In this document: positions 1 to 64,000 of the stretch, piece after piece
Position numbering within the stretch: the first letter of the stretch is position 1
Layout of the letters: each line of letters begins with the position of its first letter
Source of the DNA: Rhizophagus irregularis
Taxonomy: Eukaryota
Assembly: GCF_026210795.1 (NCBI RefSeq)
Contig: NC_089432.1
Location: 4,278,001 to 4,342,000 of the forward strand
Direction: 5' to 3'
Length of the DNA: 64,000 bases
Made by a program: the position numbers and the translations under genes
The notes under the pieces: model-generated
Database searches by the model: none
What the model was told of the DNA's origin: nothing
The model's input: only the letters and a program-made list of their open reading frames with translations

Positions 1-1071
1 TTTTAACATACTCATCAGGAGTATCAGTAACAATAGTTTCTCTAAGACCTTGTGAAATTTCCAAAGCTAAACCAATATCATATTGTTTACCTTCAACATA
101 AAAAGGAGGTTGTCCACTAGAAATCTCCCATAATAATACGCCTAAACTGTAAATATCACTTTTTTCATTTAATGAGTATACTTGTGTTGATTGGTTGTTA
201 TTCCTCAGTCTACTAAAACTTTTTGGATCAACATAAGGAACCACTTCAAATAATTTAGATTGAAAATTGGATGATGCTCCAATTCTTTTAGATAATCCAA
301 AATCTGCTAATTTGATTGTATCATCACGGACAAGTATATTACAGGAGCGCTATTTAAGAAACATGTATATTCAAATAAGTAATACAAATATATTCATATT
401 AATGGTCAAATAATATTAAGTGAATTACCAGATCATTATGCAATATTCCTTCGTTATATAAGCATGATACAGCACAAGATAACTGGTATGCTATATTATA
501 TTTGTCATTCCAAGTAAGCTTGTTAAAATTTTCCTTCAAATAATTTCTAAGGCTACCACCGTTGGCGTATTCCATTACTAACCAATAATCATTATGATTA
601 TCTAACGAATAAAATACTTATTAAGTTTATTAAGTCCAATTCTTTGAATTTTGCGATTTACAATAATATTATATTTATTAAGATAACTTTAATAATACCT
701 GACTCGAGTTTTGTTATTCCATAGCAACGAATAAAGTTATCATGAAAATTAACTTCATGTTGAATTTTTAACTAAATAATATTTTTTAAATTAGTATATT
801 AGACAAAATCATAGACGAAAAAAATTATTTCATATTAAATTACCTCACGAACGATTTCTTTCACAGTGATTTTATTAAGACTAAAAAAAGATTTTAACGC
901 AAATTGCTCTCCTGAATTTTTCCAATTTGCATGATATACGTTTCCAAATTCTCCAGTACCAATATGTTGAATATTATTAAATTGTTTGTATTCATATGAC
1001 TTAAAATGCTCTTTATCCACAACTTCTTCAATCAAATTAACCCATTCATTTGTATGTTCGGTATCTTGCAT
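1..1071 (-). CDS. TKL-family protein kinase, 5' part (runs off window start); paralog of the kinase-Sel1 genes at 25587 and 38707
   Basis: ATG at 1071 (MQDTEHTNEWVNLIEE). Motifs across spliced exons: IGTGEFGNVY, FALK, YWLVMEYANGGSL, ILHNDL|RSCNIL, LADFG, SDIYSLGVLLWEISSG. Intron positions match the two paralogs. Confidence 0.85.
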
Positions 1072-1199
1072 TTTGATATTATTGGACGTTACTGAACGAA
1101 TTGAATAATGATAAGTTAACAGTAAAGTTAGAAAAAAATGAAAAGTAAAAATTATTAAAGTTTTATTTGTGTGCCTATTATATATATATTTTTTTTTCA

Positions 1200-1310
1200 A
1201 TGATAGTCGTACAAACGCACAGCGTGATTTAGTATTACCTGTTACAGCCAATCAACATGGTACCGCAGTTACCGCAGTAATTTCATTTACAAGTATAATG
1301 ACGTCATCAT
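1200..1310 (-). promoter_or_regulatory. Conserved upstream block of the kinase-Sel1 paralogs, with a CRE-like TGACGTCA palindrome
   Basis: TGACGTCA at 1299-1306 followed by GAAATTACTGCG and TGATTG. The same order occurs at 25350-25410 (+) and 38870-38928 (-). Confidence 0.5.
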
Positions 1311-2650
1311 GAAATTAAACCAGTAATCTTGGATATTGTTATTAAAATGGAATAGAAACTGAAAAAAATGAAATTAGAGCATTTGAATTATATAAAGAAG
1401 CAAGTAGTAATTAAAAAAACTTTTCTCTTACCAAATTCTCAATATCTAAAATTATATGGAAAATACATCAAAGTATATCAAAAAAAATATTTTTTTTCTT
1501 TCGAAATTGACCATCATATTAATCATACTCGATCATGATGTGGTAAGATCAATGCAAAAATAAGGAATGAAAGAATTAATTTAAATAATAATAAAAAAAA
1601 ATGAGAAGAAAAAAAAATTTTTTGACTCACATTTTAACCTGTAGAATCATCATCAAACAATGTCTTCTCAATATTGTAATAAACCCATACAAGAACAAGA
1701 AATTTGTAAAAAGAATTATTAAAATTTGGAAGCCTTTGCAACTGCAATCTCAACAATCTCTGTGGCGGTGACATATGGAAGTAGTCAAAGTCTCATATTA
1801 GTATATTTTTATGTAATCTTGCTTAACCGTATAAAAATATCAGAATTTTATTTTAATAATATGGCAGTACGTTATACATATAAAAGTTGTAAAAAAAAAA
1901 GCGGTATAGCAGATGAGTTGTGATACCACAAATGAGTTGCGGCAATGAAGTGACAATATCAAATCAATATCGTAAATACATCTTTTTTTATCCCTGAAAT
2001 TACCAATATCGTAACGATATCAAGACTATACTGATCAGATATTTTTTTTAATTAAATGTTGTCACAATATCTCAGCGATAAATTGTGGGATGAAGTGATG
2101 ATATCTTGCAAATATATCATCCTTTTTTTGAAATTTCCAACATCGTAATGATTATTAAGGCTGTGCCGATTTGATATTCTTTTGAATAAATATCATCATG
2201 ATATTTTCGCGATAAATTATGGAATTGATACCATTATGACATGAAATTTATATCATATCCATATCAATTCAACATCGCTCATATTTTCAAGTAAAGGAAG
2301 TGATAAAATTAAATAAATGATTGACAAATGATCAACAAAATTGTGATAAAGTAAAAATGAATGATAATCATTTCATCGGTGCTTAATAATTACTAAGATG
2401 AAATGATTAATCAGTTACTGCGATTTTTTAATAATTGATCTACATTCCAGTTTGTTTGTCATATATGCAATGATGCAATGCTTGTGAGTTGTGATCAACG
2501 CTTTTGCACATAATGTATTTTACATAAATATTATTACCATATTTATTCATACTAATAAAGGCGCTCAATAATAAAAAAAATAAGAAAAGAAATAAAAATA
2601 TTTACTTTATCTTTTTCAGTTGAGGAGAATTTGAGAATTTTGATATAGTA

Positions 2651-5611
2651 ATGGACCAATGTATTGAAGGTAGCTGAAATATTTTTTTATTTATAAACAA
2701 TTCATGTTTAATATCTTACATAATTCAACTAATTACATTCTTAATTTAAAAAACTAGATTGTAAGTAGTATATATAATTTACAGTAAATACTTTTATATT
2801 ATCTTTATATTTAACTAATTAATAATTAATAATACTACAGGGTGTAAGTTATATGATATCTATATTTGTATTATTTATATAATTTAAACTAACTAATTTC
2901 TTTATTTAAAAAATTATTTTGTAATTTATTTTAGTTGGTAAGCCATCATAGTAATTTATTTATTTAATTATATCATTACTTATTGTTATAATATTTATAT
3001 ATAATTTAAACTATATAATTTCTTTATTTAAAAAATTATTTTGTAGATGGTAAGTTATTTATTTAATTCTATTATTACTTATTGTTATAATATTTATATA
3101 TAATTTAAACTAGTATCTAATCTCTTTATTTAAAAAATTATTAAATAATATAGCGTGTAAGTTATTTATTTAATTCTATTATTACTTATTGTTATAATAT
3201 TTACATATAATTTAAACTATCTAATTTCTTTATTTATTTAATAGAACGTAAGTAATAAATTATTTGTTTAATTCTATTATTACTTATTATTATAATATTT
3301 ACATATAATTTAAACTGTCTAATTTTTTTATTTAGGGAGTAAGTTATTTATTTAATTCTATTATTACTCATTGTTATAATATTTACATATAATTTAAACT
3401 ATCTAATTTCTTTATTTAAAAAATTATTAAATAATATAGTTCGTAAGTTATTTATTTAATTCTATTATTACTTATTGTTATAATATTTACATATGATTTA
3501 AACTATCTAATTTCTTTATTTAAAAAATTATTTCGTAGAAGGTAAGTTATTTATTTAATTCTATTATTACTTAATGTTATAATATTTACATATGATTTAA
3601 ACTATCTAATTTCTCTATTTAAAAAGTTATTAAATAATATAGTGTGTAAGTTATTTATTTAATTCTATTATTACTTAATGTTATAATATTTACATATGAT
3701 TTAAACTATCTAATTTCTTTATTTAGGGAGTAAGTTATTTATTTAATTCTATTATTACTTATTGTTATAATATTTACATATAATTTAAACTATCTAATTT
3801 CTTTATTTAGGGAGTAAGTTATTTATTTAATTCTATTATTACTTATTGTTATAATATTTACATATAATTTAAACTATCTAATTTCTTTATTTAGGGAGTA
3901 AGTTATTTATTTAATTCTATTATTACTTATTGTTATAATATTTACATATAATTTAAACTATCTAATTTCTTTATTTAAAAAATTATTTCGTAGATGGTAA
4001 GTTATTTATTTAATCCTATTATTACTTATTGTTATAATATTTACATATAATTTAAACTATCTTTAAAAAATTATTAAGATCTAGCTTGTAAGTATCTCTA
4101 TTGTTATATATTTATATAATATTTATTTGTTAATTGAATTCTTTTATTTAAAAAATTCTGTTACTTTAGTTGGTAAGTTGTAAATTATAGGTTATTATGT
4201 ATTTATCCAAAAACTAAGACTTATATTACATTAAATTCCTATTTAAATTTTAGAGTAAGTAATAATTTATTTTAGTGTAAATTATAATACAATCTATAAT
4301 ATAATTTTAATTATTTAAATTTATAGATTTGGGGGAAGTGGAAACACAATTATAGATGATTTTATTCTTGAAAAAAAATTAAGATGGATTCCTTATAACA
4401 AATTTAAAAATGTTGAATATCTTAATGAAGGAGGATTTGGTACTATATACAAAGCTATTTGGTTAAAGAATTATGGAGGTGAAGAAGAAGTAATTCTTAA
4501 ATGTCACAAGAATTTAAATGAAAATTTAAATGAATTTTTGAAAGAAGTATGATAGATTGATAGTATATTATTTTTTATTTTTATAATTTATATTAATAAA
4601 TTATTATTAATTTTTGTAGTGGGACTATCATAAGAATTGTTTAAATTCATCATATGAAATTGTAAATTTTTATGGATTTACAAAAGATCCAAAGATTTCA
4701 AAATATATAGTAGTAATGGCTTATGCAAATAATGGTAATTTAAGAGAAAATTTAACAAGAATAGTCAAAAATAATTGGAATCAAAAATTATATATGTTGT
4801 ACAGAATTATTGCTGGACTTAGTAAGATACATGAAAAAAATCTTATTCATTGTGATTTTCATGATGGTAATATTTTAAATCATAATGAGAGTGTACTTTA
4901 TATTAGTGATTTAGGATTATGTCAACCTGTAAAATCGGTTTTGGAAAAGTATGATATTTATGGTGTTATACCATTTATGGCTCCTGAAGTTTTAAGAGGT
5001 AAATCTTATACTCCAGCTAGTGATATATATAGTTTTTCTATGATTATGTGGGAACTTACATCTGGAGTACCACCATTTAATAATAGAGCACATGACATTC
5101 AACTAAGTTTAAGTATTTGTAAAGATGGTGAACGTCCTGAAATTATTGAAAATGCTCCACAATGTTATGTAGATTTAATGAAAAGATGTTGGAATGAAGA
5201 TCCATTAAAAAGACCATCTTCTAAAGAAGTATTAGAAATTATTAATAAATGGATTTTCCGTTCTAATGAAGTCAATGATGAATTAAAAAGCAACATTATG
5301 GAATTTATAAATGCACCAATTAGGCAGTATAACAATCTTGTTACTCAACCTCATCCTAAAGCATGTTATACAAGTCGCTTACTTAATTTTACTAGTAAAA
5401 AATTGAATGAAATTATTGAAAGTGAAGATTCACAAGCTAATGTAGAAGCAAATGAAATACTAGTAAGTGAAAATTTGAATGATTATATAATTAAGGATTT
5501 GGGGTCATTAGGTATGTATTATGATATATAAAAAATTAATCTTGCAAATTATTTATGTGAAATTAATTTTATTTAATATTTAATTTAGATATTAAAACAG
5601 ATGAAAATTAA
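2651..5611 (+). CDS. TKL-family protein kinase with a micro-exon-encoded N-terminus
   Basis: Predicted exons: 2651-2669 (MDQCIE), 16 three-nt exons and a one-nt exon (2758-4254), 4327-4546 (FGGSGNTIIDDFI..WIPY..EGGFGTIYKA..VILK), 4620-5511 (HCDFHDGNIL, SDLG, APE, SDIYSFSMIMWE), and 5589-5611 ending in TAA. The kinase core has no stops. Confidence 0.8.
2670..4326 (+). repeat. Tandem array of intron plus micro-exon units (18 introns, 72-109 nt)
   Basis: Unit consensus GTAAGTTATTTATTTAATTCTATTATTACTTATTGTTATAATATTTACATATAATTTAAACTATCTAATTTCTTTATT(..)TAG. Sixteen junctions read AG-NNN-GTAAG and one reads AG-A-GTAAG. The core copies at 3050-4084 are nearly identical. Confidence 0.9.
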
Positions 5612-7215
5612 CTAGTAGTCATTGTTTGTTTTTAAAAAAAAATTATATATTTTTTTTTAAGCGATATTTGATATTATACATTTAAAAGAAATTGTTCTTT
5701 ATTTTATTCTTTTTAAATTTATTTAAATGCTAAGACTAGAGTCTAGTAAAATATTTTACAAAATTCTTAGTTTGTAATTTAAATAATTCCTTTTTTTTTC
5801 TACTTATAATTATTTAAACACTAAGACTAGAGTGGTAAATATTTTACAAGTTTCTTAGTTTGTAATTTAAATAAATCTTTTTTTTATAACTTTTCCAATT
5901 ATTGAGATATAAATTATCAAAATAATAATATAAACCCATTTCCAATGATAATGTATAGGCCAATAGCCTAACACTAGCCATTTTCTGTTTGATCACATGT
6001 TTGTACATAGCTCTGCATTAGTGTTTCGATACGTTTCTGGGTTCAAGTCTAGGGTGTCCAGGATTTGACGTCGTGATGGCCCAAAAATCAGGCGTGAAAA
6101 ATCACAAAAATCGTGAAAATCGTGATCCATAATTTCAGCCAGAATTACCATAATTCTGGCCAGAATTAACATAATTCCGATTATAAAAAACTTTTTAATA
6201 ATTTGATATTCTATACAAATTTTATTTATTTATTTACAATTAAGTAATAAATTTATACATTTATATTATTCATAAATCATCAATTCATTACTATAATCAT
6301 CATTATTACTAAGATTAAAATAAAGAAAATTAAGCATTTGAATATTTTCTTCTTTAAGCGCTACTCTTCTATCTGATAAAATGCTTTTATAACTAGAAAA
6401 ACTACGTTCAATATCTACACCAGATACTGGCAACCATATATATATTAAAGCCAGTGAACTAAGTTCTGGTAATATATGTCTTTTACCTCGCCAATACAAA
6501 TCCAAATCATCAAACTCTTCAATAGATTCATTAAGTCCACAGTAAATAGCCCATTCTTGTATTAAAGTATCAGTAGGAACATCAGCAAGTTTTAAACAGG
6601 CGTATAAAGTGTTGAAAAATGCCATGTGTTGCTCAACGCCAAAAAATGTAGGGAAACGAACCCTTTGTCAATCAACGCCACCTAAAAACGTTGAAAAACG
6701 CGTAAAACAACACCAATTTAAATGTAAAACAACATACAGTAAAACAACGATAGTTTAAAAACGTGTATACAATGTATAAAAACGCGTATATTGATATTAA
6801 AAATGCGTAAAGCAATGATTTTATTGTATATTATTAATATATATATTATATAAAATATGTAAATTTATTTATGATAAAATACGTATCAATTCAAATACAT
6901 TATCTAATGTAAATTCCTCTTGTTATAATTGGATTGCCGCAGATTTTTAAGCGATCAACGTACTAAATTTCCGTTGACATAGCGCCCCTGGTGACACAAC
7001 CATAACAAGGTGGGAATGTGATTTGTACAACTAAATCACTTGATTGATCTTTCTACAAACTGAAACGCGATAATTATATTAATATTATTAACTGAATGAT
7101 ATTGCTAAATTGCAATTGATACATAATATAATGCATACTAGAATAATACATATAGATTAGAAGACAAAAAATGACAACAACGAATAATATCAAATTATAA
7201 AAGTCACGTGAACTT

Positions 7216-9472
7216 TTATTGCTCTTCTTCTAAATCAGCAACTTCTAAATCAGCTGCTTGATTATCGTCCGTCGTATGCTCATCATAAACATCATCAACA
7301 CGATTATCAACTCCAATGATTTCATCATCATCGTCAATAGGTGTTATAGGTGTTTTGGGCGAAGACTCACATTCACATTCTTCAGAATCCTAAATAAAGA
7401 AATACAATATTACTAGTAATTTAATTTAAAACATTACATACAATTCAGTTGAGTACTTACCACGTCTGTATCTGTTATATTTCCGGTCCATGAATCGACA
7501 ATGTCTGCATCGATTTTTGACGAAAGGTGTTCCTCGTCAAATATAACTTCTAATACCGACTGAACCCAAATGGCATTTTCATTTGTACGCTCTTTATCAG
7601 ATGCAAAAACCGATTTAATTATTAACGAAATATAAGTATCAGACGACGGATCATCTGAGTCGCTCGGTTTGTATAAATCTTCATGGACCTGTTGAACGTT
7701 TTTACTTGCTTTCCATGTTCGCATCTGTTGTTTGCTGAAATTATCTTTGAATGGCGTTATTCTATTAATACCGAAAGTACACCACAAACTTTCTTTCAAT
7801 TTTCTAATGTAGTAACCTTTTTTAACGCGATTTGCAGCAAGTAACTATATTTAATAAAATAAACAAGTTGTTATAAATTTGGCAATTAATGACTAATATA
7901 TAATACAAATACTACTTACTTGTGAATGCATTCTATCATCCCACAAATAATCGAACGAAACTCCTTTTCCGGACAACTTCATGAGTATTTTGGCGGATGT
8001 TTCATCATTTTCTAATTTTTCTTTAAGGCGATTTTTCATTTGTCAGTCGGTTACTCGTCGATGCTCATGAAATAATTCATAAGAAAGATCTTTAATCGCA
8101 TCCTTAATACATACAAATTGTTATATTTAGTAAATAATATAAAGAAATACATAACTTTAAACCATATATTTACGTGATAAAATTCATCTGAGTTTTTGTC
8201 TTTCTTTTTCGTTTTACCCTTTTTTTTAACCTCGACTTCAGTTTCAACGTTGCGATGAGAATCTAATACCGACATTATATTTGAAATCTGGTCTTTTTGT
8301 TCGTTTAACATAGCTTCAAACCTTTCTTGATTATTAATAATCGTGTTGAGTTTTGATGCTGTTTTTTGATTAATTTGTATTAATTTGGCAAATTCACCAG
8401 AACTAACTGCTATAAATTATCGTTAATAAGAATAATAAGAACCAATTTGATAATTTATTAACAAAACAACAATGAACAAACAGTATATATCGTATCTAAC
8501 CTTGATCCGTTACTTTAGATGATGATGTTGTCGCATTATTATTTGATGGCGATTCTTTACTAATCACTGCCTTAACGCTGGATGATGATGATTTACTAGA
8601 ACCGGATGCTGCTTTACCACCAGATGCTGCTTTACCAGACGCTGCTTTACCACCAGATGCTGCTTTACCAGACGCTGCTTTACCACCAGATGCTGCTTTA
8701 CCAGACGCTGCTTTACCAGACGCTGCTTTACCACCAGATGCTGCTTTATCAGACGCTGCTTTACCACCAGATGCTGCTTTATCAGATGCTGCTTTACCAC
8801 CAGATGCTGCTTTATCAGATATCGTTATTTTAATAGAGGAAGGAGAAGAGAAGGAAGGAGGAGAAATTACCACCGAAGGGATATAAGAGGATATTGTTGA
8901 TGATTCATTTATTGCCTGATGAAAACAATAAAATGTATTTAATAAACTAATAATGTATAATATAAACAATAACAAAATTGATAACTGATATTACTTGAGA
9001 AGATCTTTTGGTAGTTTTATTGGTACCGATAATAATCTCATCAATATCTCTATCACGAAACAAATCTAACCTTGCAATTTTCGTCTTTTTTGGAGTCTCT
9101 ATTTGTGAAGCGTCTGAAATTGTTTGATGATTGGCTTCGGTATCTGTTAATTATAATGTATTTTTAGATATTCGTTCACACAAGTTCAAAAAAAAACTAA
9201 AATAAAACCTTTCAAATTATTTTGTTCGTTGATCTAAAAGATATTAATTATATAAGTATATTTATACAATCATAATAATTTACAACCAAATATATATAAT
9301 AATTTAAAGTTAAAATAATTACTTCTATATTCATACTCGTTGACGATCTAGTAGATCTAGTAGACCTAGTACTAGATCTAGTAGTAGGTTTTGGGCGTTT
9401 TAAATTATTAAAATCTAAAGAGCGTTTGCCGCTGGTTTTATTATTATTATTTTTGTTGTCGTCATTATCCAT
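7216..9472 (-). pseudogene. Accessory multi-exon gene of the Plavaka element (Ser/Lys/Ala/Gly low-complexity region, acidic C-terminus)
   Basis: ATG at 9472 (MDNDDNK). The ORF pieces at 9248, 8496, 8051 and 7434 join at GT-AG sites and end at TAA 7216-7218. One in-frame TGA at 8043-8045. No domain recognised. Confidence 0.6.
8604..8820 (-). repeat. Coding minisatellite of 15- and 18-bp units (ASGKA/ASDKA/ASGGKA)
   Basis: Repeated GATGCTGCTTTACCACCA and GACGCTGCTTTACCA on the + strand. Confidence 0.9.
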
Positions 9473-10631
9473 TGATAAAAAGATGACTGACAAGAAAGAA
9501 TTAATTGATTATTAGAATGTGAGAATGAGAAAAAAAAATATTAGAATGTGAGAAAAAAAAGCAATCATTTTTTAACTCTTATGTGTGATGATCTACTTGA
9601 TTTACCTATACGTAAGTATACTCAAGTATACTAATGATTAGTATACTTACTTAGTGTCCAGTGTAACTTGTAACAAACATAATTAATGTAATTACTTAAC
9701 TAGATGTTACTTTAAGACTAAATTGCGGCGCAATGTCACGTGTTACAACGATTCATTCGAATTTCAACGCCCACATCGCAAAAAAGTATTAGTCATGTCA
9801 CGTGTTGCAACGACAAATCTGATTCATTTCTTCACTTCGAATTTCAACGCCCACATTGCAAAAAAGTATTAGTCGTTGTTCATCACATTGTTAATCGTTG
9901 TTCATCCTTACGAAATCATGTGATGTTTCAAATTGAATTTCTGCTGATGAAGTAGACGTGATGAGTAACTATGGACAGCTAGAAATGAAAGCGTTTAACG
10001 ATGAACAGAACAACTAGTAGTAGAGGTGAGCAATAAAGAGAAGGAAGAGATTAAATCTGAAGAAGAGAGAAAATTTTAACAGGAAATTGTAAATATCGAG
10101 GATGTAAATTAAAACAAGTGAAATTTCCAACAAAATATAATTACCTTCATCCAACGCTCGGTTTTGCTTTTGGACGTTCCAGTTTACTATATTAATTAAT
10201 CCTTTATTTTATTCGTCGTAAAAGTACTAATAATAATAATTATGCGTTAATTTCTATGATGTTTGTTGTGTTTGTTGACACCTTAAATGTGAATATTTTC
10301 ATCAGTATCATTACGCAGTTAACTGATGGTATCATTTGATATCCTCACCTAAATATTTAAATGACACGATGATTGATTAATTTAATGTATGTATTTCTTG
10401 ATTGATCGTAATCAGTAACACTAACTGTTAACATTGTGTAAACCGTGCAATACGTCAAGCAATACTGTATTGTTAAGTATTGTTAATATTATTGAGGCAC
10501 ATAGTCAAATTATTGTTAAACAAGTTAATATAATAAATCAACATGTAAAAAACCTTAATGTTTTTATATAAATTAACCTACTTTGCTAGCGTCAAATAAA
10601 AAACTTATTCACCATAAATCAACTTCAAAAA

Positions 10632-23764: not shown

Positions 23765-24596
23765 TAGTGCTCCTACCGGGTCAGATTTGGTCGGGTTTGG
23801 AGAATATATCCGACTTGACCTGGCAAAAATAGAAATGATCTGATTTTAACCCGACCCGAGTATATTTAATTCAAATGACCCGAGTTAAACCCGAAATTTC
23901 AGTAATTTTTATTGCTGATATATCAAAATATTTTTTCAAACATAATTTTTTCAATAACGCAAGGTAATTGATCTAAAATATGATCATGTAGGTCACACAA
24001 CTTTTTATTATTAAAACAAAAGCTAAGCACGAATTTAAAGATATCTTCAATTCCTGTTTATTTATTGCTTTATATTTGAACTATAAAATCGAAATTGTAT
24101 CACTTGCTTTAACAGAAATTTGACTATATTTTATGTCTGCCAGGACTCTAAACACATGCATGCTCTAATTGTATCTGCTTTAAGACTACATCTTTTTGCA
24201 GCTATCAAATCAGTTCCATCTTTCTACTGGAACGCTGGTTGCTTTATTAATTATCAAAATTGACTTATTAGTTAATGTAATATTAATAATTAATAATAAT
24301 AATTTATACACATATTTGTAATTGCAAGGTGTCTAGCAATTTTCGCTATACTACCTCATTTATCTAACAAAATTATATAAAATTAATCAATATTAACGCA
24401 TAATCAATATGTGATCAGTGATTTTAATGATCATCCGGGTCTAATTCGGGTCAAAACCCAAGTCAAAGAAATGAATAACCCGACCTGACGGGTCGGGTCA
24501 TGCGGGTCACAGGTTATTAAAATTGTTAGTACCGACCCGATTTAAAATTCACTCGGTTAAATTATCCAGGTTAGACCCGAATTTTGCGGAGCACTA
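23765..24596 (-). mobile_element. Internally deleted hAT element retaining a dimerization-domain remnant
   Basis: TIR TAGTGCTCC / GGAGCACTA with many ACCCGA/TCGGGT subterminal motifs. The - strand reads AKIARHL and ATSVPVER..GTDLIAAKRCSLKADTIRACMCLESW at about 24139-24350. No TSD seen. Confidence 0.8.
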
Positions 24597-25586
24597 GCTA
24601 TGCAAGGATTTTTAGTGATTACCAAGATTTAAACTTTCAACAAAAGGTAAGACTTTTTATGACCGTCACGCGCCAAGCCCATTTATTATATCAGAAGCAT
24701 GTATCACACATCAAAAAGAACTTTTTAGACAAATCCAATGTTTCACTCTGAAGAAAATCTCATGCAGTCCTTTAGAAAAAAAAACTATTCCATTCAATGC
24801 CATCCATTCTAACGAGTTATTTAACAAATGGAACAAATCAACAAAATTATTACCTCGTTATAATATGGAATAAGTTACGATGTCACCTATAAAGCCAATT
24901 GTCATAGAACACTCATTACATGCCCTAAAAGTTCGAAAAATTTTCAAATTTCAAAATTAATTGATTTTTGAGTTAAAGAAATGTGAAGGGTATTTCAAGC
25001 CACAAAAACCAAATCAAATTACTGAATTGAAGAGTCAATTTTTAGCCGCTAAATGCAAAACTTATATATTTTATGAGTTGCTATCTTTTCTTTATCTATA
25101 TTCCATTTCAAATTCAACACTTACACCATCAGAGTATAATTTTTACGTCCCTTATTTTTTTTTGCTAACAACACACGTAACCAAATACTAGAAAGGTCGA
25201 TCTTAAGCAAATCGATCGTATATACTTTCAACCATAAATTTGTCCACTTTGCCCTTAACACCCAAACCTATTATCAAATACATTATTCCTACTCCAACAT
25301 TAATAATATTCATACAATTTATAGTAAATTTTTTTTTCAAATTTCATTATGACGTTATTATATGAATGAAATTACTGCGTATTGCGGTACAAACATCGAC
25401 TGATTGACTTTTTGTTTGGTAACAGGGTAATACAGGTAGTACCAAATCACTCTAATCACTCCTGTACGCTTGTACAACTATCATCGGAGAAAAAAAAATT
25501 ATAAATAGGCAAACAATAAAACTTTCAACAATTTTTTTTTAAATTTTACTGTTAACTTATTAATCAATACATCCTATATTTTCAAA

Positions 25587-27866
25587 ATGCAAGATACCGA
25601 GAATACAAATGAATGGGTTAATTGGATTGAGGAAGTTGTTGATAAAGAATATTTTAAATTTTATGAATACAAACAATTTAATAATATTCAATATATTGGT
25701 ACCGGAGGTTTTGGAAAAGTATATCGTGCAAATTATAAAAATTCAGGAAAACTATTTGCGTTAAAATCTTTTTTAAATCTTAATAACATCACAGTGAAAG
25801 AGATTGTTCGTGAGGTAATTTAATATAAAATACATTCTTTTTCGTTTATGATTTTGTTATAATATAACATTTTAAAAAATTTGAATTTTATTTTAGTTAA
25901 AAATTCAACGTGAAGTTGATTTTCATGATAAAATTATTCGTTGCTACAGAATGACAAAACTTGAGTCAGGTATCATTAAGTTACCTTAATAAATAGTATA
26001 ATATTCTTTTAATCGCAAAATCGCCAAATATATTTTATTAATTATTCCTTTTAATCATTAGAAGATTATAATAATTATTGGGTAGTAATGGAATACGCCG
26101 ATGGTGGTAGTCTTCGAAACTATTTAAAGAAAAACTTTAAAAAGCTTACTTGGGACGACAAATATAGTATGGCATACCAGTTATCTTGTGCCATATTATG
26201 TTTACATAACGAAGGAATAGTGCATCGTGATTAGTATTATTTGTCCGTTTAATAATAATATTATGCTTGTATTACCTACTTATTTGAATTTATATATGTT
26301 TCTTTAATAGCACTCCTGTAATATACTAGTCTGTAATAACACAATCAAGTTAGCAGATTTTGGATTACCAAAAAGAATTGGAGCATCCAATTTTCAATCT
26401 AAATTATTTGGGATGGTCCCTTATGTCGACCCAAAAAGCTTTAGTGGACAAAGTAATAATAATAACCAATCCACACAATTGTACTTATTAAATGAAAATA
26501 GTGATATTTACAGTGTTGGAGTATTATTATGGGAGATATCTAGCGGACAACCTCCTTTTTATGTTGAAGGTGAACAATATGAAATTGGCTTAGCTTTAGA
26601 AATTTCACAAGGTCTTAGAGAAACTGTTGTTCCTAATACTCCTGAAGAATATGTAAAAATATATACTAGTGAGTAAAATTTTAGATTTTATATTTTTATA
26701 ATTTGAATATTATTTTAACTAGTTTTGAATTACATTTATTTCTAGAATGTTGGGATGGAGAACCAGATAATCGTCCAAAAATATATCAAGTTGTTGATTG
26801 GCTAAATGCAATAATTACAAAATCAGATGTAATCATAGAAAACCAACAAATTTCAAATGAACGAGAACTTAATGAGGCTTCTATAAGTAATAATGATTCA
26901 GTATTACAAGTAGAATTATCTCAACTTATTCAAAATTTTGATAAAATAAATATAAAAGAAATTGATCCTATGATAATATTAAGTAAACAAAAAAATTTTC
27001 TAATTGAAGATTTTAACATTATAATTGATGTAATAAATGATTTTATTATTAAATTAAATAATAAAGGGCTAGAATGGAAAGCAGAAAAGCAGAAAACTAT
27101 TGAATATTTTAATAATCATAATTTAGATTCACAAGAAATTTATAATTGGTTGTTAGACAATCAAAATAGTTTAAATCCTATTTTTATTCTTGGATATTTT
27201 AATTATTATGGAATTGTAACAAGTGAAGATAATGAGAAAGCATTTAATTTGTTCATTAATGCGTCAGAAAAAAATCATATATTAGCACAATACTTTGTTG
27301 GTGAATGTTATTTTTATGGAAATGGGACTATAAAAAATGAAAAATTAGCTTACAAATACTATAAGAAAGTAGCTAATAAAAATTTATCAAGTGGACAATT
27401 AAATATTGGTTGTTGTTATGATTATGGAATGGGTATTAAAAAAGATTTAAAAGAGGCATTTTATTGGTATGAAAAAGCTGCAAATAATGGAAATATAACG
27501 GCAATGTACAATCTCGGCCTTAATTATAAAGACGAAAAAGGCGTTAAAAAAGATTATGATAAAGCTTTTGAGTTATTTAAACAATCAGCTAAAGGAGGGT
27601 ATTTGGGTGGAATAATGATGTTAGGATATTGTTATAATAAGGGTATTGGAACTAAAATTGATAAGCAAAAAGCATTTGAATTTTATCAAAATGCTGCAAA
27701 TTTAGGACATAATGGTGCACAAAATAATCTTGCTATAATGTTTCAATTAGGAGATGGGATTGCAAAAGATATAGATAAAGCGATTTATTGGTATAAAAAG
27801 TCTGCTGAACAAGGATATGAATTAGCAAACAATAATTTAATAAAGCTTCAGAATAGTTTATTTTAA
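25587..27866 (+). pseudogene. TKL kinase plus Sel1-repeat protein, probably inactivated
   Basis: GTGGFGKVY, FALK, DFG, and Sel1 repeats (YWYEKAA, AQNNLA). At the catalytic-loop exon end it reads CAT CGT GAT TAG (26232-26234), where the paralogs have HxDL|gt, giving a stop or frameshift. Confidence 0.8.
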
Positions 27867-30599
27867 TTATTAAATTATTTAATTTTATCTATTTTATATA
27901 ATTATTTTATATATATTTTCTTTTATATTTAAATGACATTTCAATTTAAAATAAAAAATATTATGATAGAAATATTGGTCATGTAAAATTAACTTTTCGT
28001 TTCTTATAACATAACAATTTTGAAAATGACCTGGCACCTGGCAACCTGGCTTTTAATTTTTTTTTTGCGTGTAAAATTCATATGAAATGTTTTTAATTTT
28101 TTTGGAAATTTAACAAAAACAGACCTGGCTTTGTATGGCCTAAATTATATTTTTTTTAAAATGTAATAATTTAATGCTTGCATTCTTTTCTATTTTTTAA
28201 AAAATTAATTATAGGAAAAAATAAATCATAAAAAGATAATACTAACAAGGTGAAGCATAAATCTAAAGCTTAAATAAAAGAAAGTTGTTGCTTGCTAGCC
28301 AGTTATGATATTTTCTATAAAATGATTTTGATAAAATTGATTTAGCTTTTCTAACTTTTCCCATAAAAAAAAAAAAAGAATTAATTAATAGTTATCACAA
28401 CTATTCTTATTATTAATAATTACAAAAATGTAATGATTACTGAATTTAGATTGAATAATATGCATTGCAACATTTCATTTCTAATTTACATTTTAGCATT
28501 ACTAATTGTTCAAAATTTTTTCTTCTTTTATACAAACTAATTCTTCAATAATACTAGAGTTCCATATCTTATTTGAATAAAATATCCATAAAATGACATA
28601 TGTTGTCTAATTAGTTTTATAAATAATTATTCATAACTAGTGATTTTTTTAATTTACCATTTATATAGGCGATTTTAGATTAAATTTTAGCAAGAGTAGA
28701 ATAAATCTAAAACAATTATAAAGAAGTCATATTATTTTTAAGACTATCATAGTGGAAAACTAAAAATGAAAAAAAGAACTTTGCTGAATTATATCAAATT
28801 GTGCCCAAATAATAAACAAATTGTGGTCAAATCGTGCAAGTAATCGTTGAATTTTTAGTAATGTTCTGGGAACAAGACGACAATCTGGTAAATAATTGTT
28901 TACCTGCAGTTACTGCGCATTAAGATGATTGCAGATCAATTTTTCGATTAATCCGTTACGAAATTAATTTTTTATTTCATCACCTTAATACCCCTGAACT
29001 CCTTTTAACTACTAAATTTATTATCAAAAATGTTTAAACTCTTAACCATTTCGATAAAATATTAAAACAATATTATATATTTATATAACAAAGAAATATT
29101 TGTTCCTCATATATAAATAATTTTCAAATTCGGGACTATCACTGATGTACCATTCATATCAACTTTACCTTATAGAATATACTCAAAGCTTCAATTCAGC
29201 ATTCTCACCCATTATAATAAATTTTAAGGTGAGCCTACAAAAAAAATCATAAAAAACAGTTAATAATCTGTTTCTTCAACCAAAAAATTCAAAAATTTTG
29301 AGGTTCAAATAGCATCAAAACTCATATTATGAAACAAAGTTGAACCCTAAAAAAAATGGTTAGAACAATATGTAAACCATTTTTCAATTTGATACAAAGT
29401 CAAGGTTTCAAAATAATTCTGAAACTTACCATGTCTTTAAAATTCCAAAGGTCAAACTAAAAAACATAAATTCATCAGGATAGCAAAACTTACTATTTTA
29501 TAAAATCCAAACCCTACAAAAGAAAATAAAAAAGAAACCTATAATGTTTCTTTAAAAGTAAAGTTTTGAAGTCCAACTTCGAAACTTACCCATTCAGATA
29601 CAAATGTGGAAAAATGATATTTTTTTTAAAAAATTCTCAAAATGTTTTCAAAACTTAAAAATCGGAACCGGAAAGAACAGTTAACGTTAATAACAGTTCA
29701 TTAAGAGTAAATGAATTAAAGAAAACAAGGAAAAAAACTCACTAAAATTCGAAATGTTAGCTAGTGGCATTTTATTGAGAAAAATAATGAAAATGAATAA
29801 CCTACGCCAAAACTGTACCCTATAAAAAAAAAGAAAATGAAGATAATGTTAGTAAATGTTTTTTTTAATTAAAGCATGATAAAAAATGTTAATTAAAAAA
29901 TGATATACTTTTTTTTTAATCCAGCATCCAGAGACCAGCCACCAAACTATTATAAAATAAAAGAACAAAATATAAGTAAAAGATGTTTCATTTTTTATAA
30001 GTAGGAAAAAAAAACAATAAAAAAAATTTAACCACTTACCATAATTCTTGCATCCAAAGAGACTGGAGTGAGTTACAAGAGAAAAAAAAAAGAAATTATT
30101 TTAACGTTAAAATTTGTGAAAAATTAAAAATGTGAAATAAAAAGACTTTTCCGAATTTAGAATAGAAATAAAAATTAAAACATTACTAAATGTTTCGTTA
30201 AGAATAAATAACCTCACCACAATCATTTCAACGACATATTTGAATTTTTATAAAATGTGTTAATTGATGAAAATAAAAATATTCTTAAAAGTTTTCTACT
30301 GATTTTCTTCTCATAAATTGAAGAAAATTTTCATTCACCAATTAAGTGAAACTAATTAAAAAGAGGGATGATGATTTTATGGCTAATAAATGTAAGTTAA
30401 TACATTATCAAATGGCACGAGTAATAATTTTTTTAATTTTTGAACGAGATTTCGATGTTATTTCAATTGTTACATTGTCACAAGTTGTGTGTTATATTAC
30501 TATTATATTAGGATCTTAGAATTCTTAAAATGTCTTGGTGGTATTTATCGATTTAGCTAAAATTTAGTAAATAAAGAATTCAAGTTTTGATAAATAAAC

Positions 30600-31290
30600 T
30601 CCTTTTAATTATTATAATTATTATTATCTCATTGTAATCGAAACTTTGGAAACCTAATAAAATTTGATATTGAATTGTTGAATAAGTGCAATTACAAAGT
30701 TTGAAGGGTGCTTTATAATTCTGTATAAATTTTAAATTTTTTTGTGAGAAAATATTAATACTTATATCATCATTATAATTTGAACTTTCCCAAGACGGAC
30801 ATCTTAGTCTGAGTCTTAGAGACAAACTTCTATTAATATAATAAATTAAATTTTCGGATTTATTATTATCCAATCAAAATTCGATACGTTTTAATTTAAT
30901 TATATCAAGATACTTAATTCCGAACATCAAAATAATCATCGATATTCCTAATAATTTTTTATAATTAATAATATCATCAAATAATAGTCTTATTCATTAT
31001 TGTTCTTGATGAAATTAATTGGATATATAAATTAAAAATAAAGATGGATGTTGCTATAATAATAAAGGTCCCTATTAAACTTTTTTTGTTAATAATGAGA
31101 TTATAAGAGAATTATAGAAACATTTAATTGTCGTTCTTAGTAATTTTATATCTAGAATAAATACATTATTTATCAACGGATCTTTCCATTTATTAGCTCA
31201 AAGTAAAATAGACATGAATATAAAGATTCTTCCAAGATTTCTTTATGTAATAATAATTCAATACAATTTTTGGAAGTTACCTCTTGTTAT
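30600..31290 (-). pseudogene. Degraded gene remnant, possibly F-box/LRR family; paralogous to 45600-46250
   Basis: Shares AATAAGTGCAATTACA, ATTTTTTTGTGAGA..TTTGAACTTTC and GATACGTTTTAATT with 45870-46095. The fragment EESLYSCL resembles F-box N-termini. Confidence 0.35.
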
Positions 31291-31521
31291 TCTTTTTATT
31301 TAACTAATCTTAAATTGTATTTTTTTTCTTTTGATTTTCGTAAAAACTTTAAATGCTTAATTTGTTTAATACGTGAAATAAAGTAAATATGATCAGCGCT
31401 CACTAATTCATTACACGTGATTAAAGTCACATTCTTTTTTAGTGTACCTCTGACCTGTGTAATTTGTGTCCGTAAATTAAAAAAATAATTTTTCCATAAT
31501 AATATTATGTACATATTCAAA

Positions 31522-31725
31522 ATGTCAGAAATGAATGAATGGTTTAAATGGATTGATGAAGCTATTTCTAAAAGCATATTAAACATTACGAATATAAATA
31601 TTTTAAAAATATTCAAGAAATTTGCATCGGTGGTTTTGGAAAAGTTTATCGTGCGAAATGGAAAAATCTACCTAAATATTTTGCATTAAAATCTCTTAAT
31701 ATTTATGAAGGAGCCATTAAAGAAC
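31522..31725 (+). pseudogene. 5' fragment of a TKL kinase
   Basis: MSEMNEWFKWIDEAISK, then a frameshift to KHIKHYEYKYFKNIQEICIGGFGKVYRAKWKN..FALKS. Homology ends abruptly. Confidence 0.8.
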
Positions 31726-33334
31726 CCGGGCGTAGTTGCTTCTGATATTGCTAGTTAAACATAAGTAGTATTTGACATTAATGGATTTGGATGTGTATCA
31801 TCTTGAAGTTTGTTTCTTGAACCATTTTCGTTTGAATGATTTTCATTTTTTGATGATTTTACTTCCATTTTTAAATATTCAATGTAACTGACTTTACCTT
31901 TTTCAATGAATTCAATTAAACTAAAAAAAAGTAATTACACCTTTTCAAGTTTTTAATCTTTTCATCCTTTTTGTCTAATTCCTTTTCCAGCTTTCTATTT
32001 TCATGAAACCTTTTATAATAAAAAAAAGTGTAAAATAAAAATCCATTATCCAATTATAAAAAATAACACAAATTATTTTTTTGAGAATGAGTTTTTGAGT
32101 CGCTATAATATCATTTTTTATTTCGAGGTAAAATTTTTTTAACCATGATTTTTAGGTGTAAAATGAAAAATATCTAGTTTGAGGAATAACTTGTCAACAA
32201 AACTTTTATCCCTGATTATATTAAAAGAAATTAAATGTTTTACATTAAAATAAAATTAATAAGTTGTAAAGAGAATTCAAGTATTATTAAAAGAAAATCA
32301 GGATGGTAGTCAACTTTACAGTATAGTCTAACATAAATTGTCTTATAACATGTAACAGTTGTAACACCTCTTTTATAAGATTGTGTAAAAGATGTAATTT
32401 AACTTATTAAAATTCTGAAATGATATTGGTTAGTGATTTTGACGGACTGATATACAGTCTAATTATACCTTTTATGTCAAATATTTTTTTTTTACTGATT
32501 TTATTGATGCGCGGTTTAAATTGTTATATAGTAACAAAATAATATGTAACGCGTCTCCACAAGTGATGACTCATAATTAATAAAGATTGAAGTTTAACTA
32601 CTTTAACTTATTAAAATATTGGTTGGTGATTTATATACAGTTTAATTATACCTTTTATGTGCAGTATAAACAATAGACTATTTTTTACTATTTTTCCATT
32701 TTTGCAAGTCCGCAAGAGTTGATTACAATATTAGTATAATTTATACTTTTTATATGAAAAGCTTGTGCAACAAAAAAAAATATTTATATAGTCCTTTTTT
32801 CTTTTTTTTTTATTACACATCCTCTTATTCCAAACATCCTTCTATTCCACACATACACATCCACTTATTTTTTTCCTCCTTTAGAGAAAGGTAACAAACT
32901 TTTTTCGCGCAAATAAATATTTTTGTTTTTTTTTTACGCGAAAAAAATAATATTCTTCCTTTCTATTATTCTTGAGAAAGGTAACAAACTTTTTTTTGCG
33001 CAAATAAATATTCTTATTTTTTTATTGCGCAAAGAAATAAATATTCTTTCCGCAAATATTTTTATTTTCATATATGTATTTTTTTTATCCATTTAAATAA
33101 ATATTTTTTTTTTTTACACAAATAATTATCTAGGGTATACCATTTATTCCAAGATCAGGACAACAAATGTTGAACAATAAATAAGTATTACTCCTAATAT
33201 GATCAACACAGAGATAAAGTCTAGAAAGGTGAGAAACGTTAGACTAGACTAACCTACTCAAGAAGTCAACCAAAGGATAACATCTCCAAATCATTGTCAT
33301 CAAGACCCAGGTTCTATAACAAAATCAACTGGAA

Positions 33335-34468
33335 TTTATTTATCACATTTAGTACATTTGGTGAGTTATTGTGTTTAAATTTAAAAAGTTTGGGCTTTAA
33401 TTGCAATGAAGGCTTTTTTACGATTTAGTTCATGGGTCTGCTCACGTATGTATATGTCTAAGGTTTTCCAAACTTGCTTAGGCTTATTTGTCGGGATTCT
33501 TTGTGAGTCTAGATGAAATCTGGTATATGTGCCTGAGTAAGCGTGAATGAGCATTCTGATATCAGCCTAGTAATTCAATAACTCATTTATCCGAGTGATC
33601 ATAGGATAACCTTTCTCTTTAATCTAGATTATTATTTTCCTTGCGCAAGAAATCGGATTTAATTTAATTTATCACATGTGGTACATTTGGTGAGTTGTTG
33701 TGTTTAAATTTAAAAAGTTTGGGCTTTAATTGCAATGAAGGCTTTTTTACGATTTAGTTCATGGGTCTGCTCACGTATGTATATGTCTAAGGTTTTCCAA
33801 ACTTGCTTATGCTTATTTGTCGGGATTCTTTGTGAGTCTAGATGAAATCTGGTATATGTGCCTGAGTAAGCGTGAATGAGCGTTCTGATATCAGCCTAGT
33901 AATTTAATAACTCATTTATCCGAGTGATCATAGGATAACCTTTCTCTTTAATCTAGATTATTATTCTCCTTGCGCAAGAAATCGGATTTAATTTAATTTA
34001 TCACATGTGGTACATTTGGTGAGTTGTTGTGTTTAAATTTAAAAAATTTGGGCTTTAATTGCAATGAAGGCTTTTTTACGATTCAGTTCATGGGTCTGCT
34101 CACGTATGTATATGTCTAAGGTTTTCCAAATTTGCTTATGCTTATTTGTCGGGATTCTTTGTGAGTCTAGATGAAATCTGGTATATGTGCCTGAGTAAGC
34201 GTGGATGAGCGTTCTGATATCAGCCTAGTAATTCAACAACTCATTTATCTGAGTGATCATAGGATAACCTTTCTCTTTATTTCTAGGTTATTATCATCAA
34301 GATCCAGGTTTTCTGTATTTATCAATTCTATTGATATATTTTTCTAATATTAATTTTATTATCAAGACCAAGGTCTCCTTACACAAGAAATCCATAACAA
34401 AATCAACGAATTTATTTATCACATTTGGTACATTTGGTGAGTTATTTTGTTTAAATTTAAAAAGTTTG
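33335..34468. repeat. 329-bp tandem repeat, about 3 copies plus a partial fourth start
   Basis: The anchor CATTTGGTGAGTT has its GG at 33360, 33689, 34018 and 34436. The copies are nearly identical. Confidence 0.95.
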
Positions 34469-34849
34469 GTGGCAAAAAATCACGTAAAATATAATTTTTT
34501 AGAGTAATTTAACCCAGGTTATTTAACCCAGGGGGCAAATTAGCAATTAAAAAGTCATTAAGAAATTTTAGCTTAATATTAACCAATTTCCACTATATAT
34601 TCTGTAGTATTAATAGGAATTAATAAATTAAAACCAAGTTTAAATCGTAGCAACTTATAAAACCATGCTTAATTATGTTTACATTATATAAATTTTATAC
34701 TTAAATAATTTATAATATTTAATTCAAAAAGATTGATTTTTATCGCAACTTCCATTATTTTTATTTTTTCATTATCAAATTTTATAATAACAATAATAAA
34801 AAATAAAAAATAAAAAGTTCATTTCAAATATTCACATTAGTAACTGGAT

Positions 34850-35740
34850 TAGTACCAATATTCCATGTAAAATCATTATTTAAATCTTTTTCATGTTACT
34901 TGACAATTTTATAATGCTTTATTACTTTCGGTCCATACATTTTAATTATATCAATCAATTGATCCAAATTCGGGTAATCTGATATATCCATCAAATAAGT
35001 ATTTATTTCTAATAATATAAGATTTTTTGTCCAATTCGATCTAATTTACATTAATATAAAGAAAATTTAAATTTGAATAAACCCATTGGTGATGATTTAT
35101 TCAATATTTTCGAAAGTAAATCAATATAATATAATCTCCTTGAATATATAAATCTTTTAAATATTGATATCTAATCAATATTTTCTCCAAATCATAATAA
35201 GTTGCCTCATCTTTATCGTCAATGGTTGTCTTAAAATATTTGATCTTTGGACAATTTTTACAAATTGTATTAGTAAGTTTTCTATTAATGTGATAATAAT
35301 TATAACTTAATTCGGTAATATGGCCTTCCGTACCAATCACAATTTTAGGTAAAACTCTCCAGGTTTTAAGGTTTCTAAAATAGGTAAAGAAACAATTTCC
35401 AAACTTTCACATTTCATGTTATGTTCTAAAGAAATCTCTAAACTTATTAAATTTACAAGATATGAAAGAACATTCGTGACAGGTTTCCAATCTAATCTTA
35501 TATGTTTTATAGAATTAGCACTTTTAATTAATGCTTCTTCAATAGAATTTACTTGAAAATTCACTAAAGATGACTTCTAGATTTTTTTGAGATTCAATTA
35601 ATTTTATACAATTCCAGAATTATTGATTTTTATGCTATTTTTATTAAATTGCATTTTTTTAATTGATTTACTAAATTTAGATAATCCTATCAAATTATCA
35701 ACTAATTAATATTATCAAGATTTCTTGTAATGCGACATTA
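34850..35740 (-). pseudogene. F-box/LRR (RNI-like) protein remnant
   Basis: Frameshifted pieces LIKSANSIKHIRLDW, SLPILETLK and ICKNCPKIKYF, typical of the expanded F-box/LRR families of these fungi. Confidence 0.55.
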
Positions 35741-36396
35741 AATGTTATTTTTTTTTTTAAAGTTGGATTATTATTCACTCTTTAATTTATTACTAAACTA
35801 TCATGCAATTTATTTACCTAAATAAAGGACGAAATTAACTGCAATTACAATATTTATTAACTATATTAGGTTGATGTGTGGTGACTTCGTCGCCACCAGA
35901 TAAATTATTCAAAACATAAGTGATCAGGCATTTATTTATGATTATTTTAATTAGTATAAAAAAAAAATTATACAACTAAATTAAATTGTACTTGCTATAA
36001 TAGATACTAACACGATTGAATTTATTTTATTCTACTTATCTAATATTAATTTTAGTATCAGTATTCAGATTCATTAAATTGTAGGGACCTTGACTAGCAA
36101 CTTTATTTTATTTTAGCTTTAGTTTTATGTTTAATTTATTTATTATCATTTTACAAATGAACTTTTTCCTATAATCAATTTTTTAAAAATAGAAAAGAAT
36201 ACAAACCATTAAATTTTTTACACTTTTAAAATTTTGATGTTAAATGACATTTCAAATTAAAATGTTATGTTTAAGTTTATAAAAATGATTACTATATAAA
36301 AATAGATAATATTATAGCAATTTATGTATTTGTATTTCATTTACAACTTGTAAATTCTTTTTTTAACTACTGTAACGAAATAAATGATTTAAAGTT

Positions 36397-38707
36397 TTAT
36401 AATTCAATGATTGAAGGAAAATTATCATGAATTACTATTTGATTATTTTGAAGTGATTTATATTTATCTTGTGCATCTAGATCTCCTTGTTTGGCAGATT
36501 TTTCATACCAATAAATTGCTTTACCTATATCTTTTGTAATTCCATTTCCTTCTTCATACATTAAAGCAAGATTATATTGTGCTATAACATCCCCTAAATT
36601 TGCAGCACTATGATATAATTCAAATGCTTTTTTCTTATCAATTTTAGTACCAATACCATTACTATAACAATATCCTAACATAATTATTCCATCTGAATAT
36701 CCTCCTTCAGCTGATTTATTATATAAATCAAAAGCTTTATTAAAATTTTTTTCAACAACAATTCCATTTTCATAAAATCTACTAAGATTATATATAGCTA
36801 TAATATTATCATTATTTGCAGCTTTTTCATACCAATAAAAAGCTTTTTGATAATCTATATCAACTCCTATTCCTTTTTCATAAAAATAACCCATTTCTAA
36901 TTGCCCACTTGAAAAATTTTCATTAGCCACTTTTTCATAATATTCAAATGCTAATTTTTCATTTTTTATAGTTCCATATCCATAACTATAACAATAACCA
37001 ACAAAAAGATGTGCTATTATATGATTTCTTTGTGATGCATTAATAAACAAGTTAAATGCTTTCTCATTATTTTCACTTGTTACAATTCCATAATAATTAA
37101 AATACCCAAGAATAAAAATAGAATTTGAACTATTTTGATTATCTAATAACCAACTATAAATTTCTTGAGAATTTATATTATAATTATTAAAATATTCAAT
37201 AACTTGTTGTTTTGCTTTAAGTCCTTTATTTTTTAATATAAAAATAAAATCATCTATTTCATCAATTATAATGTTAAAATCTTCAATTGGAAAATTTTCT
37301 TCTTTACTTAGTATTAAAATAGGATCAATTTCTTTTATATTTAATTTATCAAAATTTTGAATAGGTTGAAATAAATCTACTTGTAAATTTGAATTATTAG
37401 TACTTAAAGAAGCCTCATTAATTTCTTGTTCATTTAGTATTTGATCATTTTCTACTATTACATCTGTTTTTGTCATTATGGCATTAAGCCAATCAACCAC
37501 TTGATATATTGTTGGTCGATTATCAGGCTCATCATCCCAACATTCTAAAGAACCATATATAATTAAAGATTAATAAAAATAGTATTTAATTTAAGAATTT
37601 TAAATTTAAAATATTACTTACTGGTATAGATTTTGATATATTTTTCAGGAGTACCAGGAACAATAGTTTCTCTAAGACCTTGTGAAATTTCCAAAGCGAA
37701 ATCAATATCAAATTGTTTATCTTCATCATAAAAAGGAGGTCGCCCACTAGATATCTCCCATAATAATACGCCTAAACTATAAATATCACTTTTTTCATTC
37801 AATGAGCATATTTGTGTTGATTGATTGTTATTATTTCTTTGTCCACTAAAGCTTTTTGGATCAATATAAGGAACCATCCCAAATAATTTAGATTGAAAAT
37901 TGGATGATTCACCAATTCTTTTTGATAATCCGAAATCCGCTAATTTGATTGCATTATTATGGATCAATATATTATAGGAGTGCTATTAAAGAAACATATG
38001 TATATTCAAATGAGTAATACAGGTATAATATTATTATTAATCAAATAATGTTAAATTAATTACCAAATCACGATGCACAATTCCCGTGTTATGTAAGTGC
38101 GATACAGCACTAGATAACTGATATGCCAAATTATACTTGTCATCCCACGTAAGCCTATTAAAATTTTCTTTCAAATAACTTCGAAGAGTACCACTATTAG
38201 CATATTCCATTACTAGCTGGTAATTATTATGATTTTCTAATTAATAAAAAAAAAATAATTAATAAAATGAACTTTGTGAAATTTTTCAATCAAAAGAATA
38301 GTTATATTTATTAAGGTGACTTTTATAAATACCTGACTCAAGTTTTGTTATTCCATAGCAACGAATAATATTATCATGAAAATCAACTTCGTGTTGAATT
38401 TTTAACTGAATAAAATATAAAAATATTTGAAATAAATATATTAGATAAAATTTATAGACGAAAAAAAATGTATTATACATTAAAATACCTCACGAACGAT
38501 TTCTTTCATGGTGATATTATCAAGACTAAAAAAAGATTTTAACGCAAATTGCTTTTCTGAATTTTTCCAATTTGCACGAAATACTTTTCCGTAACCTCCA
38601 GTACCAATATGTTGAATATTATCAAATTCTTTATATTCATATGATTTAAAATATTCTTTATCCACTGATTCCTCAATCCAATTAACCCATTCATTTGTAT
38701 CTTGCAT
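36397..38707 (-). CDS. TKL kinase plus Sel1-repeat protein, apparently intact, 5 exons
   Basis: GTGGYGKVF, FALK, GIVHRDL|HSYNIL, LADFG, SDIYSLGVLLWE, CWD, and multiple Sel1 repeats. Canonical GT-AG introns. Confidence 0.9.
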
Positions 38708-39923
38708 ATTGATATTATTGAATGTATTGAATAATGTTAACAGTAAAGTTTAAAAAAATGGAAAGTAAAAAAAATCGGTAAAGTTTAACTTGTACGCCTA
38801 TTTTATATATTTTTTCTCCGATGTTAGTCGTACAGGCATTTAGTACTACCTCAAAACAAACAAAAAAGTCAATCAGCCATGGTACGCAGCACGCAGTAAT
38901 TTCATGCACAGTATATTTCATGACGTCATCATTAAAATTATCATCAAATGTCGTACTGTAAAAAGAATTTTTAAATTTCTTATGCAAGTCGGTTGGATCT
39001 TTGCAGGCGTCTTCTGTTAGTGAGATTCAACATTCAGTCTTGCTTGTACAGTAGATGTTTCAGTGCTATACCGTAGGATGAAGTACCAATTGGTTGCTAT
39101 CTATTCAAAAATTATGAGACGCGGATCAGTAATGCACATATCGGAAGAAAAAGATAAATAGAATCTCCGGCTATGAACAAATCTATACTAACATATTATT
39201 TGTCCCAATAATCGATAGAATAAATATAGTCGCAAAATCACTGTATATTTATATGAGGCATACAGTGTCAGAAATAACCCCGCCGAAAATTTATGTTGCT
39301 TGCATTCCGTGATGCTGTACGAAAAAAAAATGGACAATATCATTATTTTGATTGGCACTCTCATGTGACATTGTGACATGTGGCTGATTTTCGATTGATA
39401 AATTTTTTTTCGTAATTTCCTTGACACATCGCTGACTCAGTTCGTAGTATTACTGACTCACAGTTCGTAGTAATTAGTCAACAACTGTTTATGGAAACAT
39501 ATATATATGTGATAAATAATCAAAATGTCGAACTATTCTTCGCTATTTCGAGTACTTTCGCTTTAAAAATTTTCTTATTTGTTGAGATTCAAAAAAAGTG
39601 AAAAAGATAATCTATACAAATTCCATTTTTTTTCTTTTAATACCGACCGAGTCTATAATTGAAGAAAGGATGTATTCTCGGATAATTTTTGCTGCAAAAA
39701 TTTGATTAAATTAATTTACTTTTTTTATCATCTTATTTTAAGTTCATTAATATGAATAATTTCAATCGAATAGATGCATCCCAGGTACAAACTAAATTCG
39801 AGGAAAATTCCCTACCTGTTAGATCTAACGTTGTACCCATAAGGTCTTTTACTTGTGTTATACTGAAAAATTACTTTTTTGACCCTCGTTTTAATTCTCG
39901 ATTTTTGCGATTGCAGATATACC

Positions 39924-42900
39924 ATGGCATATTATCTCATTCTAGGTGAAGTTCCCGCTAAAAGGAAACTTGATTTTGTTAAGTTCGATTTCTCAGAACG
40001 CGTCATGATACTCAGGAATGCTATCTATGATAAGAAGAAGAACACCTTTACCAATAAAAATATTGACGAAAACGACCTCATATTATGGAAAGTCGATATT
40101 CCTTTCGATGGTGAAAATGATAAGCTGACGATGCTTGATGAAAAGTTTGATACAATTAACATTGAACAAGATCTTGAAGGAAAGGAAATGTTACCAGGAG
40201 ACGAAATTTCAAAACATTTAAAAAACTTTGATAAACCAACATCCTTAATTCACATAATCGTGCAACCGCCCCAGCCCGCCACCACTGGTAAGTGTCTCCC
40301 AATGGTTTACCTCTCGAACAAGAAATTCGCAGTAACAAAATATCGAGTTTGTTCTGATCTCTTTTTTTCGCGTTAAAGTAGGTCCCTCTCATCAAGGCGT
40401 TCCACAAGGTACGGTATCTCTAGTTAAATTTCCTGTGTTGTCTTAGTCTTTGTATTCTGGCCCGCCATTATTGATACATATAGGTTACTTGCACCGTATC
40501 TATTTGTTAATACACTGTGCTTTCTTATTGTTCACAAAACATAGTGACGTCGATCGAAGATGCCATGAAAAAGATTTTGGAGGGAATTCATGAACAAATG
40601 GACGTAGACAATGTAGACAATAATAAGCCCAAGCCCATGGCTCTAAAACAACGTGACCTTAAGCAAGCTATTGATGTGATTGACAGGAATTTTTGTAATT
40701 CCTTAGATAAACAAGAAGCTATAAAAAAAGAAACTCCCACGGCAAAGACAAACTATCGAATCCTTTTATGCGGTGGGGCACCTGGCATAGGTAACTTTCA
40801 TACATTCTCTTGTATGTTTTTACAGCAGATAAAGCGGTTTTAGCCTTCTAATTAACAAATTCAAACTATAATTCACTAGGAAAGACACGTTATGGAGTTG
40901 AATTGTTTAATTGTCTCGACAAAGAATGGAAGATATCAAAAGGCCAAAAGCCTTACATGCTTTACATGCTTTTTGATTTCACTAATGGTTATGCTTTAGA
41001 TGAGTATGAAATCCAGGGGGATATTAAAATTGCATCAGAAATCATTCTTGGATTGCGGTTGGCGTACCACTATTTGGTCCACAAAAAATATGTGATGAGT
41101 TTTACAGTGTTCCGTACGAAATCCAATGAATATAAGCAATTTTTCAGATTGAGTAATGTCCTTTTATACATCCACAACCTTGAACATGAAAGTCTGATTC
41201 AACGTGGCAAGCATCTTTTCATTTTTCTTCAAATTGATGAATTTTAGCTAATTTTCAAAGAGCGAAATGAAGGAGAAAAATTATTTAAGCAGTTAATGTA
41301 TATTCTTGGGCATCATATGGCCGGAGAAATTCCTGAAGTATTTGTGCAGACTCTACTTTCAGGTACAGCACCACAGGATGCAATACGAGCAATGGAACCT
41401 ACAATGTATTCTATTGAACCTCTTAACCTTCCACTGTTATTCTTGGAGTCACGTCTTGATATTATGAGAGATTTTGCAACAAATCACGATGTTTCTGATT
41501 GTGTGTGGGTACCAAAAGTTTAGATACATCAATTACTTCTTGATACAGGTGGTCTTCCACGTGCTTTGGAGTATCTTTTTACAGAATTTTTCGGGCAAGG
41601 TTTTACAAGTGTTAAGGAATTTTTTGAAGAACTTGAAACAAAGACTCCATCAAGAATTTACAGCAAAATCGTATACAAGCTTGATGATGCATATAACATC
41701 AGCACTTATGCTAGTGATCATAAAAAGCTTATATATGAGATTGTTTATAGAAATATTATGGAAATTGAATCAAAAATGTCTGATGAACTACAAGATGGTC
41801 GCTTTATTATAAAATTGGAACATTTGGAGCGTGACAGGCACTTGATACTAAGGAAATTGGAAGTAACACGTAAAGTTCTAATTGATATACCATACTTCTT
41901 TATGTATATTTACGTTGATGAACTTGGAATTTTCTCAAACAAATTAGACAGAGCATTTTTACCTGATTCGGATTGGTCATGGGAGGATTTTGAAATATTT
42001 ATTGCGGATTTTATAGCATCAAAAATCCGTATGATTCATGTTCTGGAAAAAACCAAATCATTAAAACTTGGGGATTTCTTTCATGGTGCACAGGGTAGTG
42101 ATGTTACACTGAACCTGTTGATCAATTTCGAACCTGTTCAAATCTATAAATTAAAACATCAATTTCCATGCCTGAACCTTTCCGCAAAAGAGGGAAATTA
42201 TGATTTAAATAAGCTAGAGCCGGGTTACATTATGATCAATGGTTATTCGGCACCATTTGCAGATGTCTTTTTTTTAGTAAATAACCCCGAACCTATTCTT
42301 ATTGCTATTCAATGCAGAAAAAGAAAAAAATCTCTTGATTTGAGAACAATTAAAGATGAACATGAGAAAAATTCGAATATTTCTGAAAAAATGGAAGAAA
42401 AGGCCGAAAAAATCAGAGAAAATGCTAAAGTAAAAGGCAGAGAGATGAAAGAAAAATTGCAAAAAGAGGCAGAGCAATATACAAAACTTGCAGATTTTTT
42501 GAGCAAATATCGTATTATCACAATTTTTATTACAACTCAGCGTTTCAGGGAGGAATTGGAATCTCTTCCTGATGATTGTATTTTGATTCATCAAGAAAAC
42601 TTTGACATTTTCTTCGGGCCTGTATTTTCCTCTCGTACCAAGCTTGTAATGACCAGAGATTCAAATCCAAATCTGAGTACTGCAAGTGAATTGACGTCAA
42701 AGTTTAAAGCAATTAAGAAAGATATAGGAGAGAAAATTGAAGAAGCTAGAAAAAGAAAGACTTTTAGGTCACATAAAGAGTTCTGTAAAGATTTTCCAGA
42801 ATTGGCTGAAGATGATGAGATCCGAAATAATTTTGTTTACTACCCATACCCTCCACATATAGAATCCTTTGAACATCCAAACAAGAGAACACGTGTTTAA
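39924..42900 (+). pseudogene. Crinkler (CRN) family protein: ubiquitin-like N-terminal domain, P-loop NTPase, putative restriction-endonuclease-fold C-terminus
   Basis: LILWKVDIP..IHIIVQPP header, short GPSHQGVPQ exon, Walker A GGAPGIG|KT split by an intron, Walker B IFLQIDEF, and PFADVF..IAIQCRK. In-frame TAG at 41245-41247 and 41521-41523. The exact start codon is uncertain. Confidence 0.85.
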
Positions 42901-43591
42901 GATAAAACCTTTTTCGACTTTTTTTTCTACCGCGTTGGATTTCGTCAACAGGGCGGACATCCTCGTATTATCACATTTTTGCCGATCATTTTGCCGATCA
43001 TTTGTTAATTATCTATTCAATATTATCACATAACAAAACCATTATTATGGGGATTTTTTTTTGAAAATTCTGTTATACATAAAACTAAAATAATTTGAAT
43101 TAATCATCTTGAGGGTCAAAATAGTCGAAATTAGCCAAAATTACATCATATAATGTGATTATTATAATTAATAAATAATATGAAAATTTAAAATTTACAA
43201 TCTCAATATCTAATGATCAGATTTAAATGAAATATATACCATTAGATTCGTCTCATTGAGAGGATTCGAATGGTTGTAAAATCACTGCAATTGGATCAAT
43301 AATAACGAAGCTATCACATTTCATAATTTGACTTTTGACCTTTTAGCTTGAATATTTTAACTTTTGGAGTTTAATTTCAGTTTTATGTATGAATTCTACA
43401 TAACAAAATAGTATATTAATTTTTCATAAATTAAATAATTTTTCTAATGGCAACTTTTTATTTATAATAATGCATTTATTAAAAATAATTTAAATACAGT
43501 AAATAAAAGAAAGTTTTTATCCATATTTATATTTGCATACATTCACACATTATTGTAATTTAGCCATATATTATACTGAGTTTCATATTGA

Positions 43592-45388
43592 TTATCCATA
43601 TCTTGTTCTGTCATCTAAATCATCATCTTTTGTAATTTCAGGTATTTCATTATCCTTTAATGGCTTAGACAATCTTTTATTTAAATTAGTAATATTTGTT
43701 TTAATACTTCTTGACAAATAATTAAAGCAATATTTACATTTTTCATTAAGTATACTTAAACATTCTTTATGATAGCTATGCCCACATATTAAAACAATAT
43801 TTGATAATGAATTTGTAATATTACAATTATCTGCATCACAAAATTTATCTTCAGCTGGTGGATTTGAAGTACTCCAAGCTAGAGGAAGAACTTTTACATT
43901 CACAATTCTATTATTAAAACTTGGAAATTCAAATGTTTCATTACCATTATTTTTTGTTCTTCCAATATTATGATAAATCTTATCAAAAAGTGATAGTAAA
44001 AATAATGAAACCTTTTTTTCTAAAGATATTAACTTAACTTTTGAAATATTTGTATTTCTTGTATTGACAAATGCATCTTTAAACCCTTTATCATTTCTTT
44101 CAATATCAATAATTTTTGCCTTTTGAATAATTTGTTTATCTGAATTTGACTCAACAGTTTGATATCTAAGAGAGCTATGAAAATTTTCAACAAAATAGTC
44201 ATTAAAAATTGGTAAATGACTTTTTAAAATATCAATAATTGGATGCTCATTTAATGTCCAATAAAATACATCACTTAAAAATATAAGTGGTGCTTTATTA
44301 TAATTATGTCTTTGTAATCATTGAAATAAAACCCAAATTTTTACAATACTTTCTAGATATCCTTCATAAAATCCACATTTAAAAAGTTTTGCATATATTT
44401 CTAATGTAAGGTGTAAAGAATTATCTAATAAATCTATCATTGTTAAATATTCTATATCTTTTGTGTTTCCAAAATGATTTATAATTAAATTACGAATATT
44501 TTTCCATCCATAAAAAGTAAGATTTAATATAAGATCAATAAGTCTTGGCTTTGTTTTGTGCTAAAACTTTATTTTCTCCAAAAAGATTATGATATACCAT
44601 TTCAAAGAAAAAATGATATATTTGAAATAATGTTTCTCTACTATTTAAAGAAACATGAAGTGGTCCAATCATAGGAATTAAACTTAATATTTGAGATGGA
44701 ATTCTAGAATTATCTTTTTTATTAAGTCTTAGTGTAATAGCTCTTCTTAAATTTATTTGACCAGGCCAATCACAAATTGTAGGAATTATAAAATTGTTTA
44801 AATAATCTTCTTGTTCTATTTTTTCAAATGTTGTAAATAAAATATTTGCAGATTCAATATAATCTTTTGCATTATGCAAAGGATGCAAAATAAAATCTAT
44901 TAGTTTACTATTTTTCATTGATCTTAATTCCTGTTGATTTTGAATACGCCCATCATAATCTCATGAACAGTGAGAAATTCCATTTTATTTTCATATGAAT
45001 CATCAGATCTCCACATTTCAGTTTGCTAATAATAATTTTTTCCTAATTTATTCATAAAATTACTATCAATATAATTTATAATTAATTTAAAGTCAATACC
45101 TTTAGGAAAATGAATTGAAATATTATTTAATGAATAAAAAGGTATTTTAGGTATATTAGGATTTGAATTTAATAATATTGTTACAAAATGATTAATATCA
45201 TGTGTTTTTAATAAAGTTGGTTGATTTCTTCGATGAATATGATTATGATAATCATCAATATTAAGTATAAACATATTTTCAATATTTTGTAAACAGTAAT
45301 TATTTACAGTATCTTGATGACTTTCTGAAATAAGAGTTTTTTGACGAGATACTGTGTTCTTGTTATTGAAAAACCTATCCTGGTACAT
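43592..45388 (-). pseudogene. Degraded transposase-like gene with a C-terminal RING-like Cys/His finger
   Basis: Motifs NIDDYHN, CDWPGQ, IGPLHVSLNSRE, RHNYNKAPL, NDYFVENFHS and C..CGHSYHKEC..C.YC. Frameshifts and a TGA at 44318-44320. Family assignment is inferred from the D..D..H..E pattern only. Confidence 0.5.
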
Positions 45389-45599
45389 ATTTTATTTTTA
45401 GCATATGGGCTGATTTGTCTACCTTTAATTAAAATATTAATTTTATTAAGTATTGTAATGTTGAAATTGAATAATTGAATAAATGATTCTGATCACAACC
45501 ATTATTAAAATATGTTGTTTTAAGATGAAAATAAGAATGTTCAAATTTATTTTTATATTATTTAAAAATATAATTTGATTTAATATGAATTTAATAAAT

Positions 45600-46250
45600 G
45601 TTATTTTTGAGAAAAATTCTAAGGTTTTGTTATAAAATCAACTGTTGCATTGTTTGTATGAGGACGAATATTAATAATTCTTTTGTGGTTTCTATTAGTA
45701 ATTTTGCAATAAATATTAAATTATTCTCTCTAAAATTTAGTAAAGAAAGAATTTCAAGTTTTGGTAAAAAAATTCCTTATAAATTATTATCATTTAATAT
45801 CATATTAAAAACTATAAAAACGTATTTTAATTCTGTTAAATTAATAAAATTTGAAATTACTTGGACTAGCAAATAAGTGCAATTACATAGTTCAAGAATT
45901 CTCAAAGTTGTTCAATAATATTAAAAAGATTCGCCGTCTTTCTGACATGTAAAATTTTATTTCTCCTAAATTTTTTTGTGAGAGAACCGAAATACTTATA
46001 TTATCATCAATATTTGAACTTTCTTCTATCACTTAAATTATTATAATAAATTGAATTTTCGGATCCAATAAAAATTTGATACGTTTTAATTCATGAATTA
46101 TTTCAATATCTTCATTCAATTTTAAAGGGTCTTATTATATTCTGTCCTAAAGATTTTAATGCAAAATATTCGAAAATATTAAATTTTTAATCAAGATATT
46201 TAATTTTTAACATCTTTTCATAAAAAAATAACAATTGATATTTTTTTAAA
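45600..46250 (-). pseudogene. Degraded remnant paralogous to 30600-31290
   Basis: Shared nucleotide blocks with 30680-30900; no intact ORF. Confidence 0.3.
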
Positions 46251-48707
46251 TAATTTTTTATAATTAATACCAGTAAATATAACTTTGTTTGGATCTCCAA
46301 AAAATTCCGACAAACCATAGTAATATCGACAGCCAACACCAAAATCCTAATAAATGCAAATTCCGATTGAATCAGACTGGGATGAGTTTGAGATTAGTTA
46401 ATTTTTTAATGCAATTGTTTCTAATTTCTGATCTGGTAATATACTGTACGTAGTCCTTTTAATTAAAATAAAAATTTTTTCTTTTATTTTTATTAATAAA
46501 TATAGTAATGTTAGTAAATTTGCATTAATTAAATTAATTAATACTAATCAAATAATTCAAAATAATATTGGATAATTAAGACACGTTACTACGCCGCTGC
46601 ATTTTTAAAATTAAGTGATTAATTGGAAATTTATAAAATATATACAATTTTTTTTTTTAAAAAAAAAAACTTTGGGATTTTGACTATCAAGAAATTTAAC
46701 TGTCAGGATTTGTGACTATCAGGATTTTGTTTCAACTAGAATTTGGACTTATCGTGATTTTTTGTGTCAACGTAGACTGTCGATATTATGGTTATGGCAA
46801 TCCCGTGCCATATTATATAAGATTTGCAACCAAAAAGAAAAATTATTAAAATTACTTGCAAGGACACATTCCAAATTTCCTCGGTTTGTCAATTGCATAA
46901 TTAATCATCATAAATTCTTTAATTAGTTATTCAATAGAATTTTAAATAAGCAATACTATCATTAAAATAAATATTTCAAACCATTTTAATTTATAAAAGC
47001 TTAAGTCATTAAGTTGTAGTAATAAATCTTTTTATTTTCAACAAATAAGAGTAAATATTCCTATCATTATAAATTGTATTCTCAATAAATTCATCAAAAT
47101 CATTATTCCAACTGGTTTATCCTTCAAGACCTTAATGTGTAAGGTGGATCGGACTAACATTATGAATATGTCAAATTTGTAAGAAAGGAGTTTCATGTTT
47201 GTTTAGTTTTAATTAGCGTGCTTATTAATATATATTGATTATTCGTTGATTTAATGAAAGATCAATGAGAATAAAAAAGGAAAATCAATTTTCTATATCA
47301 CAAACATTTTAAACAAGACTTTTTTAAGTTAAATAATTATTATATAGATATTAGCTTTTTTTTTGTGGCAAAATTTGCAAAAATTTGTTAAAAAGTTGGC
47401 TCTACGTGTCTGTTAAACTTAGGATAGCATATAAAATCCTAATAAAGATGCATTACAGTTTTTTTTAAAAAAAAAAAAAAAAAAAAAAATTTGTTAAAAA
47501 AAAATTTTCAAGTATTGATAAACTCATAATATAATGAAAGAGAAAATATATTTATGTAGGGAACCATGTGATTGGACGATCTACATCATGTTAAACGGTC
47601 AGTTTATTGCGCCATTCATTAAAAAAAGAGTTAAAATGAAGTAATTTTTTAAGATTAAAAAATTTTGATAATCGCAATTTGTATTAGGATCAACAACTTT
47701 TATAGTGTTAGCGATAGTTTTACATAATCTCATAAAGAAAAACGTAAGAAAAAAAATATAATAAAAAAATTAATGGAAAAAATTAGCAAAATAAAAAAAT
47801 AAATTGAAGAAACAGAAATAGTAAATAATAATTATTGTACTAATAAATTTTATAACGTTAAAATTGAGTTTTCTTATAGCAAACTTTTAAAAAAAAAAGT
47901 TTTTTAAATATTAAGAATAATAAGAATTATTTTTAATGCTTAAATTCTTATAGGCATTAAAATGAGTATATCTTATTAATTGACCAATAAAATTAATAAT
48001 ATAAACGTATATAAAAGCGGACGTGACGCACATGTCGTATATAGACGCTTCCCTTCAATAAATACCCGATATATCATAATGTTTTAAATGGAAAACTTAT
48101 AAATTATAGAAGATTTTTTCATATCAGAGGAGCAATTTATTATAAGTTAAACTTTTTATAAAAGTTAAACATTCGACTTTTGATTATTTTTAGATAGTCA
48201 TTAGTCATCCTTAACAAAGAAATATTATGAATATTTTTTATATTACAATTTTAACATATATAATGTTATTTTATTCTTCTATCAATCCTATGTAAAATCC
48301 AAATTTATAATTAAATTTGTCTAATGTATACTTAATAGTTACACTATTTACGATCATCGTTATTTGTTAAATGATCTTGAGTCTTTAGACAAATAATATT
48401 TTTTTTTTTGTTTTTTTTTTGAAATCCTTTAAATAAATGGTAAAGTTGGATTAATTAATTAAAATCAAAAATCAAAGTTTAAATAAAAAATTATCGTACT
48501 TTTTGTCAAAGTCAAAATTAAATTTTTTGATGCATTGGAAAAAAATTTTTCCCTAACAATGCAAATCATTTGACTAGACTAATTAGGGTTGAGTACAGGA
48601 GTACATACGCAGTCATTGTTACACATGGTTGACTTTATAAGTAGACCGTTCCGAATTTTTTTTTAAAAATTTAAAATTTAAAAAAATTTACAATAAAATA
48701 TTTCATT

Positions 48708-50984
48708 ATGTCTGTTATTAGAGAAGATTTAATTTATACTACACTTAATAAAGCATATGCACTAACGGATTATAATATTCACAATGATATGTACAAAAAA
48801 ACTGAATTTCGAAAAAAAACAATTCTTGCTGATGAATCACTTACAAAAGATGAAAAATCTGAAGCAATAAGAATTTTGACTGCAACTTATGATAAATATA
48901 AAATTATTTATAATTCAGGAACAAGAAGAGTTTGTGAAAATTGTAACCAAAAATGTTTAGCTACATTATATTGTGAATATTGTGTTCGAAATTATTTAAA
49001 AAATAATTTTTCAAATTGGACATCCGGAAATGATGATATTGATAATTTAATACAAAAATGTCAGATGAGTACATTTGACCCGAATGTCATAGTTGAATGG
49101 ATTCCATATAATAATTTAAAAAATATTAAATATTTAACAAAAGGTGGATATTCTGAAATTTATACAGCAGAATGGATTGATGGTCATTTTATTGAATGGG
49201 ATTCTAATCAACAACAATTAAAAAGATTTGGAGAGCAGTATGTAGTACTTAAAAGATTAGAAAATGTTGAAAGTGCAAATAAAAGTTGGTTTGAAGAGGT
49301 TTGTAGTCTAAAAATGGTAGTAATTTTTCATTTAAAATTTTTTATAATATATTCTTTATTTTATAGGCTAATTCGCATTTAAATATATGTAATAAATGGT
49401 CAGATGCGATTGTCCAATGTTTTGGTTTAACAAAAGATCCATTAAATGGAGTTTATATGCTTGTAATGAATCAATTTGATATAGATTTAAGAAACTATTT
49501 ACAACAAAATCATAGTCAACTTACATGGAAAGAAAGAATTCAAATTGCTGTTGTCATAATTAATGCACTTTCACGGGTTCATGAAGAGAATGCGATTCAT
49601 AGAGATTTGCATTCTGGAAACATACTATTTAAAACTAAATTTAATATTAGTGATCTTGGATTTTGTGGACCTGCAGATAAACCATTAAAGAGTGTATATG
49701 GAAATCTTCCTTACATTGCACCAGAAGTTATTGCAGGAAAAGTAACTACTTTTAAATCTGATATTTATAGTATTGGCATACTTATGTGGGAAATTTCATC
49801 TGGACAACCACCATTTATTAATTACGAACATAATTATGATCTTGCTATGTATATTATTAATGGTATAAGACCAAAAATTGTATCAGGAACTCCTTTAGAA
49901 TATAAAAATTTAATGAAACAATGTTGGGATGCTGATCCATCAAAAAGACCTGATATTAATACACTTGATAATAAAATAAGAGAAATTAATTTATTTTATC
50001 AAACTAAATCAAATGAATCATTAACTCAACCAGAAGAAAATAATAATTCTGAAATGGAAAATCATACTAGCAGTAGCAAAGTATTTACAAGTATCAGTAA
50101 ACTTCATCAATTTGATAATCTTCCTAAACCAAGAAATGCAACAGAAGGTATTATTGAAATTTGTTATTTGATTTTTAATATATGGTTGATATTAATAATT
50201 AAAATCTTACCTTTTTAATTAAATAATAATGCAGAAGAACAAGAAGGTATAAATTAAACATTATAATTTTATATATATTTTTTATTTTAAAATAATTAAA
50301 TAATAAATTATTTTTCTTTTATTAGCATTTCACAGTAATAAATCATACAACTTTCATATTCCCAATAACAGTATGTATATTAGATTTATGTTAATATAAT
50401 AAGATACTTTATTTGATTTATTTTTATCTATCATTAGTTGATGATTTTGATAAGTTGAATAATCAGAAGAATAGTTCAAAAATAATTGGCATTTTTAAAG
50501 GTAATTATAAAACATATTTAATAGTATTTCCTTTAGATGATCAAATAAATTAATATTAATATTTTAAACTTTTTAGCTAGTACTGAAGAATCATTAAAAG
50601 GGAATTCAAAAAATGGCAAGTAGAATGATTAATATTATCAATTTAATTGTTTGATATTGAACATAACATTATTTTAATTTTTAGTTATTCAAGAAACAAT
50701 GCAACAACAAATAAAAAAATATCATGATGATATTGACGGTATAATATAATTATTTAAACTGATTATAATAATTATGATAATAATTAATTTAATACTTTCT
50801 AAATAATTATTTTATTTGTAGATGATGAAATTCATAATAATCCAAATCTTCACTCGGAAGAACAAGACGAATTGGAACTTCCGGATAGTAAGGATTCTTT
50901 ATTTTTAAATTTGAAATTTTTAATTAATTTAAAAAATCACTACTAAAGTCTTTTTTTAATAATTTTTTAGATATAGATAATTAA
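48708..50984 (+). CDS. TKL kinase with an N-terminal CxxC-CxxC region and a multi-exon acidic tail
   Basis: Exons 48708-49298, 49367-50147, 50235-50246, 50326-50370, 50438-50500, 50577-50615 (GC donor), 50685-50738, 50822-50887, 50971-50984. Motifs WTSGN..ID, KGGYSEIY, VVLK, HRDLHSGN, SDLG, APE. Confidence 0.9.
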
Positions 50985-51529
50985 TAATATTATTACACGA
51001 AGTATTTTATATAAATTATTTAAACACTAGGACTAGAGTAGTAATATTAAATATTTTTTAGTTTGTAATTTAAATAATTTATTTTTTATTTTTATTTTTT
51101 ATATTATAACTTATCAATAAATTATTTTATAAATAAAATTATTCAATTATATACTATGATTAGTAATCTTCTTTGTTTACCAAAGATAGCTAATGGGAGC
51201 TAATAATCTTTTATTACTTTATTTCTGTGTGTATGTTATTACAAAAAACAAAAGTAATGTAACTAGAATCGTAAAAAATGGATGGAATGTTTTGGTTATC
51301 TTCTCCTTTTCACGAAGTGATGATGTATTTTTTGATGTCGTAAGATAATCACCCGATGGGACTGAAATGACCACCTGTTTTTCATGGACTATTTGTTTGC
51401 CCATATCTGTATCACGACATGTATTAGTTATTTCATTCAACTTATTATTTAGTCAAATGGTAGTCTATCAGGTGATTTTGGTATTACAGACACAATTTTG
51501 GGCAACGAAAATTATGAAAATCTTTCAGA

Positions 51530-51715
51530 TTAAGCATTAAACGCAAAGTAACCAAATCCGCCGGTATAATATTTTGTTATTATATTAGGTATAGTAGTTA
51601 TAGTAGTTTTACCATAGCCTGTTTCTTCTGAAATGGTTCGTACAGAGTCACCAGCTTCGTAAAAACCAATAACTTTTCCACACTCAAAATCCGTTGGTTC
51701 TCTTTTTCTAATCAT
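51530..51715 (-). pseudogene. Tc1/mariner-like transposase N-terminal HTH remnant
   Basis: MIRKREPTDFECGKVIGFYEAGDSVRTISEETGYGKTTI resembles the paired-like HTH. No catalytic domain follows. Confidence 0.65.
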
Positions 51716-51786
51716 CTTGCATTTAGAATGAAAAAAAAAGCCAAAACTTCGTGTAATAAACATTACCATCATAAATAGTTTTAGTT

Positions 51787-52222
51787 GCATCCCTTTTTTG
51801 TGTGCTGTGCCAGGTTCGTGGCACAGCCAACAGATTGTGGCGCAACGAAAATCATAATTTTTTTAATAACAGATAACATATAACTTCAAAAATTACTAGA
51901 TAGTTGTAATTTTTGCTGCTCTCCAAGTTTACTTAGAGCGACAAAGGCGATTTTAAATATCATTATTGACTTATTTAACAAAAGTTTTTCTTTCACGAAA
52001 TCCATTTTTGGAAATGATCGACAAAGACGGTAGAATCAATCATTTATATGTAAAGTCAAAATCGGCATTCATAACCTTCTTCCGAATTCTAATTAAACAT
52101 GCAGAGCAGGTGAAATTACATCTACAATATAAGTTTAAAAACTTTATATCAAAGAAAAAATCCTTAATGATGTTTTTTAAAAAGTTTCTGCGCCACGAAC
52201 CTGGCACACAAAAAAGGGGTGC
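51787..52222. mobile_element. Mutator-like (MULE) MITE, 436 bp
   Basis: TIR of about 35-40 bp, GCA(T/C)CCCTTTTTTGTGTGC..CAGGTTCGTGGC. Perfect 9-bp TSD GTTTTAGTT at 51778-51786 and 52223-52231. Confidence 0.9.
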
Positions 52223-52358
52223 GTTTTAGTTTAAATCACACAAATACATGATCATTACTGTTTAGGTTATGTTTATGCAGATCTTGGATGGTACTGCATT
52301 TTGATTATAATTTTACTTAATAAAATTTTTTCTTTGCTTCTTTTTGTAATAAAAAAAT

Positions 52359-55300
52359 ATGGAAGGAAGTTCAAGTCAGGTAAATTATTATTTTAAACAA
52401 TATTAAAATTTAATTAATTGCATATCAATAAAACTAACTTTATATAATAATAGAGTGGAAATTCTTCTACTAATACTACTTCTGGTAGCTTAGAAAATAA
52501 TGACCCTGTTTCATATAAAACGATTTTGCATAAAAATATTCTCAATAATCATATCCTTCTCAAATTAGAAGAGGATGGTTTCACTACGCCAGATGACAAA
52601 GTGGAAGAACTTTTAAAAAATCTAACTAAACCAAGTTATTTGTATGCACTTAAATTACTTTTTGAAAATTTACAAAATGAATTTTCATCTCAATCATTAA
52701 TAAATTCGTTAGAAGCTCTAATTGATTCCACATCTTTTAATTATTATTCCAAAGAAAGCATGGCTAGACTAGAATTACATTTAAGGACTTGGGTGACAGT
52801 CTTAGAAAGAATTTGTTTTTCACCAATAGTACTTAGTAAAGTACTTCGAGATAAAGTTTATAATTCTTTAGCAAATTTTGCAGAAATTCACCGTAAAACA
52901 ACTCAAGTTATCGAAATAGGACTTGATAAAAATTTTAGACCAAATTTCAATCAATTCAATCAACAAAACAATAATCAAGATGAACAAATTATTAAAAAAC
53001 GTAATTATAATATTGATTTTTTATTAATCCATTTGCGAGATACTCTTCATAGTCTACGTGATGATGAAACTTGGTTTCAAGAAATTATACGAAGGACTAA
53101 AGATTTTCTTAAAGCTGCATTAAATATTACACCAGGAATTTTATCAATAACAGGAGTTTCTCTTCCAAATGATAATTGTTCAATCTTATCATTGCTTAAT
53201 CAAGTACGTCAGAGTTTAAGTTTTAAATATCCAGTAGCATCTTATTATGTAGATTGGAGAATTATGTTAATAATTCAACATAATCTTTTCATTTGGTCTG
53301 AAAGTGAAAAGATTATAAGTAAAAAATTTGGAGAATTAGTATTAATGGAATATATTTGGAGCTTTTTGGAAAGAGAATGGGTTAATGCTGTGGACAAATC
53401 TATTTTAGATTCTCAAACAAAATTTGATGAAGTATCAAATAAAGTCACTAAAGCTTTGAAAACCCTATAAAAAAAAATTTCTTTAAAATGTACTTAAAAT
53501 ATACTTATATATTTTTAAAATATATCTAAAATATACTTAACATTTTAAAATATACTTAAAATATACTTAAAATTGCAATTTTAAGTATATTTAAAGTGTA
53601 AAATTTTGTACTTAAATTATACTTAAATTATATTTAAATTGCAATTAAGTATATTTTAAATATAATTTAAGTATAAAATTTCATACTCTAAATATACTTA
53701 AAATTGCAATTTTAAGTATATTTTAAGTACATTTAAAAATTTTAAGTACATTTTAGATATATTTTAAAATATATAAGTACATTTTAAGTATATTTTAAAG
53801 AATTTTTTTTTTCATAGGGAAAATACTGGAGGCTTTTTAAATGAACTTGCTGGAAATGAACCTATAGCACTACCACATAGTTTGTGGTTTGGAATATTAG
53901 ATCTTGCACAAAATCTTATCCAAAGATCATCTCGAATAGCAACATATGGTCTTTGTTATTATTTAGCAATTGAATCACTTAATAAAGCACCAAGCAGTTT
54001 TATTCAATTTAAATCTATTGAATTATTATTAAATTTATATAATATTGATAATAAAATGTTTTCAATGATTGAAATTGATTTTGATCAATACACGCAAAAA
54101 TCAAGTGAAAATAATTTGGAAGATTCTTTAGAAAAATTTCAAAATTTATTAACTTTTGTTAAAGAGAAATATCTTGAAGATTTAAAAATTCTAAGTAATA
54201 ATGCTGGAAAAGGAAAAGAGGGAAAAGGAATAAACTTAAATCAAAATTCATATTTAAAGAAAGAACAAATATCAAATTCTAACATTTTAGATGTTATAGC
54301 AGATGAAATTACTTGTCCAATTAATGTGAACCAACGGATCAATTATGTATTTTAAAATGCCAACATATATTAGCATTAAGCAATTTAAAAAAATTGAAGC
54401 AAAAAATATGTCCTAATTGTCGAGAAAAAATTGAAGATAATGATATTAGATATTTACCACAAAATTCAATTTATAAAAATTTATATACGAAATTTTTTGA
54501 ATCTGGACATATTTTACCTTCAATTGAATTAGAAAATTCTGATCAATTATATGACAGTGATGAATCAGATAATTCGGAAGTTGAACTCATATTAACTAAA
54601 AAAAAGAAATTTATGAATTCAATTATTAAGTTAAATTCAAAAATATCATCCCCAATACTTTCAAGAATCACAAAAAAACAACATCCAACATACCAAAATA
54701 TTATAAAAGAAATAAATGAAAAAAATTATGAAAAAGCTGAATCTTTATGCAAAGAATTTATAAATTTTTTTCCTAAAAGTTATTCTTTAAGATGTATTTT
54801 AGCGTATGTTTATAGATGTCTTAACAATTACGAACAAGCACACTTATTTTTAAATGAGGCTATTGATTTAAATCCCAAAAGACCAGTTGCTTATTTTATT
54901 TGTGGAGAAATATTTTTTAGACAAAATGATTATGATGAAGTAATATATAATTTAAAAAAGTCAATAAATTATAAAGCAAAAATAAATAACTCATATATAT
55001 TACTCGGAAATAGTTACTTATTACGTAATTTTCTTGGTGATTATGCAATAGCTATAGGAAATTATAATATTGCATTAAAAAATGATCCAAATAATTATTT
55101 ATGCCTTAAAAATTGTGCATACGCTTATGAAAAAGAAGGAGATTATTTAAGTACATTAAATTTATTAGATAAATTATTAAATATCAATAAGGAGGATTCT
55201 TTGATTTTATGTTATTATGGAGAAATTTTATATAATATGACACAATATAGAAAAGCTATATCATACTTTACAAAAGCTTATACTATAGATCCAGAAAACA

Positions 55301-56727
55301 TTCATAACTTGAATAGGAGAGCTATTACATACTATATTATTAAGGAATATGATAAAGTATTATCAGATCTTGATAAAATTATACAATTAGATCCATTAAA
55401 TAGTTTAGCATATTATCTTAAATGTTTAACGTATTATACAAAGAATGATAATAACAATGCTAAAGTATCATTTAAAAAGTATGCAGAATTATTGAATTCT
55501 GATAATATTTTAGCAAAGATTCAGTTATTACATCTAGAATACTTACTAAATAAAAATAGTTCTAAAGATTTAAACGATATATTAAAAAAAAATCGATCAA
55601 ATTTTTGATTTTAAAGATTATAATCTTTTTGATGGAGATAAATTATATAAATTACTATATTTTATTAGGTACAAAATTTATATTGAATTAAAAGAGTATA
55701 GTAAAGCAAGACTAGCTTTAAATGATACATCGTACTATGAATTTGAATCTATTAGTTATTTTATACAAGATCATCCAGATTTTTGGTCATATTTATATGA
55801 AGATTGTGAAATTAACAAAAACGATTTTACCGAATTTGGAATTGTCGATGAATTTAGTAAATTTATGTATAAAGGTAAGAAAATATTTAAATTATTTATT
55901 ATTTTCTATTAGTTAAGTTAATGATAATTAATATCTTAAACTCATTAGAAAAACGAGTATATTTTATTTCAAATCTTACAAATTTGAATAGTGAACTTTG
56001 TCAATTTCAAGAAAGTGATATAAGCAGGTAAGGTTTACTCATAATAATACTTTAAGTCAAATTGTCTTAAATACAAATAATCATAATTATAAAATTAAAG
56101 TTTATCAAGGCTGGTAATGTCTTCTAAAAATGAAAATCTTCATTTGGTTTTGCCTAAACTAAAAAATATGTATGATTATAATTATCTCATTTGTAAAATG
56201 AATGTTAAAAAAATATTATCCAAGGATTGCTTTATAAAATTTATATTCAATGACGTAAGTTAATTAATTAAAATCTCTATTGTTTTGTTTAATTTTAAAT
56301 TAATATTAACTTAATCATAGAATTATCAAAAAGATCATATGTTAAAACATAAAGATGTATCAAAACTTGAGGGGTTAGGTTGGATAGAATATCAGACTTC
56401 AATAATTGGCCTACCTTATGATGCTCAACTTTCAATTGAAATAAATTCTATTGAAATGGTTTGTTCCTATTTACTTATTCAGATTAATTTCCTTTTTAGA
56501 ACAAAATATAATAATATTTTTTATTCACATAGCAAATAGAATATATTCGATTAGAAGATATTCCATACACAATAACTCACATTACCAACATAAATTTAAT
56601 GGGTTATTTGTTTCCAGTTTATCGTAAATTTTTCTCAAATGTTCCAGAAACTTTCAAAGACAAGTATTTTTCAAGAAAAGAAATGGAAAATTTGCTTGAT
56701 TTAAAAGATATCCTTGACAGCTTATAA
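52359..56727 (+). pseudogene. Large helical plus RING/U-box-like plus TPR protein, disrupted
   Basis: Start exon MEGSSSQ. The RING motif TCPI..LCILKCQH..CPNCRE has a 1-bp frameshift near 54325. TPRs (AIDLNP, AYTIDPEN, IIQLDPLN). MITE inserted at 53463-53819 and another frameshift near 55590. Confidence 0.8.
53463..53819. mobile_element. Foldback MITE, 357 bp, inserted in a coding exon
   Basis: Termini CCCTAT(A/G)AAAAAAA..CTTTAAAAT in inverted orientation. The body is TACTTAAAA / TTTTAAGTA repeats forming a near-complete palindrome. It is flanked by AAAA on both sides, and removal restores the frame (LKNTGGFLNE). Confidence 0.9.
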
Positions 56728-59700
56728 TTATTTACTTTTCTTAATATTACCATTTTTGTTTTATTCAAAATACTTTGAAAATTTTCTAAAATAGAACCAT
56801 TTTACCTGTAAAAGAAATCTTTCGTTTCAGAAATTTTTTTATTGAAAAAATTAATTGATACATATTGGAAATTTACTATTTACTCCTGGAATAATATACA
56901 AAAAAATTTGTATGGTGTAGAATACTTCATAAAATATTAGTAACTTCACTTTATAGCAAATGATATAATATTATGTAAAATGTTTTTTCAAACAAGAAAT
57001 GAATATCCCCTTTGTGACAGATTTGTTATTGTCACGAACAAGGGAAAAAGAAGGAACAACGAAAATAACCCTTTGTAACACATTTCTCCAATTATTTTCG
57101 CAAACAAGGAAGGAGGAACAATAATAATAACCCTTTGTAACAGAATATCGTCGCACAACTTTCCTGTCTATCATTAGCCGCAGTACCGCAGTAATGACAA
57201 ACTACCATTAATACGAGGCCCATCAAAGATGGAACTGCCATGCCTTTTAATTTCCAGAAGCCGTTTGGCTCAGCCTGGTTGACTAAACTATTAAAGTGGA
57301 ATCCTAAAGGTAAGGTAAGAAAAATAAAAATAAATTTATCCTATTAACTATTACTTGTTTTTCTTTCGCCAAAAGTGCCACACGTAAATGTTGCCAGGTA
57401 TGGAGGCGCCAGGTGTGTATAGGGATTACCACTTTATTATTAGTTTTATAAAAGGCCAAAGGAGTATGATGCTGCTACTTTGATAATATCAAGCACAATA
57501 TCAAGCGACGCGACGATCGCGACGTTTCTCAAAAGTGTGATCAATGATCAGCAAATTTCCAACACGTGACATTTAACCATACGTCAAATATCCCTTATGA
57601 CAGATCAGTTTGAATCTTCGCTAGCGAATTTGAGATGAAAACCTGAGAATCGTTATATCGAGAGCTGAAATTTTATTCTGATCAGACATTTCGAATCCTA
57701 CGTTGTTGGGTGTTATGGAGGTTATATTTTCCATTTGGATGACTTTATTTCAAGCGGTTGCTGATTCTATAATGTTTTTATTCGGTAATCATATAATGTT
57801 ATCTCACAAATTAATGCAATGAAGTGTTTTTAAAATAGTCGTAAGAAATAAAATCCAAGGCGAAAGATTTTGATCTTGATTTTTATTCATTTTACTACGA
57901 TTTCTATTATTAATTCTTTCTTTTCCTTTTCTCTCTTCCTCTGAAAGGAGAAGGTTTAAATGTTTTATGGATTTCCAAATTAATATATATAATAAATATA
58001 TGTAGTAGTTCGTACATTTTAATGCCAAACGTAAATATTGATTTCTATAAAAAGAAACTATTGTAAGTTTTTTGTAACTAACTATTCATACTGAGTTAAA
58101 ACTTCTCTAAATAAAGCAAACGGTGTAACTAAATATCTAGATTATCATAAACACCAAATAATTATCCGCAGTGACGATAGTTTAGCTTAACGATTAGTTT
58201 TTGAGTGATTTCCATTTTAAGATGCTGATCCCCCATCTTTGGTATTGATTTGCTGATTATATAAATACATTTCGAATCAAGCTTTTCTATTTTAGTACGA
58301 TCGGCAACTAACAATTCTTTTAGTGTTTTAATAATGATCTACAAGGGTTTTTAAAAAAGGATGTTAATGATGAATGGGATTCAATTTGCACAAATAATAA
58401 AAAGATTGAAGTTAATTTGAAAGATGGTATAATTGGAATTAAGCTATTTAATGATAGTGATATCATTATATTAACAAAAGTTGGTCTTCTTATTTATCAT
58501 TTTAATGAGAATAAAAATCCATTTAAGTGATAATCATTTCCGAAACTGCGATAACAGGAGTTGATGCCTCGAAAAATAATTAGCCGCAAAATGATCTGGA
58601 CCCGGCTCATGCGTAGATCGTCGTGGAATTCCAGGGGATTTTCTGCGATTAAACCGGATCCGGATGATCGGCAATCAGGAATTCGGCTCCGTTTTTCGGC
58701 TAACTACACCATTATTAATATAATATATAAAATAAATATAATAAATGTACCTCCTTAGAACTTTGTGTAAAAATATGGAGACATAGTCACCAATTGATAA
58801 AATAAAAAGGTCATTGTTCACAACACTAACTGATACTTTTTATTTAGGATATTAAAAGTTGCAATCGAGAAATGAAGGTGTGTGATCGATGATTTTTAAT
58901 CGATCAATAAATTTAAGCCACTATCAATATAATTAAACATACCACGAATTGCGTTTACAGAGGGTGCATTTAAAGAGTCAACAATCGAATTCGATATGTT
59001 TCTTAAGAAATACTTTACTCTTGATACAGTGTAGGACCAAACCAAATTACCTGCTCAATTCCAGAAAGGGAATAAATTATTGTGAATCAAAATGTTCGAT
59101 CATATACTGTAATTGTTAGTAAAATAAAACTATATCCTTCATATCCTTCTCACACAATAAATATAATTGTCATTTTTTTTGACAAATTTACATAACAAAT
59201 ATTATAATATAATTTTCGTTTCTTTTGACTTGTAATTTAGATAAACGCTATATAATGTATTACAAAGAGAATTATTTATAAGCATATTTACCTTCCAAAA
59301 AACTTTCTTAAATACTCATAAACATTTTGACTTTCTAAAATTTCAAAATATAATGAATGTCATTGGATATTTAGAGTATGGGAAAAAAAAAGATTAAAAA
59401 AAAAGACTTTATTTATTTGTTAAAAACATTTCTTTCTCTTTACAAAAATTATTATTATACATACGAATTTAAATTATTTTTATTAGCAAGACTGATTATT
59501 ACTTTGGTACTAAAAAATTTTTCAAATTACAATTCTCACATTTACAATTTCTCGTTTACATATACCAACTGGATAAAAATTCTTGAATTTTGTTAGAAAG
59601 GTTTATTTTGTAAAGTAACTCAACAAACTTTATTTATTTGCGTACATAAGTTTTTAACGTTAAAAACGCACCAAAAGAAATAGCAGTTTAGCAGGATTCT

Positions 59701-61460
59701 TGGCAAGTAAGGAAGGAGAGGATTTATTGCAGTAAATTTACAAAAAAAAAAGTTTTATTGAATTAGTTGTGATCATATGATATCGAAGAATACTATGGTA
59801 AATTAGATTCGAAACATGGAAAATTTTTGGGAAAAGTAATACATTATATGTAAGAAAAAGATTTTATTAAGTCAATTTTTCTCATATAAATTTTAAAGAT
59901 TTATAAGATCGAAATATAATAATATTTGATAAAAAATATCAAAAATCGAGACATTCGCAAAATTATGTTAGAAAAAAAATTTAACCTCGTTAAAAAATAG
60001 GTGTTGGAAATGTTTAGGATATTTTACAAAACTGATAAAGAAACATTTAAGTATAGATTTTCAATACATGGTTTTTTCCGAAAAAATACCAATCAAATTA
60101 GATCATACATTAACGACTTTGAAAAATAAAATTAAAGAAAAAAAATTCGCTCCACTTCTCTTATTTTCAGTCATTATTCATCATTAACAAGGGTGGGTAA
60201 GGCTTTATTTCATTTAGTCGACATCTAATTATTTGTTAGTATTAAAAGGTGAGTTCAAGACCAACCTTTTAATGTCTGACAAAATAAACTTGTTTATTTA
60301 TAAATTTCATTCTACGAAATGAGAAAAGTTTTTTTTAACTGACTTTGAACAAAATATTTATAAATTTATTTTCACCACATATTTGTTTGATCCACCAATT
60401 TGTGTTGGTTTTATTTACTTTCCATTGACAGGCGAAAATAATGATGTAAGTAATTTCAATACATATAGTATGACACTCCTCCTCTATATACAGGTTGTGT
60501 ATTTCCTAAAAAATAAATTTGATTTATGCAATTTCATATATTTTAATTACATACTTACTTATATGAGTTAATTTTACGAGTTAATTTTACAATAATAATC
60601 TACTATTCGAATTACAGAAGCGATTTTTGATAAAATATTTACTTCCTTTTTATTCTTTATTATCTTTATTAGGAATTGGCGCTAAACTTTGATCAAACTT
60701 AGATGGAGTTAATTTATTTATCTAGTTAAATTTATTTACCAGGTGCTACATTACGTAATGAGGCTAGTGGCTTAGACATGAATATCTTACCACATTAGGA
60801 ATTACGTTCTTGATTGTTTCTGATCTGTCTGATCTTTGCCTCAAACGCGTAACGCGTAAAATAATATTCTCTGAAATGTATGACTCAATAATTATACAAG
60901 ATGAGTAGAAAAAAAAAGTATATATACCCTATATTTTTTCCTTTTGTCTCAATTTTTTTGTCTTTTCTTTATCCTCTTTATTCTTAAGCCCCTTTTCTTT
61001 ACGTCTTCCTTTAGGTATGTGTAAGTTTGTATATGGTTTGTGTGTGGGTGGTCTCTTTCCCTTTATCTTTCTCTTTCACTTTTACCTTTCCCTTTTGCTT
61101 TGTTTTCCCTTTCCCTTTCCCTTTTGTTTTTCCCTTTCCCCTTTCCCTTTCTCGTAATTTAATTCATTTTTCGTATGTTTAACGTACTTTTAACAATATA
61201 TATATATAATCTATTGTAAAATTATTAAATACCAAATGTTATATAATAGAACAGCATTGAAGGGTTGCTAATAATATAGTTATAACATCAGTACATACAA
61301 AAGGATTAGATATATACCAAATTCGTCATACCTATTCCCGTTGATCCTACTGTAACTAAAAACGCGTCTAATAAAGACAAGAATCTTTTATTGGTCCCTT
61401 TCTTAATTCGTAATCCGCAACAAAAGTAGAGAAAATTATGTAAGTTTACGGTAGTGACAG

Positions 61461-61540
61461 TAGTGACAACGCGTACTCAGTAGTGACAACGCGTACTCAG
61501 TAGTGACAACGCGTACTCAGTAGTGATGATGCGTACTCAC
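61461..61540. repeat. 20-bp x4 tandem repeat in an LTR-like segment
   Basis: TAGTGACAACGCGTACTCAG three times plus one variant. Confidence 0.9.
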
Positions 61541-62077
61541 GTAGCAATTATAATTTAATATATATAGACCAACTCTTGCTCGCAATTTCTCTTTGCTTTG
61601 AGTGCGTTTGCGTTTTTTACTCTCTTACTCTTCACTCTTCACGACTACGACTAGGCAAGTATAAAAAATTTTGTTAACCTCTTTTTTTGTTTAGATTGCT
61701 TATAAGGTCTATCAGATCCGGAGGAGGGTTTGATTATGTTTCTTCTTTGTAGCAATGTGAATATAATATCTATGGGATAAGTGTTCACCACGAGTACTCT
61801 TACGTATGGATTCTTGTTACCATAGTATTCATGCATAATTTCTCACCACGATGTGCTTCTCTTGTGCATTGGTTCTCACTACTACATCTACTACGAGTTC
61901 TTTTGTGCATGAGTTCTCATTACCACGAGTTTTTATGCATGTGTATTTCAAGTTTTCTTACAACATGAGCAGTACTCACCACGAGTGCTAATCTTTGTAT
62001 GGCATTATATTCATCTGAATTTTTATCATACTTGCTTATATTATCATCTAATCACTTGATTTATTTTATAGTTTATT

Positions 62078-62960
62078 ATGGAAAAACATATAATTGATTA
62101 TCTTAGAACAAGTGAATATCGAAGTTGGGGTGTCCTAAGTGTTTTACAATATTTGTCTGTTAATATTAAATACACGAATGACAATATCAAAGAAAATTTC
62201 TCGGATATTACAACAACAATTAGATGTAACATTACAGGATCCCAATATCTTCAAGTTAGCGTGAGATAAAGCAAAAAAAATTTCAGAAAATTTAGCATTA
62301 GATATAAATAAACCGGAAGTTCAAGATTTTCTAAGCGTAATGGTGGCTAGTTATAAGCTTACTTTTAATGTTTACTACTAAAATTTATTAAACTAACTAT
62401 ACTAATAACTGCCAATAGGAACAAGAGGAAGAAGAAATACCAGCCCAAGACGTTCAACCTTCTCAAGACAAACCAGAACTTTCACAAGAACTTTCACCAC
62501 TACCATATACGTTATATGAAAACGATATGCAGTTTGTATTATTTATTTCTGTTGTAAAGGATTTGCATTCAATTTTATATATATTTATGTATTTTTACTT
62601 TATTTTACAGTTATACAATCATTATTTATACTCCTAGTATAATTTCAAAGAATTAATTAACAATCGGAGTAGAAAATAAATTACTAGTAATAGAAGGAAG
62701 TTCTTACATAAATGATGAAAGTAGCAAATATGGGAAAATAATAAAAAATTCATGGCCCCTAGGACTCAACTTAAAGATACTACTTCCGACTAAGTAAGTT
62801 GTGATAAAAATTGGAAGTATTTTATTAATATTTAATATATACTAATTTGCTTGTTTTTTGAGCAGAGTCGATCTAACAGATAAAGTTGTAGTTAACATTG
62901 AACAAAAAGGGGTAACAAAACTGGTAATTAAAAAGTCGCGAGTAATGCTAACAATAGCAT
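62078..62960 (+). pseudogene. Hypothetical multi-exon gene, frameshifted
   Basis: MEKHIIDYLRTSEY.. ORF followed by exon-like blocks with GT-AG boundaries. No domain recognised. Confidence 0.35.
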
Positions 62961-64000
62961 AATTTAAATTTTTTTTTGCGGTACCTCGAGCAACAAACCA
63001 GTAAAAAAGATTTGGGTTTGATATGATTAAACATTTAGCAAAAAGACATTATGAATATAATTATTAAAAAATGAATTAAGAATAATATTATGTTACAAAT
63101 CTACATTTCTTTTTGAAGCAAGAAGTTCTTTTCCTTATGTTTGACTAAGCTTATATAGAATATTTGGATTAGTTAATTGTAATTAAATATTATTTTGTGT
63201 GGAGATATTTTTACTATGTACAAGATATCTTATAGGTTACTTGGATATAGTTTTGTAACTTACATGCACAGTTCTTCATAGTATTATTATATTTTACATA
63301 ATATAGTGCTCAAATAATTAATAAATTGATATCACTTTTAATTTTTAATGAAATATGTTTAGATTGTATTTTATTTATTTATTTGTATGTTATTATTATT
63401 TATTTACAGCGCATAGCCGTAAACTATCATTTTCACAAATCATTTTTTGACTAAAAAATGTGTATTGATTTTTTAATAAGGATATAAAATATCGATTTTT
63501 GGAAACTGATCCGATCTTGTGGATACGATAAACACTTCTCTTTAATAATAATTTTATTTTACCAAAACTCGTTCTTGCTGAGGGTAATTACTTGACAAAA
63601 TTCACAGCAGAAGAATTAAATGGATTCTGGGGAGGATATTTGGGTCAACCTCTCAAAGATCATACTCACATCATCATAGAATACCTTATTTGGTTTTGAA
63701 GCAAGAATTAACAGGAGTATTGGCACGTATAGAATTATGGGATCGAGGTAAAAGTTCGTCTAGGGTCTAGAAGTGTCTAATAATTATATATATTCGTACT
63801 ATACTTTGTTTTACACTCTAAACTATAAATTATCCTGTTACTATCACAAGAATGCGACGAAAAGCGGTGGAGTTAATTGTCTATTATTGACATATTGTTA
63901 TTAAAAAAAAATCCTAGAAAATTTTTTTATACCAAACTATTACTAAAAAAAATCTAATTAAATTTTTTATAAATCTCACTAAACACAATCTATTGTTATA

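Follow-up and report, generated by a model that had tools for sequence, protein, structure and literature searches.

Layout of the array and its host kinase gene

The window, a 64-kb stretch of the Rhizophagus irregularis genome, contains a kinase gene in which a run of sixteen 3-nt exons and a single one-base exon lies between the start codon and the exons that encode the kinase domain (Table 1). An earlier note on this DNA had listed sixteen micro-exon triplets, and we find that all sixteen, with their coordinates, are correct, that the junctions read AG-NNN-GTAAG, and that the introns preceding the triplets are 80–109 nt long. The pattern YAGNNNGTAAG has 16 matches in the window, all on the plus strand from 2755 to 4177 and none on the minus strand, compared to a mean of 1.63 and a maximum of 5 in 100 dinucleotide shuffles of the 64 kb. 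Most spacers had been said to carry a branch motif; indeed, CTRAY is found within 50 nt of the acceptor in 13 of the 16 introns preceding triplets. The centre of the array is a tandem repeat with an 84-bp period and 99% matches, and these central units are a recent tandem duplication. The outer units have diverged, yet they retain their splice signals, and the signals are perfect in all 16 units.

Table 1. Exons and introns of the array-bearing kinase gene (positions in the window)
Feature	Position	Strand	Remarks
Exon 1: 5' UTR and start codon at 2651	2575..2669	+	19 coding nt, ends in phase 1; read coverage stops exactly after 2669; 5' end approximate
Array region: 18 introns of 72–109 nt and 17 micro-exons	2670..4326	+	first donor GTAGCT, others GTAAG; acceptors TAG or CAG
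Micro-exon 1, ATT	2758..2760	+	motif; follows exon 1 directly in both consensus rows of family RNA
Micro-exon 2, GGT	2841..2843	+	motif; comes second in both consensus rows of family RNA
Micro-exon 3, TTG	2935..2937	+	motif
Micro-exon 4, ATG	3047..3049	+	motif; upstream intron without CTRAY
Micro-exon 5, CGT	3154..3156	+	final T opens a stop codon when exon 6 comes next
Micro-exon 6, AAC	3245..3247	+	completes TAA behind any exon with a final T
Micro-exon 7, GGA	3336..3338	+	motif
Micro-exon 8, TTC	3440..3442	+	motif
Micro-exon 9, AAG	3539..3541	+	motif
Micro-exon 10, TGT	3643..3645	+	motif
Micro-exon 11, GGA	3727..3729	+	motif; 84-bp unit
Micro-exon 12, GGA	3811..3813	+	motif; 84-bp unit
Micro-exon 13, GGA	3895..3897	+	motif; 84-bp unit
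Micro-exon 14, ATG	3994..3996	+	motif; two of five consensus rows of family RNA have ATG at this rank
Micro-exon 15, CTT	4085..4087	+	motif; in 5 of 5 family RNA consensus rows
Micro-exon 16, TTG	4170..4172	+	motif; in 5 of 5 family RNA consensus rows
One-base exon, A	4254	+	TAG acceptor, GTAAGT donor; frame needs A; in 5 of 5 family RNA consensus rows
Kinase exon, encoding a short helix at its N-terminus, the glycine-rich loop and the catalytic lysine	4327..4546	+	
Ordinary intron, 73 nt	4547..4619	+	GT..AG joint in 60 reads from three runs
Kinase core exon (PF07714) and C-terminal tail	4620..5511	+	
Last coding exon with stop	5589..5611	+	matches the C-terminus of P0121 and P0122; family reads use acceptor 5589

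The host gene is, judging by its sequence, a tyrosine-kinase-like (TKL) kinase of the expanded R. irregularis PF07714 family. Its last long exon is 100% identical to P0001 (GBC22470.2, Rhizophagus irregularis DAOM 197198), its kinase domain scores 121 bits with PF07714 (cut-off 23), and the solved relatives nearest by sequence are EGFR, CTR1, MLTK/ZAK, TAK1 and RIPK1. The glycine loop, the beta-3 lysine, the catalytic aspartate, DxG and APE can all be recognised in P0001 and its alignment to EGFR. The array was proposed to sit between an ATG exon and an intact kinase domain, and this is the arrangement we find; ATG is absent from 2541 to 2650, the sequence upstream of the start codon. The array contributes at most 17 of about 400 residues, and exon 1 supplies six codons. 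In the AlphaFold model of P0001 (mean pLDDT 62), the N-terminus of which is intron-derived, a helix at 40–48 lies ahead of the N-lobe.

The array had been called invisible to ORF calling, and the public models of the gene do lack it; they start within an intron or take an unrelated upstream exon. The spliced array peptide is found in none of 120 homologs (the best of 1,498 matches) and in none of 76 further homologs among the matches listed with the first kinase exon as query, which are short proteins from transcript assemblies. Ahead of the shared first kinase exon, the N-termini of the listed homologs are partial, intron-started or mutually unrelated, and several annotated paralogs (P0046, P0047 and P0051) have an acidic repeat segment there. 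The public models have wrong N-termini for at least one whole kinase subfamily, and the missing part is the most variable one of the transcript. According to the available portions of PMC6123716, expanded R. irregularis genes carry PF07714 more often than any other motif, and the gene models were built with AUGUSTUS and TopHat hints; micro-exons are not mentioned in those portions, and the available portions of PMC8778642 hold nothing on exons.

Elsewhere in the window, a further PF07714 kinase gene (48675–50218, plus strand) has no array; its N-terminal region is helical, and a four-cysteine motif stands where the array would be. Kinase and Sel1-repeat genes of another subfamily lie at 835–1251 (minus strand), 25509–27866 (plus strand) and 36397–39026 (minus strand), with no triplet arrays on either strand. 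We also noted a 15-bp coding-like repeat at 8601–8820, which is open on both strands and rich in Ala, Ser, Gly and Lys on the minus strand, and a 329-bp unit present three times, with 97% matches, at 33333–34294.

Reading frame and family transcripts

Exon 1 ends in phase 1, and the kinase exon at 4327 requires entry in phase 2. No number of triplets can make up this difference, so the single A at 4254 is needed; without it, exon 1 and the kinase exon are out of frame for every subset of triplets. The one-base exon had been overlooked, as had the phase of the 3-nt exons. They stand in phase 1 and are thus not codons: each codon joins the final base of one exon to the two leading bases of its successor. 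Phase 2 for the triplets was considered and rejected, as it would make stops at 11 of 68 adjacent pairs.

When all 16 triplets of the window array are included, a TAA arises at the junction of exons 5 and 6, and full inclusion is closed. Dropping exon 5 alone or exon 6 alone opens the frame, and no other single-exon skip does so; the kinase is otherwise without a lesion over about 380 codons. The proposal that any subset of the triplets keeps the frame, for up to 2^16 variants, is therefore right about the frame but not about the variants, since only 32,376 of the 65,536 subsets enumerated for this array are stop-free, and these correspond to 15,154 distinct peptides. If triplets 1, 2, 14, 15 and 16 are held fixed, which are those seen at the ends of family transcripts (triplet 14 in two of five rows), 1,328 of 2,048 subsets are open and correspond to 631 peptides.

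We aligned three polyA runs under the same species label and one contig set to positions 2300–5700. The runs come from two samples in a single study, and roughly a quarter of the reads in each was used. Both best-supported consensus rows of reads leaving exon 1 at 2669 continue ATTGGT, which is triplets 1 and 2 (41 and 58 reads, one sample), and all five best-supported rows of reads entering the kinase exon end CTTTTGA, which is triplets 15 and 16 and the one-base exon (54, 54, 86, 124 and 125 reads). These seven rows are the best-supported ones, and 628 further rows stand outside the count. By a hand count over the seven rows, 35 of the 42 middle triplets are among the 27 triplets of the genomic arrays. 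The second base of the middle RNA triplets is T in 33, G in 8, A in 1 and C in none, compared to T in 52, G in 21, A in 6 and C in 1 of the 80 triplets of the genomic arrays, and the phase-1 reading of the middle triplets in the seven rows gives no stop. The kinase family splices triplet exons and the one-base exon into mRNA, and the segment is very variable in the transcript pool. The view that the triplets are exons, and not just a repeat, is thus borne out by the first two triplets, the last two triplets and the one-base exon in spliced family reads.

The agreement with the consensus is 0.59–0.67 ahead of 4327 versus 0.90–0.91 behind 4546, at the ordinary kinase intron. Two rows share triplets 6, 8, 9 and 10 in register, and in one run the agreement over the first 30 nt is 0.83. 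The end triplets look fixed in the family, and the agreement of 0.83 points to dominant forms rather than free shuffling.

Only 111 of 5,026 aligned reads are at least 99% alike to the window gene. Nearly all reads differ from it at 2623 and at 4334–4335, and their middle triplets are mostly absent from its array. The reads nearly all come from paralogs or another allele, and the variability of the pool could stem from paralogs alone. About 7–10 reads over the three runs carry the window gene's own letters at 4334–4335. The family reads have G at 2623, and we considered the TGA at 2621 of the window gene as a nonsense change; the reads place this position in the 5' UTR, ahead of the first ATG, and the candidate was rejected. 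The contig set behaved like DNA, with a summed depth (which is not equal to copy number) in several array bins that was 10–100 times that of the kinase exons, and it contains pieces with an ATC triplet between splice signals; together these observations suggest that there are many more arrays in the genome.

Related arrays and comparable systems

A pattern scan of metagenome contigs yielded at least 105 stretches, corresponding to 103 loci, and by design selects arrays and gives no frequency. Most of the 103 loci are simple repeats of one triplet. Ten loci have a GC below 0.27, and seven of these (L004, L009, L018, L045, L056, L063 and L065) have AT-rich introns and 3-nt exons similar to those of the window. 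In L004, L018 and L063, the array immediately precedes a kinase that matches P0001 with 46–54% identity over the main hit, and the array of L045 precedes a weak kinase match (E 2e-5, below the cut-off). From GC and kinase matches, we infer that the seven AT-rich loci belong to Glomeromycotina. In L004, L018 and L063, the array is joined to the kinase in phase 1, and the one-base exon is absent; the junction lies right behind the position of the last cysteine of the four-cysteine motif retained by the kinase at 48675–50218 of the window, so that the array peptide stands in the place of that motif.

All exons can be included without a stop in L004 (18 exons) and in L063 (17 exons, 5' end missing), and thus no skipping is required there. 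In five of the eight arrays (L009, L018, L045, L063 and L065), no subset can make an internal stop. The residues W, D, R, F, I and N are abundant among the junction codons of the eight arrays, and binding surfaces often have such a composition. In L009 and L065, longer repeated acidic exons that end in phase 1 precede the arrays. L056 is a decaying array, with a 2-nt unit, units without splice signals and no kinase seen downstream.

We compared triplets with their introns in eight gap-free close unit pairs, seven from the window and one from L018. Differences are present at 8 of 24 exon sites, compared to 19 of 664 sites in the flanks. A minimum-change count gives 6 of 24 for the exons (p about 1e-4), and leaving out one change of CpG type lowers this to 5 of 24 (p about 1e-3), with p-values that are inflated, since the pairs were chosen by flank similarity and share ancestry. 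These counts hint that the triplets change faster than their introns. Exons starting with AA, AG or GA, which give a stop after T, make up 9 of 80 versus 24% in ordinary codons of the window, and a within-array permutation of such stop-prone starts gives a p of 0.11. Stops occur at 1 of 68 adjacent pairs versus 17 of 417 non-adjacent pairs, a difference too small to separate constitutive from alternative splicing.

Iotti et al. reportedly described, in 2012, codon-sized mini-exons in the nank NLR family of Tuber melanosporum. The precedent in Tuber, which the earlier note had mentioned, is indeed in the literature: the available portions of PMC4986451, PMC9815663 and PMC13449251 describe NACHT-ankyrin genes with tens of codon-sized, alternatively spliced mini-exons. 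The R. irregularis array shares with them a run of 3-bp exons (16 here, 18 in L004 and 17 in L063), an expanded fungal family and a variable segment, as well as the splicing of mini-exons into mRNA, which is seen here at the family level for the end triplets and the one-base exon in polyA reads. Unlike in Tuber, the host is a kinase (Pfam gives kinase families only, with no NACHT or ankyrin), and the array is N-terminal, from the start codon to the kinase exon, whereas that of Tuber is in the C-terminal recognition region. The array also belongs to Glomeromycotina, distant from Tuber, and has phase 1, junction-made codons and a one-base frame exon. In its workings it resembles the Tuber mini-exon system, to which it does not belong, being in another host protein, at another protein end and in another lineage. 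The scan did recover a fungal locus (L025, 1307–7061; also L026) that has Abhydrolase, NACHT, winged helix and ankyrin segments followed by at least 33 varied 3-nt exons with near-identical introns, at a GC of 0.50; it shows the Tuber nank-like build and is thus the pattern's positive control.

Two other systems are comparable in part. In the Schistosoma MEGs, which encode secreted proteins and have exons of 3–81 bp and introns up to 5 kb (available portions of PMC10526429), runs of very short exons likewise give variable proteins; unlike in these genes, the exons here are all 3 or 1 nt, the introns are 72–109 nt, and the array gives an intracellular kinase its N-terminal tip. In brown algal NB-ARC-TPR and ROCO-LRR receptors there is one repeat per exon, and alternative splicing has been proposed as a source of diversity (available portions of PMC13449251). 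The R. irregularis array has a similar modularity at the exon level, but each of its exons, rather than holding a whole repeat, is split over two codons, with two bases in the first and one in the second. We found no report of triplet-exon arrays in Glomeromycotina among the papers listed from a largely open-access literature.

Proposed use of the array and alternative explanations

The window copy encodes an intact kinase, yet full inclusion of its triplets is untranslatable, and it therefore likely skips some of the middle triplets. We give a somewhat better than even chance to an explanation that combines skipping of micro-exons with a recognition-type role of the N-terminal peptide. Units of 84–107 bp, each an intron and an exon, would be gained and lost through unequal crossing-over, the triplets would change fast, and fixed end exons would hold a variable middle. 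Because a codon is built from two neighbouring exons, one skip would remove one residue and could alter another. Forms that carry a stop would be lost, and the window copy would have to drop exon 5 or exon 6 for any kinase product. One kinase would come with a range of short, variable peptides at its N-terminus, none longer than 17 residues. The peptide would be placed just ahead of the short helix by the kinase N-lobe (in the model with a mean pLDDT of 62), where other members have the four-cysteine motif, and it would probably serve in partner recognition.

Alternatively, the triplets might be included constitutively, with one form per gene. In that case, the diversity would reside in the DNA, through gain and loss of units and point change across paralogs, and the window copy would be a recent null allele with a stop at exons 5–6. 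The open full inclusion of L004 and L063, the stop at just 1 of 68 adjacent pairs, the fixed end triplets and the part of the middle that is in register in family RNA all agree with this account, as do the few reads with the window copy's letters (about 7–10), a number to be expected if its transcript is weak or decaying, or if the RNA is from another strain. Fast change of the triplets fits it equally well. We nevertheless regard constitutive inclusion as possible but doubtful, since there is no further lesion in about 380 kinase codons of the window copy, all 16 of its units have perfect splice signals, agreement is low in the middle of the transcript pool, and Tuber arrays of like build are reported to be alternatively spliced in the available portions of PMC4986451, PMC9815663 and PMC13449251.

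If triplets are skipped, the sequence of the peptide might still be irrelevant, with skipping being splicing noise or a dimmer that sets the amount of kinase through degraded stop-carrying products. Exons of three bases are hard to define and some skipping of them is expected as a matter of general knowledge; 35–51% of the possible subsets of the window array carry a stop. We consider noise or a dimmer improbable, because this is impossible in the five of eight arrays in which no subset has an internal stop, and because the triplets seem to change faster than neutral flanks. The idea that the whole array is one long intron, either a satellite with chance splice motifs or a series of recursive splice sites that leave no trace in mRNA, is more improbable still. 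That the array centre is a recent tandem repeat, and that most of the 103 metagenome loci found with the pattern are simple one-triplet repeats, would agree with a long intron, but a single intron from 2670 to 4326 throws the kinase out of frame, the diverged outer units keep their signals, and the triplets and one-base exon are present in family mRNA, which largely refutes this idea for the family. Recursive splice sites are zero-length ratchet points from which no exon bases are left in mRNA, and the family mRNA does contain the triplets.

If the skipping that we favor is true, the array would give a widespread plant symbiont a concrete means of diversifying its proteins, and there would be one more lineage with triplet-exon arrays on candidate recognition proteins. 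The one-base frame exon and the sixteen 3-base exons also provide a compact test case for how the spliceosome deals with exons too short to define. We advance only tentatively, as a rather unlikely extension, that a large branch of the AM-fungal kinase family might have a hypervariable tip built by splicing, with short aromatic- and aspartate-rich peptides put together from phase-1 triplets, new residues arising wherever two exons meet, and hundreds of sensor variants per gene in one mycelium that would recognise non-self, microbes or host plants; if so, a combinatorial receptor repertoire would be absent from all current gene models.

The narrower intron pattern gave 4 loci in prokaryote genomes and 1 in viral contigs, with just 2–3 identical triplets per locus. 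Pfam found no host gene at L036, L044, L072 and L076. On the minus strand of L076, at about 1500–3200, there are about 30 3-nt exons with short introns at a GC of 0.37, and L093, L072, L044 and L062 have runs of about 9–14 varied 3-nt exons each (GC 0.32–0.57). A small array of four 3-nt exons with introns of 35–44 nt is found in L001 (1152–1280), in an AT-rich gene that is ankyrin-like by eye.

Follow-up and report, generated by a model that had tools for sequence, protein, structure and literature searches.

Codon-sized microexons were reportedly described by Iotti et al. in 2012 in the expanded nank family of Tuber melanosporum. The 3-bp microexons of this NACHT-ankyrin family are alternatively spliced according to those portions of three papers that treat them (PMC4986451, PMC3689799, PMC10197012). 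Other minute exons are recorded in parts of several further sources, including 13 one-nt and 27 three-nt exons in Coprinopsis cinerea (PMC12230235), a single-nucleotide exon in Arabidopsis (PMC4674806) and the micro-exon genes (MEGs) of Schistosoma mansoni (PMC10526429), and exon skipping is described as low in fungi in a portion of one paper (PMC6142364). For Rhizophagus irregularis, genome papers report a high-copy kinase repertoire of 2,533 members (PMC10234402) and strain-specific accessory genes (PMC8647823); their parts on the kinase expansion make no mention of microexons. A literature search whose scope ended at subscription papers and supplements found no report of one-codon exon arrays in arbuscular mycorrhizal fungi.

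We identified such an array in R. irregularis, within a 64,000-nt stretch of DNA (contig NC_089432.1) that was analysed as a whole and is referred to here as the window (Table 1). A 19-nt coding start and a kinase domain enclose sixteen three-nt exons, all at their expected places. A sequence-only reading of this DNA had given the translation on full inclusion and, in doing so, had used a further exon, the single nucleotide A4254, without naming it. Each three-nt exon is preceded directly by AG and followed directly by GTAAG (16/16), and the introns separating micro-exons measure 72–109 nt. Within the array bounds, set by the donor at 2670 and the acceptor before 4327, the 16 occurrences of AG-NNN-GTAAG compare with a mean of 0.03 and a maximum of 1 in 500 dinucleotide shuffles, which is far above chance, and YAG-NNN-GTAAG had no match in the rest of the window on either strand. 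The AAG exon has a peculiar context (TAG-AAG-GTAAG, 3537–3546) in which its own AG abuts the donor; judged from these letters, the site is a possible zero-length exon or recursive splice point, which would drop AAG without true skipping.

Table 1. Features of the micro-exon kinase gene, in window coordinates
Feature	Position	Strand	Evidence
Coding part of exon 1, 19 nt, ending in phase 1; 5' UTR upstream	2651–2669	+	Translation; donor 2669 in RNA joints
Sixteen 3-nt micro-exons	2758–4172	+	Motif scan; splicing of the ATT and TGT-to-TTG exons in reads
Micro-exons 1–8 (starts)	2758 ATT, 2841 GGT, 2935 TTG, 3047 ATG, 3154 CGT, 3245 AAC, 3336 GGA, 3440 TTC	+	
Micro-exons 9–16 (starts)	3539 AAG, 3643 TGT, 3727 GGA, 3811 GGA, 3895 GGA, 3994 ATG, 4085 CTT, 4170 TTG	+	
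Tandem repeat of intron plus micro-exon units, period 84–107 nt, near-identical intron core, three acceptor types	2950–4062	+	
Split stop at codon 12 on full inclusion, T3156 (end of CGT exon) plus AA3245–3246 (start of AAC exon)	3156–3246	+	Computed from DNA, not in a read
9-nt form of the 15th micro-exon, upstream AG, in frame, two additional residues	4079–4087	+	Two X23 reads, letter-identical to the window exons
Single-nucleotide exon A, required by the kinase frame	4254	+	Translation; joint 4254–4327 in RNA
First large exon: SGN helix, Gly-rich loop, catalytic Lys region	4327–4546	+	Intron 4547–4619 spliced in reads
Main kinase exon, open, PF07714/PF00069	4620–5511	+	100% identical to a public R. 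irregularis protein
Last coding exon with normal stop (codon 401)	5589–5611	+	Same C-terminus in public models P0121 and P0122

The closest known case is that of the codon-sized microexons of Tuber nank genes, as far as the cited portions describe them. Both involve a mycorrhizal fungus with an expanded gene family whose members carry 3-nt exons one after another, and both are read as a diversification device. In both, many such exons are spliced consecutively (16 here, and an inferred 19–47 in 11 paralog models), and the family is large and variable (761 relatives at E ≤ 1e-60 and 159 in another search, with differing exon strings in reads). However, the host protein here is a kinase and not an NLR-like NACHT-ankyrin protein (Pfam finds kinase families only, PF07714 and PF00069, with E 5e-35 and 3e-33), the array stands at the N-terminus, is read in phase 1 and has a 1-nt exon at its end, and the fungus belongs to another subphylum. 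Skipping is reported in the portions on nank, whereas here, with few reads of the locus, one alternative acceptor and no skip were seen. Like the minute exons described in parts of the Coprinopsis and Arabidopsis reports, these exons of 1–3 nt are spliced and break gene models when missed, but instead of about one per gene there are 17 in a row, tandem-duplicated and hypervariable. MEGs, as portrayed in part of their source, also use many short exons to make variable proteins in a gene superfamily; unlike this gene, they encode secreted proteins from exons of 3–81 nt with long introns. The MEG definition asks for a coding sequence made mostly of micro-exons, and here micro-exons account for 49 of 1203 coding bases, placed ahead of a kinase and separated by introns of 72–109 nt.

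The encoded protein has a Gly-rich loop, a catalytic Lys and HxD, DxG and APE motifs, by which it is a predicted kinase belonging to the expanded R. irregularis Ser/Thr/Tyr (TKL-type) kinases, that is, to the high-copy repertoire mentioned above, in which public models miss or misread the array. All named relatives among the 120 listed were from Rhizophagus. We fetched 280 related protein records, 103 of which contained an FGxSGN-type motif, with 'SK' in front of it in 33 of the 103, likely a product of misreading the 1-nt exon; the spliced ending seen in RNA occurred in 0 of the 280. Eleven paralog models, which appear to have entered a wrong frame by misreading the same exon, contained 19–47 residues resembling micro-exon strings in the exon frame, 316 of 348 being I, L, M, V, G or R. 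These strings were chosen by eye from wrong-frame models (P0074 was dropped as mixed) and leave the third base of each exon unfixed. The public paralog model P0065 begins with the same five residues as exon 1. An additional acidic, EEFEGSG-like repeat segment, absent here, lies between the start and the array position in P0008, P0037, P0045, P0058, P0065, P0072, P0076 and P0294. Another record, P0123 from a different isolate, reads as if it lacked one G where the first large exon begins and is otherwise identical over its 112 residues, which may reflect a frameshift allele or a homopolymer error. Among 80 short proteins, none was a transcript-derived N-terminus.

A metagenome scan yielded six loci, three of which (L001–L003) contained the 3' end of the array and none a complete array. 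The sequence TTTAG-A-GTAAGT around the 1-nt exon was invariant in the window and in L001–L003, the loci whose DNA reaches this site (62–89% protein identity). In L003, the acceptor of the last three-nt exon has decayed (no AG, at about 150–250) and the 1-nt exon is intact. The repeat pattern had no match in prokaryote genomes and viral contigs.

The kinase sets the reading phase of the array: its frame calls for two bases ahead of 4327, namely the last base of TTG 4170 and A4254; hence every upstream three-nt exon is read as its last base plus the first two bases of the next exon, whatever the start. Such hybrid codons had been proposed from the sequence, and both the kinase frame and the translation confirm them. 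Exon 1 had likewise been assigned 19 nt and phase 1, which holds for its coding part from ATG 2651, the only ATG of 13 in 2301–2670 that reaches the donor without a stop; it also matches the frame imposed by the kinase. We rejected a different phase of the start exon, once held out as an alternative, because the kinase frame sets phase 1 regardless of the start, and also the phase-0 reading of public models, since the 1-nt exon was seen in RNA.

When all exons are included, the translation reproduces the TAA predicted earlier from T3156 and AA3245–3246, and only two of the 16 single skips, those of CGT and of AAC, open the frame, again as predicted. This stop is the one lesion in the coding sequence of this copy, which ends normally at codon 401. 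Re-initiation was rejected, as the next in-frame Met is residue 129, which comes after both the Gly-rich loop (57) and the region of the catalytic Lys (78). Rescue by an alternative acceptor at CGT or AAC was also rejected; there is no other AG within 40 nt upstream. The proposal that a T-ending exon must not precede an AA-starting one is correct (six ordered exon pairs form a stop) but too narrow: five exons end in T in such a way that TAA also arises when they are placed before the 1-nt exon, and TTG 4170 can for this reason not be skipped.

Splicing was analyzed in three poly(A) runs filed under the same species label, with about 25% of each run read. The isolate behind the RNA differs from the window in some letters (at 5105, T in 1305 of 1305 reads), and most aligned reads come from sister genes; those without the paralog letter at 4334 numbered 25 of 346 in one read alignment and 7 of 84 in another. 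Two of 328 X23 reads matched the array letter-identically, joining TGT 3643, GGA, GGA, GGA, ATG, the 9-nt exon 4079–4087, TTG, the 1-nt exon and 4327. The last eight micro-exons, the 1-nt exon included, thus appear in order and without a skip in both reads, with CTT in its 9-nt form via the upstream AG; the motif site of a three-nt CTT exon is present, but these reads use the longer form instead. The two reads may represent one molecule, and they are splicing intermediates in which the intron upstream of TGT is retained. For one molecule with five skippable exons, the probability of seeing no skip is 0.03 at 50% inclusion and 0.59 at 90%. Exon 1, ATT and GGT were joined in two reads, and the joint 4254–4327 was found in four X23 reads, six X24 reads and one X10 contig. 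This locus, or a near-identical one, is transcribed. Eleven reads joined 2669 to 4327 (6/328 and 5/325); they are given without intervening letters and may be paralogs. None of the reads listed crossed the CGT-AAC junction, and no micro-exon skip was present among the read strings listed.

Sister-gene strings share the opening ATT, GGT and the closing CTT, TTG, A with this array and have different triplets in the middle. Hand reading in phase 1 shows them to be open, with Asp, His, Trp, Tyr, Ala and Arg abundant, an openness subject to bias, as decay of stop-bearing RNA would remove other strings. In two runs, loose-end consensus strings kept register over at least six triplets (behind 2669, from 31 and 51 reads; before 4336, from 53 and 64), suggesting one main isoform in the dominant paralogs; loose-end agreement was 0.66–0.87, and mixed paralogs also explain such low values. 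Several X23 and X24 poly(A) reads over 2670–4326 were partly spliced, with micro-exons joined beside a retained intron, a sign that the array may be spliced slowly or incompletely. In one X23 sister-gene read with a joint from 2669 to 3908, exon 1 and a retained intron are 17 letters apart, a number not divisible by three; this read might contain a 2-nt exon or come from a frameshifted paralog. Near the C-terminus, paralog reads used a donor at the position of 5421 and carried seven inserted letters ahead of 5589, which might be a further small exon.

Taken together, we favor, with a probability of roughly 0.55, a real one-codon exon array that writes a short, variable N-terminal peptide throughout an expanded Rhizophagus kinase family, with inclusion likely the default, the stop likely accidental and this copy a null or weak allele. 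Variation would arise mainly at the DNA level, and full-length kinase from this copy would come only from minority transcripts that skip CGT or AAC, computed as 9–17% open transcripts at 90–95% inclusion per exon. Several observations count against this reading: the CGT-AAC junction is uncrossed by the listed reads, the two matching reads are intermediates and perhaps a single molecule, the RNA isolate differs from the window and most of its reads are paralogous, and the kinase exons have no other lesion at a locus that, itself or in near-identical form, is transcribed. The alternative splicing described in parts of the nank papers also speaks against it, and favors a combinatorial scheme of the Tuber type, in which skips are frequent, many isoforms are open, stop-bearing forms are tolerated waste, and the allele is functional and its stop without a role. 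By computation, 32,376 of 65,536 exon subsets are open and would encode 15,154 distinct peptides, and the intact kinase exons, the use of an alternative acceptor here and the modest loose-end agreement fit such a scheme as well. It is nevertheless only a tentative alternative, considering that the listed read strings contain no skip, the two matching reads are all-inclusive, the consensus register is kept and the low agreement is equally explained by mixed paralogs.

Near-identical repeats are hard to assemble, and P0123 shows that records of the locus differ, so the stop could stem from misassembly or a wrong base call, or exist in one culture only, with a different base or another unit between CGT and AAC in the true allele. 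This is very improbable, as the last eight exons, the three identical GGA units among them, have the same order and copy number in the reads, and a public protein matches the kinase exon at 100% identity.

The sequence-only reading had gone further and proposed that skipping is obligatory if the gene is functional and that stop-forming neighbors act as a built-in on/off or NMD filter. The first statement is logically true for this allele; however, no listed read contains a skip, the two matching reads include every exon in their span, and fungi are reported to skip exons rarely (PMC6142364). A selected filter, in which selection preserves the stop-forming pair and leaves skipped transcripts as the only productive ones, would agree with a real stop that either skip removes and with the otherwise intact gene. 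It is a poor candidate, given the lack of skips in the listed reads, the phase-1 openness of expressed paralog strings (hand-read, and biased if stop-bearing RNA decays) and the scarcity of AA-starting exons in paralogs (3 of 348). Moreover, a stop arises by chance in 45% of reshuffled exon orders with fixed ends, and 6 of 144 point changes create one. Neither obligatory skipping nor an NMD filter is supported for this copy. A recently inactivated allele, the other option offered at the time, fits somewhat better than a filter, with no listed read over the CGT-AAC junction.

Of the 16 exons here, 2 start with AA, against 3 of the 348 counted over 11 annotated paralog strings (p = 0.017), a difference that speaks for the favored reading, whereas AA and GA starts together show no excess (2/16 versus 22/348, p = 0.28), a point against the favored reading. 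In paralogs, harmless exon starts are as rare as AA, and the rarity of AA therefore need not mean selection against stops. The AAG unit has two sister units that carry ATG, so one-base changes to AA-starts do occur in the array.

Comparison of 12 units revealed a difference of 0.753 per site in exons and 0.056 in introns (13-fold), with 4.67 versus 0.27 parsimony steps per column. Within acceptor types, there were 4 changes in 9 exon columns and 22 in 278 intron columns (p = 0.008, on small numbers). Exon differences between types may be old variants reshuffled via the shared intron core and not new mutations; this and the choice of paralog strings by eye weaken the favored reading. One could also view the array as a neutral satellite that grows by slippage of its intron plus exon units, within an N-terminus that is disordered and free of selection, the strings being functionless. 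The three GGA units are indeed identical, forming perfect and recent repeats, the kinase exon has a dN/dS of 0.84–1.14 against L001–L003 (uncorrected for AT bias, a value that does not separate the rival explanations), and an acceptor has decayed in L003. Yet we regard neutrality as unlikely: it does not predict exon bases varying far above the flanking intron bases, both splice sites are kept in 16 of 16 units, the 1-nt exon is conserved, as are the ends of the array, and no stop was found in three related kinase exons, where about 3–4 each would be expected without selection.

Under the favored reading of a variable peptide, unequal crossing-over or conversion within the near-identical intron cores would duplicate, remove and exchange units, and point mutations would also alter exon bases. 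As each codon spans two exons, any of these events would rewrite up to two residues and sometimes make a stop. The array directly precedes the SGN helix, a place that in another kinase of the window (48675–49382) is taken by a Cys-motif module, and from this matching position we predict that the variable peptide serves as a surface for selecting partners or ligands. A broader and rather speculative version would be a receptor-like kinase repertoire in arbuscular mycorrhizal fungi, in which 16 to approximately 47 phase-1 one-codon exons form an N-terminal recognition peptide, intron recombination and combinatorial skipping together generate diversity (up to approximately 15,000 open peptides here), and junction stops act as a grammar limiting neighbors, some alleles working only via skipped isoforms.

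That kinases have expanded in arbuscular mycorrhizal fungi is well known, though unexplained. In one branch of this expansion, 3-nt exons together with a conserved 1-nt exon encode a hidden, hypervariable N-terminal peptide that is missed or placed in a wrong frame in the public models examined. The array offers a testable handle on how these kinases diversify between isolates and a natural system for a spliceosome that faces 17 tiny exons in succession, and it places codon-sized exon arrays in a second fungal lineage after Tuber. The stop is of lesser weight than the array and is probably a cost of its phase-1 design.

The window contains four additional kinase genes, at 1–1251 (minus strand), 26311–27866 (plus), 36397–37982 (minus) and 48675–50218 (plus), none of which had a micro-exon array by motif scan. 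Two of the four are followed by Sel1-type-like repeats (labelled by eye). A tandem repeat of 329 nt, with 2.9 copies and 97% matches, was also observed at 33333–34294.

Follow-up and report, generated by a model that had tools for sequence, protein, structure and literature searches.

Exons of a single nucleotide have been described in both plants and fungi. The plant cases are Arabidopsis APC11 (PMC4674806) and the plant gene VPS55 (PMC8831610), and the fungal cases are Fusarium CYP621A (PMC12940212) and a set of 13 such exons in Coprinopsis cinerea (PMC12230235). To handle an exon this small, PMC4674806 proposes that the two introns are removed one after the other, and it cites downstream-first removal around the 9-nt exon of potato invertase. 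A second kind of minute exon is known from the truffle Tuber melanosporum, in which the nank (NACHT-ankyrin) genes carry arrays of codon-sized micro-exons that are reported to undergo alternative splicing (Iotti et al. 2012, as cited in PMC4986451). Rhizophagus irregularis, in turn, has an expanded repertoire of PF07714 kinases, according to two reports (PMC6123716, PMC10234402).

The locus described here, a kinase gene of R. irregularis, has features of both systems. The reading that best accounts for the evidence, with a probability of roughly 0.85, is that nucleotide A4254 is a spliceosomal one-base exon that closes a chain of three-base exons, as it does in the RNA of paralogues, and that splicing there likely proceeds in two steps, with the downstream intron removed first.

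Layout of the gene

The gene lies in the window, the whole 64-kb stretch of DNA that was analysed, which is AT-rich fungal DNA. Its parts are as follows.

2651..2669, + strand: coding part of the start exon, MDQCIE, 19 nt, ending in phase 1; outside RNA read coverage
2758..4172, + strand: chain of 16 three-nt exons between introns of 80-109 nt
2758, 2841, 2935, 3047, 3154, 3245, 3336, 3440, 3539, 3643, 3727, 3811, 3895, 3994, 4085, 4170, + strand: starts of the three-nt exons
3154..3247, + strand: exons CGT and AAC, which when joined give an in-frame TAA at codon 12; the frame is open if either is skipped
4173..4253, + strand: upstream intron, 81 nt, GTAAGT..TTTTAG; likely the last one out
4254..4254, + strand: one-nt exon A, middle base of the Glu codon in F-E-F-G-(G/K)-S-G-N, assigned from sequence, paralogue RNA and conservation in metagenome loci L001, L002 and L003
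4255..4326, + strand: downstream intron, 72 nt, GTAAGT..TATAG
4259..4260, + strand: cryptic GT that would make a 5-nt exon (the 'SK' gene models); no RNA joint from this GT among those listed
4327..4546, + strand: kinase N-lobe exon, with SGN..IDDFI, WIPY, Gly-loop EGGFG, VILK lysine and FLKE glutamate
4354..4355, + strand: alternative AG, in frame without the A; unconserved, and in RNA a minor route at most
4620..5511, + strand: main kinase exon, PF07714 E 5.5e-35, with the non-RD catalytic loop HCDFHDGN, DLG and APE
5589..5611, + strand: predicted short last coding exon, DIKTDEN and stop, based on the C-termini of models P0122 and P0123; its joint is not among the RNA joints listed

As predicted from the DNA, the gene would consist of the ATG exon 2651-2669, sixteen 3-nt exons, A4254, exons 4327-4546 and 4620-5511, and then probably 5589-5611. 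The joint from 4546 to 4620 is carried by 48 RNA reads. Every GTAAG within 2761-4173 has a pyrimidine-AG exactly 3 bases ahead of it, and the GTAAG at 4255 has one 1 base ahead. Paralogue models begin in a comparable manner, with MDQCIG (P0065), MGQCIC (P0045) and MGQYIG (P0017).

The role of the single base is evident from the reading frame. The 19-nt ATG exon ends in phase 1 and the sixteen 3-nt exons keep that phase, whereas the kinase exon at 4327 starts A|TTT GGG, in phase 2, so that one extra base is needed; without A4254, the frame meets a stop early in that exon. The first-pass annotation had proposed A4254 as this frame-restoring exon, and its account of the sequence is accurate: TTTTAG-A-GTAAGT lies at 4248-4260, the flanking introns measure 81 nt (4173-4253) and 72 nt (4255-4326) and are both GT..AG, and the phase arithmetic is right. 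A frame check likewise confirmed its caveat that the acceptor at 4354-4355 keeps the frame if the A is left out, and the motif WTSGNDDID that it cited from the 48708 kinase is present there. Its statement that one-nt exons are very rare is correct as to rarity, but such exons are already known, fungi included (PMC12230235, PMC12940212).

The motif is nonetheless of little weight by itself. YAG-N-GTAAGT occurs once in the window against a mean of 0.68 in 100 dinucleotide shuffles, which is not significant window-wide, and inside the 154-nt gap 4173-4326 it arose in 55 of 20,000 shuffles. With 0.68 copies expected per window in AT-rich DNA, rarity of the motif was discarded as evidence for a one-nt exon. 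The array of three-nt exons greatly exceeds chance expectation, with 16 such exons against a mean of 1.45 and a maximum of 7 in shuffles. Since the motif alone is weak, the case for the one-nt exon rests on RNA and conservation.

RNA evidence for the one-nucleotide exon

The RNA comprises three poly-A runs that carry the same species label and derive from two samples of one study, with about a quarter of each run used. Reads were aligned twice, at 95% likeness and then at 85% likeness on 4045-4410. At 85%, 1,217 of 1,702 aligned reads have a loose 5ʹ part whose consensus ends in TTG-A ahead of ATTTGG. These include 373 reads with loose ends before 4327 (97, 144 and 132 per run; consensus end CCTTTTGA) and 844 with loose ends before 4336 (224, 271 and 349; consensus end CTTTTGAATTTGG). 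The stricter alignment gives 25 reads with loose ends before 4327, ending TTTTGA, and 37, 50 and 58 reads with loose ends before 4336, ending TTTTGAATTTGG. The mature consensus corresponds to the final pair of 3-nt exons in this copy (CTT, TTG) followed by A and the kinase exon. These lines are majority consensuses of mixed paralogues, and their agreement of 0.57-0.73 refers to 30 letters together, not to the A by itself; reads that lack the A but were clipped at 4336 would go unnoticed in them. The rows of loose ends considered are, at 85%, 18 of 32, the weakest of which has 6-10 reads per run, and, at 95%, those stronger than a further 103.

Use of the donor directly after the A is also seen in joined reads. 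At 95%, 8 reads join 4254 to 4327 across GT..AG. At 85%, the same joint is carried by 16 reads (GT..AG, no ambiguous letters, short side of 52-60 letters) and, clipped to 4336, by 16 further reads, giving a total of 32 in which the upstream intron is still held. Among the rows listed (18 of 32 at 85%), none shows a joint from 4258, and loose ends are absent at 4326, 4355 and 4356. Of the joints listed, none connects the 4173 donor to A4254 in a read that retains the downstream intron, and none of the reads listed combines the upstream intron with TTG, the A and the kinase exon.

These reads stem from paralogues or from another isolate, as AA at 4334-4335 and T at 4345 occur in almost all of them, and no more than 8 of 460 reads (85%) have any letter at 4335 but the A of the paralogues. 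In this copy, which has the GG allele, the same splicing would give TTG-A-ATTTGGGG. The cDNA junction TTG-A-ATTTGG, which the first-pass annotation had named as the decisive one, is found in poly-A reads of paralogues, with the donor right after the A in use. Exclusive use of the 4355 acceptor, which it had named as the refuting result, was not borne out, there being no loose end at that site among the rows listed. The one-nt exon is therefore real at the level of the family, and for this copy splicing of A4254 is likely.

Two other patterns were noted in the reads. In run X22, a loose end before 4324 is shared by 11 reads, which may come from a paralogue whose one-nt exon is G (F-R-F-G) or from a paralogue intron that was left unspliced. 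In a few RNA reads the alignment jumps back from 5511 to about 5390 across 7-10 intervening letters, probably as a result of a C-terminal duplication in paralogues.

Conservation and database models

Out of 426 pattern matches, a metagenome scan yielded 6 loci. L004 was dropped for want of upstream DNA, as were L005 and L006, two distant relatives in which there is no such exon; this leaves L001, L002 and L003 as the informative loci. All three have tag-A-gtaag ahead of the kinase exon, at protein identities of 89, 62 and 71%, respectively. The downstream introns of L002 and L003 (85 and 90 nt) are 66 and 64% identical to that of the window, yet the site is kept, and L002 keeps the TTG exon as well. 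Within L003:120-170, which contains a short internal duplication, the acceptor of the 3-nt exon ahead of the one-nt exon is damaged (AA in place of AG), so that L003 may be broken.

Protein databases hold many relatives of this gene. All 120 matches listed (the best 120 of 159) are Rhizophagus proteins, with at least 21 distinct locus tags of one assembly among them. The peptide of 4328-4546 is 100% identical to P0001 (GBC22470.2), an R. irregularis 'kinase-like domain-containing protein' whose N-terminus derives from intron 4085-4180. Among the same best 120 of 159, the N-terminal joins are SK or SN in 22 models, xE in 7, xR in 5, a partial start at the motif in 8 and other in 29, with 49 models lacking the motif. 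Judging from the protein models rather than from their DNA, SK and SN are what A plus GTAA would be expected to give, and xE what a donor after the A would give. The junction F-E-[FY]-G-x-S of the RNA was found in 0 of 181 fetched proteins. These observations suggest that public models of the kinase subfamily have wrong N-termini, either intron-derived or truncated.

Order of intron removal and competing explanations

RNA depth differs sharply between the two introns, at a peak of 14-21 in the upstream intron (bin 4227-4239) and 0-2 in the downstream intron (bin 4292-4304), compared with about 450-620 in the kinase exon. Since 32 reads keep the upstream intron while the A is joined to the kinase exon, the downstream intron is likely the first to leave. 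Early removal of the 72-nt intron and late removal of the 81-nt intron is the simplest reading of depths and joints and the likely one; the reads with the upstream intron kept may be an intermediate or a dead-end isoform.

In the proposed mechanism, the 72-nt intron is removed first, as found in paralogue RNA, and the A thereby comes to stand at the head of the large kinase exon. The 81-nt intron would then be removed as an ordinary intron in front of a normal-sized exon, a step suggested by the mature reads. Because the A would already be fused to a large exon, the one-base exon would not need to be recognised across its own length. The A takes the reading frame from phase 1, in which the micro-exon chain ends, to the phase 2 that the kinase exon requires, and gives the fixed F-E link. 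Ahead of this link, the chain encodes a short peptide that differs between paralogues and that probably sets the partner or signal specificity of the kinase. This copy has the same layout, with its kinase motifs intact, but would produce protein only when exon 3154 or 3245 is skipped.

The near-zero RNA depth of the downstream intron would also be expected if the expressed paralogues lacked the 72-nt intron in their DNA; the A would then be the plain first base of the kinase exon and the apparent intermediates would be unspliced pre-mRNA. There is precedent in APC11, for which PMC8831610 documents intron loss beside one-nt exons, and the RNA and DNA isolates are unmatched. However, run X1 covers both introns, with a summed depth of 2,391 downstream that matches 2,114 upstream, and 0 contigs of X1 carry the joined 4254-4327 form, although contigs show presence, not absence, and the X1 DNA and the RNA runs are not from matched isolates. 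The ordinary 4546-4620 joint is also absent from X1, so that X1 behaves as DNA. Furthermore, all three informative metagenome loci retain the downstream intron, and the SK-type (22) and xR-type (5) models imply its presence in many paralogues. Loss of the intron is thus improbable as an explanation.

Two other routes would dispense with the one-base exon altogether and are less probable again. If the A were unused, the last 3-nt exon would join the alternative acceptor at 4354-4355, a joint that is in frame and that the database models P0017 and P0065 make. Loose ends at 4355 or 4356 are absent from the 18 of 32 rows listed, though, and bin 4344-4356 reaches 91-94% of the depth of bin 4357-4369; moreover, the alternative AG is GG in L002 and L003, and each of its letters is changed in about 9% of reads. 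The 4356 acceptor was accordingly discarded as the main route on RNA and conservation, and the chance that it explains the locus is very small. Slightly smaller still is the chance of a 5-nt exon (4254-4258, donor 4259), with the 3-nt exons read as whole codons to give ...L-L-S-K-F-G. The SK or SN join in 22 of 120 database models (best 120 of 159) would fit such an exon, and the corresponding frame is stop-free in this copy and has two ATG exons within it. Yet this frame disagrees with the ATG exon at 2651, the RNA joints start at 4254 unambiguously with none listed from 4258, and the loose ends finish TTGA and not in the 5-nt form. As a main route, the 5-nt exon was discarded on RNA.

State of this copy

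With all exons included, this copy encodes MDQCIEDWFDA and then a stop, as exons 3154-3156 and 3245-3247 join to form TAA. This TAA at codon 12, which is absent from the first-pass annotation, implies that the copy is dead or in need of skipping. The claim that A4254 restores the frame is therefore supported for the family, whereas in this copy the restored frame is closed upstream unless 3154 or 3245 is skipped.

The two-step splicing of A4254 in the family is compatible with this locus alone being a recent pseudogene, in which a change in an unstable array created the TAA and no kinase is made. The chance of this falls somewhat below even. Independent skipping of 2-10% per exon would open only 4-17% of transcripts, and this copy's allele at 4335 is found in at most 8 of 460 reads. 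In addition, the protein has Asp, not Gly, at position 2 and is without the acidic stretch that follows the start of P0045 and P0065. On the other side, the kinase exons are open over 73 and 303 codons with all catalytic motifs present, all 18 introns up to 4326 keep GT..AG in this copy, and skipping of 3154 or 3245 opens the frame through the kinase; the RNA, moreover, may come from an isolate without this copy.

The three-nucleotide exon array and its peptide

The middle introns of the chain are tandem copies of one unit. In units with the same intron end, at least 4 changes fall on 9 exon positions versus 10 on 278 intron positions (Fisher p 0.0004; hand-counted, in a small sample), so that the exon bases change faster than the intron bases. 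The possibility that A4254 is itself a recently trimmed array unit was discarded, as its two flanking introns share no more than 53-69% identity with those of the array.

The chain peptide differs between paralogues. Hand translation of the 95% loose-end consensuses, which mix reads, gives DHHHHLVAFE and AYDHPFE, and that of one 85% consensus (7 reads in full agreement) gives VIVSDRRIFE; all are open and end in F-E. With exons in phase 1, the skipping of any one of them makes a new amino acid. In this copy, 32,376 of 65,536 exon subsets are open, and by computation skipping alone could yield about 15,000 distinct open peptides; TAA is also possible from 6 exon pairs and from 5 joins to the A exon. 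These properties raise the speculative and rather unlikely possibility that the chain is the diversity generator of a non-self-recognition kinase repertoire in arbuscular mycorrhizal fungi. Under this proposal, intron-exon cassettes would duplicate, the three exon bases would change fast, phase-1 skips would create new amino acids, and the invariant one-base exon would be the adapter through which a chain of any kind is connected to a non-RD kinase.

The kinase family

Within the two coding exons scanned, Pfam found kinase-type families only (PF07714 and PF00069), with PF07714 at 121 bits against a cut-off of 23.1. The catalytic motifs are present, namely the Gly-loop, Lys, Glu, HCD..N, DLG and APE. 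With HCD at the catalytic loop, the kinase is non-RD. In 120 homologues (best 120 of 159), the residue before the catalytic Asp is C in 66, H in 6 and R in 2, with the motif not found in 46; HCD is thus present in 66 of the 74 homologues with a readable motif, and the subfamily is mostly non-RD. An MGQ start, found in 2 of 120 models (best 120 of 159), resembles an N-myristoylation signal. Related Rhizophagus kinases, including the 48708 kinase of the window and P0167-P0181, have a Cys-rich segment at the position of the chain, before WTSGN.

Non-RD kinases have been linked more widely to immunity. The plant pattern receptors FLS2 and EFR have non-RD kinases (PMC6207691). By analogy, the chain-bearing fungal kinases might hypothetically serve in recognition.

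Other features in the window

No second copy of the kinase subfamily was found inside the 64-kb window. An 88-nt two-copy repeat lies at 5696-5885, downstream of the kinase, and by eye a similar stretch is present at about 51030, downstream of the 48708 kinase. Transposon fragments at 6266-6667 (- strand), 11199-12281 (+ strand) and 14918-15670 (- strand) contain a hAT dimerisation domain, a Plavaka transposase and DUF659. Two kinase genes have Sel1-repeat C-termini (25509-27866, + strand; 36397-39026, - strand), and the left end of the window holds a third kinase gene similar to this pair. A gene at 39867-42900 (+ strand) has a Crinkler domain (PF20147) at its N-terminus, and its C-terminal part gave no Pfam match. 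There is also a 329-nt tandem repeat at 33333-34294 (2.9 copies, 97% matches) and, at 54325-55608 (+ strand), the exon of a TPR-repeat protein with a Cys-rich segment ahead of it.

Comparison with known systems

As far as the available text of the published accounts goes, A4254 resembles the known one-nt exons in being a single base between AG and GT, in being critical for the frame and in having been missed by annotation. Like the one-nt exon of CYP621A, it is the middle base of a conserved codon (PMC12940212), and the depths and joints reported here fit the stepwise removal model put forward for APC11 (PMC4674806). However, the one-nt exons in those texts are described singly and in housekeeping or P450 genes. 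Here, the one-nt exon is preceded by a 3-nt exon that ends a chain of 16, it belongs to an expanded multi-copy family, and downstream-first intermediates are found in RNA.

With the nank genes, as they are presented in PMC4986451, the locus shares many consecutive 3-nt exons and membership of an expanded fungal gene family. The genes themselves differ, this one being a stand-alone non-RD tyrosine-kinase-like gene of Glomeromycota and nank an ascomycete NLR. NACHT and ankyrin domains were not found by Pfam in the two coding exons scanned, so this is a nank-like build and not a nank gene. The exons here are in phase 1, with codons split over two exons, such that skipping makes new codons, including stops, and a one-base exon closes the chain. 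A search of titles and abstracts, a scope that excludes most subscription journals and supplements, found no published account of a phase-1 chain with a one-base exon in a Glomeromycota kinase, and two genome papers are silent on it where they deal with exons and kinases.

One-nt exons and codon-sized exon arrays are therefore already known, and what is new is that a non-RD kinase family has a phase-1 array closed by a conserved one-base exon. The family offers a natural, multi-copy and RNA-supported case of the spliceosome handling a one-base exon beside a three-base exon, and it is in their hidden N-terminus that the paralogues of this model symbiont differ. If the chain peptide sets specificity, diversification by codon-sized exons would extend from the NLR genes of ascomycetes to the kinases of Glomeromycota.

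Follow-up and report, generated by a model that had tools for sequence, protein, structure and literature searches.

A protein kinase gene of Rhizophagus irregularis carries, ahead of its kinase exons, 16 consecutive three-base exons followed by a single one-base exon. This microexon architecture is real, and its layout is supported by RNA in the gene family. The gene lies in a 64-kb stretch of AT-rich fungal DNA, hereafter the window, to which all positions refer. Each unit of the array is a cassette of one intron and one three-base exon; the cassettes are spliced in the family, and we consider it probable that exchange between their near-identical introns rewrites the peptide preceding the kinase N-lobe.

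The microexon array and its kinase gene

The pattern YAGNNNGTAAG occurs 16 times in the window, every time on the + strand and between 2755 and 4177, compared with a mean of 1.63 in shuffled windows, among which 16 was reached in 0 of 100. In order, the microexons are ATT GGT TTG ATG CGT AAC GGA TTC AAG TGT GGA GGA GGA ATG CTT TTG, and then A (Table 1). An initial annotation, made from the sequence alone, had placed the array at 3047–4087, which does capture its homogenised middle, but the whole array is longer. At 3536–3546 the letters TAG AAG GTAAG make microexon 9 also a tandem acceptor, or zero-length exon (AG/GT), and thus a possible built-in skip.

Table 1 Features of the array gene, with positions in the window.
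Feature	Position	Strand	Description
Kinase gene, first coding exon part	2651..2669	+	ATG to phase-1 donor, MDQCIE + G; donor GTAGCT at 2670
Whole array	2670..4326	+	18 GT-AG introns (72–109 nt) separating sixteen 3-base exons and a single 1-base exon; G+C 13.7%
Microexon 1 ATT, constant in family	2758..2760	+	First triplet after 2669 in RNA loose ends
Microexon 2 GGT, constant in family	2841..2843	+	Second triplet after 2669 in the same loose ends
Microexon 3 TTG	2935..2937	+	Splice signals only
Homogenised core, introns 4–15	2938..4084	+	Near-identical 5' core; three shared acceptor-tail types, two singleton tails
Microexon 4 ATG	3047..3049	+	Tail TTTGTAG
Microexon 5 CGT	3154..3156	+	Tail AAATAATATAG; T opens TAA stop when joined to microexon 6
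Microexon 6 AAC	3245..3247	+	Singleton tail TTTAATAG; AA completes TAA; tail type used in partly spliced paralog reads
Microexon 7 GGA	3336..3338	+	Tail TTTATTTAG
Microexon 8 TTC	3440..3442	+	Tail AAATAATATAG
Microexon 9 AAG	3539..3541	+	Tail TTCGTAG; NAGNAG
Microexon 10 TGT	3643..3645	+	Tail AAATAATATAG
Three consecutive 84-bp units	3646..3897	+	81-nt intron and GGA each; microexons 11–13 at 3727, 3811, 3895
Microexon 14 ATG	3994..3996	+	Tail TTCGTAG
Microexon 15 CTT, constant in family	4085..4087	+	RNA loose ends with CTT TTG A before kinase exon
Microexon 16 TTG, constant in family	4170..4172	+	RNA loose ends with CTT TTG A before kinase exon
One-base exon A	4254..4254	+	RNA joints 4254-4327 GT..AG in 3 reads (X23) and 5 reads (X24)
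Kinase exon	4327..4546	+	FGGSGNTIIDDFI helix motif, Gly-rich loop EGGFG, VILK; joint 4546-4620 in 23 (X23) and 21 (X24) reads
Main kinase exon	4620..5511	+	HCDFH, DLG, APE intact; PF07714/PF00069
Last coding exon part, ends TAA	5589..5611	+	Joint 5511-5589 in 6 reads (X23) and 0 (X24)

To judge from its sequence, the array gene is a PF07714-type protein kinase and a member of the expanded Rhizophagus repertoire. At 100% identity, the 4620–5510 frame matches the kinase-like protein GBC22470.2 from Rhizophagus irregularis DAOM 181602; a protein search with this frame gave E ≤ 1e-30 for 1501 of 2297 candidates, and the named proteins among the 120 matches listed were from Rhizophagus. The Pfam family PK_Tyr_Ser-Thr (PF07714) scored 121 bits on 4620–5510 and 147 bits on the public model P0001, the cut-off (gathering score) being 23.1. 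All catalytic motifs are found, namely EGGFG (Gly loop), VILK (Lys), HCDFH (catalytic Asp), DLG (DxG) and APE. Directly 3' of the array-coded peptide stands an SGNxxIDxFI motif, from which onward a second kinase in the window (48675), belonging to another subfamily, can be aligned (E = 4e-11); upstream of this motif the second kinase has a Cys-rich segment instead of the array peptide. The N-termini of relatives read MGQC or MGQY, starts that we take to be a lipid-anchor-like motif, and that of the array gene reads MDQC; the acidic repeat of the relatives' first exon is absent from its exon 1.

Exon 1 has a phase-1 end, and the frame is restored by the one-base exon A, so every array codon is split 1+2 over a junction and the triplets are not codons. 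The initial annotation had units adding codons one at a time, which is right insofar as each unit adds one residue and wrong insofar as the exons are phase 1. A phase-0 reading, with 'codon-sized exons', was rejected, since it requires a 5-nt exon AGTAA and the reads carry a one-base A. A second donor is present 4 nt downstream, at 4254–4258 (A GTAA GTAAT), making a 5-nt exon AGTAA possible; it is the likely explanation of the 'SKFG' start and of the phase-0 misreading in many public models of the kinase family.

With all 16 microexons included, the product is MDQCIEDWFDA-stop, the TAA at codon 12 arising from CGT-AAC, a stop that had been overlooked in the initial annotation. Dropping microexon 5 (CGT) or 6 (AAC) gives a 399 aa ORF, and no other single skip does so. 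To yield a kinase, the array allele would have to skip one of these two microexons; otherwise it would presumably be a null allele.

Splicing of the array in the gene family

For the 3' flank, we used reads from two raw poly(A) RNA runs (X23 and X24) and two RNA contig sets (X18 and X17), and for the 5' flank X23 and X24 together with two contig sets of DNA type; from each raw run, roughly a quarter of the reads was used. Reads were placed on the array flanks, and the unit count at 2950–4087 is that of the assembly. The majority of reads came from paralogs, 16 of 2141 and 24 of 2491 being at least 99% alike to the window gene. At position 4335, 87 of 87 and 129 of 133 reads carried the paralog letter, and the window allele is therefore rare or absent in X23 and X24, a scarcity compatible with decay, with weak expression or with a difference between strains. 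No read among those placed on the flanks was traceable to the window gene's own variable microexons.

At the 5' end, 53 of 218 reads in X23 and 55 of 260 in X24 departed from the genome exactly behind 2669 and continued with ATT GGT GGA GTA CTG CGC. At the 3' end, each of the four RNA runs had loose ends before 4327/4336 that finished in CTT TTG A (66+153 reads in X23, 110+206 in X24, two contigs in X18 and one in X17), and the A that stands there ahead of ATTTGG is part of neither flanking splice site. These reads indicate that, in the family, splicing at both constant ends of the array follows the prediction, one-base exon included. The triplets upstream of CTT TTG A vary, for example ATC ATC ATC ATC TTG ATG, or ATG ACT ACT ACT, showing that the middle of the array differs between genes. 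That the triplets are exons, as first proposed from the genomic letters, was thus borne out as a layout spliced in RNA, mostly of paralogs.

Partly spliced reads were also recovered, in which AAATAATATAG was followed by TGT GGA (16 reads) or by GGA ATG (14 reads), and TTTAATAG by TGG GGG (16 reads). The loose-end strings are majority lines of mixed paralogs, with an agreement of 0.55–0.83 where several reads contribute; two strings before 4336 read TAG in frame, which we attribute to the mixing of genes. Eight of 10 read-derived strings were stop-free in phase 1 when read by hand, and the peptides read from them in this way (DWWSTAPAHA, HHHHLDAFE and YDYYSFE) abound in aromatic and polar residues. 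A 6-nt unit of a relative, ACCGCC, was seen in one DNA contig, in two runs.

At 2877–2918, poly(A) RNA contains many partly spliced molecules of family arrays, in which a retained repeat-type intron is followed by joined triplets; in other such molecules exon 1 is joined to unassigned letters and then to intron. Together these molecules suggest slow or out-of-order splicing. The 3' part of the intron at 2894–2915 reached a summed contig depth of 168,507 (X15) against 22–30 for single contigs, a figure that is not a copy number. The depth at 2872–2937, thousands-fold over single contigs in two DNA-type runs, hints at very many array units genome-wide.

The short AT-rich introns would be removed by intron definition, and not strictly 5' to 3', because partly spliced reads exist. 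It is possible, if on balance doubtful, that combinatorial splicing is the main source of variety, transcripts taking subsets of the microexons and CGT and AAC being rarely joined alternatives; such splicing could coexist with turnover of the DNA. The variable exons are all 3 nt long, hence any skip keeps the frame, and among the 4096 subsets of microexons 3–14, 2656 are stop-free, giving 1260 distinct peptides. The kinase frame is also intact behind the in-frame stop, the partly spliced reads tell of introns not removed in lockstep, and the Tuber nank genes described below, as far as excerpts of the literature on them go, offer a precedent. Yet two isoforms of one gene were not seen among the reads examined, and paralogs account for the variety of the loose ends. 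Moreover, a skip means that two adjacent short introns are read as one, which intron definition disfavours.

Exchange between units and divergence of the exons

The central introns are nearly identical, 12 of 12 matching intron 13 at 94–100% over 66–83 nt; introns 12 and 13 are the same, and intron 11 differs at 2 sites. The outer introns are more diverged: intron 3 matches over 45 nt, at 89%, and at E<1e-3 the outer ones give no match. Three acceptor subtypes cover 10 of the 12 central introns, those before AAC (intron 6) and CTT (intron 15) being singletons. The tail TTTATTTAG is followed by GGA in four of four cases (3336, 3727, 3811 and 3895, the last three in consecutive 84-bp units), AAATAATATAG precedes CGT, TTC and TGT, and TT(C/T)GTAG precedes ATG, AAG and ATG. 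On each of these points the initial annotation was confirmed.

Three SNPs are common to several intron cores, and each is confined to physical neighbours (introns 4-5; 10-11; 9-10-11). They span different acceptor tails, and the chance of such adjacency, for two independent sets, is ~0.008. Of 9 SNP-by-tail pairs, 7 fail the four-gamete test, or 4 when the unit is taken as tail, exon and next core. Shared SNPs in adjacent introns across subtypes imply exchange between units, and the pattern indicates that this probably proceeds by local unequal exchange or gene conversion, with recurrent mutation as the alternative. Growth of the array by unit duplication, as initially proposed, finds backing for both duplication and exchange in the shared SNPs and four-gamete failures, and we regard growth by unit exchange as well supported.

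Cassettes would be added, removed or swapped when near-identical introns cross over unequally or undergo gene conversion. Each cassette would add one residue and also alter its neighbour, because every codon is split 1+2 across a junction. The same churn would sometimes build a stop, as CGT-AAC may have done in the window allele; in 46% of trials, a random order of the 12 inner exons contained a stop, and nulls should therefore be a frequent outcome of shuffling.

Over the 52-nt intron core, introns 5–15 differ pairwise by 3.2% on average, as against 75% for the exons behind them. Within subtypes, where the counts exclude the two singleton introns, the outer introns, donor-adjacent columns and one 3-nt insertion, the minimum number of substitutions is 4 in 9 exon columns versus 19 in 266 intron columns (Fisher P = 0.0036). 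Weighting by consensus base leaves 4 exon changes against 1.5 expected (P = 0.036), and P becomes 0.55 when the comparison is made with those intron columns that hold any G/C, a set chosen on outcome. All four exon changes fall in two subtypes, with none in the GGA subtype. The direction thus agrees with the earlier description of substitutions concentrated in the triplets, but it rests on four events, and the apparent exon excess within subtypes is weak. The same pattern could arise without selection, because conversion of the core itself lowers intron divergence, and the diversifying selection on exons that had been suggested is unproven.

An account in which no selection acts is unlikely in our view, though several observations agree with it. 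The array would then be a tolerated minisatellite, spliced out and adding to a flexible N-terminus, and the window gene a recent null allele in a birth-and-death family. The in-frame stop on full inclusion, its frequency among random exon orders and the few reads assignable to the window gene all favour this account, as do the P values of 0.036 and 0.55 and the fact that conversion of intron cores alone would make exons seem fast. However, paralogs retain the one-base exon as well as the constant microexons on the flanks, and the exons are as different as random triplets while the introns are 97% alike. The 8 of 10 stop-free read-derived strings also contrast with the stops in 46% of random orders, a comparison that is not like-for-like because the window strings are longer. 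Most improbable is the view that the kinase has its start elsewhere and that the array upstream is an artefact of assembly or a non-coding, AT-rich satellite. The starts of the public models of the locus, the identity of introns 12 and 13 (by which one unit could be miscounted) and the placement of reads on the flanks would allow it, but the public models disagree among themselves, all units other than 12/13 are distinguished by SNPs or tails, and the view is largely refuted by RNA, in which exon 1 runs into ATT-GGT and the kinase exon follows CTT-TTG-A.

If cassette exchange does rewrite the N-terminal peptide, that peptide, rich in W, Y, H, D, S and G, may form a recognition or decoy surface selected for variety, which is the least supported step of the proposed mechanism. 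Only tentatively do we suggest a large kinase subfamily with a hypervariable N-terminal recognition or decoy peptide, diversified by DNA cassette exchange (between isolates and perhaps nuclei) and by RNA exon skipping. If true, this would be a repertoire generator of single-residue resolution for self/non-self or symbiont sensing, in a fungus long considered largely clonal, and hidden by the wrong N-termini of current gene models.

Public gene models, related systems and the surrounding window

Read in phase 0, the window array gives IGLMRNGFKCGGGMLL, and a similar I/G/L/V/M-rich stretch stands in 9 of the 23 models with an SKFG-type anchor (among 272 proteins), R. diaphanus models included. 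The length from IG to SK was 13–38 residues in 8 of 10 models measured, and single residues are repeated up to 8 times, as in GGGGGGG, IIIII and VVVVVVVV. We infer that these stretches are probably paralog arrays translated out of frame. From SKFG on, PKY27028.1 and POG61907.1 agree at 275 of 277 residues, and between their shared flanks they carry IILIIIIIVRLRLG and VVVVVVVV, respectively, stretches that differ in length and content. This difference is as allelic turnover would predict, and the two may be young paralogs, or the models may omit units. The number of units, which the initial annotation expected to vary between isolates or nuclei, appears from the indirect view of the gene models to vary between genes and probably between isolates, and conceivably might do so between nuclei.

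The RNA-supported D-W start was found in 0 of the 272 protein models, among them 22 OCT59 models, which we take to come from long-read-aided annotation. Five models with xEFGxS as the true N-terminus were considered and rejected, as this sequence resembles intron read-through. The public models of the window locus (P0001 and P0121-P0123) start inside the last introns or elsewhere and are mutually inconsistent. A metagenome scan for the TTG/A/kinase architecture returned four matches, all four by chance (lacking a kinase frame and an array), and viral contigs held no relative of the kinase exon. A three-unit pattern search gave 113 stretches; the seven inspected were all tandem repeats and none an intron array, six lying within long open frames and one (L079) being a short-period repeat.

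Three-base mini-exons in nank genes of Tuber were reportedly first described by Iotti et al. in 2012. The NACHT-ankyrin (nank) NLR genes of Tuber melanosporum contain, according to excerpts of the reports on them, dozens of alternatively spliced 3-bp mini-exons (PMC4986451, PMC13449251, PMC9815663). As far as these excerpts describe them, both cases concern an expanded fungal family in which runs of 3-nt exons (16 in a row in the window) can vary a short segment without a frameshift. Unlike the Tuber genes, the window gene encodes a kinase, and five of five proteins scanned had no NACHT or ankyrin Pfam match at E ≤ 0.01. Its array is N-terminal and the lineage Glomeromycotina, whereas the Tuber mini-exons lie, in the excerpts, at a C-terminal recognition domain; likewise, the evidence in the window points to cassette turnover at the DNA level, whereas alternative splicing is what those excerpts report for Tuber. 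By analogy, the window gene is best regarded as not a member of the nank genes but as probably working alike.

Micro-exon genes (MEGs) of schistosomes encode secreted proteins from exons of 3–81 bp with introns of up to 5 kb, as excerpts of PMC10526429 and PMC4350168 state. On that partial account they are a looser parallel, sharing with the array many very short consecutive exons, exon duplication and a fast-evolving segment. The window gene is no MEG: it encodes an intracellular-type kinase and has uniform 3-nt exons with near-identical introns of ~80–110 nt, 49 of its ~1200 coding nt lie in microexons, its introns measure 72–109 nt, and its MDQCIED N-terminus is not hydrophobic. Isolated microexons are on record in other fungi, where excerpts mention 27 three-nt and 13 one-nt exons in Coprinopsis cinerea, with 27 exons in 26 genes (PMC12230235), and a one-nucleotide exon in Fusarium CYP621A (PMC12940212). 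These are likewise 1–3 nt long, spliced and missed by annotation, but they occur, as excerpted, at about one per gene, whereas the window array has 17 in a row, built by tandem duplication.

For R. irregularis, excerpts of PMC6123716 and PMC10234402 describe an expanded PF07714 kinase repertoire of 2,533 kinase genes, and microexons go unmentioned in those excerpts. A full-text literature search, whose coverage leaves out most subscription papers and supplements, found no report of such arrays in mycorrhizal fungi or their kinases. Runs of 3-nt exons being known from Tuber nank, an array ahead of a mycorrhizal kinase is apparently undescribed, and we regard it as a new variant of a rare architecture.

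The array touches on the huge kinase repertoire of arbuscular mycorrhizal fungi and on variation in largely clonal fungi. Specificity may reside in such a short segment, which changes much more rapidly than the kinase that follows it, and one short amplicon from DNA and cDNA is enough to assay it. The absence of the RNA-supported start from public models amounts to a systematic failure of annotation, some models appearing to read the microexons out of frame. Seventeen consecutive exons of 1–3 nt also provide a natural test of how the spliceosome handles exons too short for exon definition.

The remainder of the window contains further genes and repeats. Recognised by eye, two kinase genes with Sel1-like repeats lie at 25509–27866 (+) and 36397–39026 (−), and a fragment of a third at 835–1251 (−). 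The first frame of a multi-exon gene at 39867–42900 (+) resembles what we take to be a Crinkler-type N-terminal domain. Near the array gene, fragments at 6266–6667 (−), 11199–13565 (+) and 14404–16035 (−) are presumably transposase-like, hAT-like and other. An 88-bp duplication follows the array gene at 5696–5885, and a 15/33/48-bp tandem repeat at 8496–8990 is open on both strands, with GGKAAS repeats on the − strand and PPDAAL repeats on the + strand. A 329-bp unit is repeated in 2.9 copies at 97% at 33333–34294, and AT-rich short-period repeats occupy 53482–53806.
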